Shown here piece by piece: positions 1 to 64,000 of a DNA stretch of 64,000 nt; position 1 is the stretch's first letter, and every line of letters begins with the position of its first letter. The DNA comes from Alphaproteobacteria bacterium (GTDB lineage: Bacteria > Pseudomonadota > Alphaproteobacteria > GCA-2731375), in assembly GCA_965225945.1 (NCBI GenBank), contig CBDDBZ010000039.1, positions 96,001 to 160,000 on the forward strand, in the 5' to 3' direction. A program made the position numbers and the translations under genes. A model generated the notes under the pieces. The model did not search any database, was not told the DNA's origin, and saw only the letters and a list, made by a program, of their open reading frames with translations.

Positions 1-193
1 CAAGAGCCGGCGGCTCTGGCCGGCATCCTTGGAAAGCTTCGCCAAGCGACGCAGCTCCGCCGCATCGAAATCCTCTCGTAACCCGATCGCCGCTCCCATG
101 GTGAACCTCCTCAACTCCGAATCACCGGAATTGAGTCAGAAATCATCCACCATGGGAATCCTCAAAGTGAGTCTCCCTCAAGGCCAATTGGTA
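1..193 (-). mobile_element. IS630-family element, partial (upstream end and start of orfA; truncated by window edge)
   Basis: 1-193 reads identical to 24483-24675 of the complete IS630 copy; ends ...CAATTGGTA followed by TTA. Confidence 0.9.
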
Positions 194-353
194 TTACGGG
201 CCATGGTGAGCATTCCGTTGTTTGTTGAGTTGATGGACTTGCTTATCTGTTTCCCCGAGGTTCGGCAAGGCGGTGGCCGCATCCAATTCGAGCACGTGCG
301 AGAGCCGCAAGGGATTGAGCAACCTGATGTGTGGAAATTCGGAACGCCGTTGA

Positions 354-1565
354 TCAGTCATCCTCTGCTTTCCAAGTGATGTAGGGTTTTTCGGTGGTTT
401 CCCATTTCTCGTCGATTTCGACGAGGATGGCGGTGACCAGACGTTCGAGCGAGGCCTCGTTGGGAAAGACCCTGACCTTTACGGTGCGGCGCTTGATCTC
501 CTGCTGGATGGATCGCTCCATGGGGTTCGAGGTTCGCATGCGCTTTTGGTGGCGCTCGGGCAGGGCGAAGACGGCGAGGCCCTCGGGGATCGCCGTCTCC
601 AGCCAATCGGCGAGCTTGGGGGCGCTATCGCGGTAGGCCGCCACCAGATGGCCCAGCTCGGCCTCGGCGGCCTTGCCGTCGGCGGCGTTCCAGACCCGGC
701 GCAGCTCCTTGCCGATGGCCTTTCGGATGGCGAGGTTGGGGGCGTGATGGATGGCGTTTTGAGCCAGATGGTACTGACAGCGCTGCCAGACGGCGCCGCC
801 GAGGACGGCCTTGCGCGCGGCGCCGAGGCCTGGATGATCATCGGAAACGATATAGGCGACACCGCGCATGCCACGGGCAACCAGGGTCTCCAGGAAGGCG
901 CGCCAGTGCACTTCGGCCTCGGAGAGCGCACAGGAAACACCGAGCACCCGGCGGCGCTGGTCGGGGCCGATGCCGATCACCGAGAGCACGGCGGCGTCGC
1001 GCACCACGCCACCCTCTCGGACTTTCTCATAGCGCGCGTCGAGGAGCAGGTAGCGGATCTCGCCCAGCGGCCGGTTGCGCCAGGCATCCAGCTCCCCATC
1101 CAAGAGCTTGGCGGCGCGGCTGACCTGGCTCGACGACAGGCTCTCCAGGCCGAACTCGCGCATCACCGCCTCGGCGTCACGGGTGGAGACGCCTTTGATA
1201 TACATCTCCGCCACGGCCAGCATGACAGCGCGGCAGGAGCGCCGTCCGCGCTCCAGGGCTTGGGGGTAAAAAGGCGCCTCATGACCGGCGGTCTTGGGAA
1301 CCTCGAGCCTCACCGTACCGGCCGGGGTGTCGATCTTCTTGGGTCTGGTGCCGTTGGCGTATCCCCGCCGCTCGGGCGTGCGCTCATAGTGGCCGGCGCC
1401 CAAGAACCTCTCCCGCTCGATCCGCATGGCGAGATTGAAAAGGCCGGCGAAGACCGTCGCCATGTTCTCGCTACCGCCTTCGATCAATTGTTCCACCAAA
1501 GCCTCGACAGCGCTATCCTGGTCTTTCCGCATACTGGTTCTCCATGTTTGTTTGGACGCTTTCAT
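354..1565 (-). CDS. IS256-family (mutator-type) DDE transposase
   Basis: Motifs LLDARYEKVR, IVSDDHPGL, WQRCQYH, RTSNPMER, VRVFPNEASL. Confidence 0.92.
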   Translation of the reverse strand: MKASKQTWRTSMRKDQDSAVEALVEQLIEGGSENMATVFAGLFNLAMRIERERFLGAGHYERTPERRGYANGTRPKKIDTPAGTVRLEVPKTAGHEAPFYPQALERGRRSCRAVMLAVAEMYIKGVSTRDAEAVMREFGLESLSSSQVSRAAKLLDGELDAWRNRPLGEIRYLLLDARYEKVREGGVVRDAAVLSVIGIGPDQRRRVLGVSCALSEAEVHWRAFLETLVARGMRGVAYIVSDDHPGLGAARKAVLGGAVWQRCQYHLAQNAIHHAPNLAIRKAIGKELRRVWNAADGKAAEAELGHLVAAYRDSAPKLADWLETAIPEGLAVFALPERHQKRMRTSNPMERSIQQEIKRRTVKVRVFPNEASLERLVTAILVEIDEKWETTEKPYITWKAEDD

Positions 1566-1584
1566 GGATAACCAAAATGACGGA

Positions 1585-1620
1585 TCGCCCCGCGCCGGGG
1601 TATACCCCGGCGCGGGGCGA
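1585..1620. repeat. Perfect 36-bp palindrome in the IS256 leader
   Basis: TCGCCCCGCGCCGGGG-TATA-CCCCGGCGCGGGGCGA. Confidence 0.9.
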
Positions 1621-1648
1621 AGCCAAATTTCCAGACCTCACGCTACAC

Positions 1649-2688
1649 AAGCCGGCGGGGTCAGAAAGCTCGGCGTGCCTTGCGTCGTCGACAGACTGAT
1701 CCAGCAAGCCCTGTTGCAGGTCCTTCAACCGCGTTGGGATTCGACGTTTTCCGAGCACAGCTACGGCTTCCGTCCGGGGCGCTCCGCCCATCAGGCCGTC
1801 GCCCAAGCGCAACGTCATGTCGCCGAGGGCTATGGCGTCGTGGTCGATCTCGATCTCGAAAAATTTTTCGACCGGGTGAACCACGACAGCTTGATGGCGC
1901 GGGTCGCCGCGCGGCTGTCCGATAAGCGGGTGCTCAAGCTTATCCGGGCCTTCTTGAAGGCCGGGGTGATGGAAAACGGCTTGGTCAGCCCAGTGGACGA
2001 GGGGACCCCGCAAGGCGGTCCGCTTTCGCCCCTCCTCAGCAATCTCGTGCTCGACGACCTCGACAAGGAGCTGGAACGCCGCGGCCACCGCTTCTGCCGT
2101 TATGCCGATGACTGCAACATCTATGTTCGCAGTCACCGCGCCGGCCAGCGGGTCATGGCCTCGGTGAGCCGGTTCCTGACCAAGAAGCTGCGGCTGAAGG
2201 TCAACGAGGCCAAGAGTGCGGTGGCGCGACCGGAGGCGCGCAAGTTCCTGGGCTTCAGCATCTCGAACGATGGGAGCGAGCGGCGCATCGCGCCACAAGC
2301 GCTCAAGAAGTTCAAGACGCGGATCCGGGACCTCACCCGCCGGACACGGGGGCTCAGCCTCGAGCAGGTGATCGAAGAACTGGCACCATACCTGATCGGT
2401 TGGCGCGGCTATTTCGGTTTCTGCCAGACCCCCCGCGTGCTCACCCATCTGGAAGCCTGGATCCGCCGAAGACTACGAATGTATCTTTGGCGGCAATGGC
2501 GGAACGGGCAAAACCGCTTCAAGGAACTGCGCCGTCGTGGCGTCCCAAAGTTCAATGCAGCGGTCGCAGCCGGTTCACCGACCGGGTTCTGGCGCATGTC
2601 CGGACACCCGGCGGTCCAAATGGCCCTGCGAAACCACGCTTTCGACTCATTCGGTCTCCCCAGACTCCATGTCTCTGCCCATGCTTAA
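1649..2688 (+). pseudogene. ltrA: Group II intron reverse transcriptase/maturase, 5'-truncated at the IS256 end; no endonuclease domain
   Basis: GVRKLGVP..DRLIQQA, DLEKFFDRVNH, GTPQGGPLSPLLSN, RYADD, FLGF and domain X (GWRGYF); homology starts exactly at the IS end. Confidence 0.9.
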
Positions 2689-2695
2689 CCCGGTC

Positions 2696-2771
2696 GAACC
2701 GCCGAGGTACGTGACCCGTATGCCAGGTGGTGTGGGAGGGGCGGCGCCGCGAGGCGCCCCCCTATCCCGAT
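2696..2771 (+). ncRNA. Group II intron (class C/IIC-like) domains V-VI and 3' splice site
   Basis: GAACCGCCG...GTGGTGTGGGAGG domain V with CGC-type triad, then domain VI hairpin ending CCCTATCCCGAT. Confidence 0.85.
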
Positions 2772-2915
2772 CGTTGACCCAAAGGAGACCTCATGCGCAT
2801 TTTCTCGTTGATCCTAAAGCGCGTTGAATTTCCTCGTCAGCGTCATGGCGGGATCACCCTGTTGATGAGCGGCGCAACGTGGTGAGTTTGCCTTCCAGGG
2901 AATTGGGAGGTGGCT

Positions 2916-3263
2916 ATGGACGAAGTGCACCATACGACTGACAGCAAGCTCGCGGCGTTTCATGAAGTGACGGTCATCGACGGTTCGGCGCGGCGGCGGC
3001 GTTGGTCGGCCGAGGAGAAGGCGCGGATCGTATCCGAGAGCCTGGACCCGGCGGTGAGCGTTTCCGCCGTGGCGCAACGCCATGGCCTCAATCCCAATCA
3101 GCTCTATGGCTGGCGGCGTCAATTTCGCCAAGAGGCGGTGCAGCGCCATGCGGCGGCGAGTGGAACTACGCCGCTACCCTCGACAAAGCCGCATAGCCCC
3201 CGTCAATCGTGTCCGGCCCGCGACGCTAACATCTCCTCTGTCATCCTCACTCTGCTAGTCTAG
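2916..3263 (+). pseudogene. IS66-family TnpA (HTH) remnant; no tnpB/tnpC follow
   Basis: RRRRWSAEEKARIVSES...VSAVAQRHGLNPNQLYGWRRQF; IS66-like end GTCAGCGTC at 2836. Confidence 0.75.
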
Positions 3264-3285
3264 GTCGTGGAGGGAGCTATCGCAG

Positions 3286-3458
3286 ATGGCGGACGATATT
3301 CGTCAGTGGTTGGAAGAGCTCGGACTCGGCAAGTATGTTGAACTTTTCGCCGAGAATGATATCGACTTGGTCGCCCTGCCGCACATTACCGAAGAAGACC
3401 TGAAGGAACTCGGCGTCACGCTTGGCGCTCGTCGTAAGATATTGTTAAGCGTTCTCGG
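3286..3458 (+). pseudogene. SAM-domain N-terminus (typical of SAM-adenylate/guanylate cyclase proteins), cut by insertions
   Basis: IRQWLEELGLGKYVELFAENDID...EDLKELGVTLGARRKIL; RBS-like GGAGGGAG upstream; IS begins at 3459. Confidence 0.75.
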
Positions 3459-3524
3459 TGAGTCGGACCCGATTTCCTTGGACACAGAATTGGCTTAATC
3501 GAAGTGTCCAAGGAGGACCGGAAC

Positions 3525-3935
3525 ATGACCGACAATTTTGAGAACAAAGTTGCTGTTGATGGGCCTGTGGTAAACGAGGGCGAGCTTGGCTCGTCCACGT
3601 TTTCCCCGGGCCAGGTTTCGCCGGCAGGCCCGCTGGGACTTGGCCAGCGGTGGACGGTGACGCGCAAGCGTGAGGTTGCCCTGCGGCTTTTGCGTGGCGA
3701 GCCGGTGGAACTTTTGTCGCGGCAGTTGGGCGTGGAGATTTTCCGGCTCGAGCAGTGGCGTGAGAAGGCGATCGCCGGGATCGATGCCTCGCTCAAGGAA
3801 CGCAAGGGCGATCCGGTAAAGGCGGAACTGGACATCGCCATGAAGCGGATCGGGGAGTTGATCATGCAGGTGGAACTGCTGGAGGCCAAGACGGAGACGT
3901 CCGGCCCTTTGGGGCGGCGGAGGTCGCGGCGATGA
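3525..3935 (+). CDS. IS OrfA (HTH)
   Basis: RWTVTRKREVALRLLRGEPVELLSRQLGV; AGGAGG RBS; ATGA overlap with orfB. Confidence 0.75.
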   Translation: MTDNFENKVAVDGPVVNEGELGSSTFSPGQVSPAGPLGLGQRWTVTRKREVALRLLRGEPVELLSRQLGVEIFRLEQWREKAIAGIDASLKERKGDPVKAELDIAMKRIGELIMQVELLEAKTETSGPLGRRRSRR

Positions 3936-4843
3936 GTGCCGCCACCTCTCCCGGCACGGGTTTGGCCTACGGCCTCCAGCGGGTCTGTGCGGCCTGGGGT
4001 TTTGCCCGTTCCTCGTTCTACGCCATGAAATCCCGGCAGCAGGCCACCGCTGAGCGCCCACCAGCAAAGCGCCGGGGACCGAAGCCCTCGATCTCGGACG
4101 AGGCTCTGCTGGTGGCCATCGAGGCCGACCTGGAGGCATCCCCCTGGGAGGGCGAGGGACACCGCAAGGTCTGGGCTCGGCTTCGGGTCTGTCGTGGCAT
4201 CCGTGTTTCCCGCAAGCGGGTGCTCCGGGTGATGCGCGAGAACAACCTGCTCTCGCCCCATCGCTGCCGCCGCCGTGGCGGAAATCCCCATGTCGGTGAG
4301 ATCATCACCCATGCCCCCAACCTCATGTGGGGCACGGACGGCGTTCGGGTGTTCACGGTGGACGACGGCTGGGGCTGGATATTCACCGCCATCGAGCATT
4401 GGAACGCCGAGTGCGTCGGCTGGCATGTGTGCAAGCGAGGCGACCGCTTCGCCGCCCTTCAGCCGATCTCCATGGGGCTTGCGAGGCTGTATGCCTCGAC
4501 CTCCGCCGGTGCGGCGCGGGGGCTGGCCTTGCGGATGGATCACGGCTCCCAGTATCTGTCGGACCACTTCACCAACCAGATCAAGTTCTGGGGCATCCAG
4601 CCGTCCTACGCCTTCGTCGAACAGCCCCAGACCAACGGCGTCGCCGAGAGGTTCAATCGCACGCTCAAGGAACAGATCATCCATGGCCGCATCTACCGCA
4701 ACATCGCGGAGCTGCGGAACGCCGTCCGCGGGTTCGTCGAACAGTACAATGCCCAGTGGATCGTGGAGAAGAACGGCTACCTGAGCCCCGCTCAAGCTCG
4801 TCAGGCGTGGCACACCGCGATGTCACTCAGGCCCGCCGCATGA
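3932..4843 (+). CDS. IS OrfB, rve/DDE integrase core
   Basis: GHRKVWARLR, WGTDG, LRMDHGSQY, PQTNGVAERFNRTLKE. Confidence 0.88.
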   Translation: MSAATSPGTGLAYGLQRVCAAWGFARSSFYAMKSRQQATAERPPAKRRGPKPSISDEALLVAIEADLEASPWEGEGHRKVWARLRVCRGIRVSRKRVLRVMRENNLLSPHRCRRRGGNPHVGEIITHAPNLMWGTDGVRVFTVDDGWGWIFTAIEHWNAECVGWHVCKRGDRFAALQPISMGLARLYASTSAGAARGLALRMDHGSQYLSDHFTNQIKFWGIQPSYAFVEQPQTNGVAERFNRTLKEQIIHGRIYRNIAELRNAVRGFVEQYNAQWIVEKNGYLSPAQARQAWHTAMSLRPAA

Positions 4844-4878
4844 GACAAACTTGTGTCCAAGGAACCGGGTGCGATACA

Positions 4879-4957
4879 TTAAGCGTTGTCGGACACCTGC
4901 CGAGGCGCAGGGGTTGCATCCGGCGGACTGGATCGGCAGGTGTCGGACAACGCTCAA
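4879..4957. repeat. 25-bp imperfect inverted repeat at the probable end of the IS91-like element
   Basis: TTAAGCGTTGTCGGACACCTGCCGA (4879-4903) vs TCGGCAGGTGTCGGACAACGCTCAA (4933-4957), 23/25. Confidence 0.8.
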
Positions 4958-5765
4958 GGGAGGAAACCGCGGGCAGGACTAGGCTCGGCGGTGCGGCACG
5001 CTCGGTCTATGGGGATTTGCGAGCGGCGGGCCAGCTTTCTCGGGTGGCCGGCGCTGCTGGATGGCTCGGATCTGATTGGCGACGACACCGGCAGGGTGGT
5101 TTGATGGCGACTTCGGGTCGATGCCGGCGGGTCTCGCAGGTGGTTCCCTGCGCGCTCGATGGTGTTGCGGCGAGCGGGATCGTGGCCGCGGGTGAGCGGC
5201 GGCAATAGCGTTATTCGAAGCGGTGTCGGTCATGCTGCCGTGGCCCTGGCCAGGGGCCGTGCACGGGGCGGGGCGCGTGGTTGGGCGCCGGCCTCGAAGC
5301 GCTCGATGACGATCATACGGCCGCCGCACTGCGGGCAGGGCTCTGAGAGGGACGGCGGTTCGGTATCATCGTCACTCGCGGCATCGTCGGCCTCACTCTC
5401 CGGTGCCGGCATGGCAAGCAGTTCGCGGGCAAGGGAGATGTTGCGGGTGCGACCGCCGTTGGCGAAGAGGCCGTAATGGCGGATGCGGTGAAAGCCCGAG
5501 GGCAGGACATGGAGGAGGAAGCGGCGGATGAACTCGGGCACGGCCAGGGGCAAGGTCTTGTAGCGCTCGCGTCCTTTGCGCCGGTAGTCCTTGTACTTGA
5601 AGATGACGCCTTGGCTGTCGCAGCTGACCAGGCGGCTGTTCGAGATGGCGTGTGGAACGGCGTGCAAAGTTGACCCCTGTTGAGGGGTGATCGGCGTCCA
5701 AATTTGACCCCCTGAGCCTGGCTAGTCCAAGTCACCTCGTTTTTGGGCGGACGAGGTGGTGGGGG

Positions 5766-7277
5766 ATGTTGGTCGTGGAGACGATAGCGCGGATCCGGCG
5801 GGAGTATTTCGTCAAGGGGAAGCCGATCAAGGAGATCGTGCGGGACGTGAAGGTCTCGGGCAACACGGTGCGCAAGGTGATCCGTTCGCAGGCGACGGCG
5901 TTCACCTACGACCGGCGGGTCCAGCCGATGCCGAAGCTGGGGCCGTGGACGGCCGAGCTGGAGCGGATGCTGGAGGCCAACGAGACCAAGTCGAAGCGGG
6001 AGCGGCTGACGCTGCTACGGATCTCCGAAGCCCTCGAGGGTCTGGGCTATGGCGGCGGCTACGACGCGGTGCGGCGCTACGCCAAGGCGTGGCGGTGGCG
6101 CCGTTCGGCATCGACGGCGCAGACCTATGTGCCGTTGGTGTTCTCGCCGGGCGAGGCCTATCAGTTCGACTGGAGCCACGAGTACGTGGTGCTGGCGGGG
6201 GTGACGACCAAGGTCAAGGTCGCGCACGTCCGGCTGTGCCACAGCCGAATGTTCTTCGTCCGCGCTTATCCGCGCGAGAGCCAGGAGATGGTGTTCGACG
6301 CCCACGACCGGGCATTCCGGCTGTTCCAGGGTGCCTGCCGGCGAGGCATCTACGACAACATGAAGACGGCGGTGCAGACCGTCCTCATCGGCAAGGAGCG
6401 CGCGTTCAACCGGCGCTTCGTGCAGATGTGTGGCCACTACCTGGTCGAACCGACAGCATGCACGCCGGGAGCGGGATGGGAGAAGGGGCAGGTCGAGAAC
6501 CAGGTCGGGATCATCCGCGGTCGGTTCTTCACCCCGCGGCTGCGCTTCAAGACCTACGACGAACTCAACGCCTGGCTCTTGGACCAGTGCGTCGCCTACG
6601 CCCGGCGTCATCCCCACCCGGTGTTCAAGGACAGGACTGTCTGGCAGGTGTTCGAGGACGAGCGTCCGTCCCTGGTCGGCTATCGCGGGCCGTTCGACGG
6701 CTTCCACGCGGTCCCGGCGTCGGTGTCGAAGACCTGCCTGGTGCGCTTCGACAGCAACAAGTACAGCGTGGCGGCGCGCGCCGTCGGCCGTCCGGTCGAG
6801 GTCCATGCCTACGCCGATCGCATCGTCATCCGCCAGGACGGCGAGATCGTCGCCGAGCATGCCCGGCGCTTCGGCCGCGACCAGACCGTCTATGACCCGT
6901 GGCACTACGTGCCCGTGCTGGCGAGGAAGCCCGGTGCGCTTCGTAACGGCGCGCCGTTCAAGGACTGGGCGCTGCCCGGCGCCCTGGGTCGCGTGCGCGT
7001 CCGGCTCGCCGGCCACGACGACGGCGACAGGCAGATGGTCGAGATCCTCACCGCCGTGCTGGCGGATGGGCTGGCGGCGGTGGAGGCCGCCTGTGCCGAG
7101 GCGCTCGCTGGCGGCGTGTGCAGCGCCGACGTCGTGCTCAACATCCTCAATCGTCGGCGCCAGCCGTCCGAGACGGCGCCGATCCCGACGCCCGCGAACC
7201 TGCGTCTTCGCTTTGAGCCGGTGGCCGATTGCACCCGCTACGACCGCTTGAGGGGGGTCGGCCATGGAGCGCCATGA
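5766..7277 (+). CDS. istA: IS21 transposase IstA
   Basis: [29 protein letters not shown]. Confidence 0.93.
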
Positions 7278-7992
7278 GGTCCTGGAGATGATGGCCGCAC
7301 TCAAGCTCGCCGGCATGCGCGACGCGTTCGACGAGGTGCTCGCCGACGGCCTCAAGCGCCAGCATCCGATGCAGCGAATCATCGGCGAGCTGTTGAAGGC
7401 CGAGATCGCCGACAAGCAGGCGCGATCCATCAAGTACCAGATGAGTGGCGCCAAGCTGCCGCTGGCCAAGGAGCTGGCCGACTTCGACTTCACCGACACC
7501 CCGGTCAACGAGCCGCTGGTCCGCGAGTTGGCGGTCGGCGGCTTCCTGGCCAACCAGCGCAACGCCGTGCTGATCGGCGGCACCGGCACCGGCAAGAGCC
7601 ATCTCGCCGTCGCCATCGCGCGGGCCTGCATCCGCGATGGCGCCCGGGGCCGCTTCTTCAACGTCGTCGACCTGGTCAACCGGCTCGAGGCCGAAGCCCG
7701 CGCCGGCCGCCAGGGCCGGCTCGCCGATCAGCTGGCCCGGCGCGACCTCGTCATCCTCGACGAGCTCGGCTACCTGCCCTTCGCCCAAACCGGAGGCCAG
7801 CTGCTGTTCCACCTCGTCAGCCGGCTCTACGAGCGCACCTCGATCATCGTCACCACCAACCTGACCTTCGGCGAATGGCCGTCCGTCTTCGGCGACGCCA
7901 AGATGACCACCGCGCTCCTCGATCGTCTGACGCACCACTGCGAGATCATCGAGACCGGAAACGACTCCTGGCGCTTCAAGAATCGGTCCTAA
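7264..7992 (+). CDS. istB: IS21 helper ATPase IstB
   Basis: Walker [10 protein letters not shown], Walker [19 protein letters not shown]. Confidence 0.94.
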
Positions 7993-9010
7993 AGGCAACC
8001 GATCCACCTGCCGCCCGGTCGCCCAGGTGGGCCCACAGGAACCTCCCACGCGCGGTCCGCCGCCAGCCGCGTGGTGGGCGCGTCGGCCCGCGCGCGGGCC
8101 CCTCCTATGGACTACCTGTACGACCTCCGCCGTGCATCCCCAAAGGGGTCAACATTGCACGCCGATAGGGGGTCAATGTTCAACGCCGATTGACAAGATG
8201 GCGACACGGTGGGTGTAGCGGGAGAGATAGGCGAGCACGGCCTCTGGTCCGCCGAAGGGCGGCTTGGCGTAGACGACCCATTCTTGTTTGCGCATCGGTG
8301 CGAGGAAGACACGGAAGGCCGCCGGCTCGGCGAGGCTGGTGTGGTCGGTGAAGAACTTCAGGCGCCCTGCCTCGTGGGCGGCGAGGAGCTTCTCGATGAA
8401 GAGGCGGCGGAAGAGGCGCGAGAGCACGCGGACGGGCAGGAAGAAGCCGGGCCGGCAAGAGATCCAACTGCTACCGTCAGGTGAGATTCCGCCACCCGGC
8501 ACGATCATGTGGATGTGGGGATGGTGGGTCATGGCCGAGCCCCAGGTGTGGAGCACGGCGGTGATGCCGATCTTGGCGCCGAGATGCTTGGGATCGGCGG
8601 CGATGGTGAGCATGGTCTCGGCGCTCGCCTTGAACAGGATATCGTAGATCACCGACTTGTTCTGATAGGCGATGTCGGCGATCGCCGCTGGCAGGGTGAA
8701 GACGAGATGGTAGTAGGGGACGGAGAGCAGTTCGGCCTCTCGCGCCGCCAGCCATTCGCGCGCGACCTGGCCTTGGCATTTGGGACAATGGCGGTTGCGA
8801 CAGGAATTGTAGGCGATGTGGTTCTGCCCGCAGTCCTCGCAGGCCGCGACATGACCGCCGAGCGCGGCGGTGCGGCAACACTCGATCGCCGACATGACCT
8901 TCAGTTGGCCGAGGCTCAGACGACCGGCCCGGGCCCGACGGAAGCCGGGCCCGTGGTCGCGGAAGATGTCCTGGACCTCGAGCGCGGGACGCGGCACCGA
9001 GGCCGCCGGC

Positions 9011-9916
9011 TCACTTCGGCGGCTTGCGCTTGGTCTTGGGCGTCGGCGGCTCGAGCAGGTCCAGTGGGCTCTTGGCGCGCCGCAAGGTGGTGCTGGCGAC
9101 CTGGGTGTAGTGAGCCGTGGTCTCCAGCTTCTTGTGCCCCAGTAGAACCTGGATCACGCGGATGTCGACGCCCTGTTCGAGGAGATGGGTGGCGAAGCAG
9201 TGGCGCAGCGTGTGAAGCGAGATCCGCTTCTCGATCCCCGCCCCCGCCTTGGCGCCATCGAGGGCGCGACGGAGCTGGCGGGTGGTCAACGGGTTGACCG
9301 GGTTCTGGCCTGGAAACAGCCAACCGCCGGGCAGCATCACGCCGCGGGCGCGGCCAAGCAACCACCAGACCCTGAGCTGCTCGACGGCGCGATCCGAGAG
9401 CATGGCGTAGCGATCTCGGCGGCCCTTACCTTGCTCGATGCGAAGCGTCTTGCGGTTGCTGTCGATGTCCGGGACCTTGAGATGGACCACCTCCGAAGCG
9501 CGCAGGCCGGCGCCATAGGCCAGCGAAAAGGCCGCCTTGTATTTGGGACCGGGGGCGGCATCGAGAAGCCGCGCCATTTCCTCGACGCTCAGGATCACCG
9601 GCAGCTTGCGCGGCATTGCCACCGTCGTCATGCCGATCTCGGCGTCGCCTCGGCCGAGCGTGACGCCGAAGAAGAACCGCAATGCCGAGACCGCCGCGTT
9701 CATCGTCGTCGCCGATGCGCCTGCTTTGCGCATATGCACTTGATAGCGCCTGAGATCCTCCGCCTCCGCCCGATCCGGAGAGCGTGCGAGAAAGTCGGAA
9801 AAGCCGGCCACCGCACTGATGTAGCCGCGCTGCGTGTTGGCACTGAAGCCGCGAAGCACCATGTCGTCGATCATGCGCTGGCGCAGCGGGCTGATGGTCT
9901 TGTCACTATCGGTCAT
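9011..9916 (-). CDS. Tyrosine recombinase/integrase
   Basis: ISPLRQRMIDDM N-terminus; GLRASE, GKG, HTLRHCFATHLLE, LLGH, TAHYT. Confidence 0.92.
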   Translation of the reverse strand: MTDSDKTISPLRQRMIDDMVLRGFSANTQRGYISAVAGFSDFLARSPDRAEAEDLRRYQVHMRKAGASATTMNAAVSALRFFFGVTLGRGDAEIGMTTVAMPRKLPVILSVEEMARLLDAAPGPKYKAAFSLAYGAGLRASEVVHLKVPDIDSNRKTLRIEQGKGRRDRYAMLSDRAVEQLRVWWLLGRARGVMLPGGWLFPGQNPVNPLTTRQLRRALDGAKAGAGIEKRISLHTLRHCFATHLLEQGVDIRVIQVLLGHKKLETTAHYTQVASTTLRRAKSPLDLLEPPTPKTKRKPPK

Positions 9917-9942
9917 GGGTCTGCTCCCGTGTTGCGTGAGCT

Positions 9943-10192
9943 TCGGAACTCCAAACCTCAACACAGGATCGACCCATCCGTTACGCCACCGACCTCACCG
10001 CCCGGCACCACGAACTACCGCTGAAAGCGGTTTCGTTCTGTGGCTATACCCGGGCGTGGCCCAGTTGCGATCGGAACTCCAAACCTCAACACAGGATCGA
10101 CCCATCCGTTACGCCACCGACCTCACCGCCCGGCACCACGAACTACCGCTGAAAGCGGTTTCGTTCTATGGCTATACCCGGGCGTGGCCCAG
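9943..10192. repeat. Tandem direct repeat, 122-bp unit, period 128 bp
   Basis: 9943-10064 and 10071-10192 differ at one base (TTCTGTGG vs TTCTATGG). Confidence 0.92.
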
Positions 10193-10215
10193 GCGATGAA
10201 GCCCATGGCGTGCCG

Positions 10216-11121
10216 CTAGCGGTTCGAGGCCGTGGGCGCGAAGTCGCTCGCCCGCTCGTCGCGCTCGGTGCTGGCCAGCTCGCTCGCCGGATCGCCGGCG
10301 ACGCGGGTGTGGCGCAAGACCCGGGCCTCGTTATAGTCGTAAGGGCAGGCCCGGTGCAGCACGCAGCGATTGTCCCAGATCACCACGTCACCCGGCCGCC
10401 AGGCATGGCTGTAGGTCCTGGGCGGCTGGCAGGCGAAGATCAGCAGGTCGTCCAACAGCGCCTGGGCCTCGGCGTCGTCCATTCCCGGAATGCGGTAGGC
10501 GTGGCGGCCGATGAAGAGCGACTTGCGCCCGGTCACGGGATGGGTCTTCACCAGCGGGCGCAACGGCGCGCCCTTGGTGTGGTAGCCGTAACCGTCGCCG
10601 GTCTTGAATTCGTAGCCGAACTTGACCTGGCTCTGGTACAGCGAGTGATAGGCCGAAAGGTCGGCGATGCGCGCCTTTCGGATATCGTCGAGTTCGTCCC
10701 AGGCGGCCCGCATGTCGGCCAGTCCCGTCTCGCCGCCGATCGAGGGCACGACCTGGGCCGACAGGATCGAGGCCTTGGCCGCGAGCGGCATGTAGGAGCT
10801 GTCGGTGTGCCAGCCCTCGTTGCCGCGGAGCTGCTTGTAGCGTTGCTCGTCCGGTTGCAGGAGGGTTCCGTCCGGCTTCCGGTTGCTCACCGAGACGGCC
10901 TTGATCTCGGGGTCGTCCCTGAGCAGCTCCATCTCGCCGAAGCGCAGCGCGAAGGCGATCTGCGCTGCGTCGTCTAGATGCTGCTCCGGGAAGATCAGCG
11001 CGGCGTATTCATGAAAGGCATCCTCGACGCTTTGCCACGTGGCCTCGTCCAATTGGGCGAGGTCGATATCGGTGATGGTGGCGCCGAAGGTGGCGTCGAG
11101 GGGCGTGATGGTCGGTTCCAT
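10216..11121 (-). CDS. TauD/TfdA-family Fe(II)/2-oxoglutarate dioxygenase
   Basis: WHTDSSY (HxD), WRPGDVVIWDNRCVLHR. Confidence 0.9.
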   Translation of the reverse strand: MEPTITPLDATFGATITDIDLAQLDEATWQSVEDAFHEYAALIFPEQHLDDAAQIAFALRFGEMELLRDDPEIKAVSVSNRKPDGTLLQPDEQRYKQLRGNEGWHTDSSYMPLAAKASILSAQVVPSIGGETGLADMRAAWDELDDIRKARIADLSAYHSLYQSQVKFGYEFKTGDGYGYHTKGAPLRPLVKTHPVTGRKSLFIGRHAYRIPGMDDAEAQALLDDLLIFACQPPRTYSHAWRPGDVVIWDNRCVLHRACPYDYNEARVLRHTRVAGDPASELASTERDERASDFAPTASNR

Positions 11122-11376
11122 GAGGCGCTCCTGACCAGGGGGTTCGGCGACGGCGGGGCCCGCCGCCGCGCTCTCGCCGGGTTGGTAGCATAGTATGGCG
11201 AGGGAGGCGTGGTGAAGGCAAGTTCAGACGCTGTCGCGCGCGCGGCGGAAATCGTCCTGAAAGCTGGCGAAGCCGTGGCCATTACCAAGCGCCGCCTCGG
11301 GCTGGTCGGCGACGCGCGGGGCTGCTATACCGCCGCCGTCCTCGGCGCCCGGCGCCGGCGGAAGGGAGCGGTGGAC

Positions 11377-11970
11377 ATGCGCACGGCGAGCCTCGATAGA
11401 GAGACCACAGAGACCAAGATCTCGGTCACGCTGAACCTCGACGGCGACGGCGACCACGACGTCGCCACCGGCATCGGCTTTCTCGACCATATGATGCAAC
11501 AGCTCTCGCGCCACAGCCTGATCGACCTTCGGGTGCGGGCCGAGGGCGACCTGCACATCGACTATCACCACACCACCGAGGACGTCGGCATCGTCATCGG
11601 CGAAGCAGTTGCACGCGCGCTCGGCGAGCGCAAGGGCATCACCCGCTACGGCGATGCCCTGATCCCGATGGACGAGACCCTGACGCGGGTCGCCCTCGAC
11701 CTCTCCGGCCGGCCCTATCTGGTCTGGAAGGTCGAGTTCACCCGGCCGAAGCTGGGCGAGATGGACACCGAATTGTTCCACGAGTGGTTCAAGGCCTTCG
11801 CCCAGGGCGCCGGCGCGACGCTGCATGTCGAGACCCTTTACGGGATCAACAACCACCACATGATCGAGAGCTGCTTCAAGGGCCTGGCGCGGAGCCTCAG
11901 GACGGCGGTGGCGATCGATTCCCGCAAAGCGGACGCCGTGCCCTCGACCAAGGGCAGGCTCGGTGACTGA
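11377..11970 (+). CDS. hisB: Imidazoleglycerol-phosphate dehydratase
   Basis: [39 protein letters not shown]. Confidence 0.96.
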
Positions 11971-11978
11971 GGGCGCGC

Positions 11979-12434
11979 ATGGCCAGCGTCTACACCGTGC
12001 AGCTTCCGCCGGGCGGCGCCCCGGGCGAGGCGATCCTGATCGCCGAGGGCTTCTCCGGGCCGGCGCTGCTGAGCGGGCCCGTCTGGCTGATCTGGAACCA
12101 GGCCTGGTACGGCCTGCTCGCCTATTCGGCCGTCGGGCTGGCCCTGGCGGGCATCTGGAGCGCGATCGATCCCGCGAGCCACGCCCTCCTGGTGCTCGGT
12201 TTCCTCTGGCTGGTCGGCGCCAGCGCGAACGATTGGCTGCGGCGGGAATGGTCGCGCCGGGGCTGGCGCATGGTCGATCTGGTGCTCGCCGGCAACCGGA
12301 CCCAGGCCCTGATCATCCATCTCGGACGCTCCGCGCGTGATCACAGGTCCGCCGCGCCACCGCCTGAGGCGACGCCTCGTCGCGCCTTGTCCGTCGGCGG
12401 CTCGGCCACACCGCTCGCGCCCTGGTCGCCATGA
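11979..12434 (+). CDS. DUF2628-like membrane protein
   Basis: [15 protein letters not shown], hydrophobic segments, position between hisB and hisH. Confidence 0.6.
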
Positions 12435-13078
12435 GCGATTCCGTCGCCATCGTCGACTATGGCTCGGGCAACCTGCGCTCCGCCGCCAAGGCCTTCGAGC
12501 GGGCGGCGCAGGACCTGCCGCTTTCGGTGATCGTCACTTCCGAACCGGAGCTGGTGGCGGCGGCGCGTTGGATCGTGCTGCCCGGCGTCGGCGCCTTCGC
12601 CGATTGCCGGCGCGGGCTCGCCGCCGTCGATGGGCTGGAGGCGGCGCTCCGCGAAGCGGTGATCGCGCGCGCTCGGCCCTTCCTCGGCATCTGCGTCGGC
12701 ATGCAGCTCATGGCGCGGCGGGGCTTGGAGCACGGCGTGCACGAGGGGCTCGGCTGGATCGACGGCGAGGTGGCGGCGCTCCGGCCCCAGGACCCGGGCT
12801 TGAAGATCCCGCACATGGGATGGAACGACCTCGCCTTTCCCGCTGGCCCCCGTCATCCGGTCTTCGCCGGCATCGCCCAGGGTCGCCATGTCTACTTCGT
12901 GCATGGCTACGGGTTTCGAAGCGTCATCCCCGAGCAAGTGTTGGCGGTGGTCGATTACGGTGGCCCGCTGGTCGCCGCCGTCGGGCGCGACAATCTGATC
13001 GGGACCCAATTCCACCCCGAGAAGAGCCAGGCCGTGGGCCTCCGCCTGATCGCTGGCTTCCTCGCCTGGAAACCCTGA
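12431..13078 (+). CDS. hisH: Imidazole glycerol phosphate synthase, glutamine amidotransferase subunit
   Basis: [30 protein letters not shown]. Confidence 0.96.
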
Positions 13079-13121
13079 GGTGAGCACGGCTCGACGCGGC
13101 CGGGCCGGGCCGCCACCTTGG

Positions 13122-13262
13122 CTAGAGCAATATCCAAACGGATCGAACCGGTGCGGTTCGATCCGTTTGGATAAAATTGCTCTATTCTTCAATAAGATAG
13201 AGCAGCTTTATCCGCCGGTTGGATCGCTGAAAGCGATTCCAACCGGACGGATGCTGCTCTAG
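13122..13262. repeat. 141-bp CTAG-bounded double-hairpin element (RIME/MITE-like)
   Basis: CTAGAGC...GCTCTAG ends; two long hairpins separated by an AT-rich linker. Confidence 0.8.
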
Positions 13263-13276
13263 TGGGGGGCGCGGCG

Positions 13277-14013
13277 ATGATCCTCTATCCGGCGATCGAT
13301 CTGAAGGAGGGCCGCTGCGTCCGCCTGGTCCGGGGCGAGATGGCGCGCGCGACCACCTTCAACGACGATCCCGCCGACCAGGCCCGCACCTTCGCCGCCG
13401 CCGGCTTCGCGCGGCTGCACCTGGTGGACCTGAACGGCGCCTTCGCCGGCCGGCCGGTGAACGCCCGGGCGGTCGAGGCGGTGCTGGCGGCGGTCGAAGT
13501 GCCGACCCAGCTCGGCGGCGGCATCCGCGACGCGGCGAGCGCGGAGGCCTGGCTCGCGGCTGGTATCGACCGGGTGATCCTCGGCACCCTCGCCTTGGAA
13601 GCGCCGGAATTGGTGACGGCGCTCGCGCGGCGCCATCCGGGCCGGATCGCCGTCGCCATCGATGCGCGCGACGGCAAGGTCGCGGTGGCCGGCTGGGCGC
13701 GGCAATCGGGGGTGCCGGCGATCGACCTCGCGCGCCGCTTCGAGGACGCGGGCGCCGCGGCCATCATCTATACCGACATCGAGCGCGACGGCGTCTTGGG
13801 CGGCCTCGACGTCGCCGGCACCGTGGCCCTGGCGGAAGCGATTTCGACGCCCGTCATCGCCTCCGGCGGGGTTGGCGGCATCGAGGATCTCCGCCGCCTG
13901 AAGGAGGTGGAAGGCGCCGGCATCGAGGGCGTGATCGTCGGCCGGGCGCTCTACGACGGACGGCTCGAGGCGAAGGCGGCGCTGGCGCTTCTCGAGGGCG
14001 AGGGGGCGCGGGC

Positions 14014-14020
<7 letters not shown>
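13277..14020 (+). CDS. hisA: ProFAR isomerase
   Basis: [38 protein letters not shown]. Confidence 0.96.
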
Positions 14021-14780
<760 letters not shown>

Positions 14781-14781
<1 letters not shown>

Positions 14782-15284
14782 TGCGCTCGCTCGTGCTCTT
14801 CCGCCATGCCCGGGCCGCGCCGGTGGTCGGCCCGGAGGATCACGCGCGAGCGCTCGGCGCGGCCGGCCGGCGGGCGGCGGCGGCGATGGGCCGGCGTCTC
14901 GCGGCGCTCGAAATCCGGCCCGATCGGGTGCTCTGCTCCAGCGCGCTACGCGCCATCGAGAGCTGGGAAGAGGCGCGCGAGGCCTGGGCCGAGCCGCCGC
15001 CGGTGACCGAGGCGCGGGCCCTCTATCTCGCCGATGCGGGCGATCTGCTCGAAATGATCAGGGAGGTTGAGGCCGGTGCCGAGACGCTCATGCTGGTTGG
15101 CCACAATCCGGGGATCCACCAGTTCGCGCTCGCGCTCATCGCCGAGGGCGAGGCGGACGCGCTGGCCCGGCTCGGGCGAGGCTTCCCGGCGGGCGCCGTC
15201 GCCGTGTTCGATTTCGCGATCCTGGACTGGCGCGGGATCGACGGCGGCAGCCGTTTGCGGCATTTCCTCGCGCCGGAAGGATAA
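14781..15284 (+). CDS. SixA-like histidine phosphatase
   Basis: LFRHARA, CSSALRA, LVGHNPG; TGATG overlap with hisF. Confidence 0.8.
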
Positions 15285-15338
15285 GTGCCGCCGCGCATCG
15301 CTGTTCCCGCGCCGGGCGGTCTCGACTAGACTCCGCCC

Positions 15339-17099
15339 ATGACCGAGGGCACCGAGCGCAAACTGGCGGCCATCGTTTCCGCCGACGTCGCCGGCTACAG
15401 CCGCCTGATGGGGCTAGACGAGGAAGGCACCTTGGCGGCGTTGAAGGCGCACCGCGCCGCCGTCGATCCGGTGATCTACAGCCATGGCGGCCGTATCGTG
15501 AAAACCACGGGCGACGGCCTGCTGATCGAGTATCCGACGGTGATTTCCGCGGTTCGGGCGAGCCTCGCCACCCAGCGCAGCATGGCGGAGCGCGACGCCA
15601 TGCTGCCCGACGACCGCCGCATGCGGTTTCGCATCGGCGTCCATGTCGGCGAAGTGATGGTCGACGACGACGATATCTTCGGCGACACGGTGAATATCGC
15701 CGCGCGATTGCAGGAACGGGCCGAACCGGGGGGCATCGCCCTCTCGGGCGCGGCGCGCGACGCGACTCATCGCCAGGTCGACGCGGCCATGATCGATCTC
15801 GGTCCTCAAGCGCTCAAGAACATCGCGGAAGACGTCCAGGTCTGGCGAATCGACATGGACGATACCCAGCAGGCAGGCCTCAGGGCGGCGGCGGCCCGGC
15901 CCGAGCGGGAACGCTCGGCGATCGCCGTGCTGCCCTTCGAGAACATGTCGAACGACCCCGAACAGGAATATTTCGTCGACGGCATCACCGAGGATCTGAT
16001 CACCGCCCTGTCGTTGATCCGCGACTTGAAGGTGATCGCCCGCAACTCGACCTTCGCCTACAAGGGCAAGGCCAAGGACGTGAAGTTGATCGCGGCGGAG
16101 CTGGACGCGCGCTATGTCCTGGAGGGGAGCGTGCGCAAGGCCGGCAACCGGGTGCGGATCACCGCGCAGCTGATCGATGCCGACAACGGCCAGCACATGT
16201 GGGCAGAGCGCTTCGACCGGCAGCTCGACGACATCTTCGAACTGCAGGACGAGATCACCGGCAATATCGCCAGCCGCGCCGCGCCGACCCTGCAGCGGAA
16301 CGAAATCGAGCGTGCTCGACGGCGGCCGACCAGCGATCTCGACACCTGGGACATCTACCTTCGCATGCTCCACCACTACCACCGCACGTCGAAGGACGAC
16401 GTTCTGACCGCGATGGAGCTCTGCGAGCGGATCAAGGCCCGCGATCCCGACTTCGCGCCCGCCTACTATTTCGGCGCGCTACTGGTGATGTTCGGGGCTC
16501 AACAGCGCTACATCGCACTCTCGCCCGTGGTCTGGCGGGACATGCTGACGAACGTCGAGCAAGGGGTGGCGTTGGCTGGCGACGACTTCCTCGCCCACGC
16601 GATCCTCGCCTTCGCCTATGCCTTCTCTGGCCGACACGAGGAAGCGCTCAACCATGGACGGCAAGCCCTGGATCTGAACTCCTATTCACCCCGCGCCTGG
16701 TTCGCCCTGGGCACCGCGCTCTGGTCGAACGGCGATCACGGTGAGGCGGCAGAACACATGGAGACGGCCTGGCGGCTCGGCACCAACGATCCGGACCGCT
16801 TCCACTGGGCGGCCGTTCTGTCCTTCGTCCACTACCAGTTACGCAACTACGACGCGGCGCTCTCCTGGGCGGAGCAGTGTTTGAAGTTGATGTCCAATCA
16901 TTCCCAAGCCATCGGCTGCCGCGCGGCGGCGCTGGCGCAGTTGGGCCGCGTCGACGAGGCGCGAGCGGCCCTGGTGCCCTTCGAGGAGCGCTTCCCCGGC
17001 ACGTCGGCCTCGCGACACTTGCGCAACTTCGGCTGGCGTCTGCAAGAGGATCTCGACCACTATCGCGACGGTTTGGTCAAGGCGGGCCTGCGGGCGTGA
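15339..17099 (+). CDS. Class III adenylate/guanylate cyclase with TolB-like and TPR domains
   Basis: ERKLAAIVSADVAGYSRLM, GDTVNIAARLQ, IAVLPFENMS, C-terminal TPRs. Confidence 0.9.
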   Translation: MTEGTERKLAAIVSADVAGYSRLMGLDEEGTLAALKAHRAAVDPVIYSHGGRIVKTTGDGLLIEYPTVISAVRASLATQRSMAERDAMLPDDRRMRFRIGVHVGEVMVDDDDIFGDTVNIAARLQERAEPGGIALSGAARDATHRQVDAAMIDLGPQALKNIAEDVQVWRIDMDDTQQAGLRAAAARPERERSAIAVLPFENMSNDPEQEYFVDGITEDLITALSLIRDLKVIARNSTFAYKGKAKDVKLIAAELDARYVLEGSVRKAGNRVRITAQLIDADNGQHMWAERFDRQLDDIFELQDEITGNIASRAAPTLQRNEIERARRRPTSDLDTWDIYLRMLHHYHRTSKDDVLTAMELCERIKARDPDFAPAYYFGALLVMFGAQQRYIALSPVVWRDMLTNVEQGVALAGDDFLAHAILAFAYAFSGRHEEALNHGRQALDLNSYSPRAWFALGTALWSNGDHGEAAEHMETAWRLGTNDPDRFHWAAVLSFVHYQLRNYDAALSWAEQCLKLMSNHSQAIGCRAAALAQLGRVDEARAALVPFEERFPGTSASRHLRNFGWRLQEDLDHYRDGLVKAGLRA

Positions 17100-17168
17100 C
17101 GCCGTAGCCGCCGCGCTCAGGCCTCCACATCACCCGTGATGGTCGCCGCCTCTCGTCGCGCCGCCGCG

Positions 17169-18113
17169 TCAGCCGCCGGCCCGGGCCATGATCTCCTCGC
17201 CGATGTGGTCGATCCGCTCCAGGCTGGCGGCAAGCGACGTCGCGCGGATGTCGAAGATCAACTCGGAGACGCCGAGCCCCTCGTAGGCGTGGATGTCCTC
17301 GATCACGTCGTCCGGCCCGCCGGAGAAGGGCCGCCGCTCGCCGGGCGCGTCGCGCAGGCCCGGGTCGTAGAGCGGCGCCTTGAAGGAAATCGTCAGCGTG
17401 TCGAAATCGCGCCCCTCGCCCTCGCAAGCTTGCTTCAGCTCGCTGACCAAGGAGGCGAATTCGGCGGGCGCGAGCGGCACCGCCCGGGTGGCGCCGACGG
17501 GATGCCAGCCGTCGCCGTGCCGTGCCGCGCGGCGGATGGCGGCGCGGCTGTGGCCGCCGATCCAGATCGGCGGATGGGGTTTCTGCACCGGATGGGGTAG
17601 GCAGCTGAGCGGGGCGAAAGAATAGAACTCGCCCTCGTAGGACGCGGGATCCCGGGTCCAGAGCGCCTTGAAGATCTCGATGTATTCGTCGCTCGCCTTG
17701 CCGCGGGCGTGGAAATCGGGGGACCGGAGCGCCTCGAACTCCTCCTTCATCCAGCCGACCCCGACGCCCACCGTGACCCGGCCCCCCGAGAGCACGTCGA
17801 TGGTGGCCAGCGCCTTCGCCGTCAGCAGCGGGTTGCGGTAGGGAATTACCATGACGCTGGTGACCAGGCGCAGACGATCGGTATGCGCGGCGATGAAGCT
17901 CATCAGCGCCATCTGCTCCAGCGCATCGCCATGGCCGGGGAAGGCGCCATCGACGGTATAGGGATAAGGCGAGTTGATCTCGACGGGGAAGACCACATGG
18001 TCGGCGATCATCACCGAATGAAAGCCCTTCGCCTCGGCGCGGCGGACCAGAGCGGCCAGCGCCTCGGGCGTGGCGTTCTCGCCCCGCGTCGGCAGATAGA
18101 ATCCGTACTTCAC
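17169..18113 (-). CDS. LLM-class (putative F420-dependent) oxidoreductase
   Basis: ADHVVFP, LSGGRVTVGVGVGWMKEEF, PVQKPHPPIWIGG; GTG start with GGAGG RBS. Confidence 0.88.
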   Translation of the reverse strand: MKYGFYLPTRGENATPEALAALVRRAEAKGFHSVMIADHVVFPVEINSPYPYTVDGAFPGHGDALEQMALMSFIAAHTDRLRLVTSVMVIPYRNPLLTAKALATIDVLSGGRVTVGVGVGWMKEEFEALRSPDFHARGKASDEYIEIFKALWTRDPASYEGEFYSFAPLSCLPHPVQKPHPPIWIGGHSRAAIRRAARHGDGWHPVGATRAVPLAPAEFASLVSELKQACEGEGRDFDTLTISFKAPLYDPGLRDAPGERRPFSGGPDDVIEDIHAYEGLGVSELIFDIRATSLAASLERIDHIGEEIMARAGG

Positions 18114-18338
18114 TCGGCGTCCTCCCCGTCCCCTCGCCCGATGGCACTCTACCCCCGAAGGCGCCAGGGGCGCGATAGACACGGCCACCAGGCCGGCTGA
18201 GAGCGCCAGTATTGGGGCGACGAAGTGGTGCGCTCGCCGCATCGCCGAGCGTCCAGCAGTCGGCCGATGCGGGCTTGCTCGACACCGTGAGGGGAGGTCA
18301 TCCGAGAGCGCGACCCCCTCAGCCTCGTTTCCGAGCCC

Positions 18339-19201
18339 TCAGAAGGGCCTCGAGCCGTTCACTGTAGTGCGGTACATCAGGCGGCGCTGCGGCAGCTCGT
18401 AGTCGCGAACCGCGATATGCTGGACCGCACAATTGTCCCATATCAGCAAGTCGCCGCCGTGCCACTTGTGGCGATAAATAAATTCCGGGCGCGTGCAACG
18501 CTCGGAGAGCTGCTTTATCAGGGTCAAGCTTTCCGTGTCCGCCATGCCGACGATACCAACGCACTCCCCCTCGCGGACGTAGATGCATTTTCGCCCCGTG
18601 ACCGGATGGATGCGAACCATCGGATGGACGACGTCCGGGTGGCGGTCGACTTGTTCGGCACTGAGTTCGACGGCCTTCTCGAAGCCTCTGGGCTTGGCGC
18701 TGAAGCGGTGTACGGCCTGGAGGCCTTCGAGCCGCCGCTTCTCCGCCGTCGGCAACGAGTCATAGGCTGCCGCCACGCTGGCTGAAGAGCGTGTCTCCGC
18801 GCACCTCGCCATCGACTTCCGGCACTTCGCACTTCGCGCGCAAGGAGCATTGTGCACCGTGGCGGCGTGGCCGTGTACGACATGTCGCTGTGCCAATGGC
18901 TGCCGGCGTCGCCATAGCCGATGTTCCTGCCGTCTTCGACGACGTTGGAAACGACGAGGATTTCCGGATATCCCTCGAGGGCGTATTTGTCGAACGCGTT
19001 GACCTCGATCTCGCCGAAGCGCCGGCTAAAGCCCAAAAACTGCTCTGGCGTGATGCTTTGATCGCGGATGACGATCACGGCGTGTTCGTTCAGCGCGCCG
19101 TCGATCTGGGCGAAGGTGTCAGCCTCGATCGAGCCGGCGAGAGCGATCCCGGTGATTTTAGCGCCGACAGGAGCGTCGCATTGTCGAACCGTCAGGGTCA
19201 T
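18339..19201 (-). pseudogene. TauD/TfdA dioxygenase with frameshifts
   Basis: N-part WHSDMSY and C-part GDLLIWDNCAVQH in different frames; 7-bp tandem duplication at 18823-18836 and an extra base near 18783. Confidence 0.85.
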
Positions 19202-19343
19202 CGTCCCGCCAAACACCGCCAGCCCACGCCATCCCTGGACGTAGAGCCCTTGCATCGGAATGGACTATTGATCGCTTCGTTCGATCTCCGTCGATGATAA
19301 TACAATCGAAGCAGCGCTCCTCGATCATCTGGGGAATGTCGGT

Positions 19344-20150
19344 CTAGGGAGACAGGACCGCCTCCAAGTTCATGGCAACGGCTTTGACGATCTTGAGTGC
19401 GTCGATCGCGCCGCCGGCCTCGCCTTTCTCAAAGTCGCCGTGGGTCGTGGCCATGGCATTGGTGACGTGGGCGAGGCAGGCGATCGGCAGCCCGCGCGCC
19501 GCCGCGAGCGCATAGAGCGCCGCCGATTCCATCTCGATCGCCGCCAGGCCGAGCGCGTTGCCGCGTTCGATCACCTCGGCGGTTTCGCGAAACGGCGCAT
19601 CGGTGGTCCATGTCGCGCCTCTATACACATCCGCTCCGCAATCGGCGATCGCCGCGCCGAGGCGCACCAGTAGGCCGGGGTCGGCGTGGGCGTAATCTTC
19701 CGCCGGCCGATAGTGATAGCTCGTGCCTTCGTCCCTCAAGGCGCGCTCCACGAGGACGAAGTAAGGACGGGGGCCCAAAGGCGCAAGCTCGCCCGAGGAG
19801 GTGATGGAGAGCAAAAGCCGGCAGCCCGAGGTGAACATCTGCTCGGCGACCAATACTGCATAGGGCGCGCCCACCGCACAGCCGACGATTCCGACGCGCC
19901 GGCCGCCGAGTTCGAAGCCGTGCATGGCCGAGTGATAGCAAGCCCAGTCTCCGACCAGCTCGGCCATGCACGTGAGCGTTACATGTCGGACGATGTCGCC
20001 ATCCGGGTCGAGCAGGCAAAGCTCGGGGACGTGCGCCTGCTCGAGCTCCTTCTGCCGCCGCGCCTCTCGCAAGAGCGCGTCAGGTGCAAAGACCGACGGC
20101 GCATCGTGGTCCTTGTGGCGAAGGATGGGTGGGAGGGGCTTATCGTTCAC
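19344..20150 (-). CDS. Nucleoside phosphorylase family protein
   Basis: VGAPYAVLVAEQ, LRDEGTSYHY, WTTDAPFRET, IEMESAALY. Confidence 0.82.
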   Translation of the reverse strand: MNDKPLPPILRHKDHDAPSVFAPDALLREARRQKELEQAHVPELCLLDPDGDIVRHVTLTCMAELVGDWACYHSAMHGFELGGRRVGIVGCAVGAPYAVLVAEQMFTSGCRLLLSITSSGELAPLGPRPYFVLVERALRDEGTSYHYRPAEDYAHADPGLLVRLGAAIADCGADVYRGATWTTDAPFRETAEVIERGNALGLAAIEMESAALYALAAARGLPIACLAHVTNAMATTHGDFEKGEAGGAIDALKIVKAVAMNLEAVLSP

Positions 20151-20441
20151 GAAGATCTCCGGGCAGCGCTGCAACAGATCTAGCAACACATCGCGACAGG
20201 GCATCCGCCGCCAGTATCGCTGCAAGCCTCCTTTGAGTGCGCCCTTCGGCCATCCTCTGCACCCAGCTTCTTGCTGCACGACGATGCTAGCCGGATGATC
20301 GAAATCGATCCAGTTCCATGCCGGACATCTTCATGTGCCATTGACATTCAGGCGCCGGCGCGCCGACTTGCGGGCCGGGTCGGCCCGGGGCAGGATCGGC
20401 CGAGCGGCCACGGCGCACAGCGGCGGACGGGTAGAGCGGAG

Positions 20442-21791
20442 ATGCAACAGGATTCCCGGGGCTTGCCCCTCACCACCAGCAGCCCGGAGGCGGCGGCGCA
20501 CCTGGAGCGGGCGATCGAGAGCTTCAACTATTGGAAGGTCGACGTGATGGACCATCTGGGGGCGGCGCTCGAGGCCGATCCCGATTGCCCCTTCGCGCAC
20601 ACCTTCAAGGGGATCTTCCTGGCCGGCGGCCGGAGCGAGCAATACGCCAGCGTGATCGCGGCTTCCATCGAGGCCGCCCGCCCCGGCCTGGCCGACGTCT
20701 CGGACCGTGAACGGCTCTATTTCGAGGGGCTGGAGCAGGCCGCGGCCGGCCGGCTGATGGACGCGGCGCGGAAATACGAGGCGGTCCTGGACGCCCATCC
20801 GAGCGACCTCTTTGCCCATCGCATAGCGCAGCAGGAGTATTTTTGGATGGGCCGGGCCGAGTGCATGCGCGACATGGTCGAGTTGGCGGCGCCCGCCTGG
20901 GGGGAGGCGACGGCGGACCTCTCCATGTTGCTCTCCTGCCGCGCCTTCGGCAACGAGGAGGCGCTGAATTACCAAGCGGCCGAGCGCCATGGACGCAAGG
21001 CCGTGGAGATGGACCCGAGCGACACCTGGGGCGCGCACGCGATCGCGCACGTGCTGTTGATGCAGGGCCGGTTCGACGAGGGGATCGATTGGCTCGAGGG
21101 GTTGGCGGACAATTGGGAGGGCCGGAACCAGATCGTCCATCACCTCTGGTGGCACCTCTGTCTCTTCCTCTTGGAGAAGGGCGCGCACGACCGCATCTTG
21201 AGCCATTACGACGACTATATCCGCAACCCCGAATCGGCCTTGGTGAAAGCGGTGCCCGACGCCTATATCGACTTGCAGAACTGCGCCTCGTTGCTGCTGC
21301 GGCTCGAACTCCGGGGCGTCGACGTCGGCCCCCGCTGGGAGGCGATCGCCGACGTGGCCGAGGGCCGCCTCGACGATCACGCCAGCCCCTTCACCGATGC
21401 CCACGTGGCGATGATCCTGGCCGCCGCGGGTCGTAATTCGCAGGCCGCCCTGCTGGTCGAATCCATGCTGGCCCGCTCGCTCGACGACGACGGGCCCCTG
21501 GGCGTCGCGCTCGGCCGCGCCGCGATCCCCGGCGCCCGGGCGGCGATTTCGCATCGCAAGGGTGATCACGAGGGCGTGGTGGCCGCCTTGATGGCGGCGC
21601 GCCACGAGTTCCCGGACATGGGCGCCAGTCATGCCCAACGCGACATCTTTTACCAGATGCTGGTCGATTCCTGCCTGAAGTCGGGCCGTGCCGACCTGGT
21701 GGCCACGCTGATCCAGGAGATCGAGCAGATCGGCTTCGCCCAGGTGGACGGCCGCACGCTCTATAGCGACGCGGCCACCGAGGCGAGCTAA
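20442..21791 (+). CDS. Tetratricopeptide repeat protein (TTC38-like)
   Basis: DTWGAHAIAHVLLM, HLWWHLCLF, GASHAQRD. Confidence 0.8.
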   Translation: MQQDSRGLPLTTSSPEAAAHLERAIESFNYWKVDVMDHLGAALEADPDCPFAHTFKGIFLAGGRSEQYASVIAASIEAARPGLADVSDRERLYFEGLEQAAAGRLMDAARKYEAVLDAHPSDLFAHRIAQQEYFWMGRAECMRDMVELAAPAWGEATADLSMLLSCRAFGNEEALNYQAAERHGRKAVEMDPSDTWGAHAIAHVLLMQGRFDEGIDWLEGLADNWEGRNQIVHHLWWHLCLFLLEKGAHDRILSHYDDYIRNPESALVKAVPDAYIDLQNCASLLLRLELRGVDVGPRWEAIADVAEGRLDDHASPFTDAHVAMILAAAGRNSQAALLVESMLARSLDDDGPLGVALGRAAIPGARAAISHRKGDHEGVVAALMAARHEFPDMGASHAQRDIFYQMLVDSCLKSGRADLVATLIQEIEQIGFAQVDGRTLYSDAATEAS

Positions 21792-21798
21792 GGACGCA

Positions 21799-22035
21799 TC
21801 AGGCCCGCGCGCGGGGGCAGTCCGCGCGGGCGCAGGCGGGCGCGGTGGCCTCGACATAGTCGCCACAGCTCGCGCAAGCCACCAGATCGAGGGCCGGATT
21901 GTCCGGGGGCTCGGCGGCCGCCGGCTTCCGCCGACCAGCGCTCTTGGCTACGGCGCGCCCGCGCAGGAACCGGGTGGCGAGTATCACCCCGGCGATCACC
22001 GCCAGGGTCAACAGGATCTTCGATAGACTGAGCAT
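21799..22035 (-). CDS. Small membrane protein with C-terminal Cys cluster
   Basis: N-terminal TM helix; CASC..C...C. Confidence 0.6.
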   Translation of the reverse strand: MLSLSKILLTLAVIAGVILATRFLRGRAVAKSAGRRKPAAAEPPDNPALDLVACASCGDYVEATAPACARADCPRARA

Positions 22036-22212
22036 GGCTAGGCTGCCCGTGCGTCTCGCGTCGAGCGGAGCTTATCGGTTCCGCCGTCCCCGCTCCAGGG
22101 CGGGCTCGCCGGCCCGATCGTCGGGTCTCGAACAGATTTGTGATTTGTTTTCCCGCGACCGGTCCCCAATTATACTGGGCGAGAGCGGAACGGCGCGGAG
22201 AAAGGGGCGACC

Positions 22213-23211
22213 ATGTTCTATTTCAGGCGAAAAGGCTGGGAGATTACCGAGGCCCAGGCGACGCCCGAGACGATCTTCGAGGAGCGCCGGCGTTTTACCA
22301 AGGCGCTGGCCGCGGGCTCGATCCTGGCGAGCACGGCGCCCGCCGCGCTGCTCGCGAGCGGCGGCCCGGCAAATGCCATGCGGGTGCCGCTGACGGTGGA
22401 GGGCGATCCCTCCGCCTCGCTCTATCCCGTCATGCGCAATCCTCGCTACAAGGTGGAGCGCGAGATCACCAAGGCCGAGATCAACGCCACCTACAACAAC
22501 TTCTATGAATTCGGCTCGCACAAGACGATCTGGAAGGCGGCGCAAAATCTGGTGACCCGGCCCTGGATGGTGAAGGTCGACGGTATGGTGGAGACGCCGT
22601 TCGAGATCGCCATCGATGAATTGCTGGGGAAGATGAAGCTGGAGGAGCGGGTCTATCGCCACCGCTGCGTCGAGGCCTGGTCGATGGTGGTGCCGTGGAG
22701 CGGCTTCCCCTTGGCCGATCTGGTGAAGCTGGCGAAACCGCTCGACTCGGCGAAATACCTCCGCTTCGAATCGTTCCACGATTCGTCCATGGCCAGCGGC
22801 CAGAAGGCCTTCTGGTATCCCTGGCCCTACGTCGAGGGCGTGACGATGGCGGAAGCCGAGAACGAGCTCGCCTTCATGGTCACTGGCTCCTACGGCCAGC
22901 CGATGGCGAAGCAACACGGCTCGCCGCTGCGCCTGGCGCTGCCCTGGAAGTACGGCTTCAAGCACATCAAGTCGATCCAGCGGATCACGCTGACCGACCA
23001 ACGGCCGCAGACCTTCTGGGAAAAGGTGGCCGGCCGGGAGTACGGCTTCTGGGCCAACGTCAACCCAGAGGTGCCGCATCCCCGCTGGTCGCAGGCTACC
23101 GAGCGGGTCATCGGCACCCAGACACGGGTGCCGACGCACCTGTTCAACGGCTACGCCGAATTCGTCGCCAGCCTCTACACCGGACTGGAGGGCGAGGCGC
23201 TCTACATGTGA
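22213..23211 (+). CDS. msrP: Protein-methionine-sulfoxide reductase catalytic subunit
   Basis: Tat-like RRRF, YNNFYEFG, RCVEAWSMV, LPWKYGFK, HPRWSQATER. Confidence 0.95.
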   Translation: MFYFRRKGWEITEAQATPETIFEERRRFTKALAAGSILASTAPAALLASGGPANAMRVPLTVEGDPSASLYPVMRNPRYKVEREITKAEINATYNNFYEFGSHKTIWKAAQNLVTRPWMVKVDGMVETPFEIAIDELLGKMKLEERVYRHRCVEAWSMVVPWSGFPLADLVKLAKPLDSAKYLRFESFHDSSMASGQKAFWYPWPYVEGVTMAEAENELAFMVTGSYGQPMAKQHGSPLRLALPWKYGFKHIKSIQRITLTDQRPQTFWEKVAGREYGFWANVNPEVPHPRWSQATERVIGTQTRVPTHLFNGYAEFVASLYTGLEGEALYM

Positions 23212-23305
23212 TGCTGGCGCTGGTGGCGAGGCGCTGGCCGAGCCGATCACCGACCCCGAAACCCCGACGCGAGTGCGGGGCGGAGACGGACGGGGTGGTC
23301 TTGGG

Positions 23306-24758
23306 ATGAACTACGAGATCTTGGATCCCATCCTTGAGAGCTGGGCACGGCGGCACGATCTCCACATCCACAGGATGCACCGTGATGATCCAGTGAGGTC
23401 CCTGAACGTCGTGAGCCCTACCGGTCAACGCTTTCAAATGTGGCTCGATCCGCCATCCGAAATAGGAGATACGGCGGTTCATGGGTGGGACTTTAAGGAC
23501 CTAATACCAATCGGCATTAATCAGAACTCATGCGCCCATTTACGCCGCCCGATGGACGTGATGTTCCATGGTTGATCGATGAGCTTGTTCCAGGCTTCGC
23601 AGCAGGAGGTGATGATCTGCTCGTCGGATTGGAAGACCAAGTTGGACAGCCAGTTGTCGCGCATGAACTGCCAGATGTTTTCGGTCGGATTGAGCTCCGG
23701 CGAGCGTGGTGGCAGGGGCAGGAGGGTAACGTTGGCGGGGATCTTCAGCTTGTCCGTGGTGTGCCAACCCGCCTGATCGAGGAGCAGGAGGGCATGCGCG
23801 CGCGCGCCTACCCGGGAGGAGATCTCCTCCAGATGCAGCTGCATGGCCTGGGTGTCGCAGTGGGGGAGCACGAGGGCGGCGCCGACGCCGCGTTCGGGAC
23901 AGATGGCGCCGAAGATATAGGCTGATTTGGTGCGCTGGTCATGCGGTGCGCGGGGCCGGGTTCCGCGCCGCGCCCAGCGCCGAGTGATCTTGTTCTTCTG
24001 GCCGACACGGGCTTCGTCCTGCCACCAGATTTCTATCTCGGTGCCGTCGGGCAGGCGCCGGCGGGCTTGTGCCACCAGCTCGGGGAATTTTTTTTAAAAT
24101 CCTCGATGACGCCCTCCTCCTGGGCATGGTGGCGCGGACGCGCCGTCATCTTCGTGAAGCCCATCGCCTTCAATTCCCGGCTTACCGTGGTCTCGTCGAG
24201 CGAGATCGCGAACATATCCCGGATCCAGCCCGCCAGATCCTTCAGCCGCCAGCGCACCACGCCGTCGACCGCCGGGTTCGGCCCCGCATCGACGCGTGCC
24301 CCCAGCGCCTGGCGTTGTGCATCGTCGAGCTTCGCCACCGCACCGGGCGCCTTGCGATCGATCAAGCCGTCCGGGCCCTCGGCGTTGAAATGCAACACCC
24401 AATCTCGGATCACCTGAAGCCCCACGTGGCCGGTCCGTGCCGCATCCGTCCGCCGCCCACCGTCATAGATCACCGCGAGAGCCAAGAGCCGGCGGCTCTG
24501 GCCGGCATCCTTGGAAAGCTTCGCCAAGCGACGCAGCTCCGCCGCATCGAAATCCTCTCGTAACCCGATCGCCGCTCCCATGGTGAACCTCCTCAACTCC
24601 GAATCACCGGAATTGAGTCAGAAATCATCCACCATGGGAATCCTCAAAGTGAGTCTCCCTCAAGGCCAATTGGTATAAGAATAGAAATTCACACGATTAT
24701 AGAAGATTTGGAAAAAAATCTGGAACTCGTTTATCGAGAGATCGTCTCTAATTTTTAA
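23306..24758 (+). pseudogene. Hypothetical 92-aa protein interrupted by IS630
   Basis: Removing 23505-24678 restores an open frame ...HGWDFKDL-RIEIHTIIEDLEKNLELVYREIVSNF*. Confidence 0.7.
23505..24675 (-). mobile_element. IS630-family element, two ORFs (24033-24596, 23521-24075) joined by a programmed frameshift
   Basis: TIR TACCAATCGGC/GGCCAATTGGTA, TAA on both flanks, A8 slippery run near 24088-24095, QDEARVG, LDQAGWH, SPELNPTENIW. Confidence 0.92.
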
Positions 24759-24854
24759 GAAAATCGTTTTCTGAATCAGAATCTCTTTCAAACGGTTGCA
24801 TACTCTCTTGATTTGGAATAACGCCTCGCTGCTACATTTTCCGACTCGACTCGT

Positions 24855-27188
24855 TCATCGTGCCGCCTTCGCGTCCTGTATCTCGCGCCAGACCCGCTCC
24901 GGCGTCGCCGGCATGTCGAGGGCCCTCACGCCAAGCGGGCGGAGTGCATCGAGGATCGCGTTCATCGCCGCCGGCGGCGCGCCGATCGCGCCCGCCTCGC
25001 CGCAGCCCTTCACCCCCAGCGGATTGGTCCGGCACGGCACCTCGTTATAGGTGAAATCGATCTCCGGCATCAGGTCGGCGCGCGCCACGGCGTAGTCCAT
25101 GAAGGAGCCGGTGGAGAGCTGGCCACTCTCGTCGTCATAGACGCAGCCCTCCCAGAGTGCCTGGCCCAGCCCTTGCGCGATCCCGCCGTGGACCTGGCCC
25201 GCCACCAGCAGCGGGTTCATGACCCGGCCGAAATCGTCGACCACGGTGTAGTTCACCACTTCGACGATCCCGGTCTCCGGATCGACCTCCACCTCCACCA
25301 CGTGACAGCCGTTGGGGTAGCTCCAGGTCTCCAGCTTGTAATAATGGGCTTCGTCCAACCCGGGCGCGATCTCCGCCGGCAGCCCGGCGACGTCGAAGGC
25401 GAGCCCCACGACCGCGTCCCAGCTAACCCGCCGATCGGTGCCGGCGATGGCGAAGGTGCCGTCGGCGAAGGCGACATCGCCCACGTCCGCCTCCATCAAA
25501 TGCGCGGCGATCCGCTTGGCCTTGTCGACGATTTTTCCCGCCGCGCCCTGGAGCGAGGCGCCCGCGACCATCAAAAAGTGGGAGCCGCCGACCCCGCTCG
25601 ACAGTTCCGCGATCGCGTCCGTGTCGCCCTCCACCACGCGCACCCGGTCGAATTCGACGCCGAGCTGGTCGGCGACCAGTTGGGCATAGGCCGTCTCGTG
25701 GCCCTGGCCGTTGGAGACGCTGCCGGCGTAGACCGTGACGCCGCCGGCCGGATCGAACTTCAGCCGCGTGGTATCGCCGTCGGTCCAGCCGGCGAGCTCG
25801 AGGTAATAAGCGGCGCCTAGGCCCAAGTGCTTGCCGCGCGCCGCCGCCGCTCGCCGCCGCGCCGCCAGGTCGTCGCCCGCCGCGCGCTGGATCGCGCTCT
25901 CCATGTTGGCCGCGAACTCGCCGCTGTCGTAGGTGGTCTCGAAGACCGTGGTGTAAGGCATGGAGTTGGGGCGGATCATGTTTCGCCGGCGCAAGTCCGC
26001 CGCCTCGATTGCCCCTTCCACCGCCGCCTGGTCGACCAGCCGCTCGATCGCGTAGGCCGCCTCCGGCCGGCCGGCGCCGCGGTAGGCGTCGACCGGCGCG
26101 GTGTTGGTGAAGACCACCCGGACATCGAGGTCGATCGCGCCCCAATCATAGACCGCTGGCAGGGCGAGGCCATGGCACTCGGTCGGGATGTTGAGGCTGA
26201 AGAGCGAGAGATAGGCGCCGATGTTGGCGATGGTGCGGACCCGGAGCGCCAGGAAACGGCCGTTGGCGTCGAGCGCCAGTTCCAGCCGGCTGACATGGTC
26301 GCGGCCCTGGGTGTCGGCGAGGAAGGCCTCGCCTCGCTCCGCGATCCAGCGCACCGGCCGGGCGAGCCGGCGCGCGGCCCAAAGCACGCCCGCCTGTTCC
26401 GGATAAGCGAAGGCCTTCATGCCGAAGCCGCCGCCGACGTCGGGCGTGACCACCCGTAATGCGCCTTCGGCGACGCCCAGCACGCCGGCGAGCGCGCTCC
26501 GCAGCAGGTGCGCCCCCTGATTGTTGGCAATCAGCGTGTATTCGCCGGTGCCGGCATCGAAGCGGCCGATGGCCCCGCGCGGCTCCATCGAGGCGACGAT
26601 CAGGCGGTTATTGACGAGTTCCGTACGGACCACGCGGTGGGCGGCGGCGAAAGCGGCATCGCTCGCGTTCGAATCGCCGAGACGCCAGTGGACCGCGATG
26701 TTGTCCACCGCCTCGTCCCAGAGCTTGGGTGCCTCGGGCGAGGCCGCGCGCTCGGTGTCGGTGACGGCGGGCAGCGGGTCGTAGTCGACCTCGATCGATT
26801 CGGCCGCGTCCTTGGCTAATTCCAGGCTCTCGGCGACGACGAAGGCGACGGGCTGGCCGACATGGCGGACCTTGCCCCGGGCCAGGATCGGATAGGGCGG
26901 CATGAAGCTCTGGCGGCCCTCGACGCTTTCCGGCGCGCCCAGCACCGGCAGGCCGGCCAAGCCGTCCGCCGCCACGTCCTCGCCGCTCAGCACCGCGCGC
27001 AGCCCCGGCATCGCCCGCGCTTCCGCCGTCTCGATCGCGCCGAGGCGGGCATGCGCGTGGGGCAAGCGCAAGACGTGGAGATGGAGCGCCCCCGGCAGCT
27101 GGATATCATCGACATAGCGGGCGCTGCCGGTGAGAAAACGACGATCCTCGCGGCGCCGGATCGGCTGGCCCATGCCGAACTTCGCCAT
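24855..27188 (-). CDS. Xanthine dehydrogenase-family molybdopterin subunit (form II CoxL-like)
   Basis: RREDRRFLTG, GGGFGMK, AYRGAGR, GQGHET, GVKGCGE. Confidence 0.9.
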   Translation of the reverse strand: MAKFGMGQPIRRREDRRFLTGSARYVDDIQLPGALHLHVLRLPHAHARLGAIETAEARAMPGLRAVLSGEDVAADGLAGLPVLGAPESVEGRQSFMPPYPILARGKVRHVGQPVAFVVAESLELAKDAAESIEVDYDPLPAVTDTERAASPEAPKLWDEAVDNIAVHWRLGDSNASDAAFAAAHRVVRTELVNNRLIVASMEPRGAIGRFDAGTGEYTLIANNQGAHLLRSALAGVLGVAEGALRVVTPDVGGGFGMKAFAYPEQAGVLWAARRLARPVRWIAERGEAFLADTQGRDHVSRLELALDANGRFLALRVRTIANIGAYLSLFSLNIPTECHGLALPAVYDWGAIDLDVRVVFTNTAPVDAYRGAGRPEAAYAIERLVDQAAVEGAIEAADLRRRNMIRPNSMPYTTVFETTYDSGEFAANMESAIQRAAGDDLAARRRAAAARGKHLGLGAAYYLELAGWTDGDTTRLKFDPAGGVTVYAGSVSNGQGHETAYAQLVADQLGVEFDRVRVVEGDTDAIAELSSGVGGSHFLMVAGASLQGAAGKIVDKAKRIAAHLMEADVGDVAFADGTFAIAGTDRRVSWDAVVGLAFDVAGLPAEIAPGLDEAHYYKLETWSYPNGCHVVEVEVDPETGIVEVVNYTVVDDFGRVMNPLLVAGQVHGGIAQGLGQALWEGCVYDDESGQLSTGSFMDYAVARADLMPEIDFTYNEVPCRTNPLGVKGCGEAGAIGAPPAAMNAILDALRPLGVRALDMPATPERVWREIQDAKAAR

Positions 27189-27389
27189 CTCGCCCCTCCC
27201 CGAAATTCGCCGCGCGGTCCCCTGGTTCCGCCCCCGCGACGGCGCTATGGTGCGCGCATACACGGGAGTTTGGCGTGGCGGGAGCAGAGACGATGGCGGG
27301 CGCCAAAGTCAAGGTGGCCTACGAGATCCAGCCGGACGCCCGACGAAAGCTGGAAACCATCGCCGAACGCCACAAGCTGCGCCGCCGCC

Positions 27390-28112
27390 GTGTCTGAGCC
27401 TGCGTCCGAGGTCACCGCGCGGATCTGGCGGGGCGGGGCCGACGGTGCCTATCGCGACTACCGGCTGGGCTACCACGGCGACCAGACGGTGCTCGACCTG
27501 GTGACGGAGATCCAGCGCCGGCACGATCCCACGCTCGCCTATCGCTTCTCCTGCCGGGTCGGCATGTGCGGCTCCTGCGCGATGATGGTCTCGGGCCGGC
27601 CGCGCTGGACCTGCCGGACGCTGGTCGCCGACGTGGTGAAGGCGGGCAGGCTGACGCTCGCGCCCCTCGCCAACCTGCCGGTCATCCGCGACCTGGTCGC
27701 CGACATGACGCCCTTCTTCGATAAATGGCGCGAGGCCGGCGGCCGCTTCGAGGCCGGCACGACAGCGGCCGACGACTTCGCCCCGATCACGCCCGACGAT
27801 CCGGCCCGCCAGTTAGTCGACGCCGGCATCGAATGCATCAACTGCGGCATCTGCCACGCCGCCTGCGATGTGGTGCGCACGACGCCCAGCTATCTCGGGC
27901 CCGCGGCGCTCAACCGCGCTTGGACCCTGGTGAACGACGCCCGCGACCAGGGCGGCGCGGCGCGGCTCGCCCGCGTGGCGGCGGGCGGCTGCCTTTCCTG
28001 CCACACCCACCAGGCTTGCGCGCAATATTGCCCCAAGGGACTGAACCCGACGCGGGCCATCGCCGGCCTCAAGCGCGCCATCGCCAAGGCGGCCTTGGGG
28101 GGCACGCTTTGA
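27390..28112 (+). CDS. Succinate dehydrogenase/fumarate reductase-like Fe-S subunit
   Basis: SCRVGMCGSC, CINCGICHAAC, CHTHQACAQYCP. Confidence 0.88.
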   Translation: MSEPASEVTARIWRGGADGAYRDYRLGYHGDQTVLDLVTEIQRRHDPTLAYRFSCRVGMCGSCAMMVSGRPRWTCRTLVADVVKAGRLTLAPLANLPVIRDLVADMTPFFDKWREAGGRFEAGTTAADDFAPITPDDPARQLVDAGIECINCGICHAACDVVRTTPSYLGPAALNRAWTLVNDARDQGGAARLARVAAGGCLSCHTHQACAQYCPKGLNPTRAIAGLKRAIAKAALGGTL

Positions 28113-29589
28113 GCGGCCGGCTCGACGTCTGGCTCTGGCTGCTGCACCGCGCCAGTGGCGCCTTGCTGGCGCCGTTGATCATCGCCCACCTAGTGTACCG
28201 ACTCTAACGCCTGTCGCCCACGAGCGACTTTTTCGAGTATGGCGGTGGCGGAAGCGGTCCATACGAAGGGTTTTGGATCGGCATTGTGGTGCTCGAGGTA
28301 TTCCTGAATGGCTGTTTCGAGTTCGGCGACGCTCTTGAACACGCCGCAACGGATTTGATCGCTGGTGATCAGGCTGAAGAAGCGTTCGACCTGGCTGAGC
28401 CAGGAGGCGGATGTCGGAGTGAAGTGCATATGGAAGCGAGGATGTTTTGCCAACCACGCCTTGACCTTGGGATGCTTGTGGGTGGCGTAGTTGTCGGCGA
28501 TCAGATGCAGGTCGAGCTTCTTGGGCGTCTCGGCGTCGATACGGCGCAGGAATTTCAGCCATTCCTGATGGCGGTGCCGCTTCATGCAGTGGCCGATGAC
28601 CTTGCCGGTGGCGACGTCGAGCGCGGCGAACAATGTCGTCGTGCCGTGGCGCTTGTAGTCATGCGTCATGGTGCCGGCTCGGCCCTTCTTGATCGGCAAG
28701 CCGGGCTGTGTGCGGTCGAGCGCCTGGATCTGGCTCTTCTCGTCGACCGAGAGAACCAGCGCCTTGTCCGGCGGATCGAGATAGAGACCGACGATATCGC
28801 GCACCTTCTCGACGAAGTGTTCGTCATTCGACAGCTTGAAGGTCTTCACCAGGTGCGGCTTGAGGCCGTGCGCCTTCCAGATCCGCTGCACGCTGGTGTA
28901 GCTGAGGCCGACGGCACGGGCCATCTTGCGGATGCTCCAATGCGTCGCCGCCTCCGGCGTCTCGTGCAAGGTCTTATGCACAACCCGCTCGATCACCTCG
29001 GCGCTCAGCGGCGGCTTGCGTCCCGGTCGCGTCGCATCGCGGCGCAGTCCGGCGATGCCTTTGGCAAGGTAGCGCTCCTGCCAGCGCCACACCGTCACCT
29101 TACTTTTGCCGACCAACCGGACGATCGTCATCGTGCCGATCCCGTCAGCCGACAGCAACACTATCCGTGCCCGCCAAACCAGCTTCTGCGGCGTGTTCCG
29201 CCCAGAAACCAACCCTTCCAGCGTCGCCCGCTCCGCGGGAGACAGCCAGATGCATGCCAATGTCTTCGTCATTCCCCCAGAATCGCAGAACACAAGCCCT
29301 TTGGGAAACTTTTGTTAGGATCGGAACACTAGTGAACATCGTCGTCGCCGTGCAGGGCGGGCTCGACGCGGCGGAGATCCTCGCCCGCACCCAGGGCAGC
29401 GTGTTCTGGGGCGGGTATTATTTTCTCTTCGTCGCGACCGCCGGGCTGCACGCGGCGATCGGAATGCGGAGTTTCCTGGCCGAGCATGCGCGTCTGGCGC
29501 CGCCGCTCGCCACCGCCGTCGGCGGCGTGATCGGCTGCGTGCTCCTGGCGATGGGCTGGCGCGCGGTCGCCGGGCTGGTGCTCCGGTGA
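28109..29589 (+). pseudogene. SDH-like membrane anchor subunit interrupted by IS630
   Basis: LHRASGALLAPLIIAHL joins VNIVVAVQGG..LHAAIG in frame after IS removal. Confidence 0.85.
28190..29332 (-). mobile_element. IS630-family element (single transposase ORF 28190-29293) with CTAG at both ends
   Basis: TIR TAGTGTACCGACTCTAAC / GTTAGGATCGGAACACTA; VDEKSQIQAL, DNYATHK, WLSQVERFF. Confidence 0.93.
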
Positions 29590-29930
29590 TCCCGAGGCGG
29601 AGAGCCGAGGCGGCGGGCTACTGGGCCTCCTGGGCCCAGCGGCTGAGCGGCGTGTTGCTGGCGCTCTTTCTGCCGGCGCACTTCCGGGTCTTGGGGTTGG
29701 CGATCGAATCCGAGGCGCGGCTCGACGGTTTCCTGCGCTGGACCGATTCACCCCTCGTCAAGCTGGCCGAGGCCGCCCTGGTGGTGCTGCTCACCGTTCA
29801 TCTGGTCGGCGGACTGCGCCTTCTGATGATAGAGTTCCTGCCGTGGCGGGATTGGCAAGGCCGCCTCGTCGCGCTCGGCGGCGGCGTCTCGCTCGCCGTC
29901 GGGTTATTGTTCCTGGTGGGGGCCTTCTAG
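29586..29930 (+). CDS. SDH-like cytochrome b membrane subunit
   Basis: QRLSGVLLALFLPAH, HLVGGLRLL; three hydrophobic segments. Confidence 0.8.
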   Translation: MIPRRRAEAAGYWASWAQRLSGVLLALFLPAHFRVLGLAIESEARLDGFLRWTDSPLVKLAEAALVVLLTVHLVGGLRLLMIEFLPWRDWQGRLVALGGGVSLAVGLLFLVGAF

Positions 29931-29938
29931 TGGGCGCC

Positions 29939-31672
29939 ATGGAGCGGCTGGAAACCGACATCCTGATCCTCGGCAGCGGCGGCGCCGGGCTGCTGGCGGC
30001 GCTGCACGCGCATGAGGCCGACCCGGACCTCGACATCACCGTGGCGGTCAAGGGCCTGATGGGGAAGTGCGGCTGCACTCGGATGGTGCAGGGCGGCTAC
30101 AACGCCGCGATCGATCCCAGCGATTCGATCGAGCGGCACTTCATGGACACGATCCGGGGCGGCTCCTGGCTGCCCAACCAAGAATTGGCTTGGCGCCTGG
30201 TGTCGAGCGCGCCGGCCCGGGTGCTGGAGCTGGAGAACCGCCACGGCTGCTTCTTCGACCGCAACCCCGACGGCACGTTGCACGGCAAGGCCTTCGCCGG
30301 CCAGACCTTCGATCGCACCATCCACAAGGGCGACCAGACCGGAATCGAGATCGTCAACCGGCTGATGGAGCAGGTGCTGGCCCGCCCGATCCGCCGGCTG
30401 GAGGAACACCGCGCGGTGGCCCTCGTGCCTGCTCGCGACGGCGGCCGCATCGCCGGCGTCGTGTTGCTCGAGATGAAGACCGGTGCGCTGCGCTACGTCG
30501 CCGCCCGGGCGGTGCTGCTGGGGACCGGCGGCGGGCCGACCATGTACCGCTATCACACCCCCTCCGGCGACAAGGCCTGCGACGGCATGGCGATGGCGCT
30601 GCGCTGCGGCCTGGACTTGCGCGACATGGAGATGGTGCAGTTCCATCCGACCGGCCTGCTGGCGGGCGAAGACACCCGGCTCACCGGCACGGTGCTGGAG
30701 GAGGGCCTGCGCGGCGCCGGCGGCCATTTGCTGAACGGCGAGGAAAAGCGCTTCATGCTCGACTACGACGAGCGGGCCGAGCGGGCGACCCGCGACCTGG
30801 TCTCCCGCGCCATCTTCGATCAGATCCGCAAGGGCCGCACCTCGCCCGCCGGCGGCGTCTACATCTCGATGGCGGCGCTCGAGCCCGAGGCCGTCAGGCG
30901 CCAGTTCAAGGGCATGGTCGAGCGCTGCGCCGACGTCGGCTTCGACCTCGCCGCCGGCCTGGTCGAGGTGGTGCCGACGGCGCATTACATGATGGGCGGC
31001 GTCGAGGTCGGACTCGATTGCGAAACCGCTTTTCCCGGCCTGTTCTGCGCCGGGGAGGACGCGGGTGGGGTCCACGGCAGCAACCGGCTGGGCGGCAACG
31101 GCGTCGCCAATTCCACCGTTTTCGGCGGCATCGCCGGCGAGGTCATGGCGCGGTGGCTCGCGCGCGAGGGCCAGGGCGGCCCGGCGCCCGCCGACGAGGG
31201 GGCAATCGAGGCCGCGCGGGCCCGGGTCGAGCAGCCCTTCGGCCAGCCCGCCGGAGACCTCAATTCGATCCGCCTCGGGCTTCTCGACCTGATGTGGGAC
31301 GAGGCCGGGATCATCCGCGACGCCGCCGGTCTCGCCCGCGCCCGCGACGGTCTCGCGAGGCTGCGGCGCGAACTCGACGCCACGGGGTTGGCCGACGACC
31401 TCCGCGGCTATAATTTGACCTGGCACGACTGGCTCAACCTCGATTCCCAGATCGAGGTCTCGGGCGCCATCGTCGCCGCCGCGCTGGCTCGCGAGAATTC
31501 GCGCGGCGCGCATTTCCGCGAGGATTTCCCCGACGCCGGGCCGTTGGAGGCCTCGAGCTATACCCGGGTGCGCTTGGCCGACGCGGGGCCCGTCACCGAG
31601 AACGTGGCCGTCGAGTTTACCCGGGTCCGGCCGGGGAAAAGCCTGATCGCCGAGGAAATGGCCGCCGAATGA
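29939..31672 (+). CDS. SdhA/FrdA/NadB-family flavoprotein
   Basis: GSGGAG, MEMVQFHPTG, EGLRGAGG, HYMMGG, HGSNRLGGN, RENSRGAHFR. Confidence 0.9.
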   Translation: MERLETDILILGSGGAGLLAALHAHEADPDLDITVAVKGLMGKCGCTRMVQGGYNAAIDPSDSIERHFMDTIRGGSWLPNQELAWRLVSSAPARVLELENRHGCFFDRNPDGTLHGKAFAGQTFDRTIHKGDQTGIEIVNRLMEQVLARPIRRLEEHRAVALVPARDGGRIAGVVLLEMKTGALRYVAARAVLLGTGGGPTMYRYHTPSGDKACDGMAMALRCGLDLRDMEMVQFHPTGLLAGEDTRLTGTVLEEGLRGAGGHLLNGEEKRFMLDYDERAERATRDLVSRAIFDQIRKGRTSPAGGVYISMAALEPEAVRRQFKGMVERCADVGFDLAAGLVEVVPTAHYMMGGVEVGLDCETAFPGLFCAGEDAGGVHGSNRLGGNGVANSTVFGGIAGEVMARWLAREGQGGPAPADEGAIEAARARVEQPFGQPAGDLNSIRLGLLDLMWDEAGIIRDAAGLARARDGLARLRRELDATGLADDLRGYNLTWHDWLNLDSQIEVSGAIVAAALARENSRGAHFREDFPDAGPLEASSYTRVRLADAGPVTENVAVEFTRVRPGKSLIAEEMAAE

Positions 31673-31688
31673 GGAGAGGACCCCAGCG

Positions 31689-32627
31689 ATGCCGGAAATG
31701 ATCCCAATCGAGAGCGTCGAGCACGTGGCGGGGGAAATCATGCGCCGCGCCAGCATCGAGATCCCGCGCGACTATAGGGACGGGGTCGAGGCGATGGTCG
31801 AGGAGGAGACCAGCGAGCTCGGCCGTTTCGTCCTCCGCTCGATGCTCTAGAACTGGGACGCGGCGGAGGCCGACCAGCGCCCGATGTGTGCCGACACCGG
31901 CTTGCCGCGCTATTACGTCAAGGTCGGCAACGAGGCCCGGGTCGAAGGCGGCTTCGTCGCGCTGGAGGCGGCGCTGAGAAGGGCGACGGCGGAGACGACG
32001 CACTCGATCCCGCTCCGCCCCAATCGCGTGCATCCGCTGAGCCGGGTCGATCACAACAACAACGTCGGCATCCACGCGCCGGAGATCCAATACGCCTTCG
32101 AGCCCGAGGGCGAGTGGATCGACATCACCACGGTGCACAAGGGCGGTCTCTTCGGCACCGACTACCGGATGCTGTTCCCGGGCGACGGGATCGACGGGAT
32201 CAAGCGCTTCTTCCTCGACGTCTTGCTGCAGCACGGACGGCGCGGCCTCGCCTGCCAGCCGGCGATCGTCGGCATCGGCCTCGGCGGCGGCAAGGACACC
32301 TGCATGCGGCTCGGCAAAGAGGCGGCGTGCCTCAGGATCGTGGGCGAGCCCAACCCGGACCCCGAGATCGCGGCGCTGGAGGCGGAACTGTGCGTGCTCG
32401 GCAACGAGATCGGCCTCGGGCCGATGGGCTATGCCGGCCGCTCCATGGTGATCGATTGCCATATCGAGGTCGGCTTCACCCATACCGGCGCGATGCCGAT
32501 AAGCATGCACAGCTTCTGCCTCTCCTCGCGCCGGGCGACGGCCAGGCTCCATCCCTCGGGCGCGGCGGAGTATCGAACCGATCCCCGATGGTTCACGCCG
32601 TTCTACCGGCGGGAGGGCGTCGAATGA
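31689..32627 (+). pseudogene. Class I fumarate hydratase/tartrate dehydratase alpha-like subunit, in-frame TAG at 31848-31850
   Basis: GAGGAG RBS; frame continues through the stop to RPMCADTG..PLRPN..GPMG. Confidence 0.85.
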
Positions 32628-33292
32628 GCGGGCTGCGCGAGGTCCGGCTGGAGACGCCGATCACCGACGAGGACGTGGGCGGGCTGCGCCAGGGCGACAT
32701 CGTCTATCTCGACGGTACCATCTACACGGCCAGGGAAGGCACCTACAAGCGGGTGGTGGAGGAGGGCGTGGCGCTACCGGTCGATCTCGCTGGCTTCTCC
32801 AACGTCAACTTCCATTGCTCGCCCGCGGCCAGCGTCGGGGCCGACGGCGGCTATTCCGTCGGCGCGGTGACGGCGACCGCGAGCTTCCGCTTCGCCAAAT
32901 GGATCTAGGGCTGGTTCGACGCGGTCAGCACCCGGATGATCATCGGCAAGTCGGGCATGTCGGAACAGATCTACCGCGACGTCTTCGTGCCGCGCGGCGC
33001 CGTCTACTTGACCACGGTCGGCTACGGCACCGGCGCGCTTCTGGGCCGCGGCATCCGCGAGGTGGTGGATACGGTCTGGCTCGACGAGTTGGGCATCGCG
33101 CAGGCCATCTGGATCTTCCGGGTGGCAAACTTCGGCCCCTTCATCGTCGACAGCGACCAGCAAGGCACCAGCCTCTTCGCCAAGTCGAACCGGGAAATCG
33201 AGAGCCGCATCGAGAGCCTCTACGACGGCCTGGCGCCCCCCATCCTCTCGCGCTACGGCGAGAAGACGGAGCGCGACGACGAGGTGATCTGA
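32624..33292 (+). pseudogene. Class I fumarate hydratase beta-like subunit, in-frame TAG at 32906-32908
   Basis: LRQGDIVYLDGTIYTARE before and IIGKSGM..FGPFIV after the stop, same frame. Confidence 0.85.
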
Positions 33293-33772
33293 AGCGCGCG
33301 CCAGCTTCGTCATCGCGGTGACGTCAAAATTGCAACGCTTCCGACGGGCCACCGGTGGTAGGCTGGCATTAAGCGCCTCTCTCAAGTATGGTTCGCCGCC
33401 GTCGAGTGAGATCCGATTTGGGCGATCATGCTACGATGTGCGCTGATCGTGCCGTATCGGGAGTCTTTCGGACTGGAGGTCATTGAATTTCATGATTGAT
33501 CGCGATGCCGGGCGAGGCGAGACCTTCAAGCTCTTCTTCATTCCTTGCCTATCCGGTTATCACCCACACCCACTATATGTAGTGTGCACCCATTTTCCTG
33601 AGTAAAGCTCGGTGCAGGTCGAAGCGGAGATATCTCCGGCGATGCCGAGCAGGGACTCGGACGGCATTGTAGCGCCTTTTAGGCGACACTTTAGCGTGGT
33701 GGAAATCCTAATCATTGAGTCGGATTTGGCAAAACGCCACGTTGCATAAAGGACCGTCACTTCATTGAAATT

Positions 33773-34797
33773 GGCTCAATTCGTGAATTGTATGCATTAG
33801 TGATAGAGTGCCTGGAACGTCAGGAGGTTGGGTTATGGACGGCAAGGGTTTCCAGGTGTGGCTTTCGGCGGCGCGCGGGCTGACGCGCGCGCAGCGGCGC
33901 GAGGCGCTCGCGGTGCTGTCGGGCCGGAGCGAGGGCGAGGCATCGAAGGCCGCGATCGAGCTTGGTGTGGACGAGGCCCGGCGCTGTCCGCACTGCGCGA
34001 GCGAAGGGGCGGTTTCGCGCGGTATGGCGCGGGGTCTGCGGCGCTACCAGTGCAAGGGCTGCGGCAGGACCTTCAACGCGCTGAGCGGTACGCCGCTGTC
34101 GGGCTTGCACCACAAGGAACGCTGGCTGTCGTTCGGGGCGTCGCTGGCGAAGGGGGAGACGGTGAAGGCCTCGGCGGCGCGCTGCGACGTGGCGGTGAGC
34201 ACGGCGTTCCGCTGGCGTCACCGGTTTCTGGCGGCGGCGCGGAGCGATTCGGAGGTGCTCAAGGGGATCGTGGAAGCGGACGAGACCTACGTCCTGGAGA
34301 GCCGGAAGGGCGCGCGCGGGCTGGGGCGCAAGGCACGGCGGCGGGGCGGCAAGGCGAAGAAGCGCGGCCTCTCGCGCGAGCAGGTACCGGTTCTCATGGC
34401 GGCGGACCGGAGCGGAACGACGGTCAGCGCGGTGCTGCCCAGGGTCGATGCGGCGGCGCTCACGGCTGCCCTCGACCCGGTGGTCGCGAAGGACGCCCTG
34501 CTGGTCTCCGACGGCGGCGCGAGCTACCCACCGTGCGCCGCCGCGCTCGGGGTGAGCCACGAAGCACTCAACCGCTCGATGGGGGAACGGGTTCGGGGCG
34601 ATCTGCATGTGCAGACGGTGAACAGCCGCCACAGCCGGTTGAAGGACTTCCTGCGTCCCCGCCGCGGCATCGCCACCCGCTATCTGGACAACTACCTGAG
34701 CTGGTTCCACCTCGTCGGCCTCGCCCCCGGCGCCAATGACCGAGCCTGCCTCGCCGCCGCCGTAACAAGGTGACGCATACAATTCACGAATTGAGCC
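33773..34797 (+). mobile_element. IS1595-family element (transposase ORF 33808-34773) nested in the TIR element
   Basis: TIR GGCTCAATTCGTGAATTGTATGC; TTGAAATT duplicated at 33765-33772 and 34798-34805; CPHC..CKGC zinc finger, EADETY, SDG, HVQTVN. Confidence 0.92.
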
Positions 34798-34854
34798 TTG
34801 AAATTTATCTGAAATCGGAGGTGAACGACACCGATGGAATATTCCAGGAAATCA

Positions 34855-35161
34855 GAGCTTCATTGAATTGTAGGATTCGAGTGCCGGATTATTCACAAAT
34901 AGCTCTGTGAGCTGGTTTTCAAGTTCGCTCAATACGTCATATGAAGTAAACGGATTGAGGATCACGTTCTTGCGTGTCAGCTTCGTCTTCGCTGCGACTC
35001 AAAACGCGCAGGAGACTAACAGGCGCGGACGGGTTCTTCGCAACGATTCGTGCCAGCGCGTCGCTTTCTTCGACTAGTGCCGTCAATCGCTCAGACGATG
35101 TCGTTTCATCAGCAGCTTCCCGTCTGGCCGTGGGTTTCTTCGTTTTTCCCTTGGTCGCCAC
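34855..35161 (-). pseudogene. Passenger gene with LRV/HEAT-like NP repeats, frameshifted
   Basis: VAKNPSAPVSLL, then in a shifted frame RKNVILNPFTS and FVNNPALE. Confidence 0.45.
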
Positions 35162-37128
35162 CGTTCCGTCCCCCGATGTTAAGTACGTGACGTGAATTAA
35201 ACTCCGGTTCGGTTTTCAGAACAATCAAGAATTAGCCGGATCGCCTCCTCAATGCGCCTGCGCCGGCCCTTGCCTGCAGTCCAAGGAGACACACTACATA
35301 TAGTGGGTGTGGGTGATAACCGGATAGGCAAGCTTCATTCAGCCCTCTCATTATGATGACGATGGTTATGTCATCCAGTGGCTGCGCTCGGAGATTCCCT
35401 CGAATTCGATGGCCCTGATGAACGGCATCGTGCTGGACTGCATCCAACACCGAGTGTTGGGCGAGGATGTCGAGATCGAAGTGAGCGCCAGCGACGAGAC
35501 CAACACGCGGATCAAGCCCTCCGATATCATCGAGGAAATCAGGCGAGGCGGCGGGAAGGGGCTGGTGGCGCTCGTCGGTGTGCAGTCGAATCAGTTTCCC
35601 CGTGCCCTCGACATCTCGAGACCGCTCAGAGAGGCCGGAATTCCGGTCTGTATCGGAGGCTTCCACGTCAGCGGCTGCCTGGCCATGCTGCCGGACATTC
35701 CCGTCGATATCCGCGACGCCATGGACCTCGGCATCTCGATCTTCGCCGGCGAGGCCGAGGGCCGTTTCGACGAGGTGCTCCGGGACGCCCACGCGGGCCG
35801 GCTGAAGCCGTTGTACAACTACATGACGGCTCTCCCCAATCTGGACGGCGCGCCGATCCCGATTCTGCCGCGTGGCAGCATCGAGCGCACGGTCGACGCC
35901 TTCACCAGCTTCGATTCGGGCCGCGGCTGCCCCTTCCAGTGCAGTTTCTGCACGATCATCAACCTGCAGGGCCGCAAGTCGCGTTACCGCAGCGCCGACG
36001 ACGTCGAGCGAATTATCCGGCAGAACAACGCCCAGGGCATCCGCAAGTTCTTCATCACCGACGACAACTTCGCCCGCAACTCGAACTGGGAGGCGATCTT
36101 CGATCGTCTCATCAAGCTGCGAGAGGTGGACGGTATCAAACTGAAACTGATCATCCAGGTCGACACCCTCTGCCACCGGATCGAGGGGTTCATCGAGAAG
36201 GCGGCGCGCGCGGGCACGAATCGGGTCTTCATCGGTCTTGAGAACATCAATCCGGAGAACCTGTTGGTGGCGCAAAAGCGGCAGAACCGGATCACCGAAT
36301 ATCGCGAGATGCTGCAGGCATGGAAGCAGGCCGGCGTCATGACCTATTGCGGCTACATCGTGGGTTTCCCCGGGGACACGCCCGAACGGGTTCTCAATGA
36401 TATCGAGATCCTCAAGCGCGAACTTCCCATACACTTGCTGGAGTTCTTCTGCCTGACCCCGCTGCCCGGCTCGCAGGATCACAAGGAGCTCGCGGCCAAG
36501 GGCGTGGCGATGGAGCCGGACATGAACAAGTATGACCTGGAGCACGTCTGTACGGCGCACCCGAAGATGAGCGCGCAAGAATTCCAAGAGCTCTATGAGC
36601 GTGCCTGGGACACCTTCTATACGGACGAGCACGTCGAGGCGATCATTCGCCGCGCGGTGGCCTCGGGGATGCGGCCGGGCCCGGTGAAGACGGCGCTCCT
36701 GGAATTTTATGGCTGTCAACGTATCGAACGGGTGCATCCGTTGCAGGGCGGCCTGTTCCGCCGCAAGTATCGGCGGGATCGGCGCTCCGACATGGCGCTG
36801 GAGAGCCCACTGGTCTTCTACCCCCGCTACCTCGGCGAGACGATCCTCAAAGTCACCCGTTTCTGGCTTCTGAAACGACGCTACGACCGCATTCTCGCCC
36901 GAGTCTTGGCAGACCCGGAAAGGGCGCGCTACACCGATTTGTCGATTTCGCCGGTGGTGGCGGAGGAGTTGGACGAGCTCGAGCTCTTTTCCAACTCCGA
37001 CTCGGCCAAGGCCGCCGTCGCAAAGGCACGCCGGCAGCAGCAAATGAGTGCCGCGCACGCCGCCCCGCCCCTCCAAGTCAGCCAGGCATCGTAACCTCGC
37101 GCCTGGTCGGGAGCAGGGAGGCCGGCGC

Positions 37129-38118
37129 TTACCCCGCCCGCATCTCCGCCCACGTCGCGCGCATCCATTCGGTGCAGGCGATGGCCTGCTCGAAGAGGGA
37201 ATAGCCGCAGCCCTCGCCGTAATCGAGATTGGGGATGAACTCGGTGGAGATCTGACCCAGTTGCCCGCTCGCGTCCGCCGCGTGATGGCGCAGCAGGCTA
37301 CGGACCACTTGCTTCCACGGCTCCAGCGCCTCTTCCCGCCACGCGGCGTGGTATTCGCCCGGTTTCGGCCGGACGAAGGGATACTGGATGCCGCGGCCGG
37401 GCTTGCCGTCCTCGCCATGTGCCGCGGTGTTCTTCGGATTGGCGGGGATCGCCGCGCGGGCATGGCAGTGACGCACCCAGCCGGCGTCGATCCAGATGTT
37501 GGTGACGTTTCCTGGCCGGAAGGGGTCGAGCACCAATTCACCCGTCTCGACCGCCGGGCGGATGTTCAGGACTTCCTGTTCTTCCGGATTGTCGATCTTG
37601 AAGATCACGTGGCTGTGGTCGAGCGTCAGGTGAAAATCGACGCCCCTGGCCTCGATGGCGCGAGCGACCGTGGCGACCCGGCGGAAGTCCTCGCTCCACA
37701 TGTTGACGTGGACCTCGAAGCAGGGAGCCACGCCATATTCCTCGCCCCACTCGGCGGCGGCCAGGTAGAACTCGACGACCTCCCGGTCGCTCACCAGGTG
37801 GCCGTCCTCGTGGTGCATCATCACCTGGGTGTTGTGGACCAGCGAGCCGAGCTCCTTGCCCAGCGCGAGGTTCGATTTCAGCAGCGCTTCGTCGCGCCCG
37901 AGGGTGTAGAACCAACCGCCGGCGCGGATCGGCAGATCGTATTTCGCGCTCGCCGCCAGAAACTGTTGCACCTCGTCCGGCGCCGGAGTCTTGTCGACAT
38001 AGTCGAACACGCCGGCGTCCCGGACCATGCGGAAGCGGGTGTCGATGTCGGGCATGGGAGCGTCGTGGCCATGCTTGATGCCGTTGGTCTGGATACCGAA
38101 TTTCAGCTCGTCCGCCAT
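37129..38118 (-). CDS. Xylose isomerase-like TIM barrel protein
   Basis: FEVHVNMWSED, LDHSHVIFK, HCHARA, STEF. Confidence 0.65.
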   Translation of the reverse strand: MADELKFGIQTNGIKHGHDAPMPDIDTRFRMVRDAGVFDYVDKTPAPDEVQQFLAASAKYDLPIRAGGWFYTLGRDEALLKSNLALGKELGSLVHNTQVMMHHEDGHLVSDREVVEFYLAAAEWGEEYGVAPCFEVHVNMWSEDFRRVATVARAIEARGVDFHLTLDHSHVIFKIDNPEEQEVLNIRPAVETGELVLDPFRPGNVTNIWIDAGWVRHCHARAAIPANPKNTAAHGEDGKPGRGIQYPFVRPKPGEYHAAWREEALEPWKQVVRSLLRHHAADASGQLGQISTEFIPNLDYGEGCGYSLFEQAIACTEWMRATWAEMRAG

Positions 38119-38183
38119 GTGGCACTGCTCCCCGGGTCGAAGTCTATATCGGTTGCGGCCGGGCACGCTATGGCGACGTCGGC

Positions 38184-39533
38184 TCACTCGTCGCGGGCGC
38201 GCTGGATGAATTCCTCCAGCCAGTGGATGTGATAATCGCCGTCGATGAAGCCGCCATCGCCCATCAGCGCGAGATGAAGCGGGATATTGCTCTCGATCCC
38301 GCCGACGACGAATTCGTCGAGGGCGCCGCGCAGGCGCATCAGGCATTCGTTTCGGTTGCGGCCTTGCACCACCAGTTTGGCGATCAGGCTATCGTAGTGC
38401 GGCGGCACCTCGTAGCCGGCGAAGAGCGCCGAATCCACCCGCACGCCCAGCCCCCCCGGCGGGTGATATTCGGTGAGCCGGCCCGGCGAGGGCGCGAGGC
38501 TCCAGGGCGCCTCGGCGTTGATGCGGCATTCCACGGCATGGCCCGAGAGTACGATTTCGTCCTGCACCAGGTCCAGGACGCCGCTCTCGGCGATGCGCAA
38601 CTGCTCGCGCACCAGATCGATGCCGGTCACCGCCTCGGTCACCGGATGCTCGACCTGGAGGCGCGTGTTCATCTCGATGAAATAAAATTCGCCGTTGTCG
38701 TAAAGGAACTCCACCGTGCCGGCGCCCCGGTATCCGATCGGGCCGAGCGCCGCCACCACCAGCGCGCCGATCCGCTCGCGGGCGTCGGCGTCGAGCGCGG
38801 GGGAAGGCGATTCTTCCAAGACCTTCTGATGGCGGCGCTGCAGCGAACAGTCGCGCTCGCCCAGATGGACGACATGGCCCCGGCCATCGCCCAGCACCTG
38901 CACTTCGATGTGGCGGGGCCGCTCCAGGTAGCGCTCCAGGTAGAGGGTGTCGTCGCCGAAGGCGGCCAGCGCCTCGGCCCGCGTGGCGGCGAAGGCGCCA
39001 TCCAGCGCGTCGGGCCCGCGCACCACCTTCATGGCGCGCCCGCCGCCGCCGGCCGCCGGCTTCAGCAGCAGCGGATAGCCGATCCGCCCCGCCTCGGTCC
39101 GGGCCTGGTGGGCATCGCGGACCGGACCGTCGCTTCCGGGCACCACCGCGAGGCCGAGGGCGGCGATGCTCCGCTTGGCCGCCACCTTGTCGCCCATCAG
39201 CCGGATGTGCTCGGGCGTCGGGCCGATGAAGACGATCCCGTGCTCCTCGACGATCTCGGCGAAATTCGCGTTCTCGGAGAGGAAGCCATAGCCCGGATGG
39301 ATCGCCTCGGCGCCGGTGATCTCGGCGGCGGCGATGATCGCGGGAATGTTGAGGTAGCTGTCGCGGGCCGCCGGCGGGCCGATGCAGACGCTCTCGTCGG
39401 CGAGGCGGACGTGCATCGCGCGGGAATCGGCGGTCGAATGCACCGCCACCGTCTCGACGCCCATCTCGCGGCAGGCGCGATGGATGCGGAGCGCGATCTC
39501 GCCTCGATTGGCGATCAGGACCTTGGAGAACAC
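38184..39533 (-). CDS. accC: Biotin carboxylase
   Basis: LIANRGEIALR, HPGYGFLSEN, RDCSLQRRHQK, EMNTRLQVEH. Confidence 0.96.
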   Translation of the reverse strand: MFSKVLIANRGEIALRIHRACREMGVETVAVHSTADSRAMHVRLADESVCIGPPAARDSYLNIPAIIAAAEITGAEAIHPGYGFLSENANFAEIVEEHGIVFIGPTPEHIRLMGDKVAAKRSIAALGLAVVPGSDGPVRDAHQARTEAGRIGYPLLLKPAAGGGGRAMKVVRGPDALDGAFAATRAEALAAFGDDTLYLERYLERPRHIEVQVLGDGRGHVVHLGERDCSLQRRHQKVLEESPSPALDADARERIGALVVAALGPIGYRGAGTVEFLYDNGEFYFIEMNTRLQVEHPVTEAVTGIDLVREQLRIAESGVLDLVQDEIVLSGHAVECRINAEAPWSLAPSPGRLTEYHPPGGLGVRVDSALFAGYEVPPHYDSLIAKLVVQGRNRNECLMRLRGALDEFVVGGIESNIPLHLALMGDGGFIDGDYHIHWLEEFIQRARDE

Positions 39534-39545
39534 CGCCGAGGGCGC

Positions 39546-39992
39546 CTATTCGATCACCACCAACACCTCGCCGAACTCCACCGGGCCGGCGTTCTCGACG
39601 AGGATGCGGACGATGGTGCCGTCATGGTGGGCGGGGATCTCGTTGAAGGTCTTCATCGCCTCGATCATCAACACGGTATCGCCCTTGGCCACGACATCGC
39701 CGAGTTCGACATAGGGCGCCGCCCCCGGCTCGGGCGCCCGGTAGACGATGCCGACCATGGGCGAGACCAGCGCGCCGGGATGGCCGTCGAAGAACTCCTC
39801 CGCCGGCGCGGCGGGCGTGGCCGGCGAATTCACCCCGGCGACCGCCGGCGCCTGGGCCACCGTCTGCGTCCGGGGCCGCGCGACCCGAATCCGGCGATCG
39901 TTCTCCTGCACCTCGATCTCAGCCAGGCCGGTCTCCTCCAACAGCGCCGCGAGCTCGCGGATCAGTTCGCGATCGACGTCGAACTTGCCCAT
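39546..39992 (-). CDS. accB: Biotin carboxyl carrier protein
   Basis: SPMVG, EAMKT biotinylation motif. Confidence 0.95.
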   Translation of the reverse strand: MGKFDVDRELIRELAALLEETGLAEIEVQENDRRIRVARPRTQTVAQAPAVAGVNSPATPAAPAEEFFDGHPGALVSPMVGIVYRAPEPGAAPYVELGDVVAKGDTVLMIEAMKTFNEIPAHHDGTIVRILVENAGPVEFGEVLVVIE

Positions 39993-40009
39993 GCGCGCGC
40001 CGCTCCCTT

Positions 40010-40030
40010 CTAGTGGGTTCTATCCACTAG
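40010..40030. repeat. 21-bp CTAG-bounded mini inverted repeat, copy 1
   Basis: CTAGTGGGTTCTATCCACTAG overlapping the aroQ stop. Confidence 0.65.
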
Positions 40031-40473
40031 GTATCCACACTCGCGACCGCTTCCGCCGCCGCCTCTATCGCCGCCAGATAGCCGCGCGCGCCGAAGCCGC
40101 AGATGACGCCCCGGGCGAGCGGGCTGACATAGGAATGATGACGGAACGCCTCGCGCTGGTAAACGTTGGAAAGATGAACCTCCCAGCACGGCAGGTCCGA
40201 GGCGCGAATGGCGTCGTGGATCGCGACCGAGGTATGGGTGAAGGCGGCGGGGTTGATGATCAGCGCCGCCGCCGTGCCGCGCCCTTGCTGGATCCAGGTC
40301 ACCAGCTCGCCCTCGTGGTTGGACTGTCGGAAATCCACCTCGAGGCCGAGGGCGGCACCCCGCTCGCGGCACATCGCCTCGATCTCGGCCAGCGTCAGGC
40401 TGCCGTAATGCTCCGGCTCGCGGGTGCCGAGCATGTTCAGGTTGGGACCGTTCAGCACCAATATCATCGCCAT
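40027..40473 (-). CDS. aroQ: Type II 3-dehydroquinate dehydratase
   Basis: [34 protein letters not shown]. Confidence 0.96.
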
Positions 40474-40664
40474 GCCGAAGCCCCCTCCATGGCCTGCCGC
40501 CACGTCCGACCGATGTGAAACGCCACGTCGACCTTTATAATGGCACGAAGATGGGCGGGAAAGCCGGAATCGGCGTCTCGGGGCGCGTCGGCCCTTGTCA
40601 GCCACGGGGTGGGCACGCATTATCCCGCACCGTTCGAAATCGCGCGAGAGGGGACGTCGAGGCC

Positions 40665-41648
40665 ATGCAAGTGACGATCAACGGGGAAGCACGGCAATTC
40701 CCGACCCCCCTCTCGGTGGTGGAACTGCTCGCCTCGCTCGGCCTCGATGCCCGCAAGATCGCGCTGGAACGGAACCTGGAGATCGTGCCCCGCTCGAGCT
40801 ATGGCGAGGTCATGGTGGGGGACGGCGACCAGCTGGAAATCGTCCATTTCATCGGCGGCGGCGAAGTGCGCGCAGCTGAGGAGGATCCCTTCGTCGTCGC
40901 CGGACGCAAGCTCGAATCGCGCCTCATCGTCGGCACCGGCAAGTACAAGGATTTCGACGAAACCCGCCTGGCGATCGAGGCCTCCGGCGCCGAGATCGTC
41001 ACCGTGGCGGTGCGCCGGGTCAACATCACCGATCCGGGCCAGGAAATGCTGGTCGATTTCGTCGACCCCGAGAAGTACGTCTATCTGCCCAATACCGCCG
41101 GCTGCTACACCGCCGAGGAAGCGGTCCGCACGCTCCGCCTGGCGCGCGAGGCGGGCGGCTGGAACCTGGTCAAGCTCGAGGTGCTGGGCGACCAGAAGAC
41201 CCTCTATCCCGACATGCCGGAGACGCTCGTGGCGGCCCGAGAGCTCATCGCCGACGGCTTCGAGGTGATGGTCTATTGCTCCGACGATCCGATCCAGGCC
41301 AAGCAGTTGGAGGAGATCGGCTGCTGCGCGATCATGCCGCTGGCGGCCCCCATCGGCTCGGGTCTCGGCGTGCAGAACCCGGTACAGATCCGCATCATCG
41401 TCGAGAACGCGAGGGTGCCCGTGCTGGTCGATGCCGGGGTCGGCACCGCGTCGGATGCCACCGTCGCGATGGAGCTCGGCTGTGACGGCGTGTTGATGAA
41501 CACGGCGATCGCCGAGGCCAAGGATCCGATCCGGATGGCGGTGGCGATGAAGCACGCCATCATTTCCGGCCGCCTCGCCTATCTCGCCGGGCGCATGGCG
41601 CGCAAGCTGTACGCCGATCCCTCCTCGCCGCTGGCCGGCCTGATCTGA
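40665..41648 (+). CDS. thiG: ThiS-ThiG fusion (sulfur carrier + thiazole synthase)
   Basis: ThiS domain ending IVHFIGGG, then [27 protein letters not shown]. Confidence 0.92.
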
Positions 41649-41753
41649 TCGGCCTCTCCGGCTTAACCGTTTGTCGACAAATCCACCGCATGCTTTGACG
41701 GGAGGCAAAAGGACCGGCGAAAATTGCCGGCCCGCGAAGCGCGAGAAGGCCAT

Positions 41754-42707
41754 ATGACCGTCGATAGCGGCGCCGGTGCGCCATCGCTCCGCGTCCCCTT
41801 CGAAGCCGGCTTCTTCTCCCGCGCGCAGCGTGATCAGGCGGCGCGACCGGAGGCGGCCCCGAATCCTTCCGAGCGGGCCGAGCACGAGGCCGCCGCGCCG
41901 CCGGTGCGCCCGGTGGATCCGCCCGCCCGCGCGGCCGACGAGCAGACGCGCCGGGGCCCCGACTCGCGTTCGGGCCAGCTGCTCTCCTTCGATGCCATCG
42001 CCCAGCTCCAGGGCGAGGACGGTGACGGCGGCATCGGCCCGGGCGGCCTCGACGCGGCGGCACGGGCCGAGGTCCGCGAGCTGAGCGAGAGCGATCGCCG
42101 GGTTCGCGCCCATGAGCGGGCGCACGCGGCGGCGGGAGGTGCGCATGCGGGACTGCCGACCTTCAGCTTCGAGACCGGGCCCGACGGCCGGCGCTACGCC
42201 GTCGCCGGCGAGGTGGCGATCGACGTCAGTCCCGTCGCCGGCGACCCCCGGGCGACGATCGAGAAAGCCGATCAAGTCAAGCGCGCGGCGCTGGCGCCGG
42301 CGGAGCCCTCGCCACGAGACCGCCAGGTCGCCCGGGCCGCCGAGGCGCTCCGGCGCCGGGGCCAGATCGAGCTCGACGATCGGCGTGCCGCCGAAAGTAT
42401 CGGCGCACCGAAGGCCGCGGCCGAGGCGGGCATCGGCAACGGACCGACGAGACCCGCAGCCAGGGCCGACAATGGGCTGGGAAGTGCCGGCCGCAACGAA
42501 GTGGTATCGGGTCTTAGGGCGCCTGGTTCCGCCGAACCGCCGGAGCGGCTCCGAGCCTCGGGCGTCGCCACCGAAGCAGGGCGCCGCGACAGCGAGGAGC
42601 GCCGTGCGCCGGGCATCGATGCAGCCGGCGACGGCAACCCCGACGGCAGCCCGCTCGACGCGACCCCCCGCGCCCGCCCCGGTGCCGGCGTCGACCTGCG
42701 GATCTGA
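41754..42707 (+). CDS. SprA-related family protein
   Basis: [41 protein letters not shown]. Confidence 0.75.
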
Positions 42708-42811
42708 GACCGGCGCGTCACCTCGAACAAGCAGGGCGGGAGAAGTGCGCGAAGGCAGTAAATTGCATTGCGTGTGTTCCAGCCGCCGATTCGCGTCAAA
42801 CCCGGAGCACT

Positions 42812-43963
42812 CTATTCCGCGAGGCGGTGGACGACGAAGGATTCGTCCAGGAACCAAAGACCGCCGTGGCGCCGCAGCACCTCCGCCGTGGAGTCGAGAT
42901 AGTCGCCCCGGCCGAGCGCGCCGGTCAGCCGATCATCGGGGATCTGGGCGACATAAATCGCCGCGTTCCAGGCGGCCAGCAGGGTCGAGGTGCCGATGTT
43001 GGTACCGAGCTCGTCCGGCAGCGCGTGCAACCGGTAGCGGAACAGCGCGCCCTCGTCGTCGGCTCCGCTGTAGCGCAGGTCGGGCAACTCCTCGCCCAAC
43101 GTCGCGCTCAATTCCACGATCAGCTCGTGCCCGGGCGTGCGGAAAGGGTCTTCGTCCGGCCAGACCTTGCGCACGATCTCCATCCCCGGGTCGCGCCCGG
43201 TGGCCTGGATCACGACCATGCGCCCGCCGGGGCCAAGCGCGCGGGCCAGTGGTGCCAGCACGTTGCGGACCTTGGTCCGCGCATCCAGCCGGGCGCGGTA
43301 GGGTTGCGAGGCGACGACCAGGTCGTAGTCGGCCTCGATTCCGTCCGTCCTCGGCATCAGTCGGTCGAGCACGAAGCGCTGGTCGGCCCGGTAGAACACC
43401 ACGACCGAGGGCTCGACATAGAGCGGATTGCCGGTGCGTTCGCTGGTCCGGGTCCGCCAGTCCTCGGCGAGCTTGGGCAACAGGTCGCGGATCTGCCGGT
43501 CGAACGCGTGCGCCGTCGTCCCCTCGAGCGGCACATCCCACCAGTTGAGCGCGTCGCGCGCCGCCGCCTCGCGGGGCCTGAGCCAGGGCGCCTCGGAATA
43601 GAGCATGTTGGTGACCACGAGCACGGTCTGGGGATGTTCGTGAAAGCGGTCCGCCATCTTTTCCAGGGCGAGGCGGATATCCTCGAGGCTGATCTCCTTG
43701 CAGACGATGAAGAACGGCACGGTCGGAAAACAGCCATGGGCGTCGCGCAGCACCCGGATGAGCACGCTCGCATCGCCCATGCCGGCATCGAAGATGCGCA
43801 AGCCCGGGGGCTGGGGGGCCAGCTCCCGCAGCTCGGCCCCGACGCGCTCGGCGATGGCCCATTTCTCGCTGCAGGTGGTGACGAACAGGAGAAATTTCTC
43901 CCGGTTGTCGAAGAAGCGAAAGTGCCGTGGCGTCGCCGCGCCCCCATCGCTCGTCACCATCAC
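42812..43963 (-). CDS. Conserved hypothetical protein, methyltransferase-like
   Basis: IFDAGMGDA resembles SAM motif I; host-like codon usage. Confidence 0.6.
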   Translation of the reverse strand: MMVTSDGGAATPRHFRFFDNREKFLLFVTTCSEKWAIAERVGAELRELAPQPPGLRIFDAGMGDASVLIRVLRDAHGCFPTVPFFIVCKEISLEDIRLALEKMADRFHEHPQTVLVVTNMLYSEAPWLRPREAAARDALNWWDVPLEGTTAHAFDRQIRDLLPKLAEDWRTRTSERTGNPLYVEPSVVVFYRADQRFVLDRLMPRTDGIEADYDLVVASQPYRARLDARTKVRNVLAPLARALGPGGRMVVIQATGRDPGMEIVRKVWPDEDPFRTPGHELIVELSATLGEELPDLRYSGADDEGALFRYRLHALPDELGTNIGTSTLLAAWNAAIYVAQIPDDRLTGALGRGDYLDSTAEVLRRHGGLWFLDESFVVHRLAE

Positions 43964-44049
43964 CCGCGCCTTTCAAACCGTTGCCGAGGACGCTGCGCCT
44001 CGGCACAATCCAGGCCCGCTTCGTCGTCAACGTCGCCAGGAGTCGCGCC

Positions 44050-44928
44050 ATGAAGATCGGTCTATTCGTCCCCCTGTGCAACCCACACCACACCCCCGAC
44101 TACATTCGCGCCCTCGGCCGCGCGGCGGAGGCGCGGGGCTTCCACTCGCTCTGGCTCGGCGAGCATGTGGTGCTGTTCGACGACTATGATTCGAAGTATC
44201 CCTATGCCGAGGACGGCCGGATCGGCCTCTCGGCGGAGGCCGGCCTGGTCGAATCCTTCACCGCGCTGGCCTTCCTCGCGGCGGAGACCCGCACGCTCCG
44301 TCTCGGCACCGCCATCTGCCTGGTGCCGCAGCGCAACCCCGTCTACACCGCGAAGGAAGCCGCCTCGATCGACTATCTCTCCGAGGGGCGCTTCGATTTC
44401 GGCGTCGGCGTCGGCTGGCTGCAGGAGGAATTCGAGGCCCTGGGCGTGCCCTTCGCACGCCGCGGCGCGCGCTGCGCTGAGTATCTGGAGGTGATCAAGC
44501 GGCTCTGGTGCGACGAGATCTCCGCCCATGAAGGCGAATTCTACCGCCTGCCGCCCTGCCGGCAGTTTCCCAAGCCGGTGCAGCGGCCGCATCCACCGAT
44601 CTATTTCGGCGGTGAAAGCGAGGCCGCGCTGCGTCGCGTCGCCGACCTCGGCGACGGCTGGCACGGCTTCAACCTGACGCCCGAGGCGACGGCCGAACGG
44701 CTCTGGCGGCTGGACGAACTGCTGGCCGAACGCGGCCGCGACCTGAGCGACGTCGATATCACCGTCTCGCCCTATCTGCATCCCGCCGACACGGAAGCGA
44801 TGCGGCGCTATCACGCGGCCGGGGTCGAGCAACTCGTGGTGATGGTGCTGACCCGCACGGTCGAGCAACTGGAACGCCGGCTCGACGACCTCGCCGAGGA
44901 CCTGGTGCGGCCGGCCGCCACGCTCTGA
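44050..44928 (+). CDS. LLM-class (putative F420-dependent) oxidoreductase
   Basis: WLGEHVV, GRFDFGVGVGWLQEEF, PVQRPHPPIYFGG. Confidence 0.88.
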   Translation: MKIGLFVPLCNPHHTPDYIRALGRAAEARGFHSLWLGEHVVLFDDYDSKYPYAEDGRIGLSAEAGLVESFTALAFLAAETRTLRLGTAICLVPQRNPVYTAKEAASIDYLSEGRFDFGVGVGWLQEEFEALGVPFARRGARCAEYLEVIKRLWCDEISAHEGEFYRLPPCRQFPKPVQRPHPPIYFGGESEAALRRVADLGDGWHGFNLTPEATAERLWRLDELLAERGRDLSDVDITVSPYLHPADTEAMRRYHAAGVEQLVVMVLTRTVEQLERRLDDLAEDLVRPAATL

Positions 44929-44987
44929 AGAGCCGCGCTCGGAGCCAAGACTCGAAAGTCGCCGAAGCCGGCCTATCGGCCGGAGAC

Positions 44988-45617
44988 TCAGGACGCGCGG
45001 GCGGGGAAGATCTTGGTGCGGGCCCGGAGCGCCTGGAGAAGGCCGTCGACGCCGTGGCGCTTCACCACGGCCGCGAACTCCGCGCGTTGCGTCACCGCCA
45101 TGGAGACACCCTCCACCGCGACGTCGATGATCTTGTAGTGGTTGTCGATCACGCGGATGCGCCACTCGGCGTGAATTGGCGATCCGCCCGGGCGCTGGAT
45201 CCGGGTCGAGACCACGATGTCGCGCTTGCCGGTGGCCCGCGCGCCGCCGACCTCGAAGCTCTCGCCGGCGTAGCCGCCGAGGCGGCGTGAATAGGTTGCC
45301 AAGGTATATTCCGAGAACAGATCCAGGTAATCGCGCTGCTGTTCGCTGCTGGCGCCGCGCCAATGGCGGCCGAGGGCGAAGCGGGCGATGAAATGAATGT
45401 CGAAACCTTGCGCCAGCAGGCGACGGAAGGCCGCCTCCCGCTGCTCCAGACTGCCGGAGGTCGTGCGCAGCACGGAAATCGCCTGGCCGGCCAGCCATTG
45501 CATGAACTGGGCGGCACCGTCGATCTGGGCTCGAGATGCTGCGGCGTGGGCGGAGTTCCAGAATAGTGCCAGTGCCGGTAGCCCGGCGAGTAAGGCGCGT
45601 CGCGTGGGTCGTCGCAT
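44988..45617 (-). CDS. MlaC/Ttg2D-family periplasmic phospholipid-binding protein
   Basis: RR signal peptide, IARFALGRHWR, IIDVAVEGVSMAVTQRAEF. Confidence 0.85.
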   Translation of the reverse strand: MRRPTRRALLAGLPALALFWNSAHAAASRAQIDGAAQFMQWLAGQAISVLRTTSGSLEQREAAFRRLLAQGFDIHFIARFALGRHWRGASSEQQRDYLDLFSEYTLATYSRRLGGYAGESFEVGGARATGKRDIVVSTRIQRPGGSPIHAEWRIRVIDNHYKIIDVAVEGVSMAVTQRAEFAAVVKRHGVDGLLQALRARTKIFPARAS

Positions 45618-45832
45618 CGTCGCTCGGCCCCCTGACCGATTCGGAACCGCGATTCGCCAAAGTCCGGTCCGCCGGAGAGGCGACGACGCGATTCGGGGAA
45701 GTATCTCAAGAAAACATGGGCCCCGAAAGTCTCTCGACCAGTGATGTCGATCACCGCCTGGACGCGCGAATGCACCGCCGGAGGCGGCCATAGATCATGA
45801 GATTCCGAGTATTGCCAAGTCTTTAACCCGCT

Positions 45833-45868
45833 TGTGGATAATACTGTGGAAAACTTGTTGACAAACAC
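45833..45868. promoter_or_regulatory. Phased DnaA-box-like array and left half of a CtrA-like box
   Basis: TGTGGATAA (45833), TGTGGAAAA (45845), TGTTGACAA (45856); TTGA-N7-TTAAC forms once the IS4 is removed. Confidence 0.55.
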
Positions 45869-47091
45869 CATGGTACACGACGGCATTTACGTAGGACGTT
45901 GAAAAGGTTGTAGGATTCCCGATTCACTCCACGACGAGTCAAGAGGGAAATCATGCGAGACAACCCGATCAACGCCCTGCGTGAGACGCTACGATGCGGC
46001 TTCGCCTTTCGCAAGAGCCGTCTGGAGAGCCTTTGCGTCTTGGTCTTCGGCGTGTTCGTCGCCCGGACGGTGAACCTCTCTCACTTGGCCTGCCACTTTC
46101 CGGGGCGCGCGCGATCCAGCTCCAACTATCGGCGCCTGCAACGGTTTTTCGAGCAAGTCGATTTCGATTACGATCGCCTCGCCGAGTTCCTGGTCGCGAT
46201 GATGGGGCTCCAGGCGGGGCCGTGGCGGCTGACCATGGACCGGACCAACTGGCGGCTGGGTCGCCGCGACGTCAACATCTTGATGATCGGCATCGTCAAC
46301 CGCGCCATCGCCATTCCCGTGTGCTGGCGGGTGCTCGACAAGGCGGGCAATTCCAATACCAAGGAGCGGATCGCGATCCTCGAACACGTCCTCCGGCTCT
46401 TCGGGGTCGACAAGATCGCCAGCCTCCTGGCCGACCGGGAATTCATCGGCGACGCCTGGCTGGCATGGTTGCAGGAAAAGGCCATCCCCTTTCACATCCG
46501 CATCCGATCCAACATCAAGATCGCCAACACGCGTGGTCGCATGGTCAAGGCGAGGGAGCTGTTTCGCGACCTCAAACCCGGGGAAAGCTGCATCCTCTCC
46601 AACGCCAGGCGCCTCTCGGAGGCCAGAAAACCCAAGGCCAGGCCCGTCTTCGTCGCCGCGCTCCATCTCAAGACCGGCGAACTGTTGATCGTCGTGACCA
46701 ACGACGCGCCCGAGGAGGCCTTGGCCATCTACGCCCAGCGCTGGCAAATCGAGACCCTCTTCGCCGCCTTGAAAACCCGTGGCTTCAACCTCGAAGACAC
46801 CCACATGACCGACCCGGAGCGCATCTCCAAGCTCACCGCCGTCCTTTCCATCACCTTCTGCTGGGCGCACAAAGTCGGCGATTGGCTCCACGAGGCCGAG
46901 CCGATCCGCCTCAAAACCCACAAAAGGATGGCAAAATCCATCTTCCGATACGGTTTCGAGTGGATAAGGCGACAGCTCGTCAATCCTATCGACAGGCGTC
47001 AAGCCATTGAGCTGATTCGTTTCCTCGTCCCCGGAAAACCACCAGTCCAGGTGCCCAGGCCAAAGCCAGCATGAACGAGTCGTGTACTGTG
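45869..47091 (+). mobile_element. IS4-family element (transposase 45953-47074) with 9-bp target duplication GACAAACAC
   Basis: Ends CATGGTACACGAC / GTCGTGTACTGTG; duplication at 45860-45868 and 47092-47100; DRT, ADREF, YAQRWQIETLF..LK (YREK motif). Confidence 0.92.
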
Positions 47092-47189
47092 GACAAACAC
47101 TTAACGAACATTTGGCTTACGCATAGTTTTATTTGATCTGGCACGCGTTTTTTGCCTGCTTCCGTTTTTCTGCGAGAGTCGGTTTGCAC

Positions 47190-48425
47190 GCGTTGGCGTC
47201 GAGACCAGTTCTGGGTGGCGACCAAGGCTTCGGGAGGCGGCTTTTTCGGAAGCCGGTTCCCACTGGCGGCGGAAGCCCCGGGAAGTGGATCTCGATCGGG
47301 AAGCGAGAAGTTTCGGCTTCGGACTTTCCGGTGCGGAGCGACGTGTTCTCCGCTGGCGGTGTCGCCGCTTGGATGATGCGATCGCGTCCTAGGTCGGTTT
47401 TCGGATCGGCCGATGGGGTGATCGGATCGCAAGGGCGGCGATAAGACACCGTCGAGGCGAGGCGCATCGCGCCCCAAGCGGCCCTTCGGGGCGGGCGCGA
47501 CGAGCTTCGGTCGGGGGCGGCGCGGTTCCGCGACCCGCGCGGGGAGGGGCTTCCTCGGAAGCTTTGCCTCGCCGGTGCGTGGATCGTCGCCGGAACGTCC
47601 GCCGCGAGGCGGATGCGACCACGGGCTCGGTGTGACGGTGACTTCGGTCGCCGGCGCGCGGGGCGGGTGGACTCCGATCCGGGACCATGCGCGGCGCGAC
47701 ACGGCGTCTTGGGGCGTCGCGACGGGCCGGACATGGAGACCGGAACGCGATACGCCGATCCGACGGTTCTCTCGGGAACCTTCGTGGCGACGTGGTTTCG
47801 GGCATCCCGGCCAGGCGTTCGGTCGCGCGGCGGCTCGTGTCCGTCGTCGCCCTCCTCGGAGGGTGATGTCGGTCGAGGGACGGCGCGGGTCCGGCGAGAG
47901 GCGCAATTTCGGCGCGCGGGAGGCGTCGGAGATGTCGGGTCGATGCGAGGGCGACCTCGTGGCGATGTGGCGGAACCGAGGCGGAACGGGCATCGAGGCG
48001 CGCGAATCGACGGGCGAGACCGAACCGGTGGCGTCGCGTTCGGCGGCGGTGGCATTCTTCGGAATGCGCCGGCGTCGGGGGCGAGGTCGCGCGAGCCGCT
48101 GGGCTCGGACGGGGCAAACCTTCGGGTCGGTCTCGCTCGGGACGGTGGGCGCGAGCCGGGCGGGCACGGCGGTTCGGGTGGAAAGGCGCGCGGCACGGAG
48201 GACGGAAGATCGGGGCTTCGCCCCGGGTCGGCCGGCCAAAGAGGCCGAACGACGGAACGCCCGAAAGCCGACGGCGGTCGAGATCGCGGATTTATCCGAG
48301 ATCGAGACCGCCGCCAGGTACCGCAACGAAGCGCGTGTCGGGAGCGAGAGCAGCTCCTAGGGCGTCGGGCGCACCCCTTCGGGGAGGCGACGCGTGGACC
48401 CAACCACCACGCGACCCGGCGCCCT
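47190..48425 (+). ncRNA. Candidate large structured non-coding RNA (family unrecognised; ends approximate)
   Basis: No credible ORF; at least 12 hairpins with UUCG/CUCG/GCGA loops, long-range helices, G-U pairs only on the + strand. Confidence 0.6.
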
Positions 48426-48702
48426 TACCGTTGCTGCTCATATAGCAATGTTCCCCTCTCTCCACAACAAAATTTTGCGCCTCCGCGCGACCGAACCCCA
48501 ACCTGTTGCGTTTCGGTGTCGGTCAATGCGAAGCGACGGGGCCAATGCGTCGGCCGCGCGGCGGGGCGAAGGAGACCTCGAAAATATCGAACGATGGTTC
48601 GAAAAGCGGCTGCTGGCGGCCCGGAGCCGTGCTAGCATGACGCCCTCCGAGCCCTGAGCGCGGAAAGCGCGACACCGGGCGAGGTCTGGGGAGCACCAAT
48701 AC

Positions 48703-49803
48703 ATGGACTTCATACGGATTTCGGCCGATTCCCACGTCACCGAGCCGCCGAACTGCTACATCGACAACATCGACCCCAAATATCGCGACACCGCACCCCA
48801 TATTCGCCACGACGAGAAGCTGGGCGACATCTACGTGATCGACAAACTCGACATGACGGTGCCGATGGGCCTGGTCGCAGCCGCCGGCAAGGATCCGAGC
48901 GAACTTCGGGCCAAGGCGGCGAGCTTCGACGATCTCCATCGCGGCGGCTGGGACCCGGTGCAGCGGCTCGAAGACCAGGACCGGGACGGCGTCGCGGCCG
49001 AGATCATCTATCCGACCGTCGGCATGCCGCTCTGCAACCACGAGGACGCGGATTACAAGAAGGCCTGTTTCGATGCCTACAACCGCTGGCTCCTGGCTTT
49101 TTGCGAGCGTGCGCAGGACCGCCTGATCGGCTGCGGCCAGACCGCGATTCGCTCGGTCGAGGAGGGCATCGAGGATCTCCGCCGGATCAAGGAGATGGGC
49201 TTCAAGGGCGTGATGATGCCCGGCAGCCCGGTGATGAGCGATTATGACGATTCCATCGACGATCCCTTGTGGGAGGCGGCGATCGACCTCGAGCTGCCGC
49301 TCTCCTTCCACATCCTGACCTCCAAGAACGACAACCTGCACCAGTACCGGAGGCCGAAGATCAACAGCTTCCTGGCCATCATCCGGGGCTGCCAGGACAT
49401 CATCGGGACCTTCATCTTCGGCGCCGTGTTCGAGCGTCATCCCGAGCTGAAGCTGGTCTGCGTCGAGGCCGATGCCGGCTGGGTGCCGCACTACATGTAC
49501 CGCATGGATCACGCCTACAAGCGCCACCGCTACTGGCTGAAGTGCCCGGAGATGGAGCGGCTGCCGAGCGAATATTTCCGCGAGAACGTCTACATGACCT
49601 TCCAGGACGACTGGACCGCCTTCACGTCGACCGAAATGCTCAATCCGAAGCGGTTGATTTGGGCCAACGACTTCCCGCACAGCGATTCGACCTGGCCCTG
49701 GAGCCAGGAGATGCTGGCCGAGCACACGGCCGGGCTGAGCGAGGCGGATCGCCGCGCGATCCTGCGCGGCAACGTCGCCGAGCTTTACGGCCTCGCGGCC
49801 TGA
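48703..49803 (+). CDS. Amidohydrolase 2 family protein
   Basis: ISADSHVTEP, LPLSFH, VEADAGW, WANDFPHSDS. Confidence 0.87.
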   Translation: MDFIRISADSHVTEPPNCYIDNIDPKYRDTAPHIRHDEKLGDIYVIDKLDMTVPMGLVAAAGKDPSELRAKAASFDDLHRGGWDPVQRLEDQDRDGVAAEIIYPTVGMPLCNHEDADYKKACFDAYNRWLLAFCERAQDRLIGCGQTAIRSVEEGIEDLRRIKEMGFKGVMMPGSPVMSDYDDSIDDPLWEAAIDLELPLSFHILTSKNDNLHQYRRPKINSFLAIIRGCQDIIGTFIFGAVFERHPELKLVCVEADAGWVPHYMYRMDHAYKRHRYWLKCPEMERLPSEYFRENVYMTFQDDWTAFTSTEMLNPKRLIWANDFPHSDSTWPWSQEMLAEHTAGLSEADRRAILRGNVAELYGLAA

Positions 49804-49830
49804 GCTCTCGCCAGGCTCGAGGCAACGAGC

Positions 49831-51522
49831 ATGGATTATGATCTGAAGATCATCGGCGGCACCATCGTCGACGGCACCGGCGCGCCCGGGCGCGCCGGCG
49901 ACGTCGCCATCAGGAGAGGCCGGGTAGTCGCCCTGGGGGAGGCGCCGGGCCGGGCGGCTGAGACCATCGAGGCCAAGGACAGAATCGTCGCGCCTGGCTT
50001 CGTCGACATCCACACCCACTACGACGCTCAGATCCTGTGGGACCGGACGCTCTCGATCTCGCCCTGGCACGGCGTCACCTCGGTGGTGATGGGCAACTGC
50101 GGCTTCGGCCTCGCGCCCACTCGGGCCGAGCATCGCGAGCTGATCATGCTGACGCTGGAGAAGGTCGAGGGCATGAGCATCGCCGCGCTCAGGGCGGGGC
50201 TGGGCGCCGATTGGCCCTTCGAGACCTTCCCCGAGTATCTCGACGCGATCGAGCGGGTCGGCTTCGCCATCAACGTCGGCGTGCTGTTCGGCCATACGCC
50301 GCTCAGGATGTGGGTCATGGGCGAGGAGGCGGTGGAGCGCCCGGCCACCGAGGGCGAGATCGCCGAGATGCGGGAGCTGCTGCGCCACGGGCTCAGGGCC
50401 GGCGCGATCGGCTTCGCCACCTCCAGGGCCGGCACCCACGTCGGCTACCGGGGCAAGCCGGTGCCGAGCCGGGTGGCCGAGATCGAGGAGATCTTCGCGC
50501 TGGCCGAGGTCTTGGGCGAGGAAGGCCTGGGCGTGGTGCAGGCCACCGCTGGCCGACAGCTCAGCTTCGAGCAGTTCGCCGAGATCAACCGGCTGAGTGG
50601 GCGCACCGTCACTTGGACCGCGCTGCTGGCGGGCCTGGCGCTCGGCGGCGGCAATCACGAAGACCAACTGGCCCAGACCGATCGGCTGGTGGCCGACGGC
50701 TTCGACGTGGTGCCGCAGGTGACGCCCCGGCCGCTCAACTTCGAATACCAGTTCAAGGCGCCCTTCCCCTTCGAGCCGATGTCGACCTTCAAGGAAGTCG
50801 CGGCGGCCGACTTCGCGGGCAAGAGGCGGATCTACGCCGAGCCCGACTTCCAACGGGCCTTCGCCGTCAAGATGCGCGAGGGGGTCAGGCCGAGCTTCCG
50901 CGACGCCTTCGCCAAGACGGTGATCACCGAGCACGGGCCGGAACCGGAGCTCGCCGAGCGGTCGCTCTTCGAGGTCGCGGGCGAGCGCGGCCTTGAGCCG
51001 GCGGCGTTGGCGCTGCAACTCTCGCTGCTGACCGAGCTCGAGACCCGCTTTCGCATGCCGGTGGCGAACCACGACGAGGATCAGGTCGAGAGCTTGCTCA
51101 AGAACAAGAACACGGTGATCGGCCTGTCCGACGCGGGCGCGCACGCGAGCCAGCTCTGCGATGCCTGTCTGCCGACCTACCTGCTGCAGCGTTGGGTCCG
51201 CGAGAAGGGCGTGCTGGAGCTGGAGGAGGCCGTCCGCATGCTGACCTCGCGACCGGCCGAGGTCTTCGGTATCGAGGGCCGGGGCCGGCTGCGCGAAGGC
51301 GCGGCCGCCGACGTCGTGGTGTTCGATCCCGATCATGTCGGCGCCGGACCCTTGCACCGCGTGCACGATCTGCCGGCGGGCGAGGACCGGCTGGTCTCGG
51401 ATGCGTTGGGCATCGAGGCCGTGGTGGTGAACGGCACGCTCCTGCGCCGGGCCGGCGAGGACGTGGCCCGGCCCGATGGCGCGCTTCCCGGCCGCCTGCT
51501 CCGCGGCGGCACGGCCGATTGA
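49831..51522 (+). CDS. N-acyl-D-amino-acid deacylase family amidohydrolase
   Basis: [28 protein letters not shown]. Confidence 0.88.
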
Positions 51523-51583
51523 AAGCCCGCCCGGCTTCGATTAGAGTGGCGGCCGACGCTGGGCCTTGGGCCTGGCGCTCCGG

Positions 51584-51660
<77 letters not shown>

Positions 51661-51762
51661 ATCTTTTCAAGCGAATATATCAACCGACCAAACTTGTTAC
51701 CGGTTCGAGGATTCCCGAGGCCAAGCGCGCCGCCTTCCGGCGCTGCCCAAGGGCCCGACGGG

Positions 51763-52245
51763 TCACCGGCGGCGGCCGAGTGCCGCCGATACCATCTCCA
51801 GCACCTCCGCCCGCTCGGCGGGCGCCAGGAAACCGGCACAGGCGAGCGCGCGGCCGTGGCTGGCGAGCCGGAGGCAGCCCCGGCCGGCTTCGCCTTCCTC
51901 GCGCTCGACGCGGACCCATTCGGCCGGGAAGCGCCAGCGCTCGACCCGGCCGCCGGGGTGGTGACGGGCCAGCACCAGTTCGTCGCCCTCGACGCTCAGC
52001 CGTTCGCGCAGCCGCGCCGCCCGAGAGCTCAGGTGAAAGGCGAGGGTGATCGCCATGACGCCGAGGCCGAGGAAGCCAAACACTGGCCAGGCGCCGACAG
52101 CCACAAAGACGATTCCGGCACCGAAGCCGATGGCGGAAACCACCGCCATCAGCATCCACAATCCCCAGACCCCGAGGCTTCTGTGCGGCCACATCACCAC
52201 GTCCAGGCCGGCCGCTTCGCCCTCGATCGCCTCGAACCGCTCCAT
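51763..52245 (-). CDS. DUF2244-like membrane protein
   Basis: PHRSL, GAWPVFGFLG, FLAPAER. Confidence 0.75.
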   Translation of the reverse strand: MERFEAIEGEAAGLDVVMWPHRSLGVWGLWMLMAVVSAIGFGAGIVFVAVGAWPVFGFLGLGVMAITLAFHLSSRAARLRERLSVEGDELVLARHHPGGRVERWRFPAEWVRVEREEGEAGRGCLRLASHGRALACAGFLAPAERAEVLEMVSAALGRRR

Positions 52246-52472
52246 CCGGCGAGTTTAGGCATCATCCGCTCACGCGGAATCACCGACCCGTCGCGGGGCA
52301 TGTCGGGCCGGTGACCGCTCGATCGCGACCGTGGGATCCACCGCCCCCACGGCACGCGATTGTCTCCCGACTTGTCGGGCCCGAGGGTTTCGGGGCAGCA
52401 TCGTGGTCCCGCGACGAAGCGGCGCCCGCGCCGCCCCGGTTTCGGCGCGCGCGAGGGAGAGGACGAGACGCC

Positions 52473-54185
52473 ATGACCTACGACTACATCATTGTCGGCG
52501 GGGGCTCGGCCGGCTCGGTGCTGGCCAATCGGCTCTCGGCCCGGAGCGCCAACAAGGTCCTGCTGCTGGAGGCCGGCCAGGACACTCCCCACGGCAAGGT
52601 GCCGAAAGAGATCCTCGACAGCTATCCCGGCACCGCCTATCTCGACAACCGCTTCCACTGGACCGAGCTCGAGGTCACCACCCAGCCGGTCAGCCACAAC
52701 AATCCGGACGCCGACCGGCCGCGCTTGCGCAAATACGAGCAGGCCCGCGTGCTCGGCGGCGGCTCCTCGATCAACGGTCAGCTCGCCAACCGGGGTGCCC
52801 CCACCGACTACGACGAGTGGGAATCGCGCGGCGCGCGGGGCTGGAACTGGGACTCGGTGCTGCCCTATTTCAAAAGGATCGAGCGCGACATGGATTTCGA
52901 CGGGCCCTATCACGGCCAGTCCGGCCGCATCCCGGTGCGCCGCATCATGCCCGATCTCTGGAACGGCTACTCGACCGCCGCGGGCGAGGCCTTCGGCCGC
53001 GCCGGCTACGAGTTCCTGGCCGACCAGAACGGCGAATTTCGCGACGGCTACTTCCCGATCACCATGTCGAACGCCTACGAGCGCCGCGTCTCGGCGGCCA
53101 TCGGCTATCTCGATCCGGGCACGCGGCTGCGCGAGAACCTGGAGATCTCGACCCACACGCAGGTCCAGGAACTGCTGTTCGAGGGCACCCGCTGCGTAGG
53201 CGTCAAGGCCCAGGTGGGGGACCGGGCGAAAGAGTTCCGAGCGGGCGAGATCATCGTCTCCTCGGGCGCGATCCACTCGCCAGCGCATCTGCTGCGGGCC
53301 GGGATCGGCCCGGCGATGGCGCTCGCCGAGCTCGGCATCGAGGCGCGCGCCAACCTGCCCGGCGTCGGACAGCGACTGATGGACCACCCCTCGATCGCCG
53401 TCGCCGCCTACATCGAGCCCGGAGCCCGGGTCCGGAACGAGTTCACCCGCCGCCATCTCCTGGTGGGGCTGCGCTATTCCTCCGAGCTCGACGGCGCGCC
53501 CGCCGGCGATATGTTCATGGCCGCGGTCTCGAAATCCTCCTGGCACGCGGTCGGCGAGCAGATCGCCTCGATGATCGTCTTCGTCAACAAGACCTATTCC
53601 GAGACCGGGCAGGTCAAGCTGGCGACGCGCGATTGGCGGGACGAGCCGACGGTGGAGTTCAATCTGCTCTCCGACCGCCGCGACCTCGACCGGCTGATGC
53701 AGGGCTTCCGGCTGATGGCCGAGATGCACGACGATCCCGCCCTCCAGGCGGTCGCCAGCGATGCCTTCCCGGCGAGCTACAGCGACAAGGTGCGCCAGGT
53801 CGGCGAGGTCAATCCCAAGAACAAGTTCCTGACCGGCGCCATGGCCAAACTGCTCGATGGCCCGGCGCCGCTCCGCCGCCTGTTGATCGAGAAGCTGATC
53901 ATGGAGGGATACAGCCTCGAAGAACTGCGCCGCGACGATGCGGCGCTGGAGGCGTTCACCCGCGAGGCGGCGGTCGGCGTCTGGCACGCCTCCTGCTCCT
54001 GCCGGATGGGGGCCGACGACGATTCCATGGCGGTGACCGACAACGCCGGCCGGGTCCGGGGCGCTATCCAGGGGCTCAGAGTCTGCGATGCCTCGGTCTT
54101 TCCCGTGGTGCCCTGCGCCAACACCAACTTCCCGACCCTGATGGCCGCCGAGAAGATCTCCGATGCCATCCTCGACGGTCACTAG
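52473..54185 (+). CDS. GMC-family oxidoreductase
   Basis: YDYIIVGGGSAG, LGGGSSING, WHASCSCRMG, ANTNFPT. Confidence 0.92.
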   Translation: MTYDYIIVGGGSAGSVLANRLSARSANKVLLLEAGQDTPHGKVPKEILDSYPGTAYLDNRFHWTELEVTTQPVSHNNPDADRPRLRKYEQARVLGGGSSINGQLANRGAPTDYDEWESRGARGWNWDSVLPYFKRIERDMDFDGPYHGQSGRIPVRRIMPDLWNGYSTAAGEAFGRAGYEFLADQNGEFRDGYFPITMSNAYERRVSAAIGYLDPGTRLRENLEISTHTQVQELLFEGTRCVGVKAQVGDRAKEFRAGEIIVSSGAIHSPAHLLRAGIGPAMALAELGIEARANLPGVGQRLMDHPSIAVAAYIEPGARVRNEFTRRHLLVGLRYSSELDGAPAGDMFMAAVSKSSWHAVGEQIASMIVFVNKTYSETGQVKLATRDWRDEPTVEFNLLSDRRDLDRLMQGFRLMAEMHDDPALQAVASDAFPASYSDKVRQVGEVNPKNKFLTGAMAKLLDGPAPLRRLLIEKLIMEGYSLEELRRDDAALEAFTREAAVGVWHASCSCRMGADDDSMAVTDNAGRVRGAIQGLRVCDASVFPVVPCANTNFPTLMAAEKISDAILDGH

Positions 54186-54202
54186 TGGATTCTATCCACT
54201 TG
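54182..54202. repeat. 21-bp mini inverted repeat, copy 2
   Basis: CTAGTGGATTCTATCCACTTG overlapping the GMC stop; 19/21 identical to 40010-40030. Confidence 0.65.
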
Positions 54203-54217
54203 GTGCGCAAGACAGCC

Positions 54218-56290
54218 ATGTGGCGGATGGCCTTCGACATCGGCGGGACCTTCGCCAATTTCGTGCTGGCGGGCACCGACCGGCCGCCCCGCTTCCTGAA
54301 ACTGGCGACCACGCCCGACGATCCGGCCCGCGCCGTGCTCCAGGGCTTCGAGCGCCTGCTGGCGGAGGCGGGCGTCGAGGCGGCGGCACTCTCGACCGTG
54401 CTGCACGCCACCACCGTCGCCACCAACGCCATCATTGAGCGCAAGGGGAGCCCGACCGCGCTGATCACCACGGCGGGTTTCCGCGACGTGCTGATCATCG
54501 GCCGGCAGAAGCGCTACGAGACCTATGATCTGCATATGGAAAAGCCGCCGCCGCTGGTGCCGAGGCGGGCGATCGTGGAGGTGAGGGAACGGCTGGCGCC
54601 CGACGGCACGGTCGAGGTGCCGCTCGACATGGCGTCGGTCGATTCCGCGATTTCGGCGGTGCTGGCCCAGGGCGCGGAGTCGGTCGCCGTGGCGTTGCTG
54701 CACGCCTATGCCGAGCCGGCGCACGAGGAGGCGATCGCCGAGCGCCTGGCGCTGCGGGCGCCGGGCTTGCCGGTCTCGCTCTCCTCGACGATTTCGCCGA
54801 AGTTCCGCGAATACGAGCGGACCAGCACCACGGTCGCCAACGCCTACGTCCGGCCGATCGTGCGCGATTACGTGGGCCGGCTGCAAGCGGCGCTGGCGGC
54901 GCGGGGTTTCGCCGACGCGTTCTTCATCATGCAGTCGGCGGGTGGCCTGATCTCGCCGGAGATCGCGGAGGCGGAGCCGGTCCGAATCATCGAATCCGGG
55001 CCCGCCGCCGGCGTGCTGATGAGCGCCGAGGTCGGTCGTGGCGCCGGCGAGGACCACGTCATTACCTTCGACATGGGCGGAACCACGGCGAAGCTCGGCG
55101 CCGTCGAGGGGGGCGAGCCTGCGGTCACCCAGACCTTCGAGATCGATCCCGTCCGCTACCGGCCAGGAAGCGGACTGCCGATCAACGTGCCTTCGGTCGA
55201 GCTGCTGGAGATCGGCGCCGGCGGCGGCTCGATCGCGCGGGCCGACTTCGGCGTGATCCACGTCGGACCGGAGAGCGCCGGGGCCGATCCGGGGCCGATC
55301 TGCTATGCCCGGGGCGGGACCCGGCCGACGGTGAGCGATGCCAACCTGGTGCTCGGCTATCTGAACCCCGACTATTTCAACGCCGGCGAGATGCGCCTGG
55401 ACCTGGAAGCGGCGCGAGCCGGGGTCCGACGGGATATCGCGCGGCCGCTGGATCTCGACGTCGAGCGGGCGGCCTGGGGCGTGCATGCGGCCGCCAACGC
55501 CAACATGGAGCGCGCGATGCGCATCGTCTCGGTGGAACGGGGGCGGGACCCGCGCCGCTTCGCCATCGTCGCCTTCGGCGGCGCCGGTCCCTTGCACGCG
55601 GCCAGGCTCGCCAAGGCCTTGGGCGCGCCCCGGGTGATCGTGCCCTTCGGCGCCGGCGTCGGCTCCGCCGTCGGCCTGCTCGGCGCCGCGCCCCGAATCG
55701 AGACCTCGACCACCCGGGTGCTGAGGCTCGAGGACGGCGTGGAAGGGCTGATCGGCGAGATTTACACCGGCCTGGAGGCGCGGGCCTTGGCCGACATCGT
55801 CCGCCTCGGCGTGCCGGGCCCGCCCACCTGGCGGCGCGCCGGCTATTTCCGCTATCTGGGTCAGGGCTACGAAATCCGCGCTGAATGGCCCGCAGCGCCG
55901 ATCGAGGCGGGCTATGCGGCGGCGCTCAGGGAGGCTTTCCACACGGCCTATGAGGCGAACTACGGCTACCGCGACGAAAGCGCCGAGATCGAGGCCGTCG
56001 ACTGGCACCTCGTCGCTGCCTTCGAGGCGGCGGGCACCGGCCTCGACCTCGGCTGGCGGCCGCGCGCCGGCGAGACCCCGCCGGCGGGTGATCGACCGGC
56101 TTGGTTCGAGGAGACCGGAGGCTTCACCGCCACGCGGGTGCTGGACCGCGCCGGGCTCGCCGCCGGGGCCGAGATCGAGGGGCCGGCTATCGTCGAGGAG
56201 GCGGAAGCGACCAGCTTAGTGCCGCCCGGCATGACGGCGCGGATCGACGCGCGCGGCAACCTGGTGATCGAGACGGGAGTGGAGAGATGA
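54218..56290 (+). CDS. Hydantoinase/oxoprolinase subunit A
   Basis: DIGGTF, HATTVATNA, ESGPAAG, DMGGT, GAGGGS, SAGADPGP. Confidence 0.9.
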   Translation: MWRMAFDIGGTFANFVLAGTDRPPRFLKLATTPDDPARAVLQGFERLLAEAGVEAAALSTVLHATTVATNAIIERKGSPTALITTAGFRDVLIIGRQKRYETYDLHMEKPPPLVPRRAIVEVRERLAPDGTVEVPLDMASVDSAISAVLAQGAESVAVALLHAYAEPAHEEAIAERLALRAPGLPVSLSSTISPKFREYERTSTTVANAYVRPIVRDYVGRLQAALAARGFADAFFIMQSAGGLISPEIAEAEPVRIIESGPAAGVLMSAEVGRGAGEDHVITFDMGGTTAKLGAVEGGEPAVTQTFEIDPVRYRPGSGLPINVPSVELLEIGAGGGSIARADFGVIHVGPESAGADPGPICYARGGTRPTVSDANLVLGYLNPDYFNAGEMRLDLEAARAGVRRDIARPLDLDVERAAWGVHAAANANMERAMRIVSVERGRDPRRFAIVAFGGAGPLHAARLAKALGAPRVIVPFGAGVGSAVGLLGAAPRIETSTTRVLRLEDGVEGLIGEIYTGLEARALADIVRLGVPGPPTWRRAGYFRYLGQGYEIRAEWPAAPIEAGYAAALREAFHTAYEANYGYRDESAEIEAVDWHLVAAFEAAGTGLDLGWRPRAGETPPAGDRPAWFEETGGFTATRVLDRAGLAAGAEIEGPAIVEEAEATSLVPPGMTARIDARGNLVIETGVER

Positions 56291-57966
56291 AGCAAGAGGT
56301 GGATCCGGTGACCCTGACGGTGGTCTGGAACGGCCTCCTGTCGATCGCCGAGGAGATGGGCTCGACGCTGCGCCGCACCGCCTTCTCTGAAGCGGTTCGC
56401 GAGGGCGATGATTTCTCGACCGGCCTCTTCGATCGACGGGCGCGCTTGGTCGCGCAGGGCAATTTCACGCCCGGCCATCTCGGCTCCATGCCCTATGTGA
56501 TTCAGAGCATGCTGGAATATTTTCCGCCCCAAGGCCTGCTGCCGGGTGATGCGATTCTGATGAACGATTCCCAGCTCGGCTCCGGTCACTTCCCCGACTG
56601 CTTCCTGGCCAGCCCGGTCTTTCTCGGGGACGAACTGATGGGCTTCGTCGTCAACACCGCGCACCATATCGACGTCGGCGGCGCCGCGCCGGGCTCGCAG
56701 CGCGTTCACGGCGTCACCGAGGCGTTTCAGGAAGGCCTCCGCATTCTGCCGGTGCGGATCGTCCGCGCGGGCGCCTTCGATGCCGACCTCCTGCGCATGA
56801 TCCTCGCCAACGTCCGGATGCCGGCGAAGGTGGAAGGCGATCTCCGCGCGCAACTGAACGCCAATCGGGTGGGCGCGCGGCGCTACGCCCGCATATACGC
56901 CGAGCAGGGCGCGGCGGTCATGGAAGCGGCGTTCGAAGCCATCCTGAGCCATACCGAGGCGCGGATGCGGGAGCTGATCGGGGAGATCCCTGATGGGGTC
57001 TATTCCTTCGACGATTTGCTGGACGATTACGGCCCCGGCACCGAGGCGATCGCGGTCGCGGTCGACGTCACGGTCGCCGGCGACGATATCGAGGTCGACT
57101 TCTCCCGCTCCAGCGATTCCGTGCCGGCGGCGATCAACTCCTACCTTAACTACACCCGGGCCTACACGGTCTTCGCGGTCAAGGTGTTCTCCGACGCGCT
57201 GTTGCCACAGAACGAGGGCGGGATGCGGCCGATCCGGACCGTGGCGCGAGAGGGCTGCTTCTTCAACCCGACCTTCCCCGCCGCCAGCGGCGGCCGCGCG
57301 GCGGTGCAGATCCGCATCTTCGACGCCATCAACGGGGCGCTGGCCCAGGCTCTGCCTCATCGCGCCATGGGTGCCTTCTCGCACTGGAGCAACCCCAACA
57401 TCGGCGGCATCGACGATGCCACCGGCAAGCCCTTCGTGATGTACGACCTCGCCTTCGCCGGCTATGGCGGGCGGGCCGACAAGGACGGCGCCGAAGCGCT
57501 GGCGCCGGTGATGAACTGCCGCAACATTCCGGTCGAGGTGCACGAGACCAACAATCCGGTGCGCATCCACCGCCTGGAACTGATCCGCGATTCCGGCGGC
57601 GCCGGGCGCCATCGGGGCGGCTCGGGGCTGCGCAAGGACGTGGAGCTGCTGGCCGCCGAGGCGACCATCACACTGCTCGGCGACCGCCATCTGAACGCGC
57701 CCTATGGCCTCTTCGGTGGCCATCCGAGCACCAAGGCCGAGACGGTGCTGAACCCCGACGGCGAGGCGGTTCGGCTCGGCTCCAAGGAGGTGCGCCACCT
57801 GAAGCGCGGCGACGTGGTGAGCTTCCGCCTCTCCGGCGCCGGCGGCTACGGCGATCCGGCCGAACGCGACCCCGAGGCGGTGCGCCGCGACGTGGCGGAC
57901 GGCTACGTCTCCGAGACTCGGGCGCGCGAGATCTACGGCCTCGATCCGAATGGGCAAGGAGAGTGA
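56287..57966 (+). CDS. Hydantoinase B/oxoprolinase subunit
   Basis: RTAFS, GHFPD, HHIDVGG, DSGGAGRHRGG, GGYGDP. Confidence 0.9.
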   Translation: MKQEVDPVTLTVVWNGLLSIAEEMGSTLRRTAFSEAVREGDDFSTGLFDRRARLVAQGNFTPGHLGSMPYVIQSMLEYFPPQGLLPGDAILMNDSQLGSGHFPDCFLASPVFLGDELMGFVVNTAHHIDVGGAAPGSQRVHGVTEAFQEGLRILPVRIVRAGAFDADLLRMILANVRMPAKVEGDLRAQLNANRVGARRYARIYAEQGAAVMEAAFEAILSHTEARMRELIGEIPDGVYSFDDLLDDYGPGTEAIAVAVDVTVAGDDIEVDFSRSSDSVPAAINSYLNYTRAYTVFAVKVFSDALLPQNEGGMRPIRTVAREGCFFNPTFPAASGGRAAVQIRIFDAINGALAQALPHRAMGAFSHWSNPNIGGIDDATGKPFVMYDLAFAGYGGRADKDGAEALAPVMNCRNIPVEVHETNNPVRIHRLELIRDSGGAGRHRGGSGLRKDVELLAAEATITLLGDRHLNAPYGLFGGHPSTKAETVLNPDGEAVRLGSKEVRHLKRGDVVSFRLSGAGGYGDPAERDPEAVRRDVADGYVSETRAREIYGLDPNGQGE

Positions 57967-57967
57967 C

Positions 57968-58489
57968 ATGGAAGGGGGCCGAATCGCGCCCTATCGCGGC
58001 ATCTGGCCGGTCATCGGCGAGGGCTGTTTCGTGGCCCCCGGCGCGGTCATCGTCGGCGACGTGCATCTGGCCGAGGGGGCGAGCGTCTGGTTCGGTTGCG
58101 TCATCCGGGGCGACGATCACCACGTCAGGATCGGCGCCCGGTGCAACATCCAGGACGGCACCATCATCCACGTCACCCCCGACGAGAATCCGACGCTGAT
58201 CGGCGACGACGTTACCATCGGCCACGGCGCCAGGTTGCACGGCTGCAGCGTCGGGGCAGGGGCGTTGATCGGCATCGGCGCCATCGTGCTCGACGGCGCC
58301 GTGGTGGAGGCGGGCGCGATGGTCGCGGCGGGCGCGCTCGTCACGCCCGGAAAGCGCGTCGGGTCGGGCGAACTTTGGGCCGGCAATCCCGCGCGCTTGC
58401 TACGCGAGCTCCGTGACGAGGACCGCGAATTCATGACCTGGGACGTCGCCCACTACCTGGGCCTCGCACGCGAGTATCTGGAAATGTAA
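57968..58489 (+). CDS. Gamma-class carbonic anhydrase family protein
   Basis: Hexapeptide repeats, IRGD, NIQDGTIIH, IGHGARLHGC. Confidence 0.9.
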   Translation: MEGGRIAPYRGIWPVIGEGCFVAPGAVIVGDVHLAEGASVWFGCVIRGDDHHVRIGARCNIQDGTIIHVTPDENPTLIGDDVTIGHGARLHGCSVGAGALIGIGAIVLDGAVVEAGAMVAAGALVTPGKRVGSGELWAGNPARLLRELRDEDREFMTWDVAHYLGLAREYLEM

Positions 58490-58516
58490 CCCGACCGCCC
58501 CGCCGGGGCGTCGCCA

Positions 58517-59056
58517 TCAGCTCTCGCGGGCGGGCGGGCGCGCCTTGGCGGCGAGGCGCTGGGCGCAGACGCGGCTCGACATCGGCTCGCCGCCCCGGTC
58601 CAGGGCCTCGACATGGGCCACCGCCGTGCCGACGCCCGCAGAGTCGGCATAGAGGAAGATGTGGAGCACGCAGCTCGAGCCGACGTACTGCCAGACCTCG
58701 GCCGGCGGATCGCGCCGCTTCAAGGTCGGCGCGCCGAAGACGCCGACCAGCTCGCCGGCGCCGAGCCCGACCAGACGGCGGGGCGGCGGCGGGCGGGTGA
58801 TCACGGCCGTGCTGGTGGCCGGCGCGCCTGCGCTCGGCGGGTTCGCGCTCGAGGCTGTCGCCGTCGTCTCGGTGGGGGTCGCGGTTCCCGCGGTTGGTCG
58901 CGCCGGGTCGTCGGCGAAACCGAGGCAGCCGGCGAGTACCAGGGCCGGCGCCACGCGGGGGAGCGCGCGCCGAACAGCGTCACGCCGCCCCGCGCCGCCG
59001 GTCTCCGTGCTTGCTTCCGATCGGATCGGACGGGTCGGTACCCGCGCCTCGCGCAC
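58517..59056 (-). CDS. Hypothetical lipoprotein
   Basis: LAGC lipobox; GAP..RRDPPAEVWQY..CVLHIFLY. Confidence 0.6.
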   Translation of the reverse strand: MREARVPTRPIRSEASTETGGAGRRDAVRRALPRVAPALVLAGCLGFADDPARPTAGTATPTETTATASSANPPSAGAPATSTAVITRPPPPRRLVGLGAGELVGVFGAPTLKRRDPPAEVWQYVGSSCVLHIFLYADSAGVGTAVAHVEALDRGGEPMSSRVCAQRLAAKARPPARES

Positions 59057-59059
59057 CGG

Positions 59060-59580
59060 CTAACCGTCGAGGGTGTTCATGTTGCCGATGATGACGCCCC
59101 CCGGCTCCACGGCAAGCTGGCTGTAACGGACGTCGCCCTGAATGCGGCCGCTACCTTGCACCACGAGCTGACCGCGCACGGTGAGCTGGCCCTCGAAGAG
59201 GCCGCCGACCACCGCCTCCTCGACCTCGACCATGCCCTTGAAGACGCCACCGTCGCCGATGATGATCGTATGGCATTCCTTCAGGTCGGCCTCGACCCGG
59301 CCGTCCACCACCAGCTTGTCGCAGGCGTTGATGGAACCGCTCAGCACGATTTCGTGGCCGACCACGAGGGCCTTGCCGTCGCCGTCACCGGACGCGGACG
59401 CCTGGGCGGGCGGGCTCGGAGCTCGGGCGGCGCAGGCGCAGGCGCCGGCTCGGCCGCGGCCTCCTCGGCCGCGTTCTCCTCGGCCGGCGGATCGTCGTCG
59501 ACGTTCCGACTGCCACCAACGATGCTTCGAATGCGCCGTGAAATTTCGGGCCTGACGCCGCCGTCGTCATTGTCCGACAT
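59060..59580 (-). pseudogene. Bactofilin (polymer-forming cytoskeletal protein), apparent frameshift near 59400-59430
   Basis: LVVGHEIVLSGSINACDKLVVDGRVE domain out of frame with the MSDNDD N-terminus. Confidence 0.7.
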
Positions 59581-59644
59581 ATCGCTCTTCCCCCGCCATC
59601 GGGCGCTCGACCGCCCTCATCGATCACCGTCCCGCGCGACCGAT

Positions 59645-60361
59645 TCAGGCCGGCGCGCGAGCCGCGAGAGTCTTGAAGACATGCACCATGGCCGACGTGG
59701 CGACCAGCGGCGCCAGCAGGTTGACGATCGGGATCGTCATCACGAAGGCGATGACGACGCCCGTCAGAAACAACCTGAAGCCGCCCTTTCGGCGCGCGGG
59801 CCCGATTGCTTCGGGCGCCAAATGCCTCGAACTCACGAACTCGAAATACTCACGACTAAAAAGATATCCGTTGATCGCATAGAAAACAACAAGATTTAAG
59901 ATCGGAATCAAAAGTAGAGGCAAGTAGAGAATCAGGGCAATTACATTCAGCACTATCATGACGACAGAGAACTTGAGCGACAGCATGAAGGAAGCGCGCA
60001 TCGACAGCCCCTTGCCCGGGGGATCGTTCGGGTAATGGCGCGCCTCGACGGCGGCGGCGATTTCGTCCAGAAACAAACTGGTGAAGAGCGATGAGACCGC
60101 GGGAAACAGCAGGAACAGCGCGATCACCAGTACCACCTTGCCGACGGCTTCGGCGTAGGGCGAGAAATCGACCTCGTAGAGCCACAACAATTCGAAGGTC
60201 CAGGCGGCGGGGTCGTCCGGCATCACCCAATCGAGCATCGCGCTGGCGAGGACGTAAACGACGATGAAGACGGCGAGGGTGAGACCGACGGACTTTATCA
60301 GCACCGCGCGGAAGGTTGGGTCTGGGAGCTGTTCGATCGCCTTGATGAAGGCTTGCAGCAT
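59645..60361 (-). CDS. EI24/CysZ-like membrane protein
   Basis: FLDEIAAAVEARHYP, NGYLFSREYFE, IPIVNLLAP. Confidence 0.8.
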   Translation of the reverse strand: MLQAFIKAIEQLPDPTFRAVLIKSVGLTLAVFIVVYVLASAMLDWVMPDDPAAWTFELLWLYEVDFSPYAEAVGKVVLVIALFLLFPAVSSLFTSLFLDEIAAAVEARHYPNDPPGKGLSMRASFMLSLKFSVVMIVLNVIALILYLPLLLIPILNLVVFYAINGYLFSREYFEFVSSRHLAPEAIGPARRKGGFRLFLTGVVIAFVMTIPIVNLLAPLVATSAMVHVFKTLAARAPA

Positions 60362-60379
60362 GACGCGGGCGCTCCGGAT

Positions 60380-61812
60380 TCAGCCGTCGTGACGGACGAT
60401 CGGGTCGATCGGCACCCGCTGGGCGAGGCCGAGCACCTCCTCCAGCCGGGCCGCGGCACCAAGCAACGCCGCATCCTCGCGCGGCGGGCCGACGAGCTGC
60501 AGGCCGACCGGTAGGCCGGCGGCGGTGAAGCCGCAGGGCAACGACACCGCCGGCAGGCGGTCAGGGTGGGGAGATAGGTCAGCATCAGCCAATCGACATA
60601 GTTGTCGAAGCGTTCCCCCGCAACCGTTTCGAGATAGCGTATGTCGACGTCGAAGGGGGCGGCCATCACGGTCGGGCAGCAGAGAATGTCGAAGCGCCGG
60701 AAGAAGTCGACAATGCGGTGATAGAGCGCGCCCCGCTCGCGTTCCGCCCGGGCGGCATCGCCGGTGCTCTGTGCCATTCCCTTCTCGATGTTCCAAATCA
60801 CCTCGGGCTTCAGTTGCGCGCGATAATTTTCCAGTAGCGGAGCCCGCGCCAGCACGTAGCCGTGGGCGCGCAGCGCCTGGAAGATCTCGCGGCCGCCGGA
60901 GAAATCCGGCGTCGCCGCCTCGACCTCGGCGCCGGCCTCTTCGAAGCGAAGCGCCGCTTTCTCGGCAATCTCGCGGACCTCCGGCTCGACCGGTGCCAAC
61001 CCCAGATCGGCCGACCAAGCGACCCGCGTCGGCGGCGGGCCGGTCTCGGCGGCCTCGCGGAAGGCCGTCTCGGGTGCCGGCAGCGAGATGGGGTCGGACC
61101 TGTGCGCGCCCGCCATCGCGTCCAGCATCAGCGCCACGTCGGCGACGTTGCGGGCCATCGGTCCCTCGACCGAGAGCGTGTCGAAGGGCGCCAGAGCGGG
61201 ACCGCGGGCGACCCGGCCCGGACTCGGCCGGTAGCCGACGATCGAGCAGAACGACCCCGGGATGCGGAGCGAGCCGCCGAGGTCGCTGCCGTGCGCGAGC
61301 GCCACCTGGCCCGTGGCCAGCGCCGTGGCGCTGCCGCCGGAGGAGCCGCCGCAGGTCATCCGCGTATCCCACGGGTTGCGGGTGGCGCCGAAGACCTCGT
61401 TGAAGGTGTTGGCGCCGGCGCCGAACTCGGGCGTGTTGGATTTGCCGATGACGATGGCGCCGTTGGCCTCGAGCCGCTCGACCAGGATGTCGGAGCTCTC
61501 GGGCACGGAATCGGCGAAAATCGGGGAGCCTCGGGTCGTGCGCACGCCGGCGACGTCGACGAGGTCCTTGATCGCCACCGGTAGGCCATGAAGGTAGCCG
61601 GGGCCCGGTGCTTGGCGAGGGCCCGAAGCCTCCATGCGACGGGCCTGCTCGAGCGCCCTCTCGCGGCAGAGCGTCACCATGGCGTTGACCGGGCCGTTGG
61701 TCGTCTCGATGCGATGGTAGCTCGCTTCCACCAGCTCGCTCGGCGCGAGTTCTCTTCGGCCGAGGAGGTCCACCGCCGCCCGCGCGGTCAGCCGCCAGAG
61801 ATCCTCGCGCAT
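60380..61812 (-). pseudogene. Amidase with a 1-bp deletion near 60553
   Basis: GGSSGGS, GSDLGGSLRIP; C-terminal PAVSLPCG..GLPVGLQLVG lies in another frame. Confidence 0.8.
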
Positions 61813-62005
61813 GCGAATTCGGGCTCCCGAGCCGGGCATCGTCCGACCCGACCGAATAGTCGATCGGTTACGCCCGAGCGGACAAGGGTCGAGGCTTCGC
61901 CACTATGCCCGCTGGCCGAATCGTTGTACAGGCGGGGCGAGTGTCTCGGATGCGCGCCGGGAACTATACTCGACCGAGGCCGCCAGACGAGGGAAGGGCC
62001 GCCCC

Positions 62006-63004
62006 ATGGCGAACGGTGACACGGACGTACTCGCGATCGGGAACGCCATTGTCGACGTGCTCGCGCACGCCGAGGAAGTCTTCCTCGCCGAGCAGGGCCT
62101 GGAGAAGGGGGCGATGACCCTGATCGACGCCGAGACGGCGGAGAGGCTTTACGATCTCATGGGTCCGGGCGTCGAATGCTCGGGCGGTTCCGCCGCCAAC
62201 ACGGTCGCCGGCGTGGCCGGCTTCGGCGGCAGCGCCGCCTATATCGGCAAGGTCCGGGACGACGAACTGGGCCGTATCTTCCGCCACGACATTCGGGCCG
62301 CGGGCGTCGCCTTCGATACCGCGCCGGCGCGGGACGGTCCGCCGACCGCCCGCTGCCTGGTCCTGGTGACGCCGGACGCGCAACGCACCATGCACACCTA
62401 CCTCGGCGCCTGCGTGGAGCTGACGCCGGGGGATATCGATCCCGACCGGGTCCGGGCGTCGAAAGTCACCTATCTCGAGGGCTACCTCTGGGATCCGCCC
62501 CGGGCCAAGGAAGCCTTCCTGTCGGCGATCGAGATCGCCCACGGGGCCGGGCGCAAGGTGGCTCTCACGCTCAGCGACAATTTTTGTGTCGAGCGCCACC
62601 GCCAGGAGTTTCGCGATCTCGTCGACGATCACGTCGATCTGCTGTTCGCCAACGAGGACGAGATCATGGCGCTCTACGAGGTCGATACGTTCGATGCCGC
62701 CTTGCAGGCGGTGCGGGGCCGGGTCGAGGTCGCGGCGCTGACCCGCTCGGAGCGCGGCTCGGTGATCCTCGGGCCGGAGGCGGTACACGTGGTGGATGCG
62801 GATACCGCGCCGATCGTGGTCGACACGACCGGCGCCGGCGATCTCTATGCCGCGGGCTTCCTGCACGGCTTCACGCGGGGCCTGGATCTCGCCCACTGCG
62901 GCCGTCTGGGCGGCGTCGCGGCGGCGGAGGTGATCGCTCACATGGGGGCTCGCCCCGACCGATCGCTGGCCGAGGTGGCGCGCGAGCGGCTCGGCACGGC
63001 GTGA
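62006..63004 (+). CDS. PfkB-family (adenosine kinase-like) kinase
   Basis: IGNAIVD, GGSAANT, LFANE, DTTGAGD. Confidence 0.9.
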   Translation: MANGDTDVLAIGNAIVDVLAHAEEVFLAEQGLEKGAMTLIDAETAERLYDLMGPGVECSGGSAANTVAGVAGFGGSAAYIGKVRDDELGRIFRHDIRAAGVAFDTAPARDGPPTARCLVLVTPDAQRTMHTYLGACVELTPGDIDPDRVRASKVTYLEGYLWDPPRAKEAFLSAIEIAHGAGRKVALTLSDNFCVERHRQEFRDLVDDHVDLLFANEDEIMALYEVDTFDAALQAVRGRVEVAALTRSERGSVILGPEAVHVVDADTAPIVVDTTGAGDLYAAGFLHGFTRGLDLAHCGRLGGVAAAEVIAHMGARPDRSLAEVARERLGTA

Positions 63005-63020
63005 GTCGGCCCGGCGCGAG

Positions 63021-63191
63021 AAGCAGTTCGGCGGCGAACTGGTGATCTCGCCCGAGGTGGCGGCGCGCGCGCGCCTGGGCGTCTCCGCCTTTCCGGCCCA
63101 TGCGATCGAAATCCGAGGCCTCCGCGAGCCCTTGGCGGTGCACGCCATTGCCCACGCGAGCGACTTGCCGGAAGCGGTCCCCGCGCCCTGA
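63021..63191 (+). pseudogene. C-terminal remnant resembling a class III nucleotide cyclase
   Basis: KQFGGELVISPEV..IEIRGLREPLAV with no start or upstream catalytic part. Confidence 0.45.
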
Positions 63192-63225
63192 GTCGCGAGC
63201 GGCCAGGGTCCTATCATGTCTCTTG

Positions 63226-64000
63226 CTATTGCCGCTGGAGCGTGGACCGCGCCTCCGCCACCACTTCGAGATGCCGTTCGTGATCGCCGGCGAACCTCAG
63301 CACCAGATGGCTGGCGCCGGCCGCGACGTAGCCGTCGAGCCATGCGCCGAGGCCCTGGGCCGGGCCGGCATAGCAAGCCTGCCGCCGCTTCAGGAGTGCG
63401 GCCGGTTGCCCGTAGTAGTCCTCCAGATAGGAATCGACACGGGCTTCGGCCCGCGCCGCGTCGTCGTCGAGTGCGAGGGTCAGATAGACCGCCCCCACCA
63501 CCGCGTCCGGATTGCGCCCGGCCTCCTCGGCGTGGGCACGGACGGAACGCCACTGGGCGCCCCAACCTTGCGCGTCGGGGCCGGTCGGGAACCAGCCGTC
63601 CATGTGGCGCCCGGCGCGCCTCAACGCTCCCGGGAAGGAGCCGCCACCCCAGATCGGCGGGCCGCCCTCGCGATGCGGCGTCGGGCCTAGCATGGCGCCC
63701 TCGAGCCGCCAGCGGCCGTCCCAATCCACCCGCTCGCCCGACCAGAGGGCTCGGCAGAGCCGCAAACCCTCCATCATCCGGCCGATCCGCTTCTCGAACG
63801 GCACGCCGGCGGCGGTAAATTCGGCACGGATGTTGGCGACGTCCGCGGCAATGCCGACGCCCAGGATCAGCCGCCCCTCGCTCAAGCGGTCGAGCGTGGC
63901 GACCTGATGCGCCAGCAGCACGGGATTGCGGAGCGCCGGCAGCAGCACGGCGGTGCCGAGCGCGATGGCGCCGACCCGACCGGCGACGGCCGCCAGCAGC
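63226..64000 (-). CDS. LLM-class flavin-dependent oxidoreductase (5' part beyond the window)
   Basis: RNPVLLAHQVATLDRLSEGRLILGVG, GPPIWGGG. Confidence 0.85.
   Translation of the reverse strand, partial: LLAAVAGRVGAIALGTAVLLPALRNPVLLAHQVATLDRLSEGRLILGVGIAADVANIRAEFTAAGVPFEKRIGRMMEGLRLCRALWSGERVDWDGRWRLEGAMLGPTPHREGGPPIWGGGSFPGALRRAGRHMDGWFPTGPDAQGWGAQWRSVRAHAEEAGRNPDAVVGAVYLTLALDDDAARAEARVDSYLEDYYGQPAALLKRRQACYAGPAQGLGAWLDGYVAAGASHLVLRFAGDHERHLEVVAEARSTLQRQ

Follow-up and report, generated by a model that had tools for sequence, protein, structure and literature searches.

What is encoded between positions 47,185 and 48,436 of the 64,000-nucleotide stretch of alphaproteobacterial DNA analysed here (the window), where an earlier note, made from sequence alone, had proposed a large + strand RNA of no recognised family? 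The segment ∼47185-48436 (+) is likely to be a gene for a stable, abundant and heavily base-paired non-coding RNA whose family is not catalogued. Our best reading, which we consider probable, is that it represents a large non-coding RNA of a new class, transcribed under the control of DnaA, where both DnaA binding and control are inferred in the absence of binding data; its function is unknown. The element has a G+C content of 72%, with G exceeding C throughout (GC skew +0.14 to +0.27). The 5′ start was inferred from the onset of conservation (TTGCACGCG at 47184) and the position of the promoter, and the 3′ end from the 3′ junction and from RNA contigs ending at 48423; neither end has been mapped. 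The gene and its parts are as follows, G001 and G002 being two other genomes of the same genus.

47185..48436, + strand: RNA gene, ∼1,250 nt, the longest family member seen
47184..47372, + strand: 5′ domain, from alignments with the same-genus genomes, with a 5′ hairpin ACGC-GUUG-GCGU
47470..47800, + strand: middle domain, hairpins capped by UUCG, CUCG and GCGA, common to G001 and G002
47800..48138, + strand: genome-specific expansion, with hairpins including those at 47854, 47950, 48057, 48097 and 48113
48271..48435, + strand: 3′ domain, in four parts, the most widely conserved part of the family
48272-48313, + strand: long bulged hairpin of the 3′ domain
about 48317-48340, + strand: short helix of the 3′ domain
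48340-48358, + strand: hairpin GGAGC/GCUCC of the 3′ domain
48359-48425, + strand: three-way junction of the 3′ domain, closed by GGGCGUCGGG/CCCGGCGCCC
48442-48448 and 48465-48477, no strand assigned: conserved blocks directly downstream of the RNA, ATAGCAA and CAACAAAATTTTG respectively, from alignments

The RNA exists. In two metatranscriptome runs the element is covered by an RNA-library contig of 1157 nt (47268-48423) at a depth of 293 and by another of 975 nt (47293-48266) at 351.6, compared with depths of 2.5-9.5 for contigs on the neighbouring genes, which differed in 0-2 letters. The same study includes a third run, with an 886-nt contig of G002-type sequence at a depth of 120.5. The region reached a depth of just 2.6-6.9 in a run of a second study, and high depth is thus limited to one study. 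This evidence consists of assembled contigs only, which carry no strand information and do not show the ends, and contig depth is a poor measure of expression. In the source organism 47204-47267 has no contig cover, the largest contig starting at 47268, and there is none from 48424 onwards; such gaps are no evidence of absence. Transcription in the source organism is therefore not demonstrated for the first ∼80 nt, and the 5′ hairpin domain may perhaps be missing from the abundant species; RNA processing is conceivable as an alternative account of the uncovered 5′ part.

The RNA is read from the + strand. The MFE of this strand was -727.9 kcal/mol, against -664.2 ± 8.9 for 40 dinucleotide shuffles (z -7.15), whilst the - strand gave -571.2 against -549.1 ± 9.3 for dinucleotide shuffles (z -2.38). 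Folding is thus better than that of shuffled sequence, and selection acts on the + strand G-U pairs, the - strand folding little better than its shuffles. This asymmetry, the U-rich tails of relatives described below and the RNA-library contigs support the earlier claim of a large + strand RNA. The MFE fold of 47184-48436 has 21 hairpin loops, comprising seven UUCG, three CUCG and two GCGA loops and nine others that are all different. The following were located in it.

47244-47249, 47311-47316, 47399-47404, 47484-47489, 47642-47647 and 48057-48062, + strand: UUCG loops
47553-47558, 47770-47775 and 47854-47859, + strand: CUCG loops
47603-47608, + strand: GCGA loop
48290-48295, + strand: loop of the bulged hairpin

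The count of UUCG words as such was unremarkable (18 versus 12.9 ± 2.8 in 1000 shuffles). The hairpins listed in the earlier note are all present at their coordinates and recur as MFE hairpin loops. Of the two enclosing helices that it proposed, 48359-48369/48415-48425 proved to be part of the conserved 3′ three-way junction, and 48011-48023/48127-48139 falls within a multibranch section of the fold, in a region that is absent from the two closest relatives, making comparison impossible. Its statement that the element is not a repeat array also held: no tandem repeats were found, and the only direct repeats were two of 14-15 nt.

The pairing is under selection. Orthologues lie at the same place in G001 and G002 and carry compensatory changes, and across the three genomes both sides had changed in 22 of 96 predicted pairs of the 5′ domain, 17 of 120 in the middle domain and 10 of 97 in a further set. 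Among five sequences of the 3′ domain, pairing stood at 92.0% and 29/59 pairs had changed on both sides. With 69 sequences, pairing was 88.8% as against 37.3-43.4% with slid partners, two-sided changes extended to 50/59 pairs, and the covariation score was 0.388 against 0.051-0.071, with 0 of 500 shuffles scoring as high. In the Ruegeria-type RNAs, 32/89 pairs had changed on both sides. The 69-row alignment was fitted to the model, and part of its rows were collected by a pattern that fixes the closing helix, so that the invariance of this helix is overstated there. The compensatory changes in relatives nevertheless support a real structure, as had been claimed, on a model-fitted alignment in the case of the 69 rows.

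The RNA is not translated. Mismatches fell evenly on the three codon positions in the element (54/53/59 and 74/73/69), compared with 22/31/81 and 27/32/94 in a neighbouring coding gene, and 27 of 27 alignment gaps in the element were not multiples of three, compared with none in the coding gene. The open reading frames are these.

both strands: ORFs of 424 and 446 aa (- strand) and of 261 and 340 aa (+ strand), Arg/Pro/Gly-rich

No Pfam match was obtained for the two longest. The earlier view that only low-complexity Arg/Gly/Pro-rich shadow ORFs are present, and that they do not code, was thus upheld by the lack of codon periodicity and the frame-breaking gaps.

Conservation differs between the domains. 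In the 5′ domain, the block 47333-47367 is identical in all three genomes of the genus and comprises a hairpin GCGGAG/CUCCGC with the loop CGACGUGUU, followed by GGCG-GUGU-CGCC; this loop and ACCCAACCA are examples of conserved loop or linker sequences in the RNA. A model of the 5′ domain, R2, matched a further genome, G009, at 49.4 bits, but in genus g5 it gave a single weak match in 20 loci, and no family-wide 5′ model was obtained. For homology beyond the genus and G009, the grounds are therefore the 3′ domain, the way the boxes are arranged and the general layout. The expansion, lacking in alignments over about 47800-48165 in G001 and about 47880-48140 in G002, is transcribed, as RNA contigs cover it. 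A repeat array or internal duplication was considered as the source of the extra 340 nt and rejected, since it contains no copy of other parts. The 3′ domain scored 178 bits with model R1 and 162.1 bits with R3 (48271-48435). The window sequence was among those used to build R3, so this match is by construction and the independent support comes from covariation. The junction closed by GGCGUCRGG/CCYGACGCC, a mark of membership in the proposed family, is present in the window's 3′ domain. Downstream of the RNA, the conserved blocks at 48442-48477 are common to G001 and G002 and recur in similar form in G009; the CAACAAAATTTTG block (48465-48477) contains the palindrome CAAAATTTTG.

The family is probably new, being absent from Rfam 15 and occurring in several orders of Alphaproteobacteria, with many marine members of the class among its hosts. 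Of 33 genomes of the order, 25 each gave a single match to covariance models made from the ends of the RNA, and matches were obtained in 5 of 150 other sampled families across the class. A pattern scan returned 111 stretches, of which R3 was run on 80 loci only (L051-L130, not L131-L161); it confirmed 63 of these 80, including 22/22 Ruegeria records. Exact 22- and 21-nt words invariant in the genus were not found in the genome and metagenome contig collections, from which own or near records had perhaps been left out. The shortest family members, in Ruegeria, have about 400 nt and the longest, the present one, about 1,250 nt, and their flanking genes differ between clades. Members share one layout: two to four DnaA boxes come first, ahead of a promoter, and the RNA opens with a short 5′ hairpin, continues as a hairpin array of variable number and length and closes with the conserved 3′ three-way junction. 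In most clades (genus g5, Ruegeria and others) the junction has a U-rich tail after it, and junction and tail together are likely to act as a terminator there, an inference from sequence. In the organism's own genus, g1, CCCUUACCGUUG follows the junction without a U run, and a promoter/terminator scan found no + strand terminator at the element; how the RNA ends here remains open.

DnaA boxes are kept across the occurrences of the RNA, and in every clade they stand at a constant distance upstream. The usual order is TGTGGATAA-type boxes followed about 40-52 bp on by a facing TTATNCACA box. Boxes were present at 19/20 loci of genus g5, the twentieth being cut by a contig end, and the paired arrangement was seen in four of the five class-level matches. 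All 20 Ruegeria loci with enough upstream sequence had a box at -440 to -446. Overall, 43/44 matches had a box within 1350 nt upstream, versus 9/44 in the 1350 nt downstream, and where the RNA occurs in tandem copies each copy has its own boxes. The earlier note's upstream DnaA-like sites are thus real, and accompany the RNA across the class. Its CtrA-like sites failed: the sole window match to TTAA-N7-TTAA with at most one mismatch is at 3434, and there is none near the element.

The upstream region in this genome contains the following features.

45833..45853, no strand assigned: distal DnaA boxes TGTGGATAA (start 45833, perfect match to TTATCCACA) and TGTGGAAAA (start 45845, 1 mismatch), 12 nt apart
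45866..47092, + strand: IS element with a DDE_Tnp_1 transposase gene (45953-47074, Pfam E 6.4e-16), flanked by the direct duplication ACAAACAC
47088-47096, no strand assigned: proximal box TGTGGACAA, 1 mismatch, created across the IS junction
47117-47125, no strand assigned: TTACGCATA, on our reading of the alignment a decayed form of the TTATACACA box that G001 and G002 have
47152..47180, + strand: inferred promoter, -35 TTGCCT (47152-47157), 17-nt spacer, weak -10 AGAGTC (47175-47180)

The IS element, now lying between the distal boxes and the gene, is a correction to the earlier note, which could not have seen it. Contigs from RNA runs span it from 45866/45869 to 47091/47092 and then enter other flanks, and G001 joins the sequence of window 45833-45861 straight to that of 47094 onwards. 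The IS is no part of the RNA family and has split the control region, moving the distal boxes 1.2 kb away. The same distal box pair lies upstream of the G001 and G002 orthologues; until the insertion these boxes formed the RNA gene's native upstream region. With the IS set aside, the boxes required for membership in the proposed family are present and gene-adjacent, together with the decayed proximal box. Such boxes are scarce in this genome, which has only 14 perfect ones in 6.27 Mb, and the locus is one of only six places where at least two boxes (with at most one mismatch) fall within 120 bp. A simple scan of 45600-48800 found no sigma-70-type consensus site, so the promoter at 47152-47180 is an alignment-based inference only; G002 has TTGTCA-17-ACGATT at the same position. 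Probably the -10 region has decayed in this genome with the RNA still abundant. This abundance, despite displaced distal boxes and a decayed proximal one, argues against a strict need for activation by DnaA here. Some of the RNA may come from read-through out of the IS, the transposase gene being in the same orientation.

Known RNA families do not account for the element. Rfam 15 was searched with 4227 models, including OLE, GOLLD, ROOL, raiA, HEARO, RNase P, tmRNA, SRP, 6S and group I/II introns. At the gathering score the whole window gave only a tRNA-Arg at 51584, and with E up to 10 the region 46900-48800 gave three chance-level matches, all on the - strand (best E 1.3, 19 bits versus a threshold of 70). 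Rfam found nothing in four relatives' loci (L104, L109, L127 and L097), and at E up to 10 the 5600-6250 region of L104 gave chance-level matches only, outside the RNA. The earlier statement that no RNase P, tmRNA, SRP, 6S or rRNA signature is present thus held, in that no Rfam family lies at the element. RNase P RNA type A was rejected, RF00010 being located elsewhere (G000:C35:399539-399939, 277.9 bits). The - strand word GGAAAGUCCG (about 47317-47326) resembles the conserved P4 of RNase P, but is on the wrong strand and without a model match. A two-piece tmRNA was likewise rejected (RF01849 at G000:C38:366292-366641, 231.2 bits), and ARAGORN found only the tRNA-Arg in 45000-52000. A 6S RNA was excluded, a 6S-like RNA lying elsewhere in the genome (45.9 bits), as was a CsrB/RsmZ-type sponge, there being no repeated GGA loop among the 21 hairpin loops. 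In the literature searched the RNA was not described, though supplementary sRNA tables, for example for Ruegeria pomeroyi, could list it under another name.

The RNA lies away from the replication origin. An origin was considered because of the DnaA boxes, and was rejected for Ruegeria by sampled GC skew: on a 3.8-Mb chromosome (G182:C1) its sign changes fall at 590-760 kb and 2490-2660 kb, with the RNA at about 3547 kb. For the present genome it is unlikely that the locus is the origin. The cumulative skew of its contig, C39, is weak but has its minimum near 45-50 kb, about 95 kb from the RNA (143-144 kb), and the dnaA gene is on another contig. A denser box cluster exists at C36:202255-202352, where the sign of the skew is also unchanged.

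Two alternative readings of the locus are all but excluded. The RNA could serve the two downstream amidohydrolase genes (48703-49803 and 49831-51522) as a long, structured 5′ leader or a regulatory element; it shares their orientation and is adjacent to them in the three genomes of the genus. However, the contigs end at 48423, the bin 48539-48805 has a depth of 0-1.6 and the downstream gene one of 2.5-9.5, as against 293-352 on the element; the gene downstream belongs to another family and is convergent in G009, G025, G040, G159 and G160, and relatives end in a terminator-like U tail. The RNA is thus no leader of a neighbouring gene. Alternatively, one of the - strand ORFs (47129-48403 or 46986-48326) could code for a Pro/Arg-rich protein of low complexity, given that frames of 424 and 446 aa are open. 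Against this, there is no Pfam match and no third-position excess, the gaps break the frame in 27/27 cases, open frames on both strands are expected at 72% G+C, and it is the + strand G-U pairs that are selected, the - strand folding little better than shuffles.

Two further alternatives concern how the locus works. It might encode a base-pairing regulator like CcnA of Caulobacter crescentus, under DnaA instead of CtrA control, whose unpaired conserved stretches pair with cell-cycle or replication mRNAs and whose hairpins only protect it from decay. The sites for a cell-cycle master regulator at the promoter in all clades, the alphaproteobacterial precedent of CcnA (PMC8959179) and the existence of conserved loops and linkers such as CGACGUGUU and ACCCAACCA speak for this, but a length of 400 to 1,250 nt with about 21 hairpins far exceeds what seed pairing needs, and conservation is highest in a closed helix instead of an unpaired seed; we consider this reading unlikely. 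Less likely still, and in our view very improbable, is that the locus works mainly as DNA, a box cluster that titrates or recycles DnaA in the manner of datA or DARS, with strong transcription through or beside it tuning DnaA occupancy and the RNA a stable by-product. A box cluster is indeed conserved at a non-origin site, and the locus is among only six in its genome with two or more boxes (at most one mismatch) within 120 bp. A by-product, however, would not keep 50/59 pairs through two-sided changes, nor a fixed 3′ junction across orders, and there are only two to four boxes, which the IS has split here without loss of the RNA.

The reading that we prefer thus remains a large structured RNA under DnaA control. 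In the mechanism we propose, DnaA at the boxes would set the amount of RNA, so that the RNA level reports the state of the replication initiator; whether DnaA binds, and whether it would activate or repress, is inferred from the boxes without binding data. The RNA would act in trans as a folded particle, an inference made with no partner or phenotype known. A partner, be it a protein or further RNA copies, would probably make contact at the near-invariant 3′ closing helix and the genus-invariant 5′ block, and the variable hairpins would be stabilizing expansion segments. A bolder reading, which we consider unlikely, is that the RNA is the effector arm of an undescribed DnaA circuit, in which a DnaA-set RNA particle feeds back on replication or growth. 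By analogy, possible routes would be binding of DnaA or its regulators, or a multimeric RNA cage as in ROOL and GOLLD.

If this is true, marine Alphaproteobacteria, including sponge-associated bacteria and cultured Ruegeria, gain an RNA-based link from chromosome replication to physiology. The RNA could be the first RNA member of a DnaA regulon. Only a small number of large, conserved and highly structured RNAs without an assigned function are known from bacteria, and RNA biology has gained a new question from every one of them. The present one is among the most deeply covered transcripts of its own locus in natural RNA samples, and the initiator sites before the promoter in every clade examined provide a concrete, testable regulatory lead. 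As cultured Ruegeria strains carry a compact ∼400-nt form, experimental work is feasible now.

Among the closest known systems are OLE, GOLLD and ROOL, which are also large, intricately folded, conserved bacterial non-coding RNAs of unknown job, abundant in RNA libraries and discovered by comparative means. Cryo-EM has shown homo-oligomers for all three (PMC12286853), and by analogy the present RNA may act as a particle as they do. It differs in that their Rfam models give no match to it, and in its hosts, being found in Alphaproteobacteria, whereas OLE belongs to Bacillota and the names of GOLLD and ROOL point to lake, Lactobacillales and rumen sources. The length of the new family varies about threefold, no phage or tRNA association was seen, and it has its own conserved DnaA-box promoter, which to our knowledge none of the three has. 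The earlier note had called the RNA longer than OLE, ROOL and GOLLD; this held for OLE (about 1,250 versus roughly 600 nt, from published abstracts).

CcnA resembles the new RNA as an alphaproteobacterial non-coding RNA with promoter sites for a master cell-cycle regulator; its gene is within the replication origin and its activator is presumably CtrA (PMC8959179). CcnA is short, at 182 nt. The new RNA, by comparison, is 0.4-1.25 kb long, is distant from the origin in the single chromosome examined, and has DnaA boxes and no CtrA box; a CcnA-type origin-located RNA was accordingly ruled out, the locus not being in the origin and its promoter having no CtrA boxes. The 6S and CsrB-type RNAs are abundant and sequester proteins; like them, the new RNA is stable, abundant and highly paired, and by inference could act in trans and hold a protein, but it is much larger, and 10 of its 21 loops are UUCG or CUCG, without repeated GGA. 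Finally, datA and DARS are non-coding DnaA-box clusters of Escherichia coli outside oriC, and the present locus is like them in being a conserved box cluster off the origin that is not tied to a protein gene. No comparable structured-RNA gene is known to us at datA or DARS, whereas here the boxes head a structured-RNA gene that is itself under selection.

The 3 kb separating the MlaC-like gene from the amidohydrolase gene contain no credible protein gene and are made up of an IS element and the region that the earlier note had flagged as a large structured RNA.

Features of the locus (window coordinates)
44988-45617, - strand: MlaC-like gene (Pfam E 2.5e-41)
45833 and 45845: first two DnaA boxes
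45866-47092: IS element with DDE_Tnp_1 transposase gene (45953-47074, + strand) and 8-bp duplication ACAAACAC
47152-47157 (TTGCCT), 47175-47180 (AGAGTC) and hairpin from 47186: promoter parts, inferred from alignment, unmapped
~47185-48436, + strand: the element, ~1,250 nt
48703-49803, + strand: amidohydrolase gene
51584-51660: tRNA-Arg (CCG), depth 41-166 in the RNA runs used for the element

The flagged region is 69-76% G+C, with G in large excess over C on the + strand (GC skew +0.14 to +0.27); it holds no tandem repeats, only two short direct repeats. The 6.27-Mb assembly has a single copy of the element. Both strands of the element carry long open frames, as expected at such a base composition, and Pfam gave no match for the two longest. 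The element was aligned with its orthologues in G002 and G001, other species of the same genus, using the adjacent amidohydrolase gene as a comparison. Mismatches in the element are even across codon positions (54/53/59 and 74/73/69) and none of its 27 gaps is a multiple of three, whereas the amidohydrolase gene shows a coding pattern (22/31/81 and 27/32/94, zero gaps). Thus, the even mismatches, the frame-breaking gaps and the lack of a Pfam match rule out a protein gene.

The claim that the element belongs to no known RNA family held. At the gathering score, Rfam 15 returned only a tRNA, 3 kb away, and at a loose threshold nothing around the element better than E 1.3; no Rfam family was matched in four relatives' loci. 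The RNase P RNA, the tmRNA and a 6S-like RNA of the window's genome (G000) are all located elsewhere. The 6S RNA candidate (G000:C1:28950-29108) scored 45.9 bits, slightly below the gathering score of 46.4.

Every hairpin listed in the earlier note is readable in the sequence and was returned by energy-minimised folding, which gave 21 hairpin loops (seven UUCG, three CUCG and two GCGA). The comparison with dinucleotide shuffles proposed for each strand was run: the + strand fold (-727.9 kcal/mol) is far beyond the shuffles, 7.15 SD below 40 of them, whereas the - strand fold (-571.2) is only 2.38 SD below. The UUCG word count alone is not significant (18 against 12.9 ± 2.8 in shuffles); the notable feature is the pairing around these words, not their number.

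The stretch was present, in whole or in part, in 20 of 24 listed sequencing runs, with seven on record as RNA libraries, and four RNA runs were compared with window 44000-52000. Two runs of one study gave a 1157-nt contig (47268-48423) at depth 293 and a 975-nt contig (47293-48266) at depth 351.6; flanking-gene contigs of the same organism (0-2 differing letters) had depths of 2.5-9.5. A third run of this study covered the window's version of the element less deeply (6.5-9.5) but contained an 886-nt contig at depth 120.5, the loose ends of which are G002-type orthologue sequence; therefore, a second species also expresses its own copy strongly. In a run of a second study the region was at depth 2.6-6.9. 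The element is transcribed and abundant, as shown by assembled contigs that give neither strand nor ends; contig depth is a rough measure, and the high depths come from one study only. No contig in the RNA runs examined covers 47204-47267, which leaves it unproven that the first ~80 nt belong to the abundant species in the window's organism; the G002-type contig comes within about 21 nt of the conserved start. Two RNA contigs end at 48423, two bases short of the closing-helix end. An additional G follows 47492 in the RNA contigs of two runs, at full depth (293 of 293 and 351.6 of 351.6), and one run has A for C at 47342, 50 nt from the contig end; these could be strain differences or a genome assembly error in the G run.

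Of 41 related genomes searched at the DNA level, with G000 among them, four gave matches: G000 itself, G001, G002 and one weak 54-nt match in G012. In G001 and G002, as in the window, the amidohydrolase gene lies downstream of the element. Identity is 82-86% for the flanking genes but only 71-76%, within blocks, for the element, which has many indels and in these two genomes is missing about 260-370 nt of its middle. Identical in all three genus genomes are 47333-47367 and most of 48325-48436. For three sub-alignments RNAalifold predicted 97, 96 and 120 pairs, with changes on both sides and pairing kept in 10, 22 and 17, respectively. Just 3′ of the RNA, at 48442-48477, the blocks ATAGCAA and CAACAAAATTTTG (with palindrome CAAAATTTTG) are common to G001, G002 and, in similar form, G009, a genome of another genus, despite differing downstream genes; they might bind a protein or belong to the termination region.

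Covariance models of the 3′ domain (R1; 48271-48435) and 5′ domain (R2) both matched in G009, in the right order and 880 nt apart, and the 3′ core was matched at a contig end in another relative, G005. A 3′ domain model rebuilt from five sequences (R3) gave exactly one match per genome in 25 of 33 genomes of the order: 3/3 in the window's genus (g1), 20/21 in genus g5, 1/2 in g8 and 1/1 in g4, with no match in g2, g3, g6 or g7. Five more matches (71.5, 45.5, 34.1, 30.1 and 27.3 bits) came from a sample of 150 other families of the class, one genome per family. The junction-helix pattern occurred in 111 stretches of a species-level genome collection; R3 matched 63 of the 80 scanned, including all 22 Ruegeria-labelled records, a Litoreibacter record, a Paracoccaceae MAG and many MAGs labelled Alphaproteobacteria or Rhodospirillaceae. 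R3 did not match the pattern stretches from Nitrospirota, Chloroflexota, Acidobacteriota, Rhizobium and Aminobacter, which are probably chance occurrences. Judged by the distance from DnaA box to 3′ end, the RNA is ~400 nt in Ruegeria, ~600-650 nt in several MAG clades, 700-1300 nt in g5 and ~1,250 nt in the window. Two tandem copies, each with its own boxes, occur in five pattern-scan loci (L053, L088, L102, L113 and L127) and at L048 of the relative G160; the copies of the tandem MAG modules (each an RNA of ~650 nt with its DnaA boxes) are about 870 nt apart.

Covariation was tested as well, and compensatory changes show the structure to be under selection across the family. Across 69 distinct 3′ domains, standard pairs fill 88.8% of cells, against 37.3-43.4% with the 3′ partners slid 1-3 columns; 50 of 59 pairs show changes on both sides, and the covariation score is 0.388 against 0.051-0.071, with the observed values reached by 0 of 500 shuffles. 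The five-sequence alignment is 92.0% paired, with both-side changes in 29/59 pairs. These alignments were fitted to the model, a bias in its favour that the slid controls share only partly. An independent MAFFT alignment of 23 Ruegeria-type RNAs gave 89 pairs, 32 with both-side changes. The closing helix of the junction is nearly constant (GGCGUCRGG/CCYGACGCC), partly from pattern selection; it is also kept in model-only matches. Most clades, g5 and Ruegeria among them, have a U-rich tail after the junction, which in these is therefore also an intrinsic terminator on the + strand; genus g1 has no tail.

Upstream of the conserved start, G001 and G002 carry TGTGGATAA, then TGTGGAAAA or TGTGGATAT, a third similar box and a facing TTATACACA. 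The IS element of the window is inserted just after the first two boxes, and native sequence resumes at 47093. IS contigs in the RNA runs (depth 25-68) continue into other flanks at 47091, so the IS is multi-copy and transcribed; its right end and the flank form a new DnaA-like box, TGTGGACAA, at 47088-47096. In g5, boxes were found in 19 of 20 loci, 737-1357 nt before the RNA 3′ end; in 16 of them TGTGGATAG and TTATCCACA form a pair at 40-nt spacing, and the remaining locus is truncated 651 nt upstream. The same paired arrangement lies 630-1060 nt upstream in four of the five class-level matches, and a box lies at -440 to -446 in all 20 Ruegeria loci with enough sequence. For matches with 1350 nt on both sides, a box is upstream in 43/44 and downstream in 9/44. 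Upstream of the RNA is an MlaC-like gene in g1, g8 and G025, and a succinate dehydrogenase subunit gene in G040; downstream are convergent mesaconyl-CoA hydratase-like genes in G040 and G160, and an HpcH/HpaI-type lyase in G159. G009 has a convergent HtrA-like protease, and Ruegeria faecimaris an ABC transporter beside the RNA. Because the flanking genes vary in this way, the boxes belong to the RNA gene and not to a neighbour.

In the all-clade upstream alignment, a T-rich stretch and a TTGYNN hexamer lie about 30-35 nt after the facing box, followed by a 17-nt spacer, a -10-like hexamer (ACGATT, CGATAC, CACTAT or TAACAG) and a conserved 5′ hairpin (ACGC, GNNA-type loop, GCGU, then GAAG). This putative promoter is inferred from alignment. 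The window's -10 and proximal box are poorer than those of G001 and G002, and since the transposase gene has the same orientation as the RNA, read-through, as yet unmapped, may add to transcription.

In Ruegeria, a replication origin at the RNA locus is ruled out by GC skew sampled in twenty 20-kb segments along a 3.8-Mb chromosome. The skew turns positive within 590-760 kb and negative again within 2490-2660 kb; the RNA lies near 3547 kb, and dnaA maps to 1167 kb. In the window's own contig the cumulative skew is weak, with a minimum near 45-50 kb, and the RNA is at 143-144 kb. Perfect TTATCCACA boxes number only 14 in all of G000, and at six sites at least two boxes (up to one mismatch) fall within 120 bp. 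The densest cluster (G000:C36:202255-202352), with TTATCCACA, three TTATCCCCA at 12-nt spacing and further near-boxes, could be an origin or a regulatory site, and has no GC-skew sign change. Some 45 identical Bac_DnaA Pfam matches (23.8 bits) in 246-aa frames across G000 contigs probably mark the ATPase helper gene of a very high-copy IS, which we take to be of the IS21/IstB family.

The element thus encodes an abundant, untranslated + strand RNA, constrained in structure, with a conserved DnaA-box promoter and independent of neighbours and origin. We infer that DnaA occupancy at the boxes would set RNA synthesis, though activation and repression cannot be told apart from sequence; simple activation is doubtful because the RNA stays abundant in the window's genome despite displaced boxes. 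The folded RNA would act in trans, on a binding partner that sequence likewise cannot decide. Its contact surfaces may be the sequence-invariant junction helix and the genus-invariant 5′ block, with the variable UUCG-capped hairpins as putative expansion segments adding stability. Two rival readings were weighed against this trans-acting RNA: that it is a regulator working by seed pairing, which we consider unlikely, and that the locus serves at the DNA level as a DnaA titration site, which is less likely still.

No description of the RNA was found in the literature searched, which did not cover supplementary sRNA lists; these might hold the Ruegeria form under a catalogue number. Membership tests failed for all known families that could be tested, and the RNA is probably a new class. 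Its interest is that it is real, widespread and open to experiment in cultured Ruegeria, and that it offers a specific lead to its regulation. Among known systems, OLE, GOLLD and ROOL are similarly large, ornate orphan RNAs, and CcnA is likewise tied to a cell-cycle regulator.
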